Shown here: positions 1 through 64,000 of the stretch, one piece after another | Layout: the number at the start of each line of letters is the position of its first letter | Position numbering within the stretch: position 1 is the stretch's first letter | Sequence record: OP168898.1 | Direction: 5' to 3' (one strand) | DNA length: 64,000 bases | Source of the DNA: Escherichia phage ZCEC14 | Made by a program: the position numbers and the translations under genes | Notes under the pieces: model-generated | What the model saw: the letters and a program-made list of their open reading frames with translations, nothing else | Told to the model about the DNA's origin: nothing | Databases searched by the model: none

Positions 1-52
1 GGAAAACTACTGATGTAGTTACTGAATACACTAAAGATTTAGAGGAAATCAA

Positions 53-202
53 ATGAGTCCATTTATAGGTATTACAAGCGCGGCATTAGTATCTGGTGGT
101 ATTTTACTGGCGGGTTTAGGTGTTGTTCCAGCCGTAGCAGGAGGTCTTCTTGCGTTCAGCATTCAACGTGTTATCATGACAGTTATCACAGTCATGCAGT
201 AA
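53..202 (+). CDS. small hydrophobic protein, 49 aa, predicted membrane peptide
   Basis: ATG at 53 six nt after AGAGGA; Gly/Ala/Leu/Val-rich ORF with TAA at 200-202, followed directly by a hairpin terminator; absent from ORF track because <60 aa. Confidence 0.35.
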   Translation: MSPFIGITSAALVSGGILLAGLGVVPAVAGGLLAFSIQRVIMTVITVMQ

Positions 203-207
203 TTTTA

Positions 208-237
208 GGGAGAGCCTCGGCTCTCCCTTTTTTATTT
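208..237 (+). terminator. rho-independent terminator
   Basis: GGGAGAGCC-TC-GGCTCTCCC stem-loop followed by TTTTTTATTT. Confidence 0.7.
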
Positions 238-297
238 CAAAAAATTTTTCACAAAACGGTTTACAACCAAAGCATACTGTGGTACTATACAACTATC
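228..297 (+). repeat. promoter-leader repeat family A, copy 1 (partner at 16718-16786)
   Basis: about 70 nt near-identical to 16718-16786, differing only by an indel in the A/T tract. Confidence 0.85.
259..288 (+). promoter_or_regulatory. T4-type early promoter
   Basis: GTTTACA at 259-265, 17-nt spacer, TGG-TACTAT -10 at 283-288; upstream A/T tract. Confidence 0.6.
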
Positions 298-329
298 AAC
301 TACTGATACAGAATTACGGAGATTAGAAA

Positions 330-965
330 ATGTCTAAAGTAACTTACATCATCAAAGCTTCTAACGATGTTCTGAATGAAAAAACTGCTGCGATTTTAAT
401 TACCATTGCTAAGAAAGATTTCATTACAGCCGCAGAAGTTCGTGAGGTGCATCCAGATTTAGGTAATGCAGTAGTTAATAGTAATATTGGGGTATTGATT
501 AAAAAAGGCCTGGTGGAGAAATCTGGTGATGGATTAATCATTACAGGTGAAGCTCAGGATATTATTTCAAATGCAGCAACTTTATACGCGCAGGAAAACG
601 CTCCGGAACTGCTGAAAAAACGAGCAACTCGTAAAGCTCGTGAAATTACTTCTGATATGGAAGAAGATAAAGACTTCATGTTAAAACTTTTAGATGAAAA
701 TGGATTTGTTCTTAAAAAGGTTGAAACTTATCGTAGTAACTATCTCGCTATTTTAGAAAAACGCACTCACGGAATTCGTAATTTTGAAATTAACAACAAT
801 GGAAATATGCGAATTTTTGGATACAAAATGATGGAACATCATATTCAGAAATTTACTGATATCGGAATGTCATGTAAAATCGCTAAAAACGGTAATGTGT
901 ATCTTGACATTAAACGCTCAGCAGAAAACATTGAAGCTGTAATCACCGTAGCATCTGAACTGTGA
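330..965 (+). CDS. motA: MotA, activator of middle transcription
   Basis: 211-aa ORF matching my recall of T4 MotA (MSKVTYIIKASNDVLNEK...), same length; synteny with arn/asiA. Confidence 0.9.
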   Translation: MSKVTYIIKASNDVLNEKTAAILITIAKKDFITAAEVREVHPDLGNAVVNSNIGVLIKKGLVEKSGDGLIITGEAQDIISNAATLYAQENAPELLKKRATRKAREITSDMEEDKDFMLKLLDENGFVLKKVETYRSNYLAILEKRTHGIRNFEINNNGNMRIFGYKMMEHHIQKFTDIGMSCKIAKNGNVYLDIKRSAENIEAVITVASEL

Positions 966-975
966 GGAATAAATA

Positions 976-1305
976 ATGAACAAGTTAGAAATTGTTAATG
1001 AACTTCGTCGTTGCGCAGAACCTACTCAAGAGGGATGGGACATCTGGTACCATGGGGCTTATCTTGGAACTATTGTAAAGATTAAGACTGGTAAATACAT
1101 GATTATTCGTGAAAGTAAAGATGCTCCAGTAGGTATTCGCAATAATTTCATGGCAGCGATAAGTTCCTTTACAGATTCAGCTTACGAAATTTACCTTGCT
1201 GATTATAAAGAATTCCAGGAATCTCAACCAGTTATTCGCTCAATTGGTGTTAACAAAGCTCAACAGAAAACTTTGTGGCAGCGTATTAAAGGATGGTTTA
1301 AATGA
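976..1305 (+). CDS. hypothetical early protein, 109 aa
   Basis: ATG ORF 10 nt after motA stop, AGGAAT SD-like; no recognisable motif. Confidence 0.55.
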   Translation: MNKLEIVNELRRCAEPTQEGWDIWYHGAYLGTIVKIKTGKYMIIRESKDAPVGIRNNFMAAISSFTDSAYEIYLADYKEFQESQPVIRSIGVNKAQQKTLWQRIKGWFK

Positions 1306-1457
1306 AAACATTTAAAATTGTCGTAGAATTTTATAACGGCGAAGGTGTGGTCCATCTTAAAGCGGTCAACCAATTTGATGCGGTAAGAGTATATTGTCAA
1401 TGCTTTGAAAGTTCTAAACAAGCTATAAAAATTAAAAGTGTTGAGGAAACCAAATGA
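1302..1457 (+). CDS. hypothetical small protein, 51 aa
   Basis: ATGA start/stop overlap with upstream ORF and ATG-TGA overlap with downstream ORF (translational-coupling layout); fills the gap 1306-1453; <60 aa so not in track. Confidence 0.4.
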
Positions 1458-1921
1458 AAACCTTCAAAGAGCGTCTTGAATTATTAGACCTGGCTTTATT
1501 ACGTGAAACTCCAGAAAGTCTAGCAGCTAAATTACAGGCCTATGGCGACTACACCGAATATACGGAAGAGGATGTTTTAGAAGAGGTTCCTGAAATCTGT
1601 TGGCAAGTAGCTCATTGGAACAATAATGAAAAATATCAACGTCGAATTGTGTGTGCAGCCAACCGCTTTAAGTTAAAAGATGGTGGGACTCTGGTTATTC
1701 CTGGTGCTCGTCATTATTCTAAAGATATGGCTGAAGTTCTTGACCAGGTAAGTGATAAACTTGTATCAGACCATGTTTGTGGTGAAGACCAAGGATTTAT
1801 TGACCAGTATAGCAATTACTGGACACGTGAAGAAGCAATGATTATTGCAACTTACGCTGGACAAGTGCGTATTGAACGTGGTGGTAGTGAAAAAGAACTT
1901 TACTCTGAGGACCTTTACTAA
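1454..1921 (+). CDS. hypothetical early protein, 155 aa
   Basis: ATG ORF, coupled to neighbours; acidic N- and C-termini; no confident domain call. Confidence 0.55.
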
Positions 1922-2217
1922 TGAATATTAAAAAGTTTCAAATTGATGGAATTAAGAATCAAATCCAGGCGTTGGAATATGCCAATAAAATGATGTCAAC
2001 TAATTGGGGAATTTATACAAATGAACCGGCATTTCAGTTCTGTGATATGGAATTCGCCAAAAAGCTCGTAGGAAAAGATTATGTATGTCCATTTAGTTAT
2101 CCAGTAAATGGAATGCTAAAACTTGCTTTACGCGATCTTTATATTGCGATGAACGAAGAGATGATAAAAGAGCTAAAACGTCAACTGAAGGTGATTCAAT
2201 TTGGCCAGGGAAATTAA
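1921..2217 (+). CDS. hypothetical early protein, 98 aa
   Basis: ATG ORF beginning at the TAATG stop/start overlap. Confidence 0.5.
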   Translation: MNIKKFQIDGIKNQIQALEYANKMMSTNWGIYTNEPAFQFCDMEFAKKLVGKDYVCPFSYPVNGMLKLALRDLYIAMNEEMIKELKRQLKVIQFGQGN

Positions 2218-2419
2218 TTCAAAATCCGATTATTTTAATTCTCTCAATGATAAAGATAAAAATCTAATACGGCATTTTATTGTTGAGATGGGATATACTG
2301 ACACACGTGATTTAAGAGAACATATATTTGAATGTGGTGTAGCTAAAAAGTTTTCATTCACATGCAAATGTTTGAGAGAGGTAATTCAGCACTATGAACA
2401 ATTTAGTCGCAAAGCATAA
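2201..2419 (+). CDS. hypothetical ORF, start uncertain
   Basis: track ORF begins with TTG; first in-frame ATG is at 2285 with poor SD. Confidence 0.25.
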   Translation: MAREINSKSDYFNSLNDKDKNLIRHFIVEMGYTDTRDLREHIFECGVAKKFSFTCKCLREVIQHYEQFSRKA

Positions 2420-2502
2420 TTTTAATAAAGCTTCTGTTCATAAGGATAAGAAGAAAGCGTTTAAAGAATCTAATCGCAAACAGAAACATAAGGGGAAGGT
2501 CT

Positions 2503-2781
2503 ATGATTATTGATTCTCAGTCCGTGGTTCAATACACAATCAAAATTGATATTCTAGAAAAGCTATATAAGTTTCTACCAAATCTATACCACTCAATTGT
2601 CAATGAATTAGTTGAAGAGTTACATCTTGAGAATAATGATTTCTTGATTGGAACTTATAAAGACCTCTCAAAAGCAGGATATTTTTACGTAATTCCAGCT
2701 CCAGGAAAAAGTATTGATGATGTATTAAAAACTATAATGATTTATGTCCATGATTACGAAATTGAAGATTATTTCGAATGA
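2503..2781 (+). CDS. arn: Arn, anti-restriction inhibitor of McrBC
   Basis: 92-aa ORF matching recalled T4 Arn (MIIDSQSVVQYT...DYEIEDYFE); AAGGGGAAGG SD. Confidence 0.85.
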   Translation: MIIDSQSVVQYTIKIDILEKLYKFLPNLYHSIVNELVEELHLENNDFLIGTYKDLSKAGYFYVIPAPGKSIDDVLKTIMIYVHDYEIEDYFE

Positions 2782-2930
2782 GTCATAATCTTGAAAAGGT
2801 AATCGAGCATAATGTAGCTCAGGAACGTGAGTCGTTCAAGGAATTCGTAGAAAAAATTTTTGAAGAAAATAACACAGACCAGTTTACAAATCAAGCGTCT
2901 GATGATATTATAACAAAGTCAACTAATTGA
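2778..2930 (+). CDS. hypothetical small acidic ORF, 50 aa
   Basis: ATGA overlap with arn stop; contains the asiA promoter in its 3' part, so may not be translated. Confidence 0.25.
   Translation: MSHNLEKVIEHNVAQERESFKEFVEKIFEENNTDQFTNQASDDIITKSTN
2882..2911 (+). promoter_or_regulatory. early promoter upstream of asiA
   Basis: GTTTACA 2882-2888, 17-nt spacer, TATTAT 2906-2911. Confidence 0.5.
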
Positions 2931-2942
2931 GTGGTATAGTTA

Positions 2943-3215
2943 ATGAATAAAAATATTGATACAGTTCGTGAAATTATTACTGTTGCGTCTATTTTGATTA
3001 AATTTTCCAGAGAAGATATTGTTGAGAATCGTGCTAATTTTATTGCATTTCTGAATGAGATTGGAGTAACGCATGAAGGTAGAAAATTAAATCAGAATTC
3101 ATTCCGTAAAATTGTTTCTGAATTAACTCAGGAAGATAAGAAAACCCTCATCGACGAATTCAACGAGGGTTTTGAGGGTGTATATCGATATCTAGAGATG
3201 TATACAAACAAATAA
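2943..3215 (+). CDS. asiA: AsiA, anti-sigma-70 factor
   Basis: 90-aa ORF matching recalled T4 AsiA (MNKNIDTVREIITVASILIKF...). Confidence 0.9.
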   Translation: MNKNIDTVREIITVASILIKFSREDIVENRANFIAFLNEIGVTHEGRKLNQNSFRKIVSELTQEDKKTLIDEFNEGFEGVYRYLEMYTNK

Positions 3216-3872
3216 TTATTTAGCCCTTCCTAATATTCTGGCCGCCTGAGAACATATTGATTCAAGGCGGTCATTACTTATATGATCATTTCTATACCAG
3301 TACATGGTTATTGTTCCAGCATAGATATTATCCAAATTAAAATATGGACAACTATACATGTAATTTATTTCGGGAGTAGGCTTTTTAGTTGGTAAAAAAG
3401 CAAATTTTGAATTGGAATAATAATGACGTCCATTTAAATGAACTGTATATTCATCCATAGTTTTATCAACAGGATATCCTCCAAGTGATTTTTCACTTAT
3501 TGTTGAAGGTAATTTTCCTTCATATGCTATAATATCAACAAAATAGTTTAAGTTTTTAGGGCGGAAAGAATACACCGCACTAAAGTCTGCCTCAGATGAT
3601 ATGTGAACTATCTGGAGTTGTTCCAGGGCGACAGATTCAAAGCGTGCATTTCTTTCCTTTTCAATAATTTCACTGTATGTTTCATACTTTGATTGCTTAT
3701 AGTACTCAAAGAAACTATCTCCCCTATACCAAACAATCGCCATTATAAACAAAAGAATTACGACAGCTACCCGGGAAGCAAGAACTTTCCCGGTAGCATT
3801 ATCTTTGAACAAGCGATCTAGAACACCCAACAGAATATCAGAGGGCGAAAATGATATTCTAGGTGCTGCCAT
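3216..3872 (-). CDS. t: holin T
   Basis: 218-aa ORF matching recalled T4 holin (MAAPRISFSPSDIL...ARILGRAK); single N-terminal TM segment; converges on asiA with abutting stop codons. Confidence 0.95.
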   Translation of the reverse strand: MAAPRISFSPSDILLGVLDRLFKDNATGKVLASRVAVVILLFIMAIVWYRGDSFFEYYKQSKYETYSEIIEKERNARFESVALEQLQIVHISSEADFSAVYSFRPKNLNYFVDIIAYEGKLPSTISEKSLGGYPVDKTMDEYTVHLNGRHYYSNSKFAFLPTKKPTPEINYMYSCPYFNLDNIYAGTITMYWYRNDHISNDRLESICSQAARILGRAK

Positions 3873-3902
3873 AGACCCTCCTTTTAAGGATATTTATTCA
3901 AA

Positions 3903-4703
3903 TTATACTCTTGGTCCGTAAATTGTTCCAACAGCACCCCAAGTTGGAGAAGACCCAAACACTGCATGACCAGACGCACCACCAACACCAACTTTAAGAA
4001 CTTTACCGCCGTCAGACCATGCATTCTGACCAGCAGCACCAGCATTACCACCAGCGCCGGAGTGTGCGTTACCATAGTCATAACCACCACCCGGACCTTC
4101 ATACGAAGCAGCACCACCGGAATAACCGCCGCCGCCCGCGGCACCGAAAGGTCGACCGCCACCGCCACCGATATCTTGCCAGTTTGCCCCTGAGTGTGGA
4201 CGATATGCAATACCACCGCCACCGCCACCGCCAGCAGCTATAACACCGTAGTTCCAAATACGAAGCCGTCCACCGATATCATTTTGAATAACATGACCGC
4301 CTTGTGTACCGTTACCGTCGCCTCCTGAGTGAGTGTATCCACCATTACCACCACGACCCCACATATGAACACCACCATGAATATTAAGAACAACATATTC
4401 ATTAGGCGTATCACCATACATAAAGAAAAGTGGCACATCTTTAGAATAAGAAACGATATCACCAACAATATTGAATACAATAGGTGCACCGCCAGCTTCA
4501 AAGCATCTATCACGGAACCACTGACCATTAAAATTGTGGTTTGCTGTTACGGTATGAATAATCTCTTTTGAGCGTCCGGCGAATTGGCTCATCCAACAAG
4601 GAACACCCAATCTTAATTGACCAGCCGCTTGACTCATCCATCGTTGTCCTGTTTCATTTACGGATGAACTTCCAATCCAACCGGGAACACCAACTATTGC
4701 CAT
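3903..4703 (-). CDS. 38: gp38 receptor-recognising adhesin, T2/T6 type, glycine-rich
   Basis: ATG at 4703 six nt after GGAG (track start at 4715 is TTG); 266 aa with poly-Gly motifs (GGGGGGG, GGGGG) between variable segments; position downstream of gene 37. Confidence 0.85.
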
Positions 4704-4716
4704 AATTATCTCCAAA

Positions 4717-4729
4717 GGGGCAAAGCCCC
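4717..4729 (-). promoter_or_regulatory. GC hairpin between gene 37 stop and gene 38 SD
   Basis: GGGG-CTTTG-CCCC on the - strand transcript, located between the gene 37 stop (4736) and the gene 38 SD. Confidence 0.4.
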
Positions 4730-4735
4730 TTGTTG

Positions 4736-7684
4736 TTAGAATTTAAAATAATTACTAATTTTGCGAGCAATTTTAGTGAAGAAAGGCGTTTTTAATTCTT
4801 TAATTTCTTCGCTCATTTCTTGGATAGCCTTAATTAAAAGAGCATTCACAGCGGAGTTAGAAATTGTCAGAACATCAGATCCATCAACTTCAACTTTAGA
4901 CACAGCTTCCGGTAATTCTTTTTCAAGATCCTGAGCAATAATACCAACTTCACGTTTAATAACACTACGATCTTTAATAGACTTAACCTTATCGTATGTA
5001 TAAACTTTCAGTCGGCATACTTTTTCAAGTGCTCCGTTTTCTAGCTCTTTTTTATTAATCTTAAGACGACCATCGGAACGAATATACACATCGCTAAAGT
5101 TACCATTACCAGGAGAATAGAAAGTACCGTCGTAATGAAATTCAAATACCGCGTTAGGATGACCAGCATCAGGAGAAGCCTCCGCAGATCCAACACGAAT
5201 AATTGCTTGTCCCCAATTATTAGGGACACGACGAATACCAAGATCGACGGCAGTTACAAACCCTTGATTGGTGATTACACTTCTTCCTTTAATAATTGGA
5301 TAATAACAATCCTGTGAAACATAACCATGATCGACGAATATTGGCGCTTCTACTCGCCATTGGTTGCCCCAATCACCTGGTTGACTAGCAGTCCAACGTT
5401 CACCATGAACATATAATCGAACGTTATTGACATGAGCCATTTCGACGCCTTTTGGACTTAGCGTGATATCTCCTGCGTTTGTAATGTATACACCAGCATT
5501 AGTAGCATAACTATAGAACGCTAATCCATTATCATCACCACCCTTACCAATATACCAGTTACCAGTCCCGTCTACGTCACCACGAATATGCAAAGAATTA
5601 CTAGCAGGTGCTGATAATACAATAGAATCACCTGGGCTTTGAATTGTCAAGCGTCCGGTCATAATATCACCGCTTTTACCTACGCGAGTATTCAAAGCAG
5701 CGTCTAAGTTGGTTGCATCGTTGTATTTCTTCCAGATTGAACCAGCAATGTTACCATCAGTGTTCAAGAATGCTGCGCCAGCATAAACTCGACTTTGTGA
5801 CATGAATCGGCCAGACGGCAAGAAACGCCATGTAGCTAATTCGTTAGCTGTAGTTCCAGTAGCGGATAAATCACCTTGAGCAATGATACGATATTCTGAA
5901 CTAGCAATATCCATACCAGAAGCCATAGTAATATTTGTTACAGTGTTTTTCTGTTTTACAATAGGAGCAAACTGGTTTTTATTTGAATCGTCAATGGCCT
6001 GATATAATGGCGCAATAGTAATATTCTGATTTGCGTAAGTATTTGAACCAGAACCGCTAGCAGGGCCTTGAATATATGATCCCGGAGCAATTGAAATTTT
6101 CTTATTAGCACCAAGATTAATATCAGCGGTGATATTTAGCAATCCCCTAAAGTTTTGTTGAGCAGTCCAAGTATGTGATCCGTCTTCAAGAACAACACGG
6201 CGACAAGTGTTAGTCCTGTTTCCTGGATTTCCAGCTATACGCACAACAAAATAACGGTAGTTTGTTTGGGATACAGTACCACGCCAAACCTGAACAGTAC
6301 GTCCTGTGCCAGTATGTTCGCTAGGACCAACGGAAAACATAACCAGGTTTCCATCAATCGTGCCCCAATCCATATTTGCTGGCATATTCTTTATTTTTTT
6401 CAAAGGAACGCTAAACATACTACCAGGAACAAAATCAAAGGTTTGCCAATCTAACTCCGATAATTGAGCTTTAATACCACCCATACCCAAAGTAATTGGC
6501 AGAGAATAAGATGTATATACTTCGTTCCATGCACCCCACGCACCACCAGTATATGCACGCTCAAAAATACGATCGCGAGTAGTTTCACCCGTTCCGGCAG
6601 TAGTAAATTTTTGGAAAATAGCACCACCAGAAGCACGCTGTTTAACTTCTAGCAAACCAACAATAACGGCTGGTAAACCTTCGCCTGTAGGGCAATTAAT
6701 AACGGCATCAGTGCCTAAAATATTATATAACCCAGGAGTTTTAAAATCATTCAGATCTCCATCATAAAAAGTCGCTGGTGTGACATTACCGACTTGTTGC
6801 CACGGTCCCCATTTAGGCGCAGAAGCATCCCATGCAGCAGCAAGACAGCGAGTATAAACAACACCAGATCTAGTTGTATAACGCTGAGTTCTTGTGTATA
6901 AACCACCCTCAAAAATTTCCAAAAATCCTTGCGCGGCTGCTCCTTCTTCTGGGTAATGACGGTCAAACGATGCAATAGAACTTGAACTATTTCGCCATAA
7001 GCCGCAATGTTCTAATTCTCCCAAGCTATCAAGGTCAATCGTTTGTGAAAGTGGACGAGTTGACGCTTGAACATTACGCCAAACTCCCCACGGACCGTTA
7101 ACACCGTTCCATTTAGCAGACAAAGATCGAACATATACGTTACCAGATCTTACAGTATATCTCTGAGTACCAGCAAATTGACCGGCCACAAATACTTCTA
7201 GTACACCTACGGCATTTTCTTCTGGGAATTTATTTGCCGGTTGCGCATTTGTTGAAGTAGATTTCGACCAAACCCCAAGATATTCTTCAACAGGCCCATA
7301 CTCATCTAAATTAGCATCAACCGGTAATTCGCCGTTATTTTTTATAAACGTTGTGCTATTGACATTTATGTCAGATGGAGTTAGCGTGATATCTTTTGAC
7401 CCATCAAAGGATATACCATTAATTTTCCTAGGTGTTTGCAATTTAGTAGCTGTGCTAGAATTTCCAATTAAAGTTCCAGTTATATTTCTATTAACAGTTA
7501 AAGAACCATCAATTGTTCCTCCATATTTTAAACCTAATTCTATAACATTGCCTGAGTCATCTTTTGTGAAAATTGCTTTATCTTTTAAATTAATAGCCAA
7601 TTCACCTTCGGCTAATACTGAAGCAGCAGGAAGTTGACCTGCGGTTTTGCTTCTTTTAAATTGTATTTGTTTTAAAGTAGCCAT
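4736..7684 (-). CDS. 37: gp37 long tail fibre distal subunit with C-terminal intramolecular chaperone domain
   Basis: 982-aa ORF, Gly/Ser/Thr-rich fibre sequence; last ~113 aa carry the SDGRLK motif typical of self-cleaving chaperone domains; synteny 34-35-36-37-38. Confidence 0.9.
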
Positions 7685-7692
7685 AAGTCCTC

Positions 7693-8343
7693 TTAATAAT
7701 AGCCGAAATCTTGAACAGAATCCTTAATAACAATTTGATCAAATCGTGGAACATGTGAAGGTTGAGATGCAGGATTCTGTGAAAAAAGGTTTGGCGCAGT
7801 CAAATTTCCTGTCATAGTGTCTCCAGAGCGTAATACTCTAGAGTTTGCGTTTGCTGTAACAATATTTATTGCTCCATCAACATAATCTTTACGAGTAGCA
7901 TCTGATGCTGCGGAAGGAGTAGATGTAACAGTTACAGATGGAGCCGTTACAGCCCTAGTAAATGTTGTCAAACCTTCTGGCGTAATAGTAATTTGTCCAG
8001 TAGTGATTTCACTACCCGCAGGTCTAAAACTAATACCGCCAGAAGAGCCGCCAATTACAAGAGTATTACCGGTACCGCCACCGGAACGAATTCGAATTGG
8101 GGTTTCATTATTACTTAATTGAAGATAACTATTTACCCCGTAATTAATAGTAATTGGACCAGTGTAAGTACCACCAGTAGATTTAGAAACGAAATCATTA
8201 TCAGATGCCTGTGGTTTATTATATTCTGAATATATTTTAAATGATTTGTAGAGTACATCGTCACCGGCTGAATTCAACGGAAAATTTCCTTGATGCCAAA
8301 TGACAGATCCACCTACAGTTGAACCTACTTTTAAATCAGCCAT
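7693..8343 (-). CDS. 36: gp36 long tail fibre hinge connector
   Basis: 216-aa ORF in the gene 36 position; T4 gp36 is about 221 aa. Confidence 0.85.
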
Positions 8344-8367
8344 TGTATGCCCCTTTATTTTTAATAT

Positions 8368-8375
8368 TATTTATA
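8368..8375 (-). promoter_or_regulatory. late promoter (TATAAATA) for gene 36
   Basis: TATAAATA on the - strand 25 nt upstream of the gene 36 ATG. Confidence 0.6.
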
Positions 8376-8384
8376 AAGAAAAAA

Positions 8385-8400
8385 GGAACCCGAAGGCTCC
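8385..8400 (-). terminator. hairpin stable only in the - strand transcript, after gene 35
   Basis: - strand RNA GGAGCC-UUCG-GGUUCC (one G-U pair); the + strand version has an A-C mismatch; followed by a U-rich tract. Confidence 0.5.
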
Positions 8401-8406
8401 CTCAGT

Positions 8407-9525
8407 TTAAACTTCTCTAAATTCCTGTCCAAACACTTTACCAGTTTTAGACGATGCCTGTGTAGGAAGTACCATTATATCTGGAGGTGAAGAGGATTCA
8501 CCGATATAATTAACACGAATACCATTGACACCAAATTCAGCAGGTTTTGAAATTCCGCCATTTCTTGATACTTCAGAAAAGCTTAAATTTCTCATGCCGC
8601 CTTGACCTGCTTGAGCAGTTCTTTGTGCATATATCGTAAATCCTACTGCATTTTCAGGAACAACTACATAATCTTCTTTTAATTCCCAAGACCCAGCTTG
8701 CCCAGTAAACTCAGCTTGGGTCGAGGAAATATATCCATTTGATGCATCATAAAAACGAATAGATATATTTGTAGTTCCAAGATCAAGTAAATCAGCATCA
8801 GCATATAGTTGTGCTTTAAGATAAAGAACATCACCAGGAATTAAATTGTAGTCAGAAAGTTTACTTATAGCAGCTGAAGTTGGCAATCGCGCAATTTCAT
8901 TATTAGTTCCTCCAACCGCAGACATAAATTGCTCAACGCTTTCGTATGTTCTTTTAGGAAATCCTGTCGCTTCAACATCTTCTAAACTATCAAATACAAC
9001 ATCTAACATAGTTTGATAGTCATCCGTGCTTTTTCTATTACTTAGTTTAACATGCTCTAATGCAATAGCTCTTTTAGAAGAAGTATAAAAAGCAGCATAT
9101 GATACGTCAAATCTTGACAATACTGAATCTGATGGAAAAACTGAAGTTCCTGCTCCCCTTAACCAAGATACCACTTCAGGAGGAAAATTAACCTTTCCGC
9201 TAGTTAATATAGCAACAAGTCTATTGTTTGACAAAGAATTCATGAAACTAACAAAAGCAGCTGATGTAGTATTATTTGAAGTAGAAAAAGCATATGACTT
9301 ACTATCAACTAATGCTCCTGTGGAAGGGTCAAAAACTCTTAAATGAAGACCTGCGTCGAACGTTTGACTTCCTACAGGATTATCCTGAAATTTAACGTAT
9401 GGTCCTTCTGCAGTAGAAAGCGGGCAAGAACCCGCTATGCTTATTTTATATCTTACTGAATTGCTTTCCGATAAAAATGGCGTTTGGACATATCCTTGTC
9501 CAAACTCTGCCATAAATTTTTCCAT
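8407..9525 (-). CDS. 35: gp35 long tail fibre hinge protein
   Basis: 372-aa ORF matching recalled T4 gp35 N-terminus (MEKFMAEFGQGYVQTPFLSESNSVRYKISIAG...). Confidence 0.9.
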   Translation of the reverse strand: MEKFMAEFGQGYVQTPFLSESNSVRYKISIAGSCPLSTAEGPYVKFQDNPVGSQTFDAGLHLRVFDPSTGALVDSKSYAFSTSNNTTSAAFVSFMNSLSNNRLVAILTSGKVNFPPEVVSWLRGAGTSVFPSDSVLSRFDVSYAAFYTSSKRAIALEHVKLSNRKSTDDYQTMLDVVFDSLEDVEATGFPKRTYESVEQFMSAVGGTNNEIARLPTSAAISKLSDYNLIPGDVLYLKAQLYADADLLDLGTTNISIRFYDASNGYISSTQAEFTGQAGSWELKEDYVVVPENAVGFTIYAQRTAQAGQGGMRNLSFSEVSRNGGISKPAEFGVNGIRVNYIGESSSPPDIMVLPTQASSKTGKVFGQEFREV

Positions 9526-9533
9526 AATACCTC

Positions 9534-12500
9534 TTATTCAATCCACTCAAATTTAACAGTTTTATTCACTGGGTCAGGAATAATGCGAACATTACCAATT
9601 CGTAAGAAATCACGAATAGTAAGATTACCTATTATTCCATTATCAGATGGGATTGCTCCTATATCCGAAGGTTGAGGAGGGTTACCTCCATCAAATACCT
9701 GAACAAAACTTGACCAAGAGTTTTTAGTTTTTTGCCATGTACGTGTCCAGCGAGTGGTACGTGCTTCTGGAGTCGTTGGATAAGTAATCCAATCTTGGTA
9801 AAGTGAATCAAGTGTGTTACCAAACTGAGTCAATGTACCAGGAGATTTAACTTCTTCGCCACGTTCTAAGTATGGAAGTCCAGTAACTTCATTAGTTTTT
9901 TCAACCATTTTAAAATAACCCGGGAACTGGTTATAAGTGGCTGAATCATTAATATCGATTGACCAGAATCCTACAGTATCAGATGTCGGCGCACGAGTAT
10001 ATAAATCAGATGTTTTAACACCTTGAGAACGAATTCTCGAGTTAACAGTTAAACCACCTGAATTTATAGTAGCACCTTTAGCAATGATCAAGCTTTCACC
10101 AATTGTGACCTGCCCAGATTGATTATTAATGGACAATGGACGTAATCCATTAAATCCACCAGTTTGATTGCCTGATGCAGTAAGCATAAAATTCGTTACT
10201 GACCCGTCATTACGAATAATGAAACCATAATTTCCGTTAATAGCACGGAAAGCATTTGCGCTTCGAGAAATAATTTCACCAGTTGCAGTGACTGAATTAC
10301 CAAATGTTGCTACACCATTTGCATTCAATGTTCCTGAAGCATTAACATTTATCGGTGTTACTGTACCGTTGATATTAAATGTTATATTTCCAGCTTTATT
10401 ACGCTGAGAATAAAAATGACTAGACGTTTCATCACTAACTTCAAATACGGTAGAACGTGTTGTGTCTGATTCCCCACTAAATTGATTTCCCCACACTCTG
10501 ACAGTCATCGTTTGAGCCGGGTTTGTTCCAGTTTGAGGTCCTTTCTCAAAAATCAGACGAGTTGCCGTTCTAGTATTAGAAATAGTTAATGTACTATTTG
10601 CTGAAACTGATCCACCGAATGTAGCAGTACTAGATGATACAAGAGGGGCACTCAGATTCGTTTGTTGGGTTAAGGTTAGTGAACCATTAACTGTTTGTGC
10701 AATGTCCCTACGAATGAACTGGAGCGAATCTAGACCATCTAATAAATTACTATCTACAGCTTTTGCTTTTAATGGCAAATAATTTGCTAATACGCGATTT
10801 AATTCATATGGTGATACTGCATAACCATTTTTCTCGTATAATTCTAATGACTGCGTTGAACCAACGGTATCATTACCAACGAATGTAATTGAACCAGATG
10901 AAGTTTTAACAAACCCTCTTATCAGAGTAGTTGCTGCCCAAGTAGGTTCACTCTGCACAATCCATTTTAAATTTTTTGGAGATACAGCAGTATTTGCTGA
11001 CGTTCCAGTCACAGTTTCAGACTGAGTTGCAACTTTAATAACACCTTCTTGTGCTTCAGTAGATTTAGTACCTAAAAGCTTTTTAGGAGTTATCAAAACA
11101 TTATCTAATGTTCCTGCAGCAGCTTCAACTTGTGTAGCTACACGAAGTGTACCACGTTGTGTCTCGTTTGCTTCAAGAATATTAAGGGTATAATGGTCCC
11201 AGAGAGTTCCTGATTCAACTAATCCAGATAGAGCAACAACAGAAGTACGATCAGTACTATTAAATCTGGTTTTAATTTTTAATGGTGTAGAGATACGAGT
11301 ATCGTCGACGCCTGCGTCGAATTCAACTTGCGTAGCAATTTCAGCTATACCACTTAAACTTTCAGTTGCTATACGGTCATTTAAAGTTTTCGGAGTGACT
11401 GCACGAGTGTAATCAGTTCCTGTATTAACTTCACTTTGCGTAGCAATTTCAATTAAACCAATTCTTCCATCAGTTGATGTCTTTTTATGTAACGTTTCTG
11501 GCGTTACAACCGCATTTGCCCATCCTTCTTGGCTTTGTCCAGCAATTACTTCACTTTCAACTGCTAAAATTACTGCACCTTGTTGTGTTGGAGTAGCTTT
11601 ATACTGATCCAGAGCTTTAGGCGAAACAACTAAATTATTAGTGTTTTTATTATAAACGTTTGTACCATTTAATTCACGACTAGAAGCTGGAGTAGCTCCT
11701 GCGGTAGATACAAAGGTTACAATACCCGATAATGATTCAGAACCTTGTCGAGCTTGAAGCTTTTTAGGAGTGATGATTGTAGTATCATCAGTACCTGTAT
11801 TAGTTTCCTGTTGCGTAGCAATTTCAGCAACGCCTCTACGAGTTTCTGTAGCAGTTCTTTCATTCAGCTTTTTAGGAGTGATGATAATATCATCAGCAAA
11901 AGAGAATGTGGTGTTCTGATTCACTTGAGCAGTAGTTGCTATTCTTGCGATACCTCTACGAGTTTCTGTAGCAGTACGGTTAGCTAATGTTTCTGGTGTA
12001 ATTGCTAATTCTTTTTGTGGAGAATTTTCTAAATCAGCATTTGCTTGAGCTTGCGTAGCTAAAGCAATTACGCCTAATCTTGCTCTAGTAGAAGCATTTA
12101 AAGAGTCTACTCTTTCTACAGTTGGAACGTTTTGCTGTACAACCCAGTATTTTCCATCAGAATCTTCTATATAAGCAAGTTGTAAAACTGGAACATAATT
12201 AGTTTCACCGTTAAAAACTAATTCTTGAACTGTTACCCATTCAGCTTCAGGCGGATATTCTGAACGTTTTGGGAATTGCAGCAATTGAACTGAAGAAGCA
12301 ATTTTATCTTCACCGGCAGCTTTGATTTTAACTGTTTGTCCTTTTCTCATGTAATTCATGGAAATTTTGACAGTATCACCAACAGAAATATCAGTCGGAA
12401 GCTGAAGTTCAATTGTTTGGGGTGTTCCATTATTCGCACCAAACACCATGACTTCTTCATTTGGACGAATATTAGAATTAGTTGTTATAATGCGTAAACG

Positions 12501-13403
12501 TGCTTTACTATCCCCGTCAAACAATCTCCACAATTTCTCATTATCATCAAACATCAAGAAACCGTCAATCGATGTACGGCCTTCAATGGAATGAGTTCCA
12601 ACTTCTTGTACTGAAGTTGTTTCATCATATGTCGTGACAATTGTATGATAAAGTGGATTTAATTTATCCAAATCAACGAAATTAATAATATCGCCATGAT
12701 TAGCAAATCTCGGAAGTTTAATATTAATCGGCGCAGCGGAAGTAAATCTACGCACGATAAAATCATTAGATTGTGCTTGATATGCAGTCGATGGAGTAAC
12801 AATCGCAGCTTCTCTGCTATAATCAGCAACATACATTTGCCACAAACGATTATTAAAAATGAATATCATTTGTGACTTTGGATGAGTCATTAGAACTGAA
12901 CGTACCTGTTCACCTCTAAAATTAACAATACTCTGATTTGAAGAATTTATTTTAACCTGATTTATACCAGGTTTTCCACCAATATCTTGAATTATTACGG
13001 TTTCTCCATCAAGAGGAGAAGGTGGTAAATTAAACTCAATGTCATTACCAACTGATGTATCTACTGAAATTGCTTCTCCGGATTTTAATTGATACGGTCC
13101 AGATGATACGGTTGTATATACGGCATCAGTACGCAATGCTTTCCAACGAATTCTATTAAAACTTCCAGCGGGTTTTGGAATATCATTTATAGCAGCCCAA
13201 AAGCGGTTATTATAAATGATTACAAAATCTTTTAAATATCCACGAGTTGGATCATATTGTTGAACTGTGTTTTCTTGAATTAAGTAATCAACGTTAACAC
13301 CGTCAGTTCCTACGGTACGATCAGCTAAAGCTACGTTGATTATTTTATCGCCACCTGCGTCCAGACCATCTTCTGCTCTGAACTTTCTTTTAATCTCGGC
13401 CAT
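9534..13403 (-). CDS. 34: gp34 long tail fibre proximal subunit
   Basis: 1289-aa ORF, same length as T4 gp34; N-terminus MAEIKRKFRAEDGLDAGGDKIINVALADRT... Confidence 0.95.
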   Translation of the reverse strand: MAEIKRKFRAEDGLDAGGDKIINVALADRTVGTDGVNVDYLIQENTVQQYDPTRGYLKDFVIIYNNRFWAAINDIPKPAGSFNRIRWKALRTDAVYTTVSSGPYQLKSGEAISVDTSVGNDIEFNLPPSPLDGETVIIQDIGGKPGINQVKINSSNQSIVNFRGEQVRSVLMTHPKSQMIFIFNNRLWQMYVADYSREAAIVTPSTAYQAQSNDFIVRRFTSAAPINIKLPRFANHGDIINFVDLDKLNPLYHTIVTTYDETTSVQEVGTHSIEGRTSIDGFLMFDDNEKLWRLFDGDSKARLRIITTNSNIRPNEEVMVFGANNGTPQTIELQLPTDISVGDTVKISMNYMRKGQTVKIKAAGEDKIASSVQLLQFPKRSEYPPEAEWVTVQELVFNGETNYVPVLQLAYIEDSDGKYWVVQQNVPTVERVDSLNASTRARLGVIALATQAQANADLENSPQKELAITPETLANRTATETRRGIARIATTAQVNQNTTFSFADDIIITPKKLNERTATETRRGVAEIATQQETNTGTDDTTIITPKKLQARQGSESLSGIVTFVSTAGATPASSRELNGTNVYNKNTNNLVVSPKALDQYKATPTQQGAVILAVESEVIAGQSQEGWANAVVTPETLHKKTSTDGRIGLIEIATQSEVNTGTDYTRAVTPKTLNDRIATESLSGIAEIATQVEFDAGVDDTRISTPLKIKTRFNSTDRTSVVALSGLVESGTLWDHYTLNILEANETQRGTLRVATQVEAAAGTLDNVLITPKKLLGTKSTEAQEGVIKVATQSETVTGTSANTAVSPKNLKWIVQSEPTWAATTLIRGFVKTSSGSITFVGNDTVGSTQSLELYEKNGYAVSPYELNRVLANYLPLKAKAVDSNLLDGLDSLQFIRRDIAQTVNGSLTLTQQTNLSAPLVSSSTATFGGSVSANSTLTISNTRTATRLIFEKGPQTGTNPAQTMTVRVWGNQFSGESDTTRSTVFEVSDETSSHFYSQRNKAGNITFNINGTVTPINVNASGTLNANGVATFGNSVTATGEIISRSANAFRAINGNYGFIIRNDGSVTNFMLTASGNQTGGFNGLRPLSINNQSGQVTIGESLIIAKGATINSGGLTVNSRIRSQGVKTSDLYTRAPTSDTVGFWSIDINDSATYNQFPGYFKMVEKTNEVTGLPYLERGEEVKSPGTLTQFGNTLDSLYQDWITYPTTPEARTTRWTRTWQKTKNSWSSFVQVFDGGNPPQPSDIGAIPSDNGIIGNLTIRDFLRIGNVRIIPDPVNKTVKFEWIE

Positions 13404-13437
13404 TCTCCCGGGCTCCTATTGTGTTTTCAATAATAAG

Positions 13438-13445
13438 TATTTATA
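13438..13445 (-). promoter_or_regulatory. late promoter (TATAAATA) for gene 34
   Basis: TATAAATA on the - strand about 35 nt upstream of the gene 34 ATG. Confidence 0.65.
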
Positions 13446-13448
13446 CCT

Positions 13449-13478
13449 GTTTACTTTAAGATTTAGATAGTATATAAT
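13449..13478 (+). promoter_or_regulatory. early promoter for rnh
   Basis: GTTTACT 13449-13455, 17-nt spacer, TATAAT 13473-13478; back to back with the gene 34 late promoter. Confidence 0.6.
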
Positions 13479-13507
13479 AGAAATCTCACTAATTGAACGA
13501 GGTTCAT

Positions 13508-14425
13508 ATGGATTTAGAAATGATGCTGGATGAAGATTACAAAGAAGGAATTTGCTTAATTGACTTTAGTCAAATTGCTCTTTCAACTGCTCTGGTAAAC
13601 TTCCCAGATAAAGAAAAAATTAATTTATCAATGGTTCGTCATTTGATATTGAACTCAATTAAGTTTAATGTCAAAAAAGCAAAAACGCTTGGATACACTA
13701 AAATTGTACTGTGTATTGATAACGCGAAATCTGGATACTGGCGTCGTGATTTCGCTTATTATTATAAGAAAAACCGTGGAAAAGCACGAGAAGAATCTAC
13801 TTGGGACTGGGAAGGTTATTTTGAATCCAGTCATAAAGTTATAGATGAATTGAAAGCTTATATGCCATATATTGTTATGGATATTGATAAGTATGAAGCA
13901 GATGACCACATTGCTGTTCTTGTTAAAAAGTTCTCTTTAGAAGGACATAAGATTTTAATCATTTCATCGGACGGTGACTTTACTCAACTTCACAAATATC
14001 CAAATGTTAAGCAATGGTCACCGATGCATAAGAAATGGGTTAAAATTAAAAGCGGTTCTGCTGAAATTGATTGTATGACTAAAATCCTTAAAGGCGACAA
14101 AAAGGATAACGTTGCTTCAGTTAAAGTACGATCTGACTTTTGGTTTACCAGAGTTGAAGGTGAACGGACTCCTTCAATGAAAACTTCAATCGTTGAAGCT
14201 ATTGCTAATGACCGTGAGCAAGCTAAGGTGCTTCTCACAGAATCTGAATATAATCGTTATAAAGAAAATTTAGTTCTAATTGATTTTGATTATATTCCTG
14301 ATAATATTGCTTCAAACATTGTGAATTACTATAATTCATATAAATTACCACCGCGTGGCAAAATTTATTCATATTTTGTAAAAGCGGGTCTTTCTAAATT
14401 AACTAATAGCATTAATGAATTTTGA
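13508..14425 (+). CDS. rnh: RNase H (5'-3' exonuclease/flap endonuclease)
   Basis: 305 aa from the ATG at 13508 (GAGGT SD); matches recalled T4 RNase H (MDLEMMLDEDYKEGICLIDFSQIALS...); track start 13493 is upstream in frame. Confidence 0.9.
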   Translation: MDLEMMLDEDYKEGICLIDFSQIALSTALVNFPDKEKINLSMVRHLILNSIKFNVKKAKTLGYTKIVLCIDNAKSGYWRRDFAYYYKKNRGKAREESTWDWEGYFESSHKVIDELKAYMPYIVMDIDKYEADDHIAVLVKKFSLEGHKILIISSDGDFTQLHKYPNVKQWSPMHKKWVKIKSGSAEIDCMTKILKGDKKDNVASVKVRSDFWFTRVEGERTPSMKTSIVEAIANDREQAKVLLTESEYNRYKENLVLIDFDYIPDNIASNIVNYYNSYKLPPRGKIYSYFVKAGLSKLTNSINEF

Positions 14426-14433
14426 GGTGAATA

Positions 14434-14703
14434 ATGGCTAAAAAAGAAATTGTTGAATTTGATGAAGCTATCCATGGCGAAGACTTGGCTAAATTTATTA
14501 AAGAAGCATCTGATCATAAACTGAAAATTTCTGGTTATAATGAACTGATTAAAGATATTCGAATTCGTGCTAAAGATGAACTTGGCGTTGATGGTAAGAT
14601 GTTTAATCGTCTATTAGCTTTGTATCATAAAGATAACCGTGATGTGTTTGAAGCTGAAACTGAAGAGGTAGTTGAACTTTATGACACAGTTTTCTCTAAA
14701 TGA
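14434..14703 (+). CDS. dsbA: DsbA, dsDNA-binding late transcription enhancer
   Basis: 89-aa ORF matching recalled T4 DsbA (MAKKEIVEFDEAIHGEDLAKFIKE...). Confidence 0.85.
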   Translation: MAKKEIVEFDEAIHGEDLAKFIKEASDHKLKISGYNELIKDIRIRAKDELGVDGKMFNRLLALYHKDNRDVFEAETEEVVELYDTVFSK

Positions 14704-15019
14704 TATTCGTCCGGTCGATGAGACCGGTCTTTCAGAAAAAGAACTTTCAATTAAGAAAGAAAAGGATGAAATAGCAAAGCTTCTTGATCGTCAAGAAAAC
14801 GGATTTATTATTGAAAAAATGGTAGAAGAGTTTGGAATGAGTTATCTTGAAGCTACAACAGCATTCTTAGAAGAAAACTCTATTCCTGAAACTCAATTTG
14901 CTAAATTTATTCCTTCGGGTATAATTGAAAAAATTCAGTCAGAAGCTATTGACGAAAATCTTTTACGTCCTTCTGTTGTTCGTTGTGAAAAAACTAATAC
15001 ATTAGATTTTCTACTATGA
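14681..15019 (+). CDS. 33: gp33 late transcription co-activator
   Basis: 112 aa from the ATG at 14681 (MTQFSLNDIRPV...), overlapping the dsbA 3' end; T4 length. Confidence 0.85.
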   Translation: MTQFSLNDIRPVDETGLSEKELSIKKEKDEIAKLLDRQENGFIIEKMVEEFGMSYLEATTAFLEENSIPETQFAKFIPSGIIEKIQSEAIDENLLRPSVVRCEKTNTLDFLL

Positions 15020-15669
15020 TTAAACTCCGCATGCCTGCTGGTGGTGAAAGATACATTGATGGTAAATCAGTTTATAAATTATACTTAATGATAAAACAAC
15101 ATATGAATGGAAAGTATGATGTAATTAAGTATAATTGGTGCATGCGGGTGTCTGATGCCGCTTATCAAAAGCGAAGGGATAAGTATTTTTTCCAGAAGTT
15201 ATCAGAAAAATATAAATTAAAGGAACTTGCTTTAATCTTTATAAGCAATTTGGTTGCTAACCAAGATGCTTGGATTGGTGACATCTCTGACGCTGATGCA
15301 CTTGTGTTTTATCGTGAATATATCGGACGCTTAAAGCAAATTAAATTTAAGTTTGAAGAAGATATTCGCAACATTTATTATTTTAGTAAAAAAGTTGAAG
15401 TTTCTTCTTTTAAAGAAATCTTTGAATATAATCCAAAGGTTCAGTCAAGTTATATTTTTAAACTTCTGCAATCGAATATAATTTCGTTTGAGACGTTTAT
15501 CTTGCTTGATTCGTTTTTAAATATAATTGATAAACATGATGAACAGACTGATAATTTAGTCTGGAATAATTATTCTGTAAAGTTAAAGGCTTATAGAAAA
15601 ATTTTAAATATTGATTCACAGAAAGCTAAAAATGTTTTCATTGAAACTGTGAAATCTTGTAAGTATTAA
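15016..15669 (+). CDS. 59: gp59 helicase loader
   Basis: 217-aa ORF matching recalled T4 gp59 (MIKLRMPAGGERYIDGKSVYKLY...). Confidence 0.9.
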   Translation: MIKLRMPAGGERYIDGKSVYKLYLMIKQHMNGKYDVIKYNWCMRVSDAAYQKRRDKYFFQKLSEKYKLKELALIFISNLVANQDAWIGDISDADALVFYREYIGRLKQIKFKFEEDIRNIYYFSKKVEVSSFKEIFEYNPKVQSSYIFKLLQSNIISFETFILLDSFLNIIDKHDEQTDNLVWNNYSVKLKAYRKILNIDSQKAKNVFIETVKSCKY

Positions 15670-15670
15670 T

Positions 15671-15694
15671 TGCTTATTATAAATAGATTATAAT
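15671..15694 (+). promoter_or_regulatory. candidate MotA-dependent middle promoter for gene 32
   Basis: TTGCTTAT MotA-box-like element 11-12 nt upstream of TATAAT (15689-15694); imperfect box. Confidence 0.3.
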
Positions 15695-15699
15695 TATCT

Positions 15700-15767
15700 C
15701 ACTGACCAGCTATGAGGTCATACATCGTCATAGCACCAACTGTTAATTAAATTAAAAGGAAATAAAA
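15700..15767 (+). promoter_or_regulatory. gene 32 translational operator (pseudoknot plus unstructured A/U-rich tract)
   Basis: nested complementarity TGACC/GGTCA and GCTATGA/TCATAGC at 15703-15735, then AU-rich AATTAAATTAAAAGGAAATAAAA before the ATG; matches the known T4 gene 32 autoregulatory leader. Confidence 0.6.
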
Positions 15768-16676
15768 ATGTTTAAACGTAAATCTACTGCTGAACTCGCT
15801 GCGCAAATGGCTAAACTGGCTGGAAATAAAGGTGGTTTTTCTTCTGAAGATAAAGGCGAGTGGAAACTGAAACTCGACAATGCGGGTAACGGTCAAGCAG
15901 TAATTCGTTTTCTTCCGTCTAAAAATGATGAACAAGCACCATTCGCAATTCTTGTAAATCACGGTTTCAAGAAAAATGGTAAATGGTATATTGAAAACTG
16001 TTCATCTACCCACGGCGATTACGATTCTTGTCCAGTATGTCAGTACATCAGTAAAAATGATCTGTACAATACTGACAATAAAGAGTACAGTCTTGTTAAA
16101 CGTAAAACTTCTTACTGGGCTAACATTCTTGTTGTAAAAGACCCAGCTGCTCCAGAAAATGAAGGTAAAGTATTTAAATACCGTTTCGGTAAGAAAATCT
16201 GGGATAAAATCAATGCAATGATTGCAGTTGATGTTGAAATGGGTGAAACTCCGGTTGATGTAACTTGTCCGTGGGAAGGTGCTAACTTTGTACTGAAAGT
16301 TAAACAAGTTTCTGGTTTTAGTAACTACGATGAATCTAAATTCCTGAATCAATCTGCGATTCCAAACATTGACGATGAATCTTTCCAGAAAGAACTGTTC
16401 GAACAAATGGTTGACCTTTCTGAAATGACTTCTAAAGATAAATTCAAATCGTTTGAAGAACTGAGCACTAAGTTCAGTCAAGTTATGGGAACTGCTGTGA
16501 TGGGTGGTGCCGCTGCAACTGCTGCTAAGAAAGCTGATAAAGTTGCTGATGATTTGGATGCATTCAATGTTGATGACTTCAATACAAAAACTGAAGATGA
16601 TTTTATGAGCTCAAGCTCTGGTAGTTCATCTAGTGCTGATGACACGGACTTGGATGACCTTTTGAATGACCTTTAA
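15768..16676 (+). CDS. 32: gp32 single-stranded DNA-binding protein
   Basis: 302-aa ORF matching recalled T4 gp32 ([17 protein letters not shown]...), acidic Ser/Asp-rich C-terminus. Confidence 0.95.
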
Positions 16677-16698
16677 TAGATTATATTACTAATTAATT

Positions 16699-16727
16699 GG
16701 GGACCCTAGAGGTCCCCTTTTTTATTT
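16699..16727 (+). terminator. rho-independent terminator after gene 32
   Basis: GGGGACC-CTAGA-GGTCCCC then TTTTTTATTT. Confidence 0.7.
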
Positions 16728-16786
16728 CAAAATTTTTTCACAAAACGGTTTACAACCAAAGCATACTGTGGTACTATACAACTATC
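16718..16786 (+). repeat. promoter-leader repeat family A, copy 2
   Basis: near-identical to 228-297. Confidence 0.85.
16748..16777 (+). promoter_or_regulatory. T4-type early promoter
   Basis: GTTTACA 16748-16754, 17-nt spacer, TACTAT 16772-16777. Confidence 0.6.
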
Positions 16787-16820
16787 GGCAATACTGCTGA
16801 TAATTAAAGAGGAAAATAAT

Positions 16821-17048
16821 ATGGCTAAAATTGATATTGATGTTGTTGATTTTGAATATATTGAAGAAATTATTCGTAATCGTTATCCTGAACTTAGTAT
16901 CATAAGCGCATTAGATGATCCTAATTGTAATGTTTCAGTTGTTATTGAAGGTCCTTTAGATCGTCTTAAACAGTTTATGGTTAATGAATACTGCGACGGT
17001 ATGGATGCTGAAGATGTAGAATTTTACACAGGATTTATTGAACAGTAA
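16821..17048 (+). CDS. hypothetical early protein, 75 aa (frd.3 position)
   Basis: ATG ORF with AAGAGGAAAA SD; acidic. Confidence 0.55.
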
Positions 17049-17093
17049 TTATTAAGGGGCTATAATAGCCCCTATTAAAATGAGGAAAACGTA

Positions 17094-17459
17094 ATGTATA
17101 CCGGTAAAAAGTATGAACTTGTTCCAAGACTTATTGATACATTTATTAATTATCGCCCACGTTCTAATTCAGCAATAGTTAAAATTATTCAAGAAAATGG
17201 CGGATGGTTTGAAGTTAAAGAAGCTTTCTTTGTTGATGGATTTAGAGTAATAAAACACATTGAATGCGCAAATGGAAAGCATTTTTACTTTAACGTTTGT
17301 GAAGACGAATTTCATTGTTTTCGTGAGTATAAAGAACCGACTTCTGAAGAAGATGAAGTTGAAGACAAAGTTTCTGGCGTAACAAAAATTCACTGCATTG
17401 TAGATGAAAACAATGTAGACGAAATCATTGAACTTTTGCGAAAAACTTTCAAAAAGTAG
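17094..17459 (+). CDS. hypothetical early protein, 121 aa (frd.2 position)
   Basis: ATG ORF with GAGGAAAA SD; preceded by the hairpin GGGGCTAT-TAA-ATAGCCCC. Confidence 0.55.
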   Translation: MYTGKKYELVPRLIDTFINYRPRSNSAIVKIIQENGGWFEVKEAFFVDGFRVIKHIECANGKHFYFNVCEDEFHCFREYKEPTSEEDEVEDKVSGVTKIHCIVDENNVDEIIELLRKTFKK

Positions 17460-17488
17460 TTTACAGTAGGGTAGTAGTGTGATACTAT
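17459..17488 (+). promoter_or_regulatory. early promoter
   Basis: GTTTACA 17459-17465, 17-nt spacer, TACTAT 17483-17488. Confidence 0.5.
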
Positions 17489-17514
17489 TACCTTATCAAC
17501 TTGAGGAGAATAAA

Positions 17515-17757
17515 ATGAGATTACAACGTCAGAGCATCAAAGATTCGGAAGTTAGAGGTAAATGGTATTTTAATATCATCGGTAAAGATTCTGAACTTGT
17601 TGAAAAAGCTGAACATCTTTTACGTGATATGGGATGGGAAGATGAATGCGATGGATGTCCTCTTTATGAAGACGGAGAAAGCGCAGGATTCTGGATTTAC
17701 CATTCTGACGTTGAGCAGTTTAAAACTGATTGGAAAATTGTGAAAAAGTCTGTTTAA
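17515..17757 (+). CDS. hypothetical early protein, 80 aa
   Basis: ATG at 17515 after GAGGAG SD; the track ORF from 17479 starts with GTG inside the promoter, so the shorter form is preferred. Confidence 0.5.
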   Translation: MRLQRQSIKDSEVRGKWYFNIIGKDSELVEKAEHLLRDMGWEDECDGCPLYEDGESAGFWIYHSDVEQFKTDWKIVKKSV

Positions 17758-17767
17758 GGAAAATAAT

Positions 17768-18967
<1,200 letters not shown>

Positions 18968-19011
18968 TTATTAGCTTCATAAAATGTATTATAATTTATA
19001 TAAGGTACTAA

Positions 19012-19872
19012 ATGAAACAATACCAAGATTTAATTAAAGACATTTTTGAAAATGGCTATGAAACCGATGACCGAACAGGCACAGGAACAATTGCTTTGTT
19101 CGGTACTAAATTACGCTGGGATTTAACTAAAGGTTTTCCTGCCGTAACAACTAAGAAGCTCGCCTGGAAAGCTTGCATTGCTGAGCTAATATGGTTTTTA
19201 TCGGGAAGCACAAATGTCAATGATTTGCGATTAATTCAACATGATTCATTAATTCAAGGCAAAACAGTCTGGGATGAAAATTACGAAAATCAAGCAAAAG
19301 ATTTAGGATACCATAGCGGTGAACTTGGTCCAATTTATGGAAAACAATGGCGCGATTTTGGCGGTGTAGACCAAATTATAGAAGTTATTGATCGTATTAA
19401 AAAACTGCCAAATGATAGGCGTCAAATTGTTTCTGCATGGAATCCAGCTGAACTTAAATATATGGCATTACCGCCTTGTCATATGTTCTATCAGTTTAAT
19501 GTGCGTAATGGCTATTTGGATTTGCAGTGGTATCAACGTTCGGTAGATGTTTTCCTTGGTCTTCCATTTAATATTGCATCATATGCTACGTTAGTTCATA
19601 TTGTAGCTAAGATGTGTAATCTTATTCCAGGAGATTTGATATTTTCTGGTGGTAATACTCATATCTATATGAATCACGTAGAACAATGTAAAGAAATTTT
19701 GAGGCGTGAACCTAAAGAGCTTTGTGAGTTGGTAATAAGTGGTCTACCTTATAAATTCCGATATCTTTCTACTAAAGAACAATTAAAATATGTTCTTAAA
19801 CTTAGACCTAAAGATTTCGTTCTTAACAACTATGTATCTCACCCGCCAATTAAAGGAAAGATGGCGGTATAA
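19012..19872 (+). CDS. td: thymidylate synthase, uninterrupted (no intron)
   Basis: continuous 286-aa ORF matching recalled T4 Td exons; active-site region ALPPCHMFYQF present. Confidence 0.95.
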   Translation: MKQYQDLIKDIFENGYETDDRTGTGTIALFGTKLRWDLTKGFPAVTTKKLAWKACIAELIWFLSGSTNVNDLRLIQHDSLIQGKTVWDENYENQAKDLGYHSGELGPIYGKQWRDFGGVDQIIEVIDRIKKLPNDRRQIVSAWNPAELKYMALPPCHMFYQFNVRNGYLDLQWYQRSVDVFLGLPFNIASYATLVHIVAKMCNLIPGDLIFSGGNTHIYMNHVEQCKEILRREPKELCELVISGLPYKFRYLSTKEQLKYVLKLRPKDFVLNNYVSHPPIKGKMAV

Positions 19873-19895
19873 TTTTAATTTAATTGAGAGGATAT

Positions 19896-20159
19896 ATGAT
19901 TTTACGATTTAAAGATACTTCTGGTGTAGTTCTTTTTACACTTCCTAACCCAAGCGAGTTAGAAGTTCCAGGACCAAATCAGCCTATTATCATTTATGGC
20001 AAAAAATATTATACTCATAAAATGACTCGTGAGTATTTTGATAATAAAATTTCCACAGTTAAAACTTCTTCTGACTGTTACTACGATATTACTGTTTTAA
20101 CGGAAAAACAATATGCCGAATTATCACCGCGCGGGCCGTCTATGTCGGGTAGTGAATAA
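19896..20159 (+). CDS. hypothetical protein, 87 aa
   Basis: ATG at 19896 after GAGAGGA SD (track start 19884 is TTG). Confidence 0.45.
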
Positions 20160-20439
20160 ATATAAATCCGACTTTGATGTTAATATTCACCGCGGTACAT
20201 TTTGGGGAAATTACGTCGGTAAAGATGCTGGCAGCCGGGAGGCTGCCATTGAATTATTCAAAAAAGATTTTATACGTCGAATTAAATCCGGAGAAATAAC
20301 TAAAGCACATTTAGAGCCTTTACGTGGAATGAGGCTAGGATGCACATGTAAACCAAAGCCGTGTCATGGTGATATAATAGCTCATATAGTTAACCGATTG
20401 TTTAAAGACGATTTTCAAGTTGAGGACTTATGCAATTAA
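20113..20439 (+). CDS. hypothetical protein with Cys/His motif, 108 aa (DUF4326-like)
   Basis: ATG ORF; motifs RGTFWGN and [13 protein letters not shown]; resemblance to the DUF4326 family is from memory, not a search. Confidence 0.45.
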
Positions 20440-22694
20440 TTAATGTTATCAAAAGTAGTGGTGTTTCTCAGAGCTTTGACCCACAAAAAATTATTAAAGT
20501 TTTATCTTGGGCAGCTGAGGGAACATCAGTAGATCCTTATGAATTATATGAAAATATTAAATCTTATCTCCGTGATGGAATGACAACTGATGATATTCAG
20601 ACTATTGTCATTAAGGCCGCTGCGAATTCTATTTCGGTCGAAGAGCCTGATTATCAATATGTAGCTGCACGCTGTTTAATGTTCGCTCTTCGTAAGCATG
20701 TTTACGGGCAGTATGAACCACGTTCATTTATTGACCATATTTCTTATTGCGTAAATGAAGGTAAATATGACCCTGAATTATTGTCAAAATATTCAGCAGA
20801 AGAAATTACATTTTTAGAATCAAAAATTAAGCACGAACGGGATATGGAATTTACTTATTCCGGGGCGATGCAATTAAAAGAAAAATATCTAGTTAAAGAT
20901 AAAACCACTGGTCAAATTTATGAAACTCCACAGTTTGCATTTATGACTATTGGAATGGCATTGCATCAAGATGAACCTGTTGATAGATTAAAACATGTTA
21001 TTCGTTTTTATGAAGCAGTATCTACTCGACAGATTTCATTGCCAACTCCTATTATGGCTGGTTGTCGTACTCCTACTCGACAGTTCAGTTCATGCGTTGT
21101 TATTGAGGCAGGCGATTCATTAAAGTCTATCAACAAGGCTTCTGCTTCAATTGTTGAATATATCTCCAAACGCGCTGGAATTGGTATTAACGTTGGTATG
21201 ATTCGTGCCGAAGGTTCTAAGATTGGCATGGGTGAAGTACGCCATACTGGTGTTATTCCTTTTTGGAAACATTTTCAGACTGCTGTTAAATCATGCTCAC
21301 AGGGTGGAATTCGTGGCGGCGCTGCTACTGCTTATTATCCTATTTGGCATTTGGAAGTTGAAAATCTTCTCGTTTTGAAAAATAACAAAGGCGTAGAAGA
21401 AAACCGCATTCGTCATATGGATTATGGTGTTCAACTGAATGATTTGATGATGGAACGATTCGGAAAGAATGATTACATTACTTTGTTCAGTCCGCATGAA
21501 ATGGGTGGAGAGCTTTATTATTCTTATTTTAAAGACCAAGACCGTTTCCGTGAATTATACGAAGCAGCAGAAAAAGACCCTAATATTCGTAAAAAGCGTA
21601 TTAAAGCCCGTGAACTATTTGAATTGCTCATGACTGAACGCTCAGGAACAGCAAGGATTTATGTGCAGTTCATTGATAATACGAATAACTATACTCCGTT
21701 TATTCGTGAAAAGGCACCTATTCGTCAGAGTAACTTGTGCTGTGAAATTGCTATTCCAACAAATGATGTGAATAGTCCTGATGCTGAAATTGGATTGTGT
21801 ACTCTCTCTGCATTCGTATTAGACAATTTTGACTGGCAAGACCAAGATAAAATTAATGAATTGGCAGAAGTTCAAGTTCGTGCTCTTGATAATCTTTTGG
21901 ATTACCAAGGATATCCAGTTCCTGAAGCAGAAAAAGCTAAAAAGCGTCGTAACCTCGGTGTAGGTGTTACCAACTATGCAGCTTGGCTGGCAAGTAACTT
22001 TGCTTCTTATGAAGATGCTAACGATTTAACACATGAACTATTTGAGAGATTACAGTATGGACTCATTAAAGCATCCATTAAGCTCGCCAAAGAAAAAGGA
22101 CCTTGCGAATATTATTCAGACACTCGTTGGTCTCGAGGCGAATTACCTATCGACTGGTACAATAAAAAGATTGACCAAATCGCAGCTCCAAAATACGTTT
22201 GTGACTGGTCGTCGCTGCGGGAAGACCTTAAGCTCTTTGGCATCCGTAATAGCACATTATCAGCACTTATGCCATGTGAGTCATCTTCCCAAGTTTCTAA
22301 CAGTACAAACGGTATCGAGCCTCCACGTGGACCAGTCTCTGTTAAAGAATCAAAAGAGGGCTCCTTTAATCAAGTCGTGCCCAATATTGAGCATAACATA
22401 GACCTCTATGATTATACATGGAAATTAGCTAAGAAAGGTAATAAACCTTATCTTACGCAGGTAGCTATTATGCTGAAATGGGTTTGTCAATCAGCTTCAG
22501 CGAATACATACTATGACCCACAGATTTTTCCAAAAGGAAAGGTTCCAATGTCAATAATGATTGATGACCTTTTGTATTTTTGGTATTTTGGCGGAAAAAA
22601 TTTCTATTATCATAATACCCGCGATGGTTCTGGTACTGATGATTATGAAATAGAAACTCCAAAAGCTGAAGATTGTTCATCCTGTAAATTATGA
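20430..22694 (+). CDS. nrdA: aerobic ribonucleotide reductase large subunit
   Basis: 754-aa ORF, same length as T4 NrdA; N-terminal ATP-cone and catalytic motifs. Confidence 0.95.
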   Translation: MQLINVIKSSGVSQSFDPQKIIKVLSWAAEGTSVDPYELYENIKSYLRDGMTTDDIQTIVIKAAANSISVEEPDYQYVAARCLMFALRKHVYGQYEPRSFIDHISYCVNEGKYDPELLSKYSAEEITFLESKIKHERDMEFTYSGAMQLKEKYLVKDKTTGQIYETPQFAFMTIGMALHQDEPVDRLKHVIRFYEAVSTRQISLPTPIMAGCRTPTRQFSSCVVIEAGDSLKSINKASASIVEYISKRAGIGINVGMIRAEGSKIGMGEVRHTGVIPFWKHFQTAVKSCSQGGIRGGAATAYYPIWHLEVENLLVLKNNKGVEENRIRHMDYGVQLNDLMMERFGKNDYITLFSPHEMGGELYYSYFKDQDRFRELYEAAEKDPNIRKKRIKARELFELLMTERSGTARIYVQFIDNTNNYTPFIREKAPIRQSNLCCEIAIPTNDVNSPDAEIGLCTLSAFVLDNFDWQDQDKINELAEVQVRALDNLLDYQGYPVPEAEKAKKRRNLGVGVTNYAAWLASNFASYEDANDLTHELFERLQYGLIKASIKLAKEKGPCEYYSDTRWSRGELPIDWYNKKIDQIAAPKYVCDWSSLREDLKLFGIRNSTLSALMPCESSSQVSNSTNGIEPPRGPVSVKESKEGSFNQVVPNIEHNIDLYDYTWKLAKKGNKPYLTQVAIMLKWVCQSASANTYYDPQIFPKGKVPMSIMIDDLLYFWYFGGKNFYYHNTRDGSGTDDYEIETPKAEDCSSCKL

Positions 22695-22745
22695 TATAAT
22701 TTGACTCACGGACGAGTCACCAACTATTAACTAAGTGGAAAATTT

Positions 22746-23924
22746 ATGAGCACAGTTTTTAATACAAATCCAGTTGATGTTTTAAAAGAACCTATGTTTT
22801 TTGGTTCAGGTCTTGGTATTGCGCGTTATGATATTCAACGTCATAAAGTTTTTGAAGATTTAACCGAAAAGCAATTATCATTTTTCTGGCGTCCCGAAGA
22901 AGTAAACTTAATGATGGATGCTGCACAATTTAATAAACTTCCTCAGTATCAGCAGAATATTTTTACTAACAACTTGAAGTATCAATCACTTTTGGATAGC
23001 ATTCAGGGTCGTGCACCGTCTGCTGTACTTATGTCATTAATTTCAGACCCAAGTCTTGATACATGGGTTGCTACATGGACTTTTAGTGAAACTATTCACA
23101 GTCGTTCATATACTCATATCATGCGAAATCTTTATACTGATCCATCGAAGGTATTTGATGAGATTGTATTAGATGAAGCTATTATGAAACGTGCTGAATC
23201 CATTGGGCGTTATTATGATGATGTTCTGATTAAAACCCGTGAATGGGAAAATGCTAAAGAATTTGTAGAACTAGCTAAAGAATCTCCTGATGCTGTCTTT
23301 CGTTTAAACCGAGCTATTAAACAAGAAGCCGAAGCTAAACGTGCTTTAATGAAATCTCTTTACCTCTGTTTGCACGTTATTAATGCCTTAGAAGCTATTC
23401 GTTTTTATGTATCTTTCGCATGCACCTTTAACTTCCATAAGAACATGGAAATCATGGAAGGTAATGCCAAGATTATGAAGTTCATTGCACGTGATGAGCA
23501 GCTTCACCTTAAAGGCACTCAATATATTATTCGTCAGCTTCAATCCGGTACTGATGGTGATGAATGGGTTAAAATTGCTCAAGAGTGTGAACAAGAAGCA
23601 GTTGATATTTTCATGGAAGTTAACCGCCAAGAAAAAGATTGGGCAGTTCATTTATTTAAAGACGGCGATGTTCCTGGATTAAATACAAATAGCATGTGGA
23701 GCTTTATTGATTACTTAACTGTATCTCGTATGAAACAGTGTGGTCTTCCATGCCCAATTACCGATGCTCCGGTTAAACATCCATATCCTTGGATTCGTGA
23801 ATATCTTAATTCTGATAATGTTCAATCAGCGCCACAAGAAGTAGAACTGTCATCTTACCTTGTTGCACAGATTGATAATGATGTTGATGATAAAGTTATG
23901 ATGAGTTTTAAAAAATACTTTTAA
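22746..23924 (+). CDS. nrdB: aerobic ribonucleotide reductase small subunit, uninterrupted (no intron)
   Basis: continuous 392-aa ORF with the di-iron/tyrosyl-radical fold; starts 51 nt after nrdA. Confidence 0.95.
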   Translation: MSTVFNTNPVDVLKEPMFFGSGLGIARYDIQRHKVFEDLTEKQLSFFWRPEEVNLMMDAAQFNKLPQYQQNIFTNNLKYQSLLDSIQGRAPSAVLMSLISDPSLDTWVATWTFSETIHSRSYTHIMRNLYTDPSKVFDEIVLDEAIMKRAESIGRYYDDVLIKTREWENAKEFVELAKESPDAVFRLNRAIKQEAEAKRALMKSLYLCLHVINALEAIRFYVSFACTFNFHKNMEIMEGNAKIMKFIARDEQLHLKGTQYIIRQLQSGTDGDEWVKIAQECEQEAVDIFMEVNRQEKDWAVHLFKDGDVPGLNTNSMWSFIDYLTVSRMKQCGLPCPITDAPVKHPYPWIREYLNSDNVQSAPQEVELSSYLVAQIDNDVDDKVMMSFKKYF

Positions 23925-23951
23925 GGAGTGGGCCGCAAGGCCCATTTTATT

Positions 23952-23954
<3 letters not shown>
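23923..23954 (+). promoter_or_regulatory. split ribosome-binding site for denA (SD-hairpin-ATG)
   Basis: AAGGAG at 23923-23928, hairpin TGGGCC-GCAA-GGCCCA at 23929-23944, ATG at 23952; 23 nt linear spacing, about 7 nt if the hairpin forms. Confidence 0.5.
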
Positions 23955-25539
<1,585 letters not shown>

Positions 25540-25542
25540 GTT

Positions 25543-25596
25543 GTTTACAAGTCACTCGTGTTGTGTTATAGTAGTCTTACTGACATAACATGAGGA
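25543..25596 (+). repeat. promoter-leader repeat family B, copy 1 (partner at 41070-41123)
   Basis: 54 nt identical to 41070-41123; contains GTTTACA 25543-25549, extended -10 TGTTATAGT, and GAGGA SD. Confidence 0.85.
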
Positions 25597-25603
25597 CTTT
25601 ATG

Positions 25604-26107
25604 ATGGATTTGCAGCTTATTACTACTGAAATGGTCGTTGAAGCATACGGTGATACTACAGATGGGATTTCTGTATTCAAAGGAAATCGTCGAGTTGGAT
25701 ATATCACCGATCTTAAGAAAGATTTAGCTAAGCAAGTCAAGCGGAAAACGACCATTAAAGAATATCGAAATCGTCGTCTTGAGCAAGCCCGTGATATGCT
25801 TCCTGATGCGGTTGAAGAGATGAAAGTCTTTTTAGAAAATCAACTCGCTAAGTATGAGTGCGAAGTGTTCATTAATCAGACTCAACCCAATGTTCATATC
25901 AATAGCTGCAAATGCTATATCATCGTTAATCCTTTGACAGGAAAACATCGTCTTGGAATTAGTAATCCAAATCGTAGTGCATCGGATATGGCAGAAGATG
26001 TTGAGGCATGCTTTAAAATTTCTAAATCTCCAGCTGAACATCATATTTTAATTAACGGTCTTTCTCAAGACGATATTATAGAGGTTATTAAAACTTTATG
26101 CATGTAA
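25604..26107 (+). CDS. alc: Alc, inhibitor of host transcription on cytosine-containing DNA
   Basis: 167 aa from the ATG at 25604 (T4 length); position after rnlA; identification by synteny and partial sequence recall. Confidence 0.7.
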   Translation: MDLQLITTEMVVEAYGDTTDGISVFKGNRRVGYITDLKKDLAKQVKRKTTIKEYRNRRLEQARDMLPDAVEEMKVFLENQLAKYECEVFINQTQPNVHINSCKCYIIVNPLTGKHRLGISNPNRSASDMAEDVEACFKISKSPAEHHILINGLSQDDIIEVIKTLCM

Positions 26108-26451
26108 GTAATTTTACAGCTGGATTGCTATTACTTGTAATAGCATTTGGCGGAACATCTATTATTTTAAAAAATAAGGTAGAAAGATTAGAAACATCGG
26201 TTACTGAAATTACAAAAACTGCCAATGAAAACGCTTTAGCATTAAATAATTTGCGAATTCAGTATAATTATATTGATGCGATGAATAATAAAAATCGTGA
26301 GGCAATTGCCGCTATTGAGCGTGAAAATGAAAAACTGCGCAAAGACGCAAAGAAGGCGGATGTGGTGGCTCATAAGCCAGGATTGGTTGAAAAACAAATC
26401 AACAACTCCTTCAACAAGTTCGCAGAAGACATCCAGGACCTTTCTAAATGA
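26098..26451 (+). CDS. inner-membrane spanin (i-spanin)
   Basis: N-terminal TM helix (FTAGLLLLVIAFGGTSIIL) followed by coiled-coil-like sequence; immediately upstream of a lipoprotein ORF; corresponds to the T4 pseT.3 position. Confidence 0.6.
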   Translation: MHVSNFTAGLLLLVIAFGGTSIILKNKVERLETSVTEITKTANENALALNNLRIQYNYIDAMNNKNREAIAAIERENEKLRKDAKKADVVAHKPGLVEKQINNSFNKFAEDIQDLSK

Positions 26452-26747
26452 TTAAACTATCAGCAGTAATATTATCTATTGGTCTTCTAGTTGGTTGTTC
26501 GACAAAGCCTCTAGAAGTAAAGAAAGAAACAGTTCATCCCAATTGGCCTGTGCAAATAAAGTCATATGACGAAGCTAAACTATCTTGGCAAGTTAAAGTT
26601 ATCGATGGTAAAGCTTGGGTCGGTATGCCATTTGAAGATTCCCAGGAATTTCGAATTTGGCTTAATGATGTAAAACGATATGTACATGACCAGAAAACTA
26701 TGATATGTTATTATCGTCAAGAGCTAAAAGAGGATAAATGTAAATGA
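26448..26747 (+). CDS. outer-membrane lipoprotein spanin (o-spanin)
   Basis: signal peptide with lipobox LLVGCST; ATGA overlap with the i-spanin gene; corresponds to the T4 pseT.2 position. Confidence 0.6.
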   Translation: MIKLSAVILSIGLLVGCSTKPLEVKKETVHPNWPVQIKSYDEAKLSWQVKVIDGKAWVGMPFEDSQEFRIWLNDVKRYVHDQKTMICYYRQELKEDKCK

Positions 26748-26970
26748 TTTCATGGCATCAATTTGAACATCTCAAAGGATTGATTTATGAATCCGAGATG
26801 GCTGCAATGATTTATGGACGCCAGATTCAGCGGTTAGAATCTTTACCTCCAACTAATGATGTTTTATTAGCTCAATCGCGTGCTAATCTCAAAAATGAAT
26901 ATCAAAATAAGTGGGGCAAAGCATCTAAAGACCTGCATGATTATATTCAATCATTGGTTGAGAAAAATAA

Positions 26971-26974
<4 letters not shown>
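26744..26974 (+). CDS. hypothetical protein, 76 aa
   Basis: track ORF; overlapping stop/start layout. Confidence 0.45.
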
Positions 26975-28178
<1,204 letters not shown>

Positions 28179-28242
28179 TGGCTTTGCACCATGAAACTTG
28201 GTATGTTATTAATTGGCTTGAAGAAAATTATGTGAGGTAAAT

Positions 28243-28518
28243 ATGTTTCCGACTTACTCTAAAATCGTAGAAGTAGTGTTTAGCCAAATTATCGCTAATA
28301 ATATGTTTGAAAAACTTGATAATGCAGCCGAGCTTCGAATCCATGCTCAAGTGACTCATGTATTGAACGCTTTGCTTCCAGACCAGGTGGATTCTATTGC
28401 CATTACACTGTATCCAGGTTCCGCGCATATCATTGTCGTATTTGGTCTTGATGCTGAGCTAGTTATCAAAGGCGATATTCGTTTTGAATCGCAGACAGCA
28501 GAATTCAAAGCAATTTAA
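28243..28518 (+). CDS. hypothetical protein, 91 aa
   Basis: ATG with GAGGT SD. Confidence 0.45.
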   Translation: MFPTYSKIVEVVFSQIIANNMFEKLDNAAELRIHAQVTHVLNALLPDQVDSIAITLYPGSAHIIVVFGLDAELVIKGDIRFESQTAEFKAI

Positions 28519-28520
28519 TA

Positions 28521-28550
28521 GTTTACTTTACGGTAGAGTTGTGATATTAT
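28521..28550 (+). promoter_or_regulatory. early promoter
   Basis: GTTTACT 28521-28527, 17-nt spacer, TATTAT 28545-28550; the -10 lies inside the inverted repeat GGTAGAG/CTCTACC. Confidence 0.45.
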
Positions 28551-28580
28551 AGCTCTACCAAAACAAATGAGGAAATTGAA

Positions 28581-29111
28581 ATGAGCGAATGGTTTGAAGA
28601 AGATAAGGTTTATCGCTTTAAAACTGGGTATAAAGATATTTTTAATGAAACTTGCGGGGCTAATAAACGAATTGCCCAGTTTATTGGGGAAAATTCATTT
28701 AAAGTAAAAATAGATCCTGCGAAAAATGTTATTAGCATTAAACGCGAAATTGATGACTGTTGGTATAAAGCTGTTGATGTAATGGGCGAATCCTATAAAG
28801 TTAGCCCGTTATTTTCAATTGCTTATATGTTAGAATATTCTTTTTTCGAAGAAGTTCAAAAAGATGATTCTGTCAGTAAATTTGAAATTAAAACTGATAA
28901 AGAAATTAAGTGGAAAGTAGTAGGTATTACTGGTTGTATGTTTTATATCTATGCTCAAACTGATACGAAGGAAGAAGCTAAAAAGAAAGCTCTAGAATAT
29001 CTTGAAGAGTATGAAGAAGGTCCGGTAATGATTACTCAAGATGCTGAATTAGTTTCTGTCAAATTAGTTAAAAACGTTGAAAGTAAGGAGCTGGGATCAA
29101 CATGCTGCTAA
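28581..29111 (+). CDS. hypothetical protein, 176 aa
   Basis: ATG with GAGGAAA SD. Confidence 0.5.
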   Translation: MSEWFEEDKVYRFKTGYKDIFNETCGANKRIAQFIGENSFKVKIDPAKNVISIKREIDDCWYKAVDVMGESYKVSPLFSIAYMLEYSFFEEVQKDDSVSKFEIKTDKEIKWKVVGITGCMFYIYAQTDTKEEAKKKALEYLEEYEEGPVMITQDAELVSVKLVKNVESKELGSTCC

Positions 29112-29341
29112 GTGAAAAACCAATTACTGTTAAAGAATTCCAAGAAAAAGTTAAACTATTTGCACAGGAATTAGTAAATAAGGTTTCTGAACGATTTCCT
29201 GAAACATCGGTTCGTGTTATTACCGAAACTCCTCGTTCAGTATTAGTAATTGTGAATCCAGGTGATGGCGATCAAATATCGCATCTTAAACTGGATTTTG
29301 ATGGATTAGTTGAAGCACAAAGGGTGTATGGCGTACTATGA
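29102..29341 (+). CDS. hypothetical protein, 79 aa
   Basis: track ORF, overlaps the upstream ORF end. Confidence 0.4.
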   Translation: MLLSEKPITVKEFQEKVKLFAQELVNKVSERFPETSVRVITETPRSVLVIVNPGDGDQISHLKLDFDGLVEAQRVYGVL

Positions 29342-29676
29342 TGAATTTAACTGATATAATTGATAATTGTCTTGAAAATGATACTGGCGATCATAGAGCG
29401 CTTGATTCTGAAACAGCACAGTTCATTAGAATAACTTTAATGAATGATACTCTGGTGAATAGTATTCATCCTTCTGTGTATGATGCTATTATTGTGACGA
29501 AGTATCCGGTTGAGCTTCACAAAAAGATGACTGGCGCCGTTTTTATTGATAAGAAAAACCGCTTTAAAGATGGGCAGAATATAATTAGTTCTGTTATTAA
29601 AAGTATAACTAAACTTCGTCACGAAATTTATCGGGTTGAAACTGCTAAATCTGCTTATCTGGTGATTATGAAATGA
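29338..29676 (+). CDS. hypothetical protein, 112 aa
   Basis: track ORF, ATGA-type overlap. Confidence 0.45.
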   Translation: MMNLTDIIDNCLENDTGDHRALDSETAQFIRITLMNDTLVNSIHPSVYDAIIVTKYPVELHKKMTGAVFIDKKNRFKDGQNIISSVIKSITKLRHEIYRVETAKSAYLVIMK

Positions 29677-30254
29677 AAGCGAGTACAGTACTTCAAATTG
29701 CATATTTAGTATCGCAGGAATCAAAATGCTGCTCTTGGAAGGTAGGAGCAGTAATTGAAAAGAATGGACGTATTATTTCTACTGGGTATAATGGTTCACC
29801 TGCAGGGGGTGTGAACTGTTGTGATTATGCTGCTGAGCAAGGTTGGTTGTTGAATAAGCCTAAACACACTATCATTCAAGGTCATAAGCCTGAATGCGTA
29901 TCATTTGGTTCAACTGATCGGTTTGTCTTAGCGAAAGAACATCGTAGTGCTCACTCGGAATGGTCATCTAAAAATGAAATTCATGCTGAACTAAACGCAA
30001 TTTTGTTTGCTGCACGAAATGGTTCTTCTATTGAAGGTGCTACTATGTATGTAACACTTTCTCCTTGTCCAGATTGTGCAAAAGCGATAGCTCAATCTGG
30101 AATTAAAAAGCTGGTTTATTGCGAAACATACGACAAAAATAAACCTGGTTGGGATGATATTCTGCGAAATGCAGGTATTGAAGTGTTTAATGTTCCTAAG
30201 AAAAACTTGAATAAGTTAAACTGGGAAAATATCAACGAATTCTGTGGTGAATAA
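29673..30254 (+). CDS. cd: dCMP deaminase
   Basis: 193-aa ORF (T4 length); zinc-binding HAE...PCxxC deaminase motifs. Confidence 0.9.
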   Translation: MKASTVLQIAYLVSQESKCCSWKVGAVIEKNGRIISTGYNGSPAGGVNCCDYAAEQGWLLNKPKHTIIQGHKPECVSFGSTDRFVLAKEHRSAHSEWSSKNEIHAELNAILFAARNGSSIEGATMYVTLSPCPDCAKAIAQSGIKKLVYCETYDKNKPGWDDILRNAGIEVFNVPKKNLNKLNWENINEFCGE

Positions 30255-30490
30255 TGAAATTTCGTTTGGTAAAGCTTACAGCAATTAGTTCTTATTCTAA
30301 TGAGAACATCTCGTTTGCTGTAGAGTATAAGAAGTATTTTTTCTCTAAATGGAAACAGTATTATAAAACTGATTGGACTAGTATTGATAGGCCGTATAGT
30401 TGGAAATCTGATTTAGAAAAATGCCAAAAATTGCTTTCCACTCTTAAAGAGCGTGGAACAACCCATATTAAAACTGTAATAGGTAAATAA
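30254..30490 (+). CDS. hypothetical protein, 78 aa
   Basis: TAATG overlap with the cd stop. Confidence 0.4.
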   Translation: MKFRLVKLTAISSYSNENISFAVEYKKYFFSKWKQYYKTDWTSIDRPYSWKSDLEKCQKLLSTLKERGTTHIKTVIGK

Positions 30491-30799
30491 ATGAAACTGA
30501 CAACTGAACAGAAAGTAGCAATTCGTGAAATTTTGAAAACTAAATTGTCCATGGGTATTTCAAACATAGTTTTTGAAAAGTCTGATGGTACTATTCGTAC
30601 TATGAAAGGTACTCGTGATGCAGATTTTATGCCAACCATGCAAACTGGTAAATTGACTGAATCTACTCGGAAAGAATCTACTGACATGATTCCAGTATTT
30701 GATGTTGAACTTGGTGCATGGCGAGGTTTTTCTATTGACAAATTGATTTCCGTTAATGGTATGAAAGTTGAGCATTTGCTCCAATTTATTGGTAAATAA
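30491..30799 (+). CDS. hypothetical protein, 102 aa
   Basis: ATG ORF. Confidence 0.45.
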   Translation: MKLTTEQKVAIREILKTKLSMGISNIVFEKSDGTIRTMKGTRDADFMPTMQTGKLTESTRKESTDMIPVFDVELGAWRGFSIDKLISVNGMKVEHLLQFIGK

Positions 30800-30855
30800 A
30801 TGCTTTAAGAATTATTTGTTATTATTAATTCATCTGTTAACAAAAAGGAAAAACG

Positions 30856-31191
30856 ATGTCTGAAGTACAACAGTTACCAATTCGTGCTGTCGGTGAATAT
30901 GTTATTTTAGTTTCTGAACCTGCACAAGCTGGTGATGAAGAAGTTACAGAATCAGGACTTATTATTGGTAAACGTGTCCAAGGTGAAGTTCCTGAACTGT
31001 GTGTAGTTCACTCTGTCGGTCCTGATGTTCCTGAAGGTTTTTGCGAAGTTGGTGATTTGACTTCTCTTCCAGTTGGTCAAATTCGAAATGTTCCGCATCC
31101 TTTTGTAGCTCTGGGTCTTAAGCAGCCAAAAGAAATTAAACAAAAATTCGTTACTTGCCACTATAAAGCTATTCCGTGTCTTTATAAGTGA
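30856..31191 (+). CDS. 31: gp31 co-chaperonin (GroES-like)
   Basis: 111-aa ORF matching recalled T4 gp31 ([39 protein letters not shown]...). Confidence 0.9.
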
Positions 31192-31338
31192 TATAAATAA
31201 TAATATGAATTGGGTGTCGGAATAATAAGTTAACCGAACAATTCTATGTGGTAGTCTACAACTGAGAGATCTGTCGAAAGAAGATGAAATTCAGAAGAAC
31301 GTGACTACCGAGTTTTAATCTCTAACGAGAATTTTTAA

Positions 31339-31587
31339 ATGATTAAACAATTACAACACGCTCTTGAACTGCAACGAAACGCATGGAATAATGGTCACGA
31401 AAACTATGGCGCATCTATTGATGTTGAAGCCGAAGCTCTTGAAATCCTGCGTTATTTCAAACATCTGAATCCTGCTCAAACTGCATTAGCTGCTGAGCTT
31501 CAGGAAAAAGATGAACTTAAATATGCTAAGCCTCTGGCTTCTGCTGCACGAAAAGCAGTTCGTCACTTTGTGGTAACATTGAAGTAA
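31339..31587 (+). CDS. rIII: rIII lysis-inhibition accessory protein
   Basis: 82-aa ORF matching recalled T4 rIII (MIKQLQHALELQRNAWNNGHENYG...). Confidence 0.85.
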   Translation: MIKQLQHALELQRNAWNNGHENYGASIDVEAEALEILRYFKHLNPAQTALAAELQEKDELKYAKPLASAARKAVRHFVVTLK

Positions 31588-31875
31588 TTTATTGGAGATT
31601 CACTGCCTTAGTGTGAGCTAAATCGAGGAGCCGTCGAACTGTCTGATTAATGATTTGCGAATCATTATAGTTTTAAGACCCCGGCAGTTTTACGGTGTAC
31701 CTCTTGAATGTTACTATCATGCGTCAGAAAAGTGTTATCTGTGTAAGTCTTGGTGGTATGATGACGGGTTTATGGTTATCCTGGTCGTTAAATATCCAAA
31801 AACCTATGTTCCCCTTGAGGGCTTGCGCAGGCAATGCCAATAAGTCCTGCATTTTCATTTAAAAGAGAATTTATA

Positions 31876-32052
31876 ATGGCAAAACAAGCTAAAGCAAAGA
31901 AAGCAGTTGAAAAGAAAGTTGGTGATTCTAAACGCGCTGGCTACAAGCGTGGGTCGAACTCTCGTATCAATCAAACTGTTGAGAAGATCATGCGCCGAGC
32001 ACGTGCGGTTCTTCGAGATGATGCTTCTCGTTTTGGTAAGCAGAAAGCATAA
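31876..32052 (+). CDS. small lysine/arginine-rich protein, 58 aa
   Basis: ATG at 31876 (track ORF from 31834 has a longer N-terminus); ends at a strong terminator. Confidence 0.4.
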   Translation: MAKQAKAKKAVEKKVGDSKRAGYKRGSNSRINQTVEKIMRRARAVLRDDASRFGKQKA

Positions 32053-32057
32053 GTTGA

Positions 32058-32086
32058 GGACTCCTTCGGGAGTCCTTTTTTATTTT
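32058..32086 (+). terminator. rho-independent terminator
   Basis: GGACTCC-TTCG-GGAGTCC then TTTTTTATTTT. Confidence 0.75.
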
Positions 32087-32105
32087 CCAAAGACTGCACA
32101 AAGTT

Positions 32106-32135
32106 GTTTACAGTACGGTTCCTTTGTGATAGTAT
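32106..32135 (+). promoter_or_regulatory. early promoter
   Basis: GTTTACA 32106-32112, 17-nt spacer, TAGTAT 32130-32135. Confidence 0.5.
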
Positions 32136-32162
32136 TATCTTACACAAACAAAGGAGAATAAA

Positions 32163-32495
32163 ATGAAAACTATTAATCTGAACGCTACAGTTAAAACTAA
32201 ATGCTTCAATGGTAAATATAATGAAACTATGTGGTTCTTAATGGCAGTTGAAGGTGATATTATTGAAGTAGAAACAACAGAAGGTATGGGAACAGATTTC
32301 ACCTTTACAATTCAAGTTCATAATTTCTTTACTGGTTGGATTTATGAATTGAATACAGTAATCGTTGGAAAAATTGAACAAAATGAATTAGGCGAATGGC
32401 ATTATGTTACAGCTCGCCAACGTGCAGAACGTTTAATTGAGAAGATGAAAAAAGTTGGTAAACTTGACATGCAGCACTGGAAAGTAGTAAAATAA
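32163..32495 (+). CDS. hypothetical protein, 110 aa
   Basis: ATG with AAGGAG SD. Confidence 0.5.
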   Translation: MKTINLNATVKTKCFNGKYNETMWFLMAVEGDIIEVETTEGMGTDFTFTIQVHNFFTGWIYELNTVIVGKIEQNELGEWHYVTARQRAERLIEKMKKVGKLDMQHWKVVK

Positions 32496-32563
32496 TTGTT
32501 TACTTTGGTACAGGATATGATATTATATACCTGTACCGCAATTAAACATCTCGGAGAATAAAA

Positions 32564-32929
32564 ATGAACTACATCAACTTTGAACGTAAATATGTTTCTA
32601 ATGGTATTGCAGGTTCTATTGATACCATCTGCCTTTGGAAACATCAAAATGGATCAGTATGCGAAATTGAACAGTATATGACTCCTAACTACGTTTATAT
32701 GCGATTTGAAAATGGCATCACGGTTTCAATCACGAAAGAAGGTTCTTCCTTTAAAATCGCATTAGATGATGATTTCCGTCAACGTGATTTAGGTACTCAT
32801 CCTTGTTGGAATGGCGTTAATCGCAAGCTTCTGGTTAAAACTTGGATTCGTCATATTCTGAGTAACAGAGCTAAACCTGAGCATCTTGAAGCAATCTTTG
32901 ATGTAGTTCTTAACGAATTTGATATTTAA
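32564..32929 (+). CDS. hypothetical protein, 121 aa
   Basis: ATG with GGAGAA SD. Confidence 0.5.
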   Translation: MNYINFERKYVSNGIAGSIDTICLWKHQNGSVCEIEQYMTPNYVYMRFENGITVSITKEGSSFKIALDDDFRQRDLGTHPCWNGVNRKLLVKTWIRHILSNRAKPEHLEAIFDVVLNEFDI

Positions 32930-32971
32930 AAAATAAATGAGGGGCTTCGGCCCCTTACTGAGGAAAATACT

Positions 32972-33259
32972 ATGTTTATGACTACTTATTTTGATACCCG
33001 TAAAAATTTCTGTGAAGTGGTTTTCTCAAAGGCGCCTAAAGGCCTTCCTGCTCATTTGCAACCTACCAGTGAATCGATTAAAAACTACGTTAATGTAGTA
33101 TGTCCTTTAGAGTTCCGTACTGTAAATGGACGTGATACTCTAGCAATCATTAAACTCAATCGTGAAATTGACATTGACCCTTCAATTGCGCGTGAAATTA
33201 ATATTTCTGACATTGGTGGTGGTAATGTTAAATCGCACGGATTTCAGATGAGGTTCTAA
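32972..33259 (+). CDS. hypothetical protein, 95 aa
   Basis: ATG with GAGGAAAA SD, preceded by the hairpin GGGGC-TTCG-GCCCC. Confidence 0.5.
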   Translation: MFMTTYFDTRKNFCEVVFSKAPKGLPAHLQPTSESIKNYVNVVCPLEFRTVNGRDTLAIIKLNREIDIDPSIAREINISDIGGGNVKSHGFQMRF

Positions 33260-33456
33260 TGAAATTCTTTTTGGGTCAAACTGTTGAATTAAAGGGAGTT
33301 GGTATACCTGGATTAATTTCTAAGGTTCTACCTCCATTTAAATGGAGTGGTATTCAAATAAAAGAGGCTTATATTGTTTCCTGGGTAGATGGAAATGAAG
33401 ACCTTCGTATGGGTGATGAATTATCTCCTATTTACGGATTAAAGGAATTAGTATGA
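33259..33456 (+). CDS. hypothetical protein, 65 aa
   Basis: track ORF, TAATG overlap. Confidence 0.4.
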   Translation: MKFFLGQTVELKGVGIPGLISKVLPPFKWSGIQIKEAYIVSWVDGNEDLRMGDELSPIYGLKELV

Positions 33457-33659
33457 ATATAATTAATAAGATTTTTGGAATTCAGTACATTAAGGTCACA
33501 TATAAAGTAACAGATAAAAATCCATATACTGATGAACACGAAGAACCACAAGTTGAATCTATTATATTAGAAAAGGACCCTAACTGGCCAGTTGAATTTC
33601 GTCTTCCTTGCTATGGTCATTGGGCTGATGTTGAAATTATAAGCATTGAAAATGTCTGA
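33453..33659 (+). CDS. hypothetical protein, 68 aa
   Basis: track ORF, ATGA-type overlap. Confidence 0.4.
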   Translation: MNIINKIFGIQYIKVTYKVTDKNPYTDEHEEPQVESIILEKDPNWPVEFRLPCYGHWADVEIISIENV

Positions 33660-34110
33660 GTTAGAGATTAGAAGTAATTTTAGATGGCCATCATGTGCAT
33701 TAAGTAATTTTGCCCAATGGCCTTTCGTTATGGATGGTATTCAATTTGGAGGTCTTGAAGGATTCCTCCAAGGGTGCAAGGTGAAAAATGTTGAACAACA
33801 ACGTCGTATATTTGGGTTATCCGGGCTTGCCGCCCAACAAGCTGGAAGGTCTTATGCTAGAGCTCAGGACCGTGGGACCCTCTTTTGGCTTGGAGTTCCG
33901 TTTTCAAGATACTCCCCGGCGTGGAAAGAATTATACACAAATGCATATTTTGAAGCAGCGATCCAAAACAAGGGCTTTCGTGATGCATTACAAGCCTCGA
34001 AAGGAAAAGTTTTGAAGCACAGCATGGCTAGTGGTCTAACAAAAGATGATACAATACTAACCGAAGCTGAATTTATTGATGTGTTAAACCTATTAAGAGA
34101 CTCTCTATGA
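33652..34110 (+). CDS. NADAR-like (YbiA-like) domain protein, 152 aa
   Basis: ATG at 33652 (track start 33646 is TTG); motif SNFAQWPF...DGIQFGGLEGFLQGCK resembles the NADAR/YbiA signature; assignment from motif recall only. Confidence 0.55.
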   Translation: MSELEIRSNFRWPSCALSNFAQWPFVMDGIQFGGLEGFLQGCKVKNVEQQRRIFGLSGLAAQQAGRSYARAQDRGTLFWLGVPFSRYSPAWKELYTNAYFEAAIQNKGFRDALQASKGKVLKHSMASGLTKDDTILTEAEFIDVLNLLRDSL

Positions 34111-34952
34111 AGCCTACTATTTTAACTGATATTGATGGAGTATGTTTAAGCTGGCAATCAGGCCTTCCTTATTTTGCTCAGAAATATAATCTTCCGTTGG
34201 AACATATTTTAAAAATGATCCAGGATGAGAAATTTATTTCTCCAGGTAAACTCTTTAATTGTGATGAAGAACTTGGCGTCAAGTTAATTGAAAAATACAA
34301 TCGTTCAGATTTTATTCGTTACTTGTCTCCGTATAAAGATGCCCTGTGTGCAATTAACAAATTAAAAGAAGATTATAATTTTGTAGCTGTTACAGCATTG
34401 GGTGATTATATTGACGCTCTGTTGAATCGTCAATTTAATTTGAATGCTCTTTTTCCTGGTGCCTTCTCAGAAGTAATGATGTGTGGTCATGATTCTTCAA
34501 AAGAAGAGTTATTCAAAAAGGCAAAAGAGAAATATAACGTAATTTGTTATATTGACGATCTCGCTCATCACTGCGATCACGCGAGTGAAATATTAAATGT
34601 TCCTGTTTATTGGATGGCTCGAGGAGAGCGTGGCAATATTCCAAAAACTGCCCAGCGAGTTTATACATGGAATGATGTAGAAAATAAGCTTTTTTCGCCG
34701 AAGGAAAATAAAGAAAGTTTTGATAATGAAAAAGCTATAAAAGATGTAATTGAGAAGATGGTTAAAAACGATTCTTTTCCTTGGAACACTACCTGGAGAA
34801 CGCCTGGATTTAATCCTTATAATCCATATTATCTATATCATCCATATCAGACACATCCGTTTCAGACATGGAACTATATTAAACCTGGCGGCATAGAGTA
34901 TTTGTATAATAGACCTACTTGTGGTGATAATATTTTCCAAGGAGCATTCTAA
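34107..34952 (+). CDS. HAD-superfamily nucleotidase-like protein with Pro/Tyr/Trp-rich C-terminal tail, 281 aa
   Basis: HAD motif I ILTDIDGV at the N-terminus; C-terminal 60 aa rich in P, Y, W, N. Confidence 0.55.
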   Translation: MKPTILTDIDGVCLSWQSGLPYFAQKYNLPLEHILKMIQDEKFISPGKLFNCDEELGVKLIEKYNRSDFIRYLSPYKDALCAINKLKEDYNFVAVTALGDYIDALLNRQFNLNALFPGAFSEVMMCGHDSSKEELFKKAKEKYNVICYIDDLAHHCDHASEILNVPVYWMARGERGNIPKTAQRVYTWNDVENKLFSPKENKESFDNEKAIKDVIEKMVKNDSFPWNTTWRTPGFNPYNPYYLYHPYQTHPFQTWNYIKPGGIEYLYNRPTCGDNIFQGAF

Positions 34953-35221
34953 TGTTTGTTGTTCACACTATTTATGAAAATGAAGGTAATACTACACGTG
35001 ATTACGGTCACGTAAATCAATTTTTTAGATGCAATCCAGAATTCCGAGCTCAAAAAGACGAACGAATTTTTAAAAAATGTGTGGAGCAAGGTTTCATTTA
35101 CGTCAAGCATTGGATGCAAGGAAATAAAGTTAGAACTACATATCATAGGTCTTTGACTGAGCTTAATGATGAATTGATTTATAATAGAGCTGTAAACCAA
35201 ACTCTAAAGGATGAACAATGA
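34952..35221 (+). CDS. hypothetical protein, 89 aa
   Basis: TAATG overlap; coupled to the ligase start. Confidence 0.45.
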   Translation: MFVVHTIYENEGNTTRDYGHVNQFFRCNPEFRAQKDERIFKKCVEQGFIYVKHWMQGNKVRTTYHRSLTELNDELIYNRAVNQTLKDEQ

Positions 35222-36678
35222 TTCTTAAAATTCTGAACGAAATAGCATCTATTGGTTCAACTAAGCAGAAGCAAGCAATTCTTGAAAAGAATAAAGATAA
35301 TGAATTGCTTAAACGAGTATATCGTCTGACTTATTCTCGTGGGTTGCAATATTATATCAAGAAATGGCCTAAACCTGGTATTGCTACCCAGAGTTTTGGA
35401 ATGTTGACTCTTACCGATATGCTTGACTTCATTGAATTCACGTTAGCTACTCGGAAATTGACCGGAAATGCGGCAATTGAGGAATTAACTGGATATATCA
35501 CCGATGGTAAAAAGGATGATGTTGAAGTTTTGCGTCGAGTTATGATGCGAGACCTTGAATGTGGTGCTTCAGTATCTATTGCAAACAAAGTTTGGCCAGG
35601 TTTAATTCCTGAACAACCTCAAATGCTGGCAAGTTCTTATGATGAAAAAGGCATTAGTAAGAATATCAAATTTCCAGCCTTTGCACAGTTAAAAGCAGAT
35701 GGAGCTCGGTGTTTTGCTGAAGTTAGAGGTGATGAATTAGATGATGTTCGTCTTTTATCACGAGCTGGTAATGAATATCTAGGATTAGATCTTCTTAAGG
35801 AAGAGTTAATCAAAATGACTGCTGAAGCCCGCCAGATTCATCCAGAAGGTGTGTTAATCGATGGTGAATTGGTATACCATGAGCAAGTTGAAAAGGAGCC
35901 AGAAGGCCTAGATTTTCTTTTTGGCACTCCTGAAATTAGTAAAGCTAAAGAATTCGCCGAAGTAGCTGAATCTCGTACTGCTTCTAATGGAATCGCCAAT
36001 AAATCTTTAAAGGGAACTATTTCAGAAAAAGAAGCACAATGTATGAAGTTTCAGGTCTGGGATTATGTTCCGTTAGTAGAAATATACGGTCTTCCGACGT
36101 TTCGTTTAAAATATGATGTACGTTTTTCTAAACTAGAACAAATGACATCAGGATATGATAAAGTAATTTTAATTGAAAACCAGCTAGTAAATAACCTAGA
36201 TGAAGCTAAGGTAATTTATAAAAAGTATATTGACCAGGGTCTTGAAGGTATTATTCTCAAAAATACCGATGGATTGTGGGAAAATGCTCGTTCAAAAAAT
36301 CTCTATAAATTTAAAGAAGTAATTGATGTTGATTTAAAAATTGTAGGAATTTATCCTCACCGTAAAGACCCTACTAAAGCGGGTGGATTTATTCTTGAAT
36401 CAGAGTGTGGAAAAATTAAAGTCAATGCTGGCTCAGGTTTAAAAGATAAAGCTGGTGTAAAATCGCATGAACTTGACCGTACTCGTATTATGGAAAACCA
36501 AAATTATTATATTGGAAAAATTCTAGAGTGCGAATGCAACGGTTGGTTAAAATCTGACGGCCGCACTGATTACGTTAAATTATTTCTTCCGATTGCGATT
36601 CGTTTACGTGAAGATAAAACTAAAGCTAATACATTCGAAGATGTATTTGGTGATTTTCATGAGGTAACTGGTCTATGA
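35218..36678 (+). CDS. 30: ATP-dependent DNA ligase
   Basis: 486-aa ORF matching recalled T4 DNA ligase; adenylation-site context KADGAR. Confidence 0.95.
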   Translation: MILKILNEIASIGSTKQKQAILEKNKDNELLKRVYRLTYSRGLQYYIKKWPKPGIATQSFGMLTLTDMLDFIEFTLATRKLTGNAAIEELTGYITDGKKDDVEVLRRVMMRDLECGASVSIANKVWPGLIPEQPQMLASSYDEKGISKNIKFPAFAQLKADGARCFAEVRGDELDDVRLLSRAGNEYLGLDLLKEELIKMTAEARQIHPEGVLIDGELVYHEQVEKEPEGLDFLFGTPEISKAKEFAEVAESRTASNGIANKSLKGTISEKEAQCMKFQVWDYVPLVEIYGLPTFRLKYDVRFSKLEQMTSGYDKVILIENQLVNNLDEAKVIYKKYIDQGLEGIILKNTDGLWENARSKNLYKFKEVIDVDLKIVGIYPHRKDPTKAGGFILESECGKIKVNAGSGLKDKAGVKSHELDRTRIMENQNYYIGKILECECNGWLKSDGRTDYVKLFLPIAIRLREDKTKANTFEDVFGDFHEVTGL

Positions 36679-36863
36679 AAGCTTACTTAGAAACAATTGT
36701 TATAGCTCAAAAAGAAGGTGGAGATGTTTCTACTTCTGTATCACAAGTCATTCTCGAATTTGTAGATGCGTATGCTTATAATAAATTTACAGAAACATTT
36801 GATGCCTACGAAAAAGGTCCAAAGTTTGAAATATATCGTACTCTCTTACCATTAGATTATTAA
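36675..36863 (+). CDS. hypothetical protein, 62 aa
   Basis: ATGA overlap with the ligase stop. Confidence 0.4.
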   Translation: MKAYLETIVIAQKEGGDVSTSVSQVILEFVDAYAYNKFTETFDAYEKGPKFEIYRTLLPLDY

Positions 36864-36879
36864 AGGCCTTCGGGCCTTT
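36862..36879 (+). terminator. hairpin terminator
   Basis: AAAGGCC-TTCG-GGCCTTT. Confidence 0.5.
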
Positions 36880-36884
36880 AATTT

Positions 36885-36892
36885 TATAAATA
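36885..36892 (+). promoter_or_regulatory. late promoter (TATAAATA) for the alt genes
   Basis: TATAAATA on the + strand about 20 nt upstream of the alt-1 start. Confidence 0.6.
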
Positions 36893-36915
36893 GAATAAAC
36901 ACTAGAGAGGATATG

Positions 36916-39009
36916 ATGGAACTTATTACAGAATTATTTGACGAAGATACTACTCTTCCGATTACAAACTTAAATCCAAAGAAGAAAATACCGCAAATTT
37001 TTTCAGTTCATGTTGATGATGCAATTGAACAACCAGGCTTTCGTTTATGTACCTATACATCTGGAGGTGATACTAACCGTGATTTAAAGATGGGCGATAA
37101 AATGATGCACATTGTTCCTTTTACACTAACTGCTAAAGGTTCAATTGCTAAATTAAAAGGTCTCGGTCCAAGCCCAATTAATTACATCAATTCAGTTTTT
37201 ACTGTTGCAATGCAAACAATGCGTCAGTATAAAATTGATGCCTGTATGCTTCGTATTCTTAAGTCTAAAACTGCTGGTCAAGCTCGACAAATTCAAGTTA
37301 TTGCTGATAGACTTATCCGTAGTCGTTCAGGTGGCAGATACGTCCTTCTTAAGGAACTCTGGGACTATGATAAAAAGTATGCATATATTCTTATACATCG
37401 CAAAAATGTATCACTAGAAGACATTCCAGGAGTTCCGGAAATTAGTACCGAGCTCTTTACTAAAGTTGAATCGAAGGTCGGCGATGTTTATATCAATAAA
37501 GATACCGGAGCTCAAGTAACTAAAAATGAGGCAATTGCAGCATCTATTGCACAAGAAAATGATAAACGTTCTGACCAAGCTGTTATTGTTAAAGTTAAAA
37601 TTTCCCGTAGAGCAATTGCGCAAAGTCAATCATTAGAATCTTCTAGATTTGAAAGTGAATTATTCCAGAAGTATGAATCTACCGCAGCTAATTTTAATAA
37701 ACCTGCTACCGCTCCTTTAATTCCCGAAGCAGAAGAAATGAAGCTTGGAATTAATTCATTAGCTTCTAAAACTAAGGCAGCAAAAATTATTGCTGAAGGA
37801 ACTGCAAATGAACTTCACTATGACTATAAATTCTTTTCAAAAAGTGAGGTTGATGAAGTTTCTGAAAAAATTAAAGATGTAATTCTTAATGCGATTAAAA
37901 ATGAACCAACTACTTCAATAAAATGTTTAGAGAAATACGCAGCAGCTGTTAATAAATTCTTTGAAGAATATAAAGATAATTGGCTTGATAAACATAATAA
38001 AACCCGTAAAGGACAGCCAGATGAAGTCTGGGAAGAAATAACTAAAAATTCCTGGAACGCAGCAAAAACTAAATTCCTCAAACGAATGATTTATAGTTTT
38101 TCTGGAATTGGTGCAGGTCCAATGATTGATATTACTATTGCCCGTGATGGTTCTAAATATACTCCATCACAAAAGCGCGGCATTAGAGAATATTGTGGAT
38201 CAGGATATACTGACATCAATAATCTTCTTTTAGGCCGCTACAATCCAGAACGATATGATGTAATGAGTGAAAAAGAAATTGAATCTGCGATAAATAATTT
38301 AGATTCAGCTTTTGAAAATGGTGATCGTATACCAGAAGGCATTACAGTTTATCGTGCTCAAAGCATGACTGCTCCTATATACGAAGCACTAGTTAAAAAT
38401 AAAGTGTTCTATTTCAGAAATTTTGTATCTACTTCTTTAACTCCTATCATTTTTGGACGTTTTGGAATTACACATGCTGGTATCGGTCTTTTAGAACCAG
38501 AAGCTCGCAATGAATTAACAGTTGATAAAAATGAAGAAGGAATAACTATTAATCCAAACGAAATAAGAGCGTATAAAGAAAATCCTGAATACGTTAAAGT
38601 TCAAATAGGATGGGCAATTGATGGAGCTCATAAAGTTAATGTTGTATATCCAGGAAGTCTCGGAATAGCAACAGAAGCTGAAGTTATTCTACCGCGCGGA
38701 TTGATGGTCAAAGTTAATAAAATAACTGATGCTTCTAATAATGACGGAACAACATCTAATAATACAAAACTCATTCAAGCTGAAGTTATGACTACGGAAG
38801 AACTCACCGAATCAGTAATTTATGACGGTGACCGTCTAATGGAAACTGGCGAAGTAGTTGCAATGACAGGTGATATTGAAATAGAAGACAGAGTTGACTT
38901 TGCATCATTTGTTTCATCAAATGTTAAACAGAAAGTAGAATCATCTCTTGGAATTATTGCGTCTTGCATAGATATTACAAACATGCCTTACAAGTTCGTT
39001 CAAGGATAA
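36916..39009 (+). CDS. alt: Alt-like ADP-ribosyltransferase, paralog 1 (697 aa)
   Basis: N-terminus MELITELFDE... shared with paralog 2; C-terminal R / STS / ExE-type transferase motifs (YRAQ, FVSTSL, EAEVILPRG). Confidence 0.8.
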   Translation: MELITELFDEDTTLPITNLNPKKKIPQIFSVHVDDAIEQPGFRLCTYTSGGDTNRDLKMGDKMMHIVPFTLTAKGSIAKLKGLGPSPINYINSVFTVAMQTMRQYKIDACMLRILKSKTAGQARQIQVIADRLIRSRSGGRYVLLKELWDYDKKYAYILIHRKNVSLEDIPGVPEISTELFTKVESKVGDVYINKDTGAQVTKNEAIAASIAQENDKRSDQAVIVKVKISRRAIAQSQSLESSRFESELFQKYESTAANFNKPATAPLIPEAEEMKLGINSLASKTKAAKIIAEGTANELHYDYKFFSKSEVDEVSEKIKDVILNAIKNEPTTSIKCLEKYAAAVNKFFEEYKDNWLDKHNKTRKGQPDEVWEEITKNSWNAAKTKFLKRMIYSFSGIGAGPMIDITIARDGSKYTPSQKRGIREYCGSGYTDINNLLLGRYNPERYDVMSEKEIESAINNLDSAFENGDRIPEGITVYRAQSMTAPIYEALVKNKVFYFRNFVSTSLTPIIFGRFGITHAGIGLLEPEARNELTVDKNEEGITINPNEIRAYKENPEYVKVQIGWAIDGAHKVNVVYPGSLGIATEAEVILPRGLMVKVNKITDASNNDGTTSNNTKLIQAEVMTTEELTESVIYDGDRLMETGEVVAMTGDIEIEDRVDFASFVSSNVKQKVESSLGIIASCIDITNMPYKFVQG

Positions 39010-39012
39010 ATC

Positions 39013-41070
39013 ATGGAACTTATTACAGAATTATTTGACGGCGCTTCGGCGCCGGTTGTTAACTTAAATCCTAAGCATAAAATACCTCAAATTTTTGCTA
39101 TTCAAGCCGGCGAAGAAAGCGTGCTTCCTGGATTTAGATTTTGTACATACACCTCTGGTGGTGATACAAATAAAAACGTTAAGCCAGGTGATAAAATGAT
39201 GCATATCGTAATGATAGGTGTCAATGAGAAACTATCATTAGTTAAACTTAAAAACTTGGGTGGAAATCCAATTGGTGTCATTAATGCTGTTTTTGATACT
39301 GCTCTTCAAACAATGAAACAATATAAAATCGACGCATGCCTATTCCGCGTACTAAAAAGTAAAACAAATGGCGCAGCTCGTCAAATGCAAGTTATTGCTG
39401 ACCGTTTAGTACGTACTAAAGGAGCAGGTCGTTATGTTCTTTTAAAGGAAATCTGGGACTATGATAAAAAGTATGCATATATTATGGTTTACCGTAAAAA
39501 TGCCAATTTAGAAGACATTCCAGGTGTACCTCCTATTTCAACTGAGTTATTCACAAAAGTTGAATCGAAGGTCGGTGATGTTTATGTAGACGTTAAAACA
39601 GGTAATGCTGTTCCTAAAGCTGTCGCTGTTGCTGCTTCTATTGCTTTAGAAAATGATAAACGTACTGACCAAGCGGTTATTCAGAAAACTAAAATTAGTC
39701 GTCGATTAGCAGCGCAAGCTCAATATTCTACTGTCGATGCTTCACTTCAGGGTGATAGCTTCGCTGCCAAGAAATATCAAGAGTTTGAATCTAAAGTTCC
39801 GGTATATAAAGCAGAAGGACCAATGAACTCTGGCGTTATTCAGATTGGTTCAAACTTCAGCAAAGGAGCTATCGGTGGTATGAGGAGTGCTTCTCGTTTT
39901 AAATCTAACGATTATGAACTAGAAAACTTCCGAAATCATATTGCATTAGCCCATGCGCGTTTACGTGATCCATCTATCAAGTTGCAGAGCGATATAACAT
40001 ATCAAGGTTCTCAAGAATATTTAAAGAATAAAGAATTCTTTGATTATAAAACTGATAAAATTTTAAGCGATCTTGCTGATATTAATATTTCTAATAGCTT
40101 TGATGTTATTAAGAAAATTATCAATGATTTGGTTAAAGGTTCTAAAGCTACGCCAGATGAAAAGACAGCTATTATTCAATTTGTAATGAATGGCATTTAT
40201 AAATTGATTAATGAATCTGCTGCTCAGGCGTATGAATATGCAAGTACTGAAGTAACTCCAAAAGGATTAACTCAGGCTGAATCTGACGTAATTGAAGATT
40301 ATTGTGCTGATTCATATGTTGAAATGAACTCGTTCCTTTTGGGTAAACCAGATTCTACCCGTGAAGAATATATGGAACGAGCTATTAAACACATCGAGAC
40401 GTTGGATTCTGCCTTTGCCAAAGGATCAGTTCTTCCTCCAGGAACTACGCTTTATCGCGGACAAGAAGTTACATTTAAAACTTTGCGTCATAACATTGAA
40501 AATAAAATGTTCTATTTCAAGAACTTCGTATCCACATCGCTTAAACCAAATATCTTCGGTGAGCATGGTAAAAACTATATGGCTCTAGATGATTCCGGCG
40601 CAGTATTTTCTGGTGAAGGAGAAGGTTCCGTTGATGCAGAAGATTTGATGCATATGGGTAGTCATTCTACATATGCTAATGAAGATGCTGAAACTAGCGT
40701 GGGTATGGTAATTAAAGGAGCTGAACGAATCAAAGTTATCGTTCCAGGTCATTTATCAGGATTTCCATCAGAAGCTGAAGTTATTCTACCACGTGGAATT
40801 TTACTGAAGATTAATAAAGTAAGTACGTACTTTATGAAAGAAACTGCTTATAACAAGTATCTAATCGAAGGTACAATCGTTCCTCCTTCCGAACAATTAG
40901 AAGAATCGGTATATGATGGTGACCATCTGATGGAAACTGGTGAAGTTCGTCCAATGACTGGATTTAACCAATTCCTTGTAGAAGAATCAAAAGAAGAGGA
41001 AAACGAAGTTTCTCAAATCTTGGCTTCTTTGGTTAACATCAACGGAATGTCTAAAAAGTTCAAGATGTAG
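39013..41070 (+). CDS. alt: Alt-like ADP-ribosyltransferase, paralog 2 (685 aa)
   Basis: N-terminus MELITELFDG...; C-terminal motifs YRGQ, FVSTSL, EAEVILPRG; closer to the T4 Alt length (682 aa). Confidence 0.8.
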   Translation: MELITELFDGASAPVVNLNPKHKIPQIFAIQAGEESVLPGFRFCTYTSGGDTNKNVKPGDKMMHIVMIGVNEKLSLVKLKNLGGNPIGVINAVFDTALQTMKQYKIDACLFRVLKSKTNGAARQMQVIADRLVRTKGAGRYVLLKEIWDYDKKYAYIMVYRKNANLEDIPGVPPISTELFTKVESKVGDVYVDVKTGNAVPKAVAVAASIALENDKRTDQAVIQKTKISRRLAAQAQYSTVDASLQGDSFAAKKYQEFESKVPVYKAEGPMNSGVIQIGSNFSKGAIGGMRSASRFKSNDYELENFRNHIALAHARLRDPSIKLQSDITYQGSQEYLKNKEFFDYKTDKILSDLADINISNSFDVIKKIINDLVKGSKATPDEKTAIIQFVMNGIYKLINESAAQAYEYASTEVTPKGLTQAESDVIEDYCADSYVEMNSFLLGKPDSTREEYMERAIKHIETLDSAFAKGSVLPPGTTLYRGQEVTFKTLRHNIENKMFYFKNFVSTSLKPNIFGEHGKNYMALDDSGAVFSGEGEGSVDAEDLMHMGSHSTYANEDAETSVGMVIKGAERIKVIVPGHLSGFPSEAEVILPRGILLKINKVSTYFMKETAYNKYLIEGTIVPPSEQLEESVYDGDHLMETGEVRPMTGFNQFLVEESKEEENEVSQILASLVNINGMSKKFKM

Positions 41071-41123
41071 TTTACAAGTCACTCGTGTTGTGTTATAGTA
41101 GTCTTACTGACATAACATGAGGA
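41070..41123 (+). repeat. promoter-leader repeat family B, copy 2
   Basis: 54 nt identical to 25543-25596; GTTTACA 41070-41076, TATAGT 41094-41099, GAGGA SD. Confidence 0.85.
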
Positions 41124-41130
41124 ACACAAA

Positions 41131-41421
41131 ATGAAATCTTCTTTGCGCTTTTTAGGTCAAGAACTTGTAGTTGAAGGCGTTATTCCTGCTGATAACGCTT
41201 TTAATGAAGCGGTTTACGACGAATTTATCAAAATTTTTGGAACAGATAAAAAGTTTGGAATTTTTCCTTCTGAAAATTTTTCAAAGCCAGAACAGACTGA
41301 AAACATTTTCCAAGGTGTAGTAACAGGTAAATTTGAGTCAGAAGCTCCGGTAAAAATTGAAGTTTATATTGAAGACAGTTTAGTTGCTTCAGTTGCTGCT
41401 TTTATTTCATTCCGTAAATAA
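41131..41421 (+). CDS. hypothetical protein, 96 aa
   Basis: ATG 8 nt after the family B GAGGA. Confidence 0.5.
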   Translation: MKSSLRFLGQELVVEGVIPADNAFNEAVYDEFIKIFGTDKKFGIFPSENFSKPEQTENIFQGVVTGKFESEAPVKIEVYIEDSLVASVAAFISFRK

Positions 41422-41425
41422 AAAC

Positions 41426-41447
41426 ATGGGGACCGAAAGGTCCCCAT
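41426..41447. terminator. bidirectional hairpin terminator between convergent genes
   Basis: ATGGGGACC-GAAA-GGTCCCCAT flanked by A-run upstream and T-rich downstream. Confidence 0.6.
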
Positions 41448-41449
41448 TA

Positions 41450-42415
41450 TTATATTGCTCCTAATATTTTACTTTGCGAATTGACAATTCCCGTCATAGT
41501 ATTAATGTTTGAAATGCTTCCTGCAGTTCCTCCTAATCTACTAAGTCGTGAAAGCGAATTAGATAGTCCAGTAACACCTCCACTATTTCCGAGAACGCTT
41601 TGAATACCATTTATAGCAGCAGATTCAAGCCATTCAAGCGCAGCTTGCCTATCAACTGCTCCAGCCTGCATCACTCTATACGCAAAAGTAACATCAAATG
41701 TAGTTATTTGGTTATCTCCGTCATATGATAACTCAGGAGCGCTCACTGATATTGGAATGCATCCGGTGAACATCACCGCAGTATGAGGCAATCCATTACG
41801 AGAATGAAGATTAACCTGAATATCTGCCTCGACATCTTGTGGCAAAGCACGCAGTCCAGTTACTGGGTCTTGAACAGAGTTAACCCAGTCTTGCATTGCA
41901 CGATAGTTACAAGCTTCTGAATCCATTCTAAATGAAATAACCAAAGGGTCTAATTCTCTCCCAGTTATACGAATATTAGGAGAATTATAGTTCCAGTCAG
42001 TTTCATAGGATAATCTATTCTCTGGCATTTTTACAGAATATATCATCAATCCAGATGAGTTATATGCCATGTTAAAGAAGTCAATTAAATATGTACCAAC
42101 TGTAAATGAGCCTAATAAACTTTGAACTGTACGTTGACTCATGGCACCAATAAGATATTTACTAACCCCTGATTTTCTTATCAGTTTTTGTGTGCCAGCT
42201 GTAATTAGCGTGGTAATTCCCTGATTAATATCACCTTGAGTTAATCCTAACCAATCTGAATTTAGGCCCAAGTTATTATAAGAAAAGTTGCTAATTGAAC
42301 TTATCAACGAAGAGCTTTTAGTTGATGGAGTTGTTGCAAAAACGCAGCTAAACATATTATTACGTTGGAAATCTGCATTTATTGCTTGATTATTAAATTC
42401 CTCTAAAGAATACAT
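41450..42415 (-). CDS. 54: gp54 baseplate tail-tube initiator
   Basis: 321-aa ORF matching recalled T4 gp54; synteny. Confidence 0.85.
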   Translation of the reverse strand: MYSLEEFNNQAINADFQRNNMFSCVFATTPSTKSSSLISSISNFSYNNLGLNSDWLGLTQGDINQGITTLITAGTQKLIRKSGVSKYLIGAMSQRTVQSLLGSFTVGTYLIDFFNMAYNSSGLMIYSVKMPENRLSYETDWNYNSPNIRITGRELDPLVISFRMDSEACNYRAMQDWVNSVQDPVTGLRALPQDVEADIQVNLHSRNGLPHTAVMFTGCIPISVSAPELSYDGDNQITTFDVTFAYRVMQAGAVDRQAALEWLESAAINGIQSVLGNSGGVTGLSNSLSRLSRLGGTAGSISNINTMTGIVNSQSKILGAI

Positions 42416-43509
42416 TAAAAAGTCCCCGCATATAAAGAAGCACGGTTTAACGTGATAATTTCTCTCATAGTAATCTCGAGAGTAAATGTACTAGGGAGGT
42501 TTGGAGCAATAGCTAATCCGTTAAAGTTACCATTAGGTGTTTTGTCAAATCTGATGCTCTGTATTTGGCATGGACCAAATATTTCCGTTTTTCCATCAAA
42601 CTTAGATGTTGCACCAAAGTTTTTAACCATCCAAACTGTCGGGTTTGAAACTACTAGAACGTTAGTTAAACTCGATGTCATTTTCTCAAATAGTGTTTTA
42701 TTTTTAGCTGCGTCTTCCGGAGATAAAGGTTCAATTAACGTAGAACGATACCAATCATCTAAATACCCCTTTATTTCAGCAGCATATTGAGATTTACCCG
42801 TTTCACCATAAGAAAAATAGTTAAAATATTGATAGATATTAATAATAGCCATTAAATCTTCTGTTGAACGAGGAGTCAAATCCCATGTAAACACTTTAGT
42901 TCTATTTTCAGCACCACCATACATACTTCTGGCTGTCGTATAAATCTGTTCATTATTATCAGCCATTATACCTTGTGTTATACTTTCCAACGCCCCAAAT
43001 ACTGCGGTTGAAGCAATATTACTTAGCACTCCAGTAGCAGTACCTCCGCCTCTGCTGATAAGACTTTCTTGAACATCATTAAATCTATGTGATGATGTAT
43101 CAACATCAGATTTAGATCTCGGTAAAAGAATATTTGCGATAGGAGCTTTACTTATTGTTCCTGAATTATTATTTGATATTAATCCATTTGATAGTTTTGA
43201 TACTGTATTACTGATAGTGTTTCTGGCTGTACGTAAAATACTCGAAGATGAAGAAGAGTAGTTAGATCTCATCGATCTAAGACTTCCAGAATCCCTAGAT
43301 GACATATTGTATGCAGTAAATAATAATCCATTCTTATATAGATCTGTTACCTGGAAGTCCCCTGTAGTGTCATTACCACTAGCACGCCCAGTTGGAAACT
43401 GGGCAGTGTATGTTTTAGTTGTTACTTCTGATTTAGTACTCTGTCCGGCTGAAATTTTCTCACCGGACTTTTTAATTAAATCAGCAGTTATTTCTTTAAC
43501 AATTGCCAT
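42415..43509 (-). CDS. 48: gp48 baseplate tail-tube cap
   Basis: 364-aa ORF, T4 length; synteny. Confidence 0.85.
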   Translation of the reverse strand: MAIVKEITADLIKKSGEKISAGQSTKSEVTTKTYTAQFPTGRASGNDTTGDFQVTDLYKNGLLFTAYNMSSRDSGSLRSMRSNYSSSSSSILRTARNTISNTVSKLSNGLISNNNSGTISKAPIANILLPRSKSDVDTSSHRFNDVQESLISRGGGTATGVLSNIASTAVFGALESITQGIMADNNEQIYTTARSMYGGAENRTKVFTWDLTPRSTEDLMAIINIYQYFNYFSYGETGKSQYAAEIKGYLDDWYRSTLIEPLSPEDAAKNKTLFEKMTSSLTNVLVVSNPTVWMVKNFGATSKFDGKTEIFGPCQIQSIRFDKTPNGNFNGLAIAPNLPSTFTLEITMREIITLNRASLYAGTF

Positions 43510-43517
43510 ATTATTCC

Positions 43518-45290
43518 TTAATTAACTCCAGTCGCATCAAATACACCAGGAGCAGTTGTGCTCGTGACAGGTGTCATATTATGAACGACAGTATTTTTCT
43601 TAATAACATTATTAGTATTATTGATTGAAGGAGATGCTTGTTGAACAGGAGCTTGTTGTGCTTTGTTCTTTTCAATAACCTGGACTTGTTTTGCTTCTGG
43701 CGATTTAGCAGAAGTTTCAGGCTTGGCGTTAGGCTGATTTTTCTTGAGCTCTTGATAAGTAGCATCAATTTTAGAAAATCTAGCAGCAAGTTCTTTTTTA
43801 ACTGCTGGTGAATTATTTAAATCCGGGTCATCCATCCGTTTTTTAAGGTCTTCATAGGCAGCTTCAACTGATTTAACCGTTGAGTCTTTACTCATATCAG
43901 CTGAATCAGCATATTTTTCAAAGCGAATCATCGCGGCACGAGCTTCATTAGCCTTCATTAAAGCATTTTTTCTTTCTTCCGGCGAAAGTTGCTTTAATTT
44001 TTCTTCTTCCGCTGCACGTTCTTCGTCAGTTGTTAATGCTTCTTTATTATCAACACCACGAATCCAGTTAGATGCGCGAGTTTTCCAGTTCGCAATTTTA
44101 TCTAGTCCTTCTGCTATTGGACCGAGGTCTCCATTCATTCGTTTATCTTGATAATTTGCTACTTTTTCTTGGTCTTCTTTATTAAGAGATGCTCCAGTAG
44201 AATTTTGGAAATTTTCCAGTGCTCTTCCTTCTACTTCATCAGCAGTATCCTTCATGCCAGGAATGACTCGAAGAATTGCAGCAGATAATTTAGCCATACC
44301 TAATTGGATAAGTTCACCTAAATTATAAAGAACCTTTCCAAGTCCTTCTACAATAGCTACCGTCAAACCGCCCCAATCTCCCGCTTCCCAGAATTTTTTA
44401 ATTTCATCAATAGAACTAAAGATGCTTTGTAATAAAGGACCCCATGTTCCGGTTTCGCTAGAGAATTTAGTAAAGTCTGTACTAAACAAATCCCAAGCCT
44501 GCGAAAATTTATCTGACCAATATTTAAAATGAACCATCAACAGGTCTATTCCAACAACAACAGCCAATATCATTGCAGTCATTTTAGCAGCTTCAATAGC
44601 AGCGCTGACGGTATACTTAAATAACATGCTTGATATTTTATCAGTAATTGAAATGGATTTCTTAAATCCAAAATCAACAGTCTTTGTTAATTTATCTAAA
44701 GATTGAGATAATTTTAAGTTAAATGCGTCTTTTTTCTGTTTTTCTTCTGGCGATTCTTGTTTGGGCTCAACTGGTTGAGGAGTAGGGAAAAAATCAGCAT
44801 CAGGATCATTATTAACTGCTTCAGGAGCCGGTAATAAAGGACCCACAGATTCAGCTGTATCATCCTCAACGACTTTAACAGGAATAGCGCTTTCAACAGT
44901 GGCTAAACTGGTTCCTGTTTGTTGAATTCCAGCTGTCTGAATTTTTTGCTCTAATAAACTCGTTAATTTATCTAATTTACTCCCGAGCGATTCACCGATT
45001 TCTTTATTAATATTGTTGCCAATTTCGACAGTTTCAGCAATTAACTCAGAACCAGCAGTAGTATCACTCACTGCGTTTTCTACGTTGTCAATTGCTCCAA
45101 TTATTTCATTCGATTTTTCTTCGACAGTTTGAGCAATTAATTCAGAAGCAGCTTGAGCATCATCCAATTTCGTAGATATATCGTTAAGTCCAGATAAAGT
45201 GTTAGAAGCGGATTTAGCCGCTTCCTGTGTTGGTTTATTATCTGAAATAACTTTTCTACGCATCGTTTGCATTTCTTGTGGCTTTTTCAT
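43518..45290 (-). CDS. 29: gp29 baseplate hub / tail-length determinant
   Basis: 590-aa ORF, T4 length; synteny. Confidence 0.85.
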   Translation of the reverse strand: MKKPQEMQTMRRKVISDNKPTQEAAKSASNTLSGLNDISTKLDDAQAASELIAQTVEEKSNEIIGAIDNVENAVSDTTAGSELIAETVEIGNNINKEIGESLGSKLDKLTSLLEQKIQTAGIQQTGTSLATVESAIPVKVVEDDTAESVGPLLPAPEAVNNDPDADFFPTPQPVEPKQESPEEKQKKDAFNLKLSQSLDKLTKTVDFGFKKSISITDKISSMLFKYTVSAAIEAAKMTAMILAVVVGIDLLMVHFKYWSDKFSQAWDLFSTDFTKFSSETGTWGPLLQSIFSSIDEIKKFWEAGDWGGLTVAIVEGLGKVLYNLGELIQLGMAKLSAAILRVIPGMKDTADEVEGRALENFQNSTGASLNKEDQEKVANYQDKRMNGDLGPIAEGLDKIANWKTRASNWIRGVDNKEALTTDEERAAEEEKLKQLSPEERKNALMKANEARAAMIRFEKYADSADMSKDSTVKSVEAAYEDLKKRMDDPDLNNSPAVKKELAARFSKIDATYQELKKNQPNAKPETSAKSPEAKQVQVIEKNKAQQAPVQQASPSINNTNNVIKKNTVVHNMTPVTSTTAPGVFDATGVN

Positions 45291-45820
45291 TCAAATAATC
45301 CAATAATATTGCCAATTCCGGTTATTGGACCATTAGGGCCAGGAATTGCTAAAGTTGTAAAAATATCATTTGCCCATTTTAAAACGAATGCTGGCATCTC
45401 AAGAAAATTAATTTCTTTAACTTCATCATTGACCTTAAGCAAGCATTTGGATAACATATCGCTCACAGTTAAAAATTGTTCAAATTTTCCAGGAGGTCTA
45501 AAATAAAATGTATTTCCTTGGTATTGAAATTCTAATCTTTGGCACACATAAACATCATTAATGTCATAAGTATAACCATCTATTTCTTTACGAGATTTAA
45601 TCTTTCCATTAAATTCCAATAAATGAATGGAAACGAAATCAACTTCTGCTGGTGATAAATTCGGACAAATAGAATCAATAAGAAGTTTTAAATTTTCATC
45701 AGGTCCTTTAACATCTTTTAAAATGTTATAATGTTTAAGACCCATTTTAGGAATAGAAACTTCTTTATTGCTTATTGGAAGAACTACTTTCTTCAGTGGT
45801 AGTATCAGATTTAAATTCAT
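45287..45820 (-). CDS. 28: gp28 baseplate hub distal subunit
   Basis: 177-aa ORF, T4 length; start codon not verified (overlaps gene 27 by 56 nt). Confidence 0.75.
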
Positions 45821-46940
45821 TTTTAACCTTAACTGGGTCTATTGTTTCCAGTTTCGTTGCATTAGTGAACATATAAAGATGAGTTACTGAATTATTATTG
45901 GATAATTCATGGATAACTTCATCAACGTAAAATTCTGTTTTAAATTGGTTTTTACTATCATTAAAAATAATTTTAACGCCAGGAGTCAAGTTAAAATTAC
46001 CGACAGTAGAACATTTAGCATAGCCGTCATATTGTGCCATAGTTTGAAGACGAATAGCTTCTTCATATCCATTCCTATAAGTCATTTCAGAATAAGCACC
46101 TGACCTTGACACTACAATAGAGTTTTCACCCTTTCCTGTAGTAATCATTGGTATTGAAGAATCTAAAAATGAATGCGCATAGATAGTAGCATTTTTCATT
46201 GGGTCACGTTTGTGAGGATTCGATTTAGTCAACCAAACGAAATCATATGCTAATGGATATTTTAATTCTTGGACAAATTGACCTATTAAAGATGGCTCAC
46301 CGACAATCATTGGATATGGTTCTTGATTTATCATCATATCATAGTCCATCATGTTAACTCCCATGATGTCTTGCCACACAAATACAAATTTGTCACTTCC
46401 TACAGCTAGAGCAACTTCTCTTACATATGACAAATAGTTTTCAAATGTGCTAGTCCATGGAATATCAGGAACATAAGCATTTATAGCATTTATTGCTGGA
46501 GTTAATAATGTGCGATCCTGATAAATGACACCAAGCATTTCTTTTATAGATTCACCTGCATCAGGGAAAAATGGTCTACCAAATTTAAGATTTTCTATAG
46601 AATGAATAGTTCCCAATTCAATAGCAATGATGTTATCACCTTTTGAATCTACTGACACGGAAAAATGCTTACATCCATAAATTCGTGTTTTAACATTATT
46701 AATATCATTTGCATTAGCTACAGAAATCTGAATTATTTCATTTCCATCCATTTTTGTATGGATGTTTTTAGAATCATAAAACTGCAACATTCCTTCATTT
46801 CGGCCATAAAGAGAATCCCGCATAGTTAATGTGGTAATAGTAGCAGCTAATTCAACAAATCTATTATTACTCCAAGCGTCGTAGCTATCAAATAATTTAA
46901 CGCTGAGATTTGGATATCCGGGGCGTTGCAACATACTCAT
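45765..46940 (-). CDS. 27: gp27 baseplate hub subunit
   Basis: 391-aa ORF matching recalled T4 gp27 ([18 protein letters not shown]...). Confidence 0.9.
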
Positions 46941-47689
46941 TATTGTTTATCCTTCTCAATCAGTTTTAATACGAATCCGCGCTCAGCAGGAATCATTTTC
47001 ATTATTGAATTTAAGCTATAATTACTTTTTACGAGTGTGTGATTAATTTGATAAAAAGTAAATATCTCATCTGGGTTAACTAATAGCTTAAACACGTCTA
47101 CTATATCAGTGTATTTTTTAACGTACTTATTACAGCATGACATATGTAGAGTTAAATTAATAGGATTCATTGCATCGAGAATTTTTTCTAATGTTTCTAT
47201 CTCGATGGCGTCAACTAGTTCTATTTGACTGGACTCGCTAATTTCCTTCCAATCATACCATATTTCATCTACTTGAACAGAATGAATATTTTCAGTAATC
47301 ATCTTTGCTTTATTTTCATAAAACTCAGAAGGAAACTTTAATTTAATTTTAACATTAGCTACATCAAAAACAGGTTCCTTTAATTCTTTTTGATATATTT
47401 CAAATGGAACTGTCTTTTCTTTTTTACATTTTGGACATACAAATGTGACCGGTACTTTAGTTTTACCTATTGACCCTACAAATACCTGCAAAAATATAAA
47501 TGGTTGCCAAGTCTTCGGATAGTCTCCAAAATAATCATCAATTAAATCAGTAATTATTTCTTTTTGTTCTTGTGGTGACCGATGTTCTATATCGTTTCGA
47601 ACTAACAAAAAATCTCGATAATCTTCTACCGTAAATGGTTTAAAACGATGAACACCATCTGGTAATTTACAACGAATAATGTTTGCCAT
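46940..47689 (-). CDS. 51: gp51 baseplate hub assembly catalyst
   Basis: 249-aa ORF, T4 length; synteny. Confidence 0.85.
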
Positions 47690-47706
47690 AGATGCTCCTT
47701 TTATTC

Positions 47707-47718
47707 TATTTATAAATA
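47707..47718. promoter_or_regulatory. overlapping divergent late promoters (palindrome TATTTATAAATA)
   Basis: TATAAATA on the + strand at 47711-47718 (23 nt before the gene 26 ATG) and on the - strand at 47707-47714 (18 nt before the gene 51 ATG). Confidence 0.6.
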
Positions 47719-47740
47719 TGATAAATAAAGGAGCTAAAAT

Positions 47741-48367
47741 ATGTATGAATACAAATTTGATGTGAGAGTTGGTTCTAAAATAATCAATTGTCGCGCATTC
47801 ACGCTTAAAGAATATCTAGAACTTATTACTGCCAAAAATAATGGTTCCGTAGAAGTAGTTGTTAAAAAGCTAATCAAAGACTGCACAAATGCAAAAGATT
47901 TAAACCGCCAAGAATCAGAACTATTGTTGATTCATTTATGGGCACATTCTCTCGGTGAAGTTAATCACGAAAACTCCTGGAAGTGCACCTGTGGAACTGA
48001 AATACCAACCCATATAAATCTATTACATACACAAATAGATGCACCAGAAGACCTCTGGTATACACTGGGTGACATTAAAATTAAATTCCGATACCCTAAA
48101 ATTTTTGATGATAAAAATATAGCCCACATGATAGTATCATGCATAGAAACGATTCATGCTAACGGGGAAAGCATTCCAGTTGAAGACTTAAATGAAAAAG
48201 AACTGGAAGATTTATACTCTATCATCACAGAGTCAGATATTGTAGCTATAAAAGATATGCTTTTAAAGCCTACTGTTTATTTGGCTGTTCCAATTAAGTG
48301 TCCAGAGTGTGGAAAAACCCATGCTCACGTAATAAGAGGCCTCAAAGAGTTCTTTGAGTTACTATAA
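47741..48367 (+). CDS. 26: gp26 baseplate hub subunit
   Basis: 208-aa ORF, T4 length; AAGGAG SD. Confidence 0.85.
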
Positions 48368-48765
48368 TGGCAAATATTAATAAGCTTTATTCTGACATTG
48401 ACCCGGAAATGAAAATGGATTGGAACAAAGACGTTTCCAGATCGCTTGGATTAAGGTCAATTAAAAACAGTCTTTTAGGAATTATTACAACAAGAAAAGG
48501 TTCAAGACCGTTTGACCCTGAATTTGGATGTGATTTATCAGATCAGCTTTTTGAAAATATGACTCCTCTTACTGCTGACACAGTTGAGCGCAATATCGAA
48601 AGCGCAGTAAGAAACTATGAGCCGCGTATTGATAAATTATCAGTTAATGTGATACCCGTTTATGACGATTATACTCTGATAGTAGAAATACGCTTTTCGG
48701 TCATCGATAACCCCGATGATATTGAGCAGATAAAACTGCAACTGGCTTCCAGTAATAGAGTATAA
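48367..48765 (+). CDS. 25: gp25 baseplate wedge subunit
   Basis: 132-aa ORF matching recalled T4 gp25 ([22 protein letters not shown]...). Confidence 0.9.
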   Translation: MANINKLYSDIDPEMKMDWNKDVSRSLGLRSIKNSLLGIITTRKGSRPFDPEFGCDLSDQLFENMTPLTADTVERNIESAVRNYEPRIDKLSVNVIPVYDDYTLIVEIRFSVIDNPDDIEQIKLQLASSNRV

Positions 48766-48831
48766 TGCTTCACGTATAAACGTGGTATAATGAATCTAAG
48801 TCCATCCAATAACAATTGAATAGAGAACAAT

Positions 48832-49245
48832 ATGAGATTAGAAGATCTTCAAGAAGAATTGAAGAAAGATGTGTTTATAGATTCGACTAAATTACAGTAT
48901 GAAGCAGCTAATAATGTGATGTTATATAGTAAATGGCTTAATAAGCATTCAAGTATTAAAAAGGAAATGCTTAGAATTGAAGCACAGAAAAAAGTTGCTC
49001 TTAAAGCTAAATTAGACTACTACTCGGGACGAGGAGATGGTGATGAATTTAGTATGGATCGTTACGAGAAATCAGAAATGAAGACAGTTCTATCAGCTGA
49101 TAAGGATGTTTTAAAGGTTGATACCTCGTTACAGTATTGGGGGATTTTATTAGATTTCTGTAGCGGAGCTCTTGATGCTATTAAATCACGTGGATTTGCT
49201 ATTAAGCATATTCAAGACATGCGGGCATTTGAGGCTGGAAAATAA
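48832..49245 (+). CDS. uvsY: UvsY recombination mediator
   Basis: 137-aa ORF matching recalled T4 UvsY (MRLEDLQEELKKDVFIDSTKLQYEAANNVM...). Confidence 0.9.
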   Translation: MRLEDLQEELKKDVFIDSTKLQYEAANNVMLYSKWLNKHSSIKKEMLRIEAQKKVALKAKLDYYSGRGDGDEFSMDRYEKSEMKTVLSADKDVLKVDTSLQYWGILLDFCSGALDAIKSRGFAIKHIQDMRAFEAGK

Positions 49246-49469
49246 TGAAATACAGCATTGATGATGCTTTTAATTATGAAGAAGAATTTGAAACGGAAAT
49301 TCAATTCTTAATGAAAAAGTATAATCTCAAGCGTCAGGATATTCGTGTCCTGTCCGATCACCCGTGTGGTGAAGATGTCCTTTATATTAAAGGAAAATTT
49401 GCCGGATATCTTGATGAATATTTTTATTCTAAAGATATGGGCATTGATATGCATATGAGAGTTGTATAA
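49245..49469 (+). CDS. hypothetical protein, 74 aa
   Basis: TAATG overlap with the uvsY stop. Confidence 0.5.
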   Translation: MKYSIDDAFNYEEEFETEIQFLMKKYNLKRQDIRVLSDHPCGEDVLYIKGKFAGYLDEYFYSKDMGIDMHMRVV

Positions 49470-49472
49470 ATA
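49465..49472 (+). promoter_or_regulatory. late promoter (TATAAATA)
   Basis: TATAAATA 26 nt upstream of the small ORF at 49498. Confidence 0.5.
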
Positions 49473-49497
49473 GATATATAATTCAGAGGAGACAATC

Positions 49498-49665
49498 ATG
49501 TCAGATAAGATTTGTGTTGTCTGTAAAACTCCAATCGATTCTGCATTGGTTGTTGAAACAGACAAAGGTCCTGTACATCCTGGGCCTTGCTATAATTACA
49601 TTAAAGAACTACCAGTTTCAGAAAGTTCGGAAGAACAATTAAATGAAACACAACTTTTGCTATAG
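49498..49665 (+). CDS. small Cys-rich protein, 55 aa, zinc-ribbon-like
   Basis: ATG after GAGGAGA SD; CVVC...GPC motif; own late promoter; <60 aa so not in track. Confidence 0.5.
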   Translation: MSDKICVVCKTPIDSALVVETDKGPVHPGPCYNYIKELPVSESSEEQLNETQLLL

Positions 49666-49688
49666 TGTGACCTTTAGTCTATAGTTTT

Positions 49689-49717
49689 GGCCCTTCCTTT
49701 TTGGTTGGGCCTTTTTT
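49689..49717 (+). terminator. rho-independent terminator
   Basis: GGCCC...GGGCC stem with internal loop, followed by TTTTTT. Confidence 0.5.
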
Positions 49718-49720
49718 AAT

Positions 49721-49951
49721 TTAAAAGCTTTCTTCTACTTCATCGTCTGAATCTTCTAATTCAGCTCTTTTTCCTGCCAAAGCATCTCTGACTGAGATGT
49801 CATCAGTATCTTTTAATTCAGTTTCTTTAACTCTTTTCTTATAATAAGCTTCAAGTTCTTCTAAACCTTCTAATGTTTGACAAGAGGCAATTTTACCCAT
49901 AAATTCATCAATAGAAGCTTCATAAAGAAATTGTTTAAATTCTAGTAACAT
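49721..49951 (-). CDS. uvsW.1: UvsW.1, small acidic protein
   Basis: 76 aa from the ATG at 49951 after GGAG (track start 49963 is TTG); T4 UvsW.1 length. Confidence 0.75.
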   Translation of the reverse strand: MLLEFKQFLYEASIDEFMGKIASCQTLEGLEELEAYYKKRVKETELKDTDDISVRDALAGKRAELEDSDDEVEESF

Positions 49952-49976
49952 CTTTTTCTCCAAAGGGCCGAAGCCC

Positions 49977-51488
49977 TTATAAATTAACTGTTTTCATTAC
50001 GTAATTAAATTTTTCATCTGCGTAGCGCTGAATACGATCAATGCCGTGTTTTAAAAGATAGTTCAAATGAACATATTTCTTTTTAGTATTAGCAGATTTT
50101 GGCTTAACACCACAATCATCTATGAGGTCCCAGACTGTTGCTATTGTCTTAGAACCATGCTTACGTAATACACGACCGATTGTTTGTAATACAATGATTT
50201 TTGATTTAACACCGTGCGCTAAAACAACGTGATGCAGATTTTTAACTGAAATACCAGTAGAAAATACACCATAACTAGCTACTATAATTATTCCTTTACC
50301 ATTTTCAGCTAAGGTTTTCATTATATTGCGGGTTTCGGTATCAACTTCCCCTGATACGTAATAAACTTTATCGTATTCATTTTTAATTAAATCGAAAATA
50401 GCTTTACCGTGCGATACATGTTTAAACATGACAAAAGCGTTTTCATCTTTTTGCGCAAGCTTAATAGCTAATTTCGCGATCCATTTATTTCTTTTACTAA
50501 GCCCAGTAATAATTTTTATTTCTTCTTGATAAGTTTTTCCCTTTAATTTAGTAGTGAACTCATCAGGATAGCGAAGAAAAATACTATTAATTTTTAACTC
50601 AGTTACTTGTCCATCTTCCATTAATTTAGAAGTCGTTACTGGTTTAAATATTTCACCAAACATTCCAACGTACTGCATGATATTGGCTTTGCCATCACGT
50701 AATGAACCTGATAGACCAAATTTAAACATACAGTTATTTAAACCTGATATGATAGATGAAATACTTTTTCCTGTAGCAAGATGACATTCATCATTCATCA
50801 TCATTCCAAACTGTGAGAACCATTCTTTTGGTTGTTTAACTACAGTTTGCCATGTACCAACAACGACTGGTGCATCATTTTTATATTTATCATCTTTTGA
50901 TGCTCCTCCACCGATTTTCTTTATCATTGCATGACTGAATAAACGATAGTCAACGAAGTCATCAGCCATCTGAGTTGTCAGAGCGGTTGTTGGAACAATG
51001 ATAAGAATTTTACCTTCATAATTTTCCAAATAATACCGAGCAAGCAAAGCTTGAATTAAAGATTTACCTGCGGATGTTGGAAGATTAAGAATTCTACGAC
51101 GATTAACTAATCCTTCGAACACTGCATCTTTTTGATACCAGTGTGGTTCAATTCTTTTATTTCCTGAATAGATTTCTAATTTAGAAAGCCATTCATCAAA
51201 ATCTTTTCTTGATAATTCTTCTTTTTCGTTAATCTGTGGGTCAATCCAGGCTTTATAGCCAAAGTTATCACAGAACTTTTTAATTTGCCCGACTAAGCCG
51301 AATGGAAGAAGGCGATTATAATCTAAAAGACGGATTCGTCCATCCCAGTGGCCATATTTGTATTTCGGATTAAAACGATACCCATCAGCTTCAAAGCTAA
51401 AGAAATCACGGAGTTCATGAAATGTACTTTCTTCACAATCAATTCTCACGTGACTAAAATCATAAAAATGTACTTTAATGTCAGTCAT
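49977..51488 (-). CDS. uvsW: UvsW DNA/RNA helicase
   Basis: 503-aa ORF, T4 length; helicase motifs PTSAGKS (Walker A) and DECH box. Confidence 0.9.
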   Translation of the reverse strand: MTDIKVHFYDFSHVRIDCEESTFHELRDFFSFEADGYRFNPKYKYGHWDGRIRLLDYNRLLPFGLVGQIKKFCDNFGYKAWIDPQINEKEELSRKDFDEWLSKLEIYSGNKRIEPHWYQKDAVFEGLVNRRRILNLPTSAGKSLIQALLARYYLENYEGKILIIVPTTALTTQMADDFVDYRLFSHAMIKKIGGGASKDDKYKNDAPVVVGTWQTVVKQPKEWFSQFGMMMNDECHLATGKSISSIISGLNNCMFKFGLSGSLRDGKANIMQYVGMFGEIFKPVTTSKLMEDGQVTELKINSIFLRYPDEFTTKLKGKTYQEEIKIITGLSKRNKWIAKLAIKLAQKDENAFVMFKHVSHGKAIFDLIKNEYDKVYYVSGEVDTETRNIMKTLAENGKGIIIVASYGVFSTGISVKNLHHVVLAHGVKSKIIVLQTIGRVLRKHGSKTIATVWDLIDDCGVKPKSANTKKKYVHLNYLLKHGIDRIQRYADEKFNYVMKTVNL

Positions 51489-51517
51489 GTCTAAATACCA
51501 TGTAATAAATATATCTA

Positions 51518-51525
51518 TATTTATA
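51518..51525 (-). promoter_or_regulatory. late promoter (TATAAATA) for uvsW
   Basis: TATAAATA on the - strand about 30 nt upstream of the uvsW ATG. Confidence 0.55.
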
Positions 51526-51538
51526 CTGAGGAAATATT

Positions 51539-52219
51539 ATGATAGATAAAGATTATATTGCAGAGCTGAAGGCTCTTGATGATAATAAAGAAGCTAAAGC
51601 TAAATTAGCTGAATACGCTGAACAGTTTGGTATAAAGGTCAAAAAGAATAAATCTTTTGATAATATCGTTGTTGATATTGAAGAAGCCCTCCAGAAGCTC
51701 GCTAGTGAACCTATGCCGGAGACTGATGGGTTATCTATTAAAGACTTAATTGATGCTGCTGATGCTGCAGAGGGATTAAAATATGACGATGAAGAAGTCA
51801 ATCCAGAAGCAGCACTTCTGATTGATTCTCCGGTTAAATCTGACATTAAAATTGAAGTAGTAGAAACGGATAAAATTCCTGAAAATACTGATATTTTGAT
51901 TGAAGATACTCCCTTTGTTGAAGAAAAATTTGAACAGGCTGTATCTGAGATTATTGAATCTGAAAAGCCGTCTGTATTTACTCTTCCGGAAAACTTTAGT
52001 CCGAATCTTCAGCTGATTGGAAAAAATCCAGGATTCTGCACTGTTCCTTGGTGGATTTATCAATGGATCGCTGAAACTCCGGATTGGAAATCTCACCCAA
52101 CTAGTTTTGAACATGCGTCAGCACACCAAACTTTATTTAGCTTAATTTATTACATTAACCGTGACGGATCAGTTTTAATTCGTGAAACACGCAACTCTTC
52201 TTTCGTAACATTAAAATAA
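51539..52219 (+). CDS. inh: Inh, inhibitor of prohead protease
   Basis: 226-aa ORF (T4 length) in the inh position; assignment mainly by synteny. Confidence 0.7.
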   Translation: MIDKDYIAELKALDDNKEAKAKLAEYAEQFGIKVKKNKSFDNIVVDIEEALQKLASEPMPETDGLSIKDLIDAADAAEGLKYDDEEVNPEAALLIDSPVKSDIKIEVVETDKIPENTDILIEDTPFVEEKFEQAVSEIIESEKPSVFTLPENFSPNLQLIGKNPGFCTVPWWIYQWIAETPDWKSHPTSFEHASAHQTLFSLIYYINRDGSVLIRETRNSSFVTLK

Positions 52220-52228
52220 GGATAACTT

Positions 52229-53646
52229 ATGGCTTTTACAGTTGATATAACTCCTAAAACACCTACTGGAGTTATAGATCAGACTCAGCAGTTTACTGCT
52301 ACACCCAGTGGTGAAACTGGAGGCGGAACTATTACCTATGCTTGGAGCGTAGATAATGCTCCCCAAGAAGGATCAGCAGCAACTTTTGATTATGTATTAA
52401 AAGGACCTGCTGGTCAAAAAACTATTAAGGTAGTTGCAACAAATACTATTCCTGATTCTGAAGCTGAAACAGCTGAAATTAGTACAACTATCACAGTTCA
52501 AAATAAGACACAAACGACTACCTTAGCCGTAACTCCTAATAGTCCTCCGGAAGGAGTAATCGGAACAGCTATTGAATTTACTGCCGCTTTAGCTTCGCAG
52601 CCACCAGGTGCATCTGCTACGTATCAATGGTACGTTGACGGTTCTCCTGTGGGCGAAGCAACTTCTGCTACATTCAATTACACTCCTGCCGAAAGCGGGG
52701 TAAAAAGAATTAAGTGTGTGGCTCAAGTAACCGCAACAGATTATGATGCAAAAGAAGTTACTTCTAATGAAGTGTCACTGACTGTTAATAAAAAGACACA
52801 GACAACTACTTTGGCAGTAACTCCTGATAGTCCTTCAGCTGGAGTAATTGGAACCCAGTTCAATTTACTGCTGCCTTAGCTTCTCAACCAGTTGGAGCGT
52901 CTGCTACGTATCAGTGGTATGTAGATGATTCACAAGTTGGTGGAGAAACTAACTCTACATTTAACTATACTCCAACTACAAGTGGAGTAAAAAGAATTAA
53001 ATGCGTAGCCCAAGTAACTGCTGAAAATTACAATGAAAAGGAAGTTACTTCGAATGAAGTATCATTAACGGTTAATAAGAAGTCAATGAATCCACAGGTT
53101 ACATTGACTCCTCCTTCTATTAACGTGCAGCAAGATGCTTCGGCTACATTTACAGCTAATGTTACTGGTGCACCAGAAGAAGCACAAATTACTTATTCAT
53201 GGAAGAAAGATTCTTCTCCTGTAGAAGGGTCAACTAACGTATATACTGTTGATACCTCATCTATTGGAAGTCAAACTATTGAAGTTACTGCAACTGTTAC
53301 TGCGGCTGATTATGATAGCAAAACTATTATAGCAGAAGGTCAAGTTCAGGTAACTGATAAAGTTGCTCCGGAACCAGAAGGTGAATTACCTTATGTTCAT
53401 CCTCTTCCACACCGTAGCTCAGCTTACATCTGGTGTGGTTGGTGGGTTATGGATGAAATCCAAAAAATGACTGAAGAAGGTAAAGATTGGAAAACTGAAG
53501 ATCCAGATAGTAAATACTACCTGCATCGTTACACTCTTCAGAAGATGATGCAAGATTATCCAGAAGTTGATGTTCAAGAATCACGTAATGGATACATCAT
53601 TCATAAAACTGCTTTAGAAACTGGTATCATCTATACCTATCCATAA
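52229..53646 (+). pseudogene. hoc: hoc (outer capsid Ig-domain protein) with duplicated Ig domain, interrupted by a 1-nt frameshift
   Basis: ORF 52229-52879 ends at TAG; the -1 frame is open from 52831 to 53646 and continues the Ig repeat and the C-terminal capsid-binding region; shift coincides with CCC at 52854-52856. Confidence 0.7.
52505..53080 (+). repeat. tandem direct repeat, 2 x ~288 bp, encoding Ig-like domains of hoc
   Basis: unit 1 ~52505-52792 and unit 2 ~52793-53080 are near-identical (AAGACACA..ACTACCTTAGCCGTAACTCCT...); unit 2 is 1 nt shorter. Confidence 0.85.
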
Positions 53647-53650
53647 TCAT

Positions 53651-53676
53651 AAGGGGCTTCGGCCCCTTTCTTCATT
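53651..53676 (+). terminator. rho-independent terminator after hoc
   Basis: AAGGGGC-TTCG-GCCCCTT followed by a T-rich tract. Confidence 0.65.
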
Positions 53677-53735
53677 TTGAAAGCACGCAAAACACAATCA
53701 GAAAATGATGTATATAATGGCACCAACTCGATAAC

Positions 53736-53951
53736 ATGAGATTGATTATGAGAACTGAGGTTGTGGTGTTTACTCTTCATGAGTCTGGAAAGTCATTCAT
53801 TGAAATTGCTCGTGAATTAAATTTACAGGCGAAAGAAGTGGCTGTATTATGGGCTCGAGCTATGACTGCTAAGAATAAATTTGAGACTCGAGAAAAAATT
53901 GTCTATAGAAAAAGACATATTAATAAAAAGGTGAAAAATGGAACAGTATGA
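53736..53951 (+). CDS. small helix-turn-helix protein, 71 aa
   Basis: ATG ORF; predicted HTH SGKSFIEIARELNLQAKEVAVLWARAM. Confidence 0.45.
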   Translation: MRLIMRTEVVVFTLHESGKSFIEIARELNLQAKEVAVLWARAMTAKNKFETREKIVYRKRHINKKVKNGTV

Positions 53952-54216
53952 TCTTTATGAAAACGAATCTTTTGCCAATCAATTACGCGAAAAAGCACTA
54001 AAAAGTAAACAGTTTAAACTAGAGTGTTTTATTAAAGATTTTTCAGAACTTGCTAATAAAGCAGCTGAACAAGGTAAAACATATTTTAGTTATTATTGTA
54101 CTGCTCGTGATAAATTGATTACTGAAGAAATTGGTGATTGGCTGAGAAAAGAAGGATTTAGCTTTAAAGTCAATAGTGACCAGCGTGATGGTGATTGGTT
54201 AGAAATTACATTTTGA
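53938..54216 (+). CDS. hypothetical protein, 92 aa
   Basis: track ORF overlapping the upstream stop. Confidence 0.45.
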   Translation: MEQYDLYENESFANQLREKALKSKQFKLECFIKDFSELANKAAEQGKTYFSYYCTARDKLITEEIGDWLRKEGFSFKVNSDQRDGDWLEITF

Positions 54217-54225
54217 GGATTAATT

Positions 54226-55230
54226 ATGTTTAAAAAGTATAGCAGTCTTGAAAATCATTACAACTCTAAATTTATTGAAAAACTTTATAGCTTGGGATTG
54301 ACTGGTGGGGAGTGGGTAGCTCGTGAAAAGATTCACGGCACAAATTTCTCGTTGATTATTGAGCGTGATAAAGTGACTTGCGCTAAACGTACTGGACCGA
54401 TTCTTCCTGCTGAAGATTTCTTTGGGTATGAAATTATTCTAAAGAATTACGCTGATTCCATTAAAGCAGTACAAGATATTATGGAAACTTCAGCAGTTGT
54501 ATCTTATCAAGTCTTTGGTGAATTCGCCGGACCTGGCATTCAGAAGAATGTTGATTATGGCGATAAAGATTTTTATGTATTTGACATTATTGTTACTACA
54601 GAAAGTGGTGATGTGACTTATGTTGATGATTATATGATGGAATCATTCTGTAATACATTTAAATTTAAAATGGCTCCACTTTTAGGTCGCGGTAAATTTG
54701 AAGAGCTTATTAAATTGCCAAACGATTTAGATTCTGTCGTCCAGGATTATAATTTTACGGTAGACCATGCTGGATTAGTTGATGCAAATAAATGCGTTTG
54801 GAATGCTGAAGCAAAAGGCGAAGTATTTACCGCTGAAGGATATGTATTGAAACCTTGCTATCCTTCTTGGATGCCTAATGGCAATCGTGTAGCTATCAAA
54901 TGCAAGAACTCTAAATTTAGTGAAAAGAAAAAGTCTGATAAGCCTATTAAAGCTAAAGTTGAACTGTCAGAAGCTGATAACAAATTGGTGGGAATTTTAG
55001 CTTGTTACGTTACACTGAACCGAGTAAATAACGTTATTTCTAAAATTGGCGAAATTGGTCCAAAGGATTTTGGAAAGGTGATGGGACTAACTGTTCAAGA
55101 TATTTTAGAAGAAACTTCTCGTGAAGGTATTACTCTAACTCAAGCAGATAATCCTTCTTTGATTAAAAAGGAATTAGTTAAAATGGTGCAAGATGTACTT
55201 CGTCCAGCTTGGATTGAGTTGGTGAGCTAA
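54226..55230 (+). CDS. rnlB: RNA ligase 2
   Basis: 334-aa ORF (T4 length); nucleotidyl-transferase motif I KIHGTN. Confidence 0.9.
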
Positions 55231-55232
55231 AT

Positions 55233-55258
55233 AAAAAGGGACCTTTCGGTCCCTTTGT
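55233..55258. terminator. bidirectional hairpin terminator between convergent rnlB and gene 24
   Basis: AAAAAGGGACC-TTTC-GGTCCCTTT. Confidence 0.6.
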
Positions 55259-55259
55259 T

Positions 55260-56543
55260 TTATTCATCAATAATAATTTTTGGTAATTTAACACCTAATA
55301 AAACAGACAAATCTGAACGACCCGCCATTTTATCCATGTCTCCACCATCAATTATTCTTGCTTCTTTTTCATCTTTTGCTACGGTATAAGGATTTGCTGA
55401 TAAAGCATATCTAACTAATAAACCGATAGATGGTTGTAAGCTTTCTGGATCAACTACAACTTTAAATGCACCTACATGTTCAGGGTCATCTAAGTCAAGA
55501 CCTTCTGTATACGGAGCATAGAAAATTGATCCAACAATTTCTTTTTCGCCAATATTTTCTACCACACCAACGATTACATAATCTAATGGGCTGTTAGTAT
55601 CGCAATAAAGCGGTAAACCATTAGCTAAGAACCCATAGGCATTTTGTGAAAGATATTTATCATCTTCTGGTTTATGTTTTAACCAACCTGATGCAGCAAG
55701 AATCGCGGCGGCACGAGCTGAAGCAACACAGAACGTTGCTGTATAAGTTGATTCTTTTTGGATATGCGAAACCATTTCACACACCATTCGATATAATGAA
55801 CGACCAGCTTCAGGGGCAGATGCATAACTCAAATCAATGAATCCAGTATCAGTAATTCCTGTAACTTTATAGCGTTTTGACACTGTAATCAAAGACTGCA
55901 GAATATCTTTATTGATTTCATCTGCCATTTCAGTTGCAAGCAAATCTTCCAAGAAATTAGGAGCATCGAATCCATTTGCTTCTAAATCTTGTGCTAATTC
56001 GACTGTGATGCCAGTTTTAAGTTTACGAGATTTAACTGCGGTTTGCCATTTATTAATCTGGAATCTAGCATCCGCAATTTCACTATCAGAGCTTTCAAAT
56101 TTGCTTGTTACTGCAGCATCAGAAAATAGACGAACTTTTAAAAGAACAATTGCAATCTGAAGAGCTAATTCTAAATCGCTTTCTTCAATATCAGCAAATG
56201 GTGTATCTTCTAATACTTTATAAACGATATTATTATATTTGAATAAATCGCCTTTATTGAGAGTTAATTTAGACTCTTCTGTTAATTCTGTGATTTGTTC
56301 TCGGTCTACATATCCAGCTTCGCCAGCATAAGTAGCACCAGTTTTAAATGTAAATTCGTTGTCTGGGTTAAGGTATTTGATACCATAAAAAGCAGCAACA
56401 GGTTGATTAGTTCTTTGCGTTGCTACAATGTCAGAATATATTAATTTAGTGGTAGCGCGAGTCAAAGCAACGAGATTTGGGCGACCGATTGAGTTGCTAT
56501 TCGTTGTGGTTGATTCGCGCAGAAGTTCGTTGATTTTAGCCAT
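55260..56543 (-). CDS. 24: gp24 head vertex protein
   Basis: 427-aa ORF, T4 length; synteny next to gene 23. Confidence 0.9.
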   Translation of the reverse strand: MAKINELLRESTTTNSNSIGRPNLVALTRATTKLIYSDIVATQRTNQPVAAFYGIKYLNPDNEFTFKTGATYAGEAGYVDREQITELTEESKLTLNKGDLFKYNNIVYKVLEDTPFADIEESDLELALQIAIVLLKVRLFSDAAVTSKFESSDSEIADARFQINKWQTAVKSRKLKTGITVELAQDLEANGFDAPNFLEDLLATEMADEINKDILQSLITVSKRYKVTGITDTGFIDLSYASAPEAGRSLYRMVCEMVSHIQKESTYTATFCVASARAAAILAASGWLKHKPEDDKYLSQNAYGFLANGLPLYCDTNSPLDYVIVGVVENIGEKEIVGSIFYAPYTEGLDLDDPEHVGAFKVVVDPESLQPSIGLLVRYALSANPYTVAKDEKEARIIDGGDMDKMAGRSDLSVLLGVKLPKIIIDE

Positions 56544-56570
56544 TGCGCTTTCCTTTTGGTTTATATGATT

Positions 56571-56578
56571 TATTTATA
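56571..56578 (-). promoter_or_regulatory. late promoter (TATAAATA) for gene 24
   Basis: TATAAATA on the - strand 28 nt upstream of the gene 24 ATG. Confidence 0.6.
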
Positions 56579-56595
56579 CCATAAAAACAACTAAA

Positions 56596-56611
56596 GGGAC
56601 CCGAAGGTCCC
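56596..56611 (-). terminator. hairpin after gene 23
   Basis: GGGACC-UUCG-GGUCCC on the - strand transcript, 16 nt after the gene 23 stop. Confidence 0.55.
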
Positions 56612-56626
56612 TTAAATCGTCAAAGA

Positions 56627-58192
56627 TTAGATACCTTTAACATATACACGGCGGAAGTAAGCGTTTTTACCAAGGCTATTCAGAATAGAAGGCATACCGC
56701 TCTGGATGCGAGAAGCCGGAGCCTGAGCAGCGGATTCTGCAAATGGGTTGATACCGATACCGTAACGAGTTTTGAATCCCATTACCGGTTGGAAGTTCTT
56801 CGGATCGGAACCACGCAGCGGAGTCAGAGCTACATATGGAGCATAGTAAATACCAGCATCCATTTCATTCGGACCTTTATAACCTACAGTGAAATAATCC
56901 TGTTTAGCATACTGGTCGATATATACACGGTATTTACCACCCAGAACACCAGCAAATACTGACTTGGTAGTATCAGTGTTAAAGCCAGTAGCCAGACCCT
57001 GTGCAGCATAAGAAATGCCAGTATCAACTGAAGCCAGAACGTTAACTACGTTACGGGAAGCGATAATGAAGTTACCTTCGCCACGACCGGTCTGACGAGC
57101 AATTTCAACTGCTTCTTTGTCAATCTGGAACAACAGAGCTTTAAAGGATTCACCTGCCCAGCGAGCACCACGAATATCGATTGGGTCCTGGAAGTCAAAT
57201 ACACCAGCTTTAGAACCCGGAGTCAGGGTCATACCAGATTTACCAACCTGAGCTGAGTAGTTAATCCAATCAACAACTTCACGGTTGATTTCCAGCATAA
57301 TTTCTGTAGCCAGAATACCAGACAGTTCAGCATCAGCATCCATACCGTGAACAGCGCGGAGGTCTTGTGCTAATTCGATAGAGTAAGCAGCTTTCAGCTG
57401 GCGAGATTTAGCTTCGATAACTTGTTTATCGATACGGAAGCCCATTTCATTCCATGGGTTATCGGTAGAACCATTGAAACCTTCCTGGAGTTCAGCGATA
57501 GAAGTAGCCATACCTTCAGCGATTTCTACTAGTGCACCAGCTTCCATTTGTTTCTTAACTTCGGCATCTAATTTAGCAGCATCAGTCGCGCTAGAACCAA
57601 GTGTTACGACAGCAGAAGCTTGCAGATATACGGTACCAGTTTCCTGGAAGAAGTGAGAATAAATGTCACCTACTACTGTAGTGGTATTAGCAGCCAGAGC
57701 TGGGAATTTCTTAGCAGCACCCTGACCAGAGAACATTGCATCTGGACCATACATTGGGTGGAATGCTTCTTTAGCACCGGCAGCCACCGGATCTTTACCA
57801 TATACTGCACGCAGTGCGAATACCTGGCCAGTCGGGCTGTTCATCGGCTGAACACCGCAAATATCGAAAGCAATCAGGTTAGGAATAGCACGACGTACCA
57901 TACCCATAACAGCTGGGCCAATCTGAGTTACTGCGCCAGAAGTCTGACCTGCAGCGATGTTGGTAGCATTGTAACCGTGGTCACCGCCGATTTCAGCTTC
58001 TGTTAAGAAAGAACCGAATGCCTGAGCAATTTTTTCGTCTTTATATTCCGGAGCTGTCTGGAAATCTTTTTCCTGGTTTTCAAAGATTTTAGCGATAATC
58101 GCTTGTTTGCTATTAGCAATTTCCGGTAAACCTTCACCTTCCAGTAATGGCTTCCATTTGTTCAAAAGTTCAGCTTTAGTTTTGATAGTCAT
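56627..58192 (-). CDS. 23: gp23 major capsid protein
   Basis: 521-aa ORF matching recalled T4 gp23 (MTIKTKAELLNKWKPLLEGEG...). Confidence 0.95.
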   Translation of the reverse strand: MTIKTKAELLNKWKPLLEGEGLPEIANSKQAIIAKIFENQEKDFQTAPEYKDEKIAQAFGSFLTEAEIGGDHGYNATNIAAGQTSGAVTQIGPAVMGMVRRAIPNLIAFDICGVQPMNSPTGQVFALRAVYGKDPVAAGAKEAFHPMYGPDAMFSGQGAAKKFPALAANTTTVVGDIYSHFFQETGTVYLQASAVVTLGSSATDAAKLDAEVKKQMEAGALVEIAEGMATSIAELQEGFNGSTDNPWNEMGFRIDKQVIEAKSRQLKAAYSIELAQDLRAVHGMDADAELSGILATEIMLEINREVVDWINYSAQVGKSGMTLTPGSKAGVFDFQDPIDIRGARWAGESFKALLFQIDKEAVEIARQTGRGEGNFIIASRNVVNVLASVDTGISYAAQGLATGFNTDTTKSVFAGVLGGKYRVYIDQYAKQDYFTVGYKGPNEMDAGIYYAPYVALTPLRGSDPKNFQPVMGFKTRYGIGINPFAESAAQAPASRIQSGMPSILNSLGKNAYFRRVYVKGI

Positions 58193-58210
58193 TTGTGTTA
58201 ACCTTTAAAA

Positions 58211-59020
58211 TTAGAAACGAGATGCGACTTTCGCATATACACTTACAATATCTTCTGCACCCTGTGCAGCTTTATCTTCTACAGCTTCAGTGACGAAATT
58301 CAGTCCGGCTGCTTCAGTATCAGGAGTATTTATACCCTCAGTAATAGTGCTTTCATCTTTATTAGACTTCTTCACCATTTCTACGATGGCACTCAATTTA
58401 CTTGAGAATTCATCTGAATAATCCATACCTTCGACCAGAGCAGAGACTTTTTCTTTTTGAGACTCAGTCAGATCTTTAGTACTTTCGCTCAATGCCACTT
58501 CACGCTGCACATAATTGATATATGCGTCGCGCATATTGAGTTCTTCGAACAGACGAGCTGATTCTTCTTTATGTTCTTGCAGCTCTTCTTCCATTTCAGC
58601 TACAACATCAACTGATTCTTCTGGAACAACAACGTTGTGTTCAACAAAGAGCTCTTTTAATCCACCAAGCATGGATTCAAACAGTTCGGCTTTGATACCT
58701 TTATCAACTGCTAATTTATTTTCAGCTAGCCATTCTTTCGCAAGATGGTCAATGAATTTAGAAGCTTGCTCAGCGATTTTCTTCTCAGCTTTTTCTTCGG
58801 CTTCTTCTTTATTTTTTTCTACTTCTTCTTCTGCTTTTTCAGCAATTTTAGCGATATGAGATTCAGCTAATTTAACGGCGTGCTGCTTGACGGTAGCTTC
58901 GAATACAGTGCCGAAAGTTTCTTTTGCTTCCGGAGAAATATTAACTGATTCGAAAATACTATCAAGAGCAACGGAAGCATCAATTTTCTGCGCTTCGGCA
59001 ATCAGTTGTTCTTTAAGCAT
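58211..59020 (-). CDS. 22: gp22 prohead core scaffold protein
   Basis: 269-aa acidic, helical ORF, T4 length; synteny. Confidence 0.9.
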   Translation of the reverse strand: MLKEQLIAEAQKIDASVALDSIFESVNISPEAKETFGTVFEATVKQHAVKLAESHIAKIAEKAEEEVEKNKEEAEEKAEKKIAEQASKFIDHLAKEWLAENKLAVDKGIKAELFESMLGGLKELFVEHNVVVPEESVDVVAEMEEELQEHKEESARLFEELNMRDAYINYVQREVALSESTKDLTESQKEKVSALVEGMDYSDEFSSKLSAIVEMVKKSNKDESTITEGINTPDTEAAGLNFVTEAVEDKAAQGAEDIVSVYAKVASRF

Positions 59021-59050
59021 TTTGTAGTCCTGTTGTTTAGATAATAATAT

Positions 59051-59689
59051 TTATAACGCTTTTTTCATGGCCTCTGCGAGAGCCATATAGGCGTCATCGG
59101 CACTTGTATCGGCTTCCGCCGTCTGTGATTCGGTAATTTCCTTAGGAGTTACCCATGCATCTGGAGCACTTGGACCCCATACTGCATCAACACCTACAGT
59201 TAATTTGAATCCTTCGTTTACGATACGATAACCTTTATTTGTGTCAGTCAATGAACCTAATCCACGAGAAGAAACTCCTGGAATCCATCCGGCACGAATA
59301 TTAGCTGCTAATTTATCTCCAGGACCATGGTCACCTTCAATAACACGAGCTCGTCCGTATACGTCATTTCCTTTCCACCACATATCTTCTATAATGATAG
59401 CGGCTTGCATTGGGTCAACATTAGCGCGTGGAGGATGATTTAATTCTCCGAGAGCTTGTTTAGTTAAAACTTGCTCATTAATATAGTCTTTTACCGCTTT
59501 TTCTAATATACGTTTTGGATAAAGACGTTTATTTCTATTGACGACTTCCGCTTGCATGAATATTCCTTCGATGTATAAACCCGGTTTTAAACCTAAGTCT
59601 TTTCCATCATGGGATTCAAGCATTGGCACGCCATCAATAATTTCGCCAGGTTGACCCCAAGTTTCAATTAGTAATTGGGGTTCATTCAT
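59051..59689 (-). CDS. 21: gp21 prohead core protease
   Basis: 212-aa ORF, T4 length; synteny. Confidence 0.9.
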   Translation of the reverse strand: MNEPQLLIETWGQPGEIIDGVPMLESHDGKDLGLKPGLYIEGIFMQAEVVNRNKRLYPKRILEKAVKDYINEQVLTKQALGELNHPPRANVDPMQAAIIIEDMWWKGNDVYGRARVIEGDHGPGDKLAANIRAGWIPGVSSRGLGSLTDTNKGYRIVNEGFKLTVGVDAVWGPSAPDAWVTPKEITESQTAEADTSADDAYMALAEAMKKAL

Positions 59690-60114
59690 TAGCTTAATCC
59701 TAATGCTTTACGGCGTTTAAGAGCTTTTTTACGCTTACGCTGAGCACGAGATTGACCTGCTGGATTGGCAATCTTCGTTTTGGTAGCTTTACGAGCAATT
59801 TGTCTACGTTTTGCTTTAGAAAGCCCAGTGGTTTGAAATGCATTACGTTCACGCGTTTTGCGGTCTTTAGTACGAGTAATTTCACCACGGGCGGAAACAT
59901 GTTTAACGATGAATTCATTTAACGGCATATTTTCATTAATAGAAGCTAATGCAACCGCTAAATCAGTTTCATTATCAAGCATATTCTCGACAATTGTATT
60001 TATATCGTCTTTATTTAAAGCAGAAGACAATTCGTCAAAGCGACCCTGTGCTTCAGGAATAAGTGCTTCGACATTCTCGAGAACTAATTCATGAGTTTCA
60101 GGGATCAGAAGCAT
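59689..60114 (-). CDS. 68: gp68 prohead core protein
   Basis: 141-aa ORF, T4 length; synteny. Confidence 0.85.
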
Positions 60115-60361
60115 TATTCATCATCCTCGTCTTCGTCATCTTCATCAGAGTCTTTGTCTTTTTTGTCGTCTTTATCATCACTATCTTCGTCTTCGTCATC
60201 ATCCTCGTCTTCAGGTTCTTCACCTTCGATTAAGAAATTACGAGCGATAGCGATTTTTTCTTCTTTAATTAAATCAATCGTTCTTGCAGCCATGGCTTCA
60301 GCAAATAATTTACGAGCGGCTACGAGGTCGTTTGATTTAATAGCTTCAATTAAACCTTCCA

Positions 60362-60362
<1 letters not shown>
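60114..60362 (-). CDS. 67: gp67 prohead core protein
   Basis: 82-aa ORF with poly-Asp/Glu C-terminus; synteny. Confidence 0.85.
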
Positions 60363-61987
<1,625 letters not shown>

Positions 61988-61996
61988 TTAAGCAGG

Positions 61997-62014
61997 ATGG
62001 GGATTTCTCCCCAT
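61997..62014 (-). terminator. hairpin after gene 19
   Basis: ATGGGGA-GAAA-TCCCCAT on the - strand transcript, just after the gene 19 stop. Confidence 0.5.
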
Positions 62015-62019
62015 TCATT

Positions 62020-62511
62020 TTATTCCCAATAATCGAGAGCAAGAGTTACTTCAAAGGTTTGGATTTCATTGTTTGAATCCCAATCTAATTGAAGTTCACC
62101 CACGTTAGTAGGCCACAGACCTTTAATTTCAATTTCTTTTGTTACTGTTTTAGCGTCACGAGCATATTGACGAACGATAGCGCTCTTTTTATACTCTGCA
62201 GGTTTTCCACCAGTAATTTCGTTTCCTTGCCCCGCAGCAATGCTTTGCCAATCAACAAACTTCTGGCGAGCATCATGTGCCTCATCGTTCATTACTGTAA
62301 CAGTCCAGTCATCGAATGTACGATCGCCTGCTACGTTAATTTTACGATTCATAAATCCGACTGGAATTTTTTCTACAATACCAGCTGGTAGAGCAGTAGC
62401 TTTACATTGGAATGTAAAATTTTGTCCAAGATAAGAAATTTCTACTTGGAATAAGTTAGGTCGAGCAAAATCACCAGATTCAAACGCTCGTGTTACATCA
62501 TCTACAAACAT
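62020..62511 (-). CDS. 19: gp19 tail tube protein
   Basis: 163-aa ORF, T4 length; synteny. Confidence 0.9.
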   Translation of the reverse strand: MFVDDVTRAFESGDFARPNLFQVEISYLGQNFTFQCKATALPAGIVEKIPVGFMNRKINVAGDRTFDDWTVTVMNDEAHDARQKFVDWQSIAAGQGNEITGGKPAEYKKSAIVRQYARDAKTVTKEIEIKGLWPTNVGELQLDWDSNNEIQTFEVTLALDYWE

Positions 62512-62525
62512 ATTAGCCTCTGTAG

Positions 62526-62533
62526 TATTTATA
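62526..62533 (-). promoter_or_regulatory. late promoter (TATAAATA) for gene 19
   Basis: TATAAATA-CTACAG-AGGCTAAT-ATG on the - strand. Confidence 0.6.
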
Positions 62534-62584
62534 TCCCTATGTTTAACCTAGGGCATATAGAATTAAAGAATTAAGGATATAGTG

Positions 62585-62592
62585 TATTTATA
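62585..62592 (-). promoter_or_regulatory. second TATAAATA late promoter, directly after the HNH gene
   Basis: TATAAATA on the - strand right after the hairpin at 62594-62611. Confidence 0.5.
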
Positions 62593-62618
62593 TGGCCTGC
62601 CGAAACAGGCCTTTAGAA

Positions 62619-63269
62619 TCATTCTAGTAAATCCCAAAGATCTACACTATTTCTTTTTGATTTTTCTCGGTTAGATTCCCAAGTGATTATTTCTAAATTA
62701 TTAATACCGCCAATTATTTCAGCAGGAATTAAATTATCAAAACCGTATTTGATAGATACCTTATGATCAAGTTGGTAAGCACCTTTTGTACCGCACACTC
62801 CTATTTTATCAGCATTTGGCCATTTTGACCAAATTTTCTTATGCTTACGAGTTTCTTTATATACCAATGAAATATATTCACGCATTTCAGATTTATTTGG
62901 GTTCCATCTTGGATGATTTACGCCATGCATACATTCTACTGTTTTTCCTTTATTCGCGGAACCATATGAATTATTGCGCATTTTATCTTTATGACGGCAA
63001 TCACGACAAATATCAGTGTTTCTTCCAATGCGTTGGTTATATTCAATTCCACATTTATCGCAACGGCATTTTACATACGCGGTACTACCTTTAATGTCTT
63101 CAACTTTAACATCAATTTCATAATACCTAAATCCATGTTTAACCGCTCCAAGAGGTGTTAATTTATAACCCTTTGATTGATAATGTTTAAAATTTGATGG
63201 TACAATTTTCACTTTAACAAACTTAGAAATAATCACTTGTTTCCTCGAGAATAGGGGCCGAAGCCCCAT
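62619..63269 (-). CDS. HNH endonuclease, 216 aa
   Basis: ATG at 63269 (track start 63275 is TTG); zinc-finger-like CRCDKCG...CRDCRH and HNH motif YQLDHKVSIKYGFDN...NLEIITWESN. Confidence 0.75.
   Translation of the reverse strand: MGLRPLFSRKQVIISKFVKVKIVPSNFKHYQSKGYKLTPLGAVKHGFRYYEIDVKVEDIKGSTAYVKCRCDKCGIEYNQRIGRNTDICRDCRHKDKMRNNSYGSANKGKTVECMHGVNHPRWNPNKSEMREYISLVYKETRKHKKIWSKWPNADKIGVCGTKGAYQLDHKVSIKYGFDNLIPAEIIGGINNLEIITWESNREKSKRNSVDLWDLLE
63254..63267 (-). promoter_or_regulatory. GC hairpin overlapping the HNH start codon
   Basis: - strand RNA GGGGC-UUCG-GCCCC directly after the gene 18 stop; includes the first two nt of the HNH ATG. Confidence 0.5.
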
Positions 63270-63275
63270 AATCAA

Positions 63276-64000
63276 TTAACCTGCAAGACCAGTTAACTCA
63301 TCGAAGTCTGCACCAGTAGCAGTTGCGACGAAATTCAAAGTAATATAATTTATACTGCGCGCCGGTTGGATGTAGAATGTTGCAACAAACTCATTTCTAT
63401 CAATTACTGACGGAGTGTTATTTGTTGTATCGCAAACTACACGATATTCATAAATTCCACCGAGAGCTTTAATTCCCTGTAAGTACTGGGCAGTTTCTGT
63501 GCGGAATGATGAACGAGTAAACGCGTTGTTTAATTCGAACAAACGATATTTTGAACTACGTCCGATATTTGTTTTCAACATATTAAACAGACGACGAACG
63601 TTAATACGATCAAACGGAGAAGGAACAGAAGTAGCTGTTTTATCACCATACAATACGTAACCATCGCCACCTGTACCAGTTACCGGGTTGATAGCTTCTT
63701 GGTATAAACGGTCGCGCTGAGCCTGGCGAGTTTCAATAGCAAGTTTAATAACGTTAAGAATCTGGCCACGATTATAACCAGCTGGAGACATCCAAGTCTG
63801 AGATACGTTATCAGTTCTTGCGCATAAACCAGCAATATCAGCTGCTAATGGAACCCAACGATTCACATCATTATATTTGTCATACTGATACTTGTAGTTA
63901 CCATCAATTGCTGCGTAGGTTGAACTGATATTAAAGTTATTATCAGTGTATGAACCTGCAGCAGTTCTCCAATTGACTAAGTTATCAACAGCACGAGTTA
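63276..64000 (-). CDS. 18: gp18 tail sheath protein, C-terminal part (5' end outside window)
   Basis: reading frame open to the window edge; C-terminus ...GADFDELTGLAG; position upstream of gene 19. Confidence 0.8.
   Translation of the reverse strand, partial: TRAVDNLVNWRTAAGSYTDNNFNISSTYAAIDGNYKYQYDKYNDVNRWVPLAADIAGLCARTDNVSQTWMSPAGYNRGQILNVIKLAIETRQAQRDRLYQEAINPVTGTGGDGYVLYGDKTATSVPSPFDRINVRRLFNMLKTNIGRSSKYRLFELNNAFTRSSFRTETAQYLQGIKALGGIYEYRVVCDTTNNTPSVIDRNEFVATFYIQPARSINYITLNFVATATGADFDELTGLAG

Follow-up and report, generated by a model that had tools for sequence, protein, structure and literature searches.

The stretch of DNA analysed here, hereafter the window, comprises 64,000 nucleotides of Escherichia phage ZCEC14 (sequence record OP168898.1). 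Its sequence is that of a T4-like phage (Tequatrovirus), with Escherichia phage HY03 as the closest record (99.9% identity over 1001 bases). Late structural genes are encoded on the minus strand of the window. Among them are gene 18, which encodes the tail sheath protein gp18 (Pfam Phage_sheath_1C 6e-24 and Phage_sheath_1 2e-23), aligns to T4 gene 18 and ends with a TAA stop codon at 63278-63276, and gene 19, which encodes the tail tube protein gp19. Between them, on the same strand, lies an additional open reading frame (ORF). A previous reading made from the letters alone (the sequence-only reading) had described it as an ORF of 216 amino acids, and this length is obtained when translation is read from the ATG at 63269. 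Members of its family, PHROG 5104, are annotated nearly everywhere as 'hypothetical protein', bear the name 'gp19.1' in T6 and VR7 and have no Pfam assignment. The features of the locus are listed below in the direction of transcription.

63276..64000, minus strand: 3' part of gene 18 (tail sheath), running off the window end
62620..63275, minus strand: inserted segment of 656 bp, relative to insert-free T4, T2 and fPS-2
63267..63269, minus strand: ATG taken as the start in the sequence-only reading, in frame, 6 nt past the gene 18 stop
63254..63267, minus strand: insert-borne hairpin GGGGC-UUCG-GCCCC, -10.8 kcal/mol
63242..63246, minus strand: Shine-Dalgarno sequence GAGGA, spaced 5 nt from the GTG, not paired in the centroid fold
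62619..63236, minus strand: likely coding sequence, 205 aa, GTG start, TGA stop at 62621-62619
62838..63214, minus strand: allele-specific segment, aa 8-133, 49% nucleotide identity between the RB3-type and T6-type alleles
62997..63062, minus strand: zinc ribbon C59-x2-C62-x14-C77-x2-C80 (205-aa numbering), N-terminal, presumed DNA-binding domain
62670..62768, minus strand: HNH-like catalytic core D157-H158 ... N180 ... N189, predicted strand-strand-helix
62594..62611, minus strand: resident hairpin GGCCUGU-UUCG-GCAGGCC, -12.8 kcal/mol, 0 of 200 shuffles as stable
62585..62592, minus strand: resident TATAAATA box (late-promoter consensus), outside the insert
62526..62533, minus strand: resident TATAAATA box, outside the insert, 14 nt ahead of the ATG of gene 19
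62020..62511, minus strand: gene 19 (tail tube), Pfam Phage_T4_gp19 3e-16, ATG at 62511

Elsewhere in the window, a gp23-like ORF (56627-58192) and the next large ORF on the minus strand (55260-56543) are only 83 nt apart (56544-56626), and no ORF of at least 150 aa was found between them. T4 has segD between genes 23 and 24; this element seems to be absent from the corresponding place in the window.

The boundaries of the additional segment were determined by aligning the 18-19 junctions of the window, RB3 and fHoEco02 with those of T4, T2 and fPS-2. In the latter three genes 18 and 19 are adjacent, and 8 bp stand in place of the 656 bp of the window. This 8-bp spacer is TACGGTGC in T4 and T2 and TACGATGC in fPS-2, so that the insert-free order reads gene 18 TAA, TACGGTGC (TACGATGC in fPS-2), ATTCTAAAGGCCTGTTTCGGCAGGCCATATAAATAC, gene 19. 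The junction distance is 656, 655 and 644 bp with the insert and 8 bp without it. From ATTCTAAAGG on, a stretch that covers both TATAAATA boxes and the second hairpin, the six aligned sequences do not differ; the TGA stop codon (62621-62619) has its final A in this resident sequence. RB3, ADUt, fHoEco02 and the window share the insert junctions, which are identical between RB3-type and T6-type genomes. According to the alignment, the insert sits in the short stretch that separates the gene 18 stop codon from the resident hairpin of the 18-19 intergenic region. The flanking genes have a GC content of 39-40%, the insert one of 33%. At the 18-19 junction of the insert-free genomes compared, no remnant of the ORF was found.

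The sequence-only reading had regarded the ORF as an insertion relative to T4, and the comparison bears this out: an insert-free allele exists, and empty sites are common. Among 669 matching phage records, 47 carry the allele of the window, which we call RB3-type, and 70 carry a second, T6-type allele. Other matching records that were inspected matched in the flanks only, and most Tequatrovirus records are without the ORF, which is hence not shared by all relatives. Empty sites occur in T4, T2, RB14, RB32 and RB51, and presence or absence varies among phages whose matched flanks are 95-99% identical. Where present, the gene nearly always occurs as a single copy (240 places in 239 records), and it is usually intact, with 232 of the 239 copies spanning 80% or more of the query. 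No match was found in 5,426 E. coli genomes, and a host origin is therefore not supported. Two of the records encountered, MG010123.1 ('Staphylococcus phage SAJK-IND') and PV654520.1 ('Pseudomonas phage vB_PSGBLB0006'), are 94-99.7% identical to the Tequatrovirus region and are likely mislabelled or contaminated database entries.

In each of the ten lineages that were inspected (Tequatrovirus, S16, VR7, Bp7, IME540, QL01, Acj61, POP12, AS-zj and phiM12), out to Sinorhizobium phage phiM12, the sheath gene is directly followed by a homologue, and gp19 comes next after the homologue in every one of them except phiM12. Two metagenomic relatives lie directly before gp19. One relative with DUF7487 repeats and the same C-terminal domain is located in an unrelated genomic context. 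That even very distant phages have a homologue at one and the same place could mean that the gene is an old resident with a role for the phage: a member of the tail block inherited vertically from a T4-like ancestor, for example a domesticated nuclease that excludes competitors or processes DNA, and cleanly lost in T4, T2 and many others. The intactness of nearly all copies and the invariance of their catalytic residues (see below) would be expected of such a gene, and so would flanks that are free of a co-conversion signature. Indeed, no SNPs segregate with the insert within 200 nt to the left and 131 nt to the right in seven genomes, a comparison of little power since these flanks are nearly invariant, and near the junction the genomes with the insert do not differ from insert-free fPS-2 and T2.

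Vertical inheritance is, however, difficult to reconcile with the alleles themselves, which are grossly incongruent with their flanks. In the Dhakaviruses Bp7, IME540 and QL01, gp19 is 100% and the gp18 C-termini are 99-100% identical, whereas the ORFs between them are only 39-69% identical. In Tequatrovirus, the flanks of the RB3-type and T6-type alleles are 99% identical, whereas the N-terminal domains of the proteins (aa 9-100) share 26% identity; towards the C-terminus (aa 136-205) identity rises again to 90%. At the nucleotide level, the divergent segment is bordered by 61 of 61 identical positions on the left and 199 of 221 (90%) on the right. Judged by these comparisons, each of the two Tequatrovirus alleles is a mosaic of the other. 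Presence or absence with exact shared boundaries and no remnant, between flanks as similar as those mentioned above, likewise argues against a resident gene, and so does the low GC content of the insert. We therefore consider the resident gene an unlikely explanation. A lineage of site-specific homing endonucleases accounts better than a vertically inherited gene for copies that are intact, present in some relatives and absent from others, and replaced by other alleles at one constant site.

Several side observations were made in the neighbourhood of these homologues. The Dhakaviruses contain a further ORF of 193 aa between gp19 and gp20 (Bp7 L012:3769-4350, IME540 L014:3747-4328, QL01 L016:3885-4466) with sub-threshold matches to SegE_GIY-YIG (0.0046) and NUMOD3 (0.011); by these matches it is probably a second gene of homing-endonuclease type, one junction downstream. 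The portal gene of Bp7, gp20, is split in its annotation into two neighbouring coding sequences (L012:4408-4731 and 4737-5630), which may be due either to a frameshift or sequencing error or to a real split. The metagenomic T4-like contig SRR19603261_68025, which carries a 385-aa relative before gp19, also has an intein (Intein_splicing) interrupting its portal gene (Portal_T4; L018:2105-4324).

The protein encoded by the ORF appears to consist of two modules. The zinc-finger-like cysteine cluster and the HNH motif (YQLDHK...NLEIITWESN) pointed out in the sequence-only reading can both be read in it. In the N-terminal module, C59, C62 and C77 are invariant and C80 is nearly invariant among 24 relatives. 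The CxxC...CxxC arrangement resembles DUF4379, a treble-clef zinc finger that is matched below threshold by 18 of 70 relatives, and the module gives profile matches to mS66 zinc modules. Longer relatives carry DUF7487 repeats joined to the same C-terminal nuclease domain; the window protein itself stays below threshold for both DUF4379 and DUF7487. An exhaustive profile search retrieved 6129 representatives at E<=1e-3, and none of the 37 clusters of the family found by a word-indexed search has a Pfam domain.

Assignment of the C-terminal module is less direct. The HNH profile match that the sequence-only reading had suggested looking for did not appear for the window protein, neither in Pfam nor in NCBIfam at E<=1. 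A PADLOC scan assigned the protein to no defence or nuclease family. Among PDB sequences, searches by phmmer and by profile returned zinc-finger-type N-terminal matches only and no HNH, and Foldseek against the PDB gave nothing at E<2. Sub-threshold matches were obtained with relatives, namely HNH_4 in 6 of 70 (best 9.5e-4) and HNH in 4 of 70 (3e-3); in one of them (P0153) the HNH match covers residues 119-161, which by profile coordinates is the motif region. The sole invariant columns in 70 diverse relatives are D157, H158, N180 and N189, and these four are also invariant in the sets of 24 and 35 sequences. In AlphaFold models (pLDDT up to 85; pTM 0.47 for the full length and 0.73 for the C-terminal domain alone), the motif falls on two strands and one helix. 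By structure, the protein is best matched by two small nicking endonucleases of HNH type, Gme HNH (4h9d) and phage GVE2 HNH (5h0o). We keep the HNH call because motif invariance, sub-threshold matches in relatives and fold matches offset the missing profile match; on these grounds the window protein is likely a member of the HNH fold. T4 MobE itself barely passes the threshold of a curated HNH profile (21.5 versus 21.4 bits). Some Klebsiella phage records bear the label 'type II restriction endonuclease', for which we saw no support.

In the window protein, the last histidine of the motif is replaced by asparagine, and the cysteine pairs of the usual HNH zinc site are missing. These deviations and the lack of an HNH profile over threshold would suit a decayed or non-catalytic HNH-like DNA-binding protein, e.g. 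a regulator that binds the 18-19 intergenic region, all the more as I-TevI doubles as a repressor at its own operator (PMC2988022). Invariance of D-H...N...N in 70 diverse relatives, however, points to selection on catalytic residues. The HNN variant (D-H...N...N) is active in the nicking enzyme I-HmuI, and the best structural matches named above are active nicking enzymes as well. We thus regard a non-catalytic protein as quite improbable and consider an active HNH-type nuclease more probable.

Where translation of this protein begins bears on the role of the hairpin in front of it. The profile of PHROG 5104 (3e-91) aligns with its position 1 at the GTG at 63236-63234, i.e. residue 14 of the long ORF. 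All relatives share the N-terminus MIISK or a close variant of it, and several of them start on GTG. In upstream extensions made by gene callers, the residue before IISK is V, i.e. GTG, and the N-terminal extension upstream of the GTG is not conserved among relatives. In Salmonella phage S16, the gene 18 stop is followed by a hairpin (GGGCC-UUCG-GGCCC) and then by the GTG, with no ATG between. Existing annotations differ, RB3 being annotated from the GTG and ADUt from the ATG. Taken together, conservation of the N-terminus suggests that GTG 63236 behind GAGGA, not ATG 63269, is likely the true start; termination-reinitiation after gene 18 might still allow translation to begin in part at the ATG, which lies only 6 nt past the gene 18 stop.

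The hairpins and TATAAATA boxes were found by sequence search and folding just where the sequence-only reading had placed them. Its view of what they do did not hold up in the same way. The insert-borne hairpin (63267-63254) begins 8 nt past the gene 18 stop and ends 7 nt ahead of the Shine-Dalgarno sequence; 8 of 200 shuffles fold equally well, and in the alignment the hairpin is missing from T4 and T2. The ATG had been described as buried in it, but only a single base of the codon, G63267, is part of the stem. Limitation of translation by the hairpin had also been proposed, but the likely start GTG 63236 and its Shine-Dalgarno sequence lie 7-18 nt downstream of the hairpin, and neither is paired in the centroid fold. 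As a whole, the stretch 63215-63300 folded no more stably than its shuffles (z -0.63), and the Shine-Dalgarno sequence was not sequestered.

Insert-free T4, T2 and fPS-2 carry the second hairpin (62611-62594) and both TATAAATA boxes without a single base change, which marks these elements as resident sequence downstream of the insert. The box at 62526-62533 is a 'predicted late promoter' in the annotation of fPS-2. No TATAAATA is present inside the insert, nor anywhere above 62592 in the window, and without a TATAAATA of its own the insert is a promoter-less cassette. An intrinsic terminator scan of 62300-63500 found none, and accordingly neither hairpin is a classical terminator with a U-tract. 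The model built on the sequence-only reading, a self-contained cassette which brings its own terminator-like hairpin, restores a late promoter for gene 19 and masks its ATG by a hairpin, is very improbable, for although hairpins and boxes are where it expects them, ADUt is annotated from the ATG and reinitiation there is conceivable, the downstream hairpin and both TATAAATA boxes are present in T4, T2 and fPS-2, which refutes it for these elements, a single ATG base is in the stem while Shine-Dalgarno sequence and GTG are unpaired, and the conserved N-terminus begins at the GTG, S16 having the hairpin and the GTG and no ATG.

The insert-borne hairpin has counterparts in other phages. Stable hairpins, differing in sequence each time, lie between the gene 18 stop and the ORF in S16, VR7, Acj61, Bp7 and phiM12, and a hairpin at this place is a feature of the family; in Bp7 and phiM12 a run of T follows it. 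In insert-free T4, the resident hairpin is located 16 nt past the gene 18 stop, as compared to 8 nt for the insert-borne hairpin of the window. The hairpins of VR7 (L009:2465-2487, -14.1 kcal/mol) and Acj61 (L010:2457-2487, -16.6 kcal/mol) contain a TATAAATA late-promoter box, a layout which resembles the I-TevI-type arrangement, though the Shine-Dalgarno sequence is outside the stem. A third, weaker stem-loop (CCCUA...UAGGG, window 62534-62552, -6.7 kcal/mol, no better than shuffles) abuts the gene 19-proximal TATAAATA box and is invariant in the six phages aligned.

Free-standing endonuclease genes of T4-like phages provide the closest parallels. Like T4 mobA-mobE, the gene is a small free-standing ORF between conserved T-even genes, encodes an HNH-type motif together with a zinc module, lacks its own promoter and is found in some relatives but not in others. 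Seven free-standing endonuclease genes of T4 are promoter-less cassettes (PMC2988022), as is the one of the window. MobE is a characterised free-standing HNH homing endonuclease of T4 (PMC2790892); hhalign of the family profile detected no relationship to MobE, the only Mob protein compared (probability 0.1%). Moreover, proteins of the Mob class are described with the HNH at the N-terminus and the zinc finger at the C-terminus (PMC10448857), whereas the domain order is reversed in the window protein, with the zinc ribbon N-terminal and the HNH C-terminal. With respect to the hairpin, the closest described layout is that of seg43(25) of Aeromonas phage 25, where a very stable hairpin lies immediately upstream of the ribosome-binding site and does not hide it (PMC2988022). 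The same layout is found at 63267-63234 of the window, although seg43(25) belongs to the GIY-YIG family and occupies a gene 43 site. In I-TevI, I-TevII, I-TevIII, segB and Aeh1 mobE, a hairpin hides the ribosome-binding site and a late promoter lies inside the hairpin. The hairpin of the window likewise precedes an endonuclease ORF, and those of VR7 and Acj61 also hold TATAAATA, but the window hairpin includes neither the Shine-Dalgarno sequence nor the GTG nor a late promoter.

A literature search on the gene and its site returned no paper describing either; the 'gp19.1' found there refers to SPP1 proteins. A review of T4 mobile elements from 2010 (PMC2988022) never mentions gene 18 or gene 19 and does not list the 18/19 site, and in a survey of the same year (PMC2993671) RB3 has no entry under 'other HNH'. 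The best reading of the sequence comparisons is that the family, itself uncharacterised, adds to the free-standing HNH homing endonuclease genes of T4-like phages, which are well known as a kind.

We propose that the insert is a probably selfish, promoter-less, free-standing, site-specific gene of homing-endonuclease type, which belongs to an uncharacterised HNH-fold family (PHROG 5104) and occupies one site. We assign this reading a probability of roughly 0.7. According to it, late gene 18 transcripts would read through into the gene, and ribosomes would start at GTG 63236, which follows GAGGA. The zinc-ribbon domain at the N-terminus would recognise the insert-free 18/19 junction, and the C-terminal HNH domain would nick or cut it; by analogy to I-HmuI, D157 and N189 would bind the metal and H158 would act as general base. 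Recombinational repair from an insert-bearing co-infecting genome would then copy the gene into the empty site. By splitting TAA|TACGGTGC|ATTC, the insertion would destroy its own target. As every lineage inspected has the homologue at the same junction, the target is presumably highly conserved.

Insertion would push the resident hairpin 650 bp away from gene 18, and the insert-borne UUCG hairpin would take over its place. We infer that the insert brings along a replacement 3' hairpin for gene 18 transcripts. This hairpin may stabilise or attenuate these transcripts rather than mask a start codon, and it may limit read-through into the nuclease gene. For annotation, two corrections follow: the gene likely starts with GTG, and the downstream hairpin and promoters belong to the phage, not to the insert.

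The points of interest are the fixed junction and the modular allele swap. Two Tequatrovirus alleles coexist which have unrelated recognition domains and near-identical catalytic domains. Tentatively, we envisage a new family of HNH-type nucleases tied to the sheath-tube junction, in which the DNA-recognition module is exchanged while catalytic module and flanks stay constant. Not just selfish elements, its members might act in the competition between co-infecting phages by excluding the tail genes of the rival, and the substitute 3' hairpin of gene 18 might lower the cost of insertion; we hold this wider picture to be rather unlikely. The carriers RB3 and T6 and the empty-site phages T4 and T2 are standard laboratory phages, which makes homing, exclusion and target specificity directly testable.
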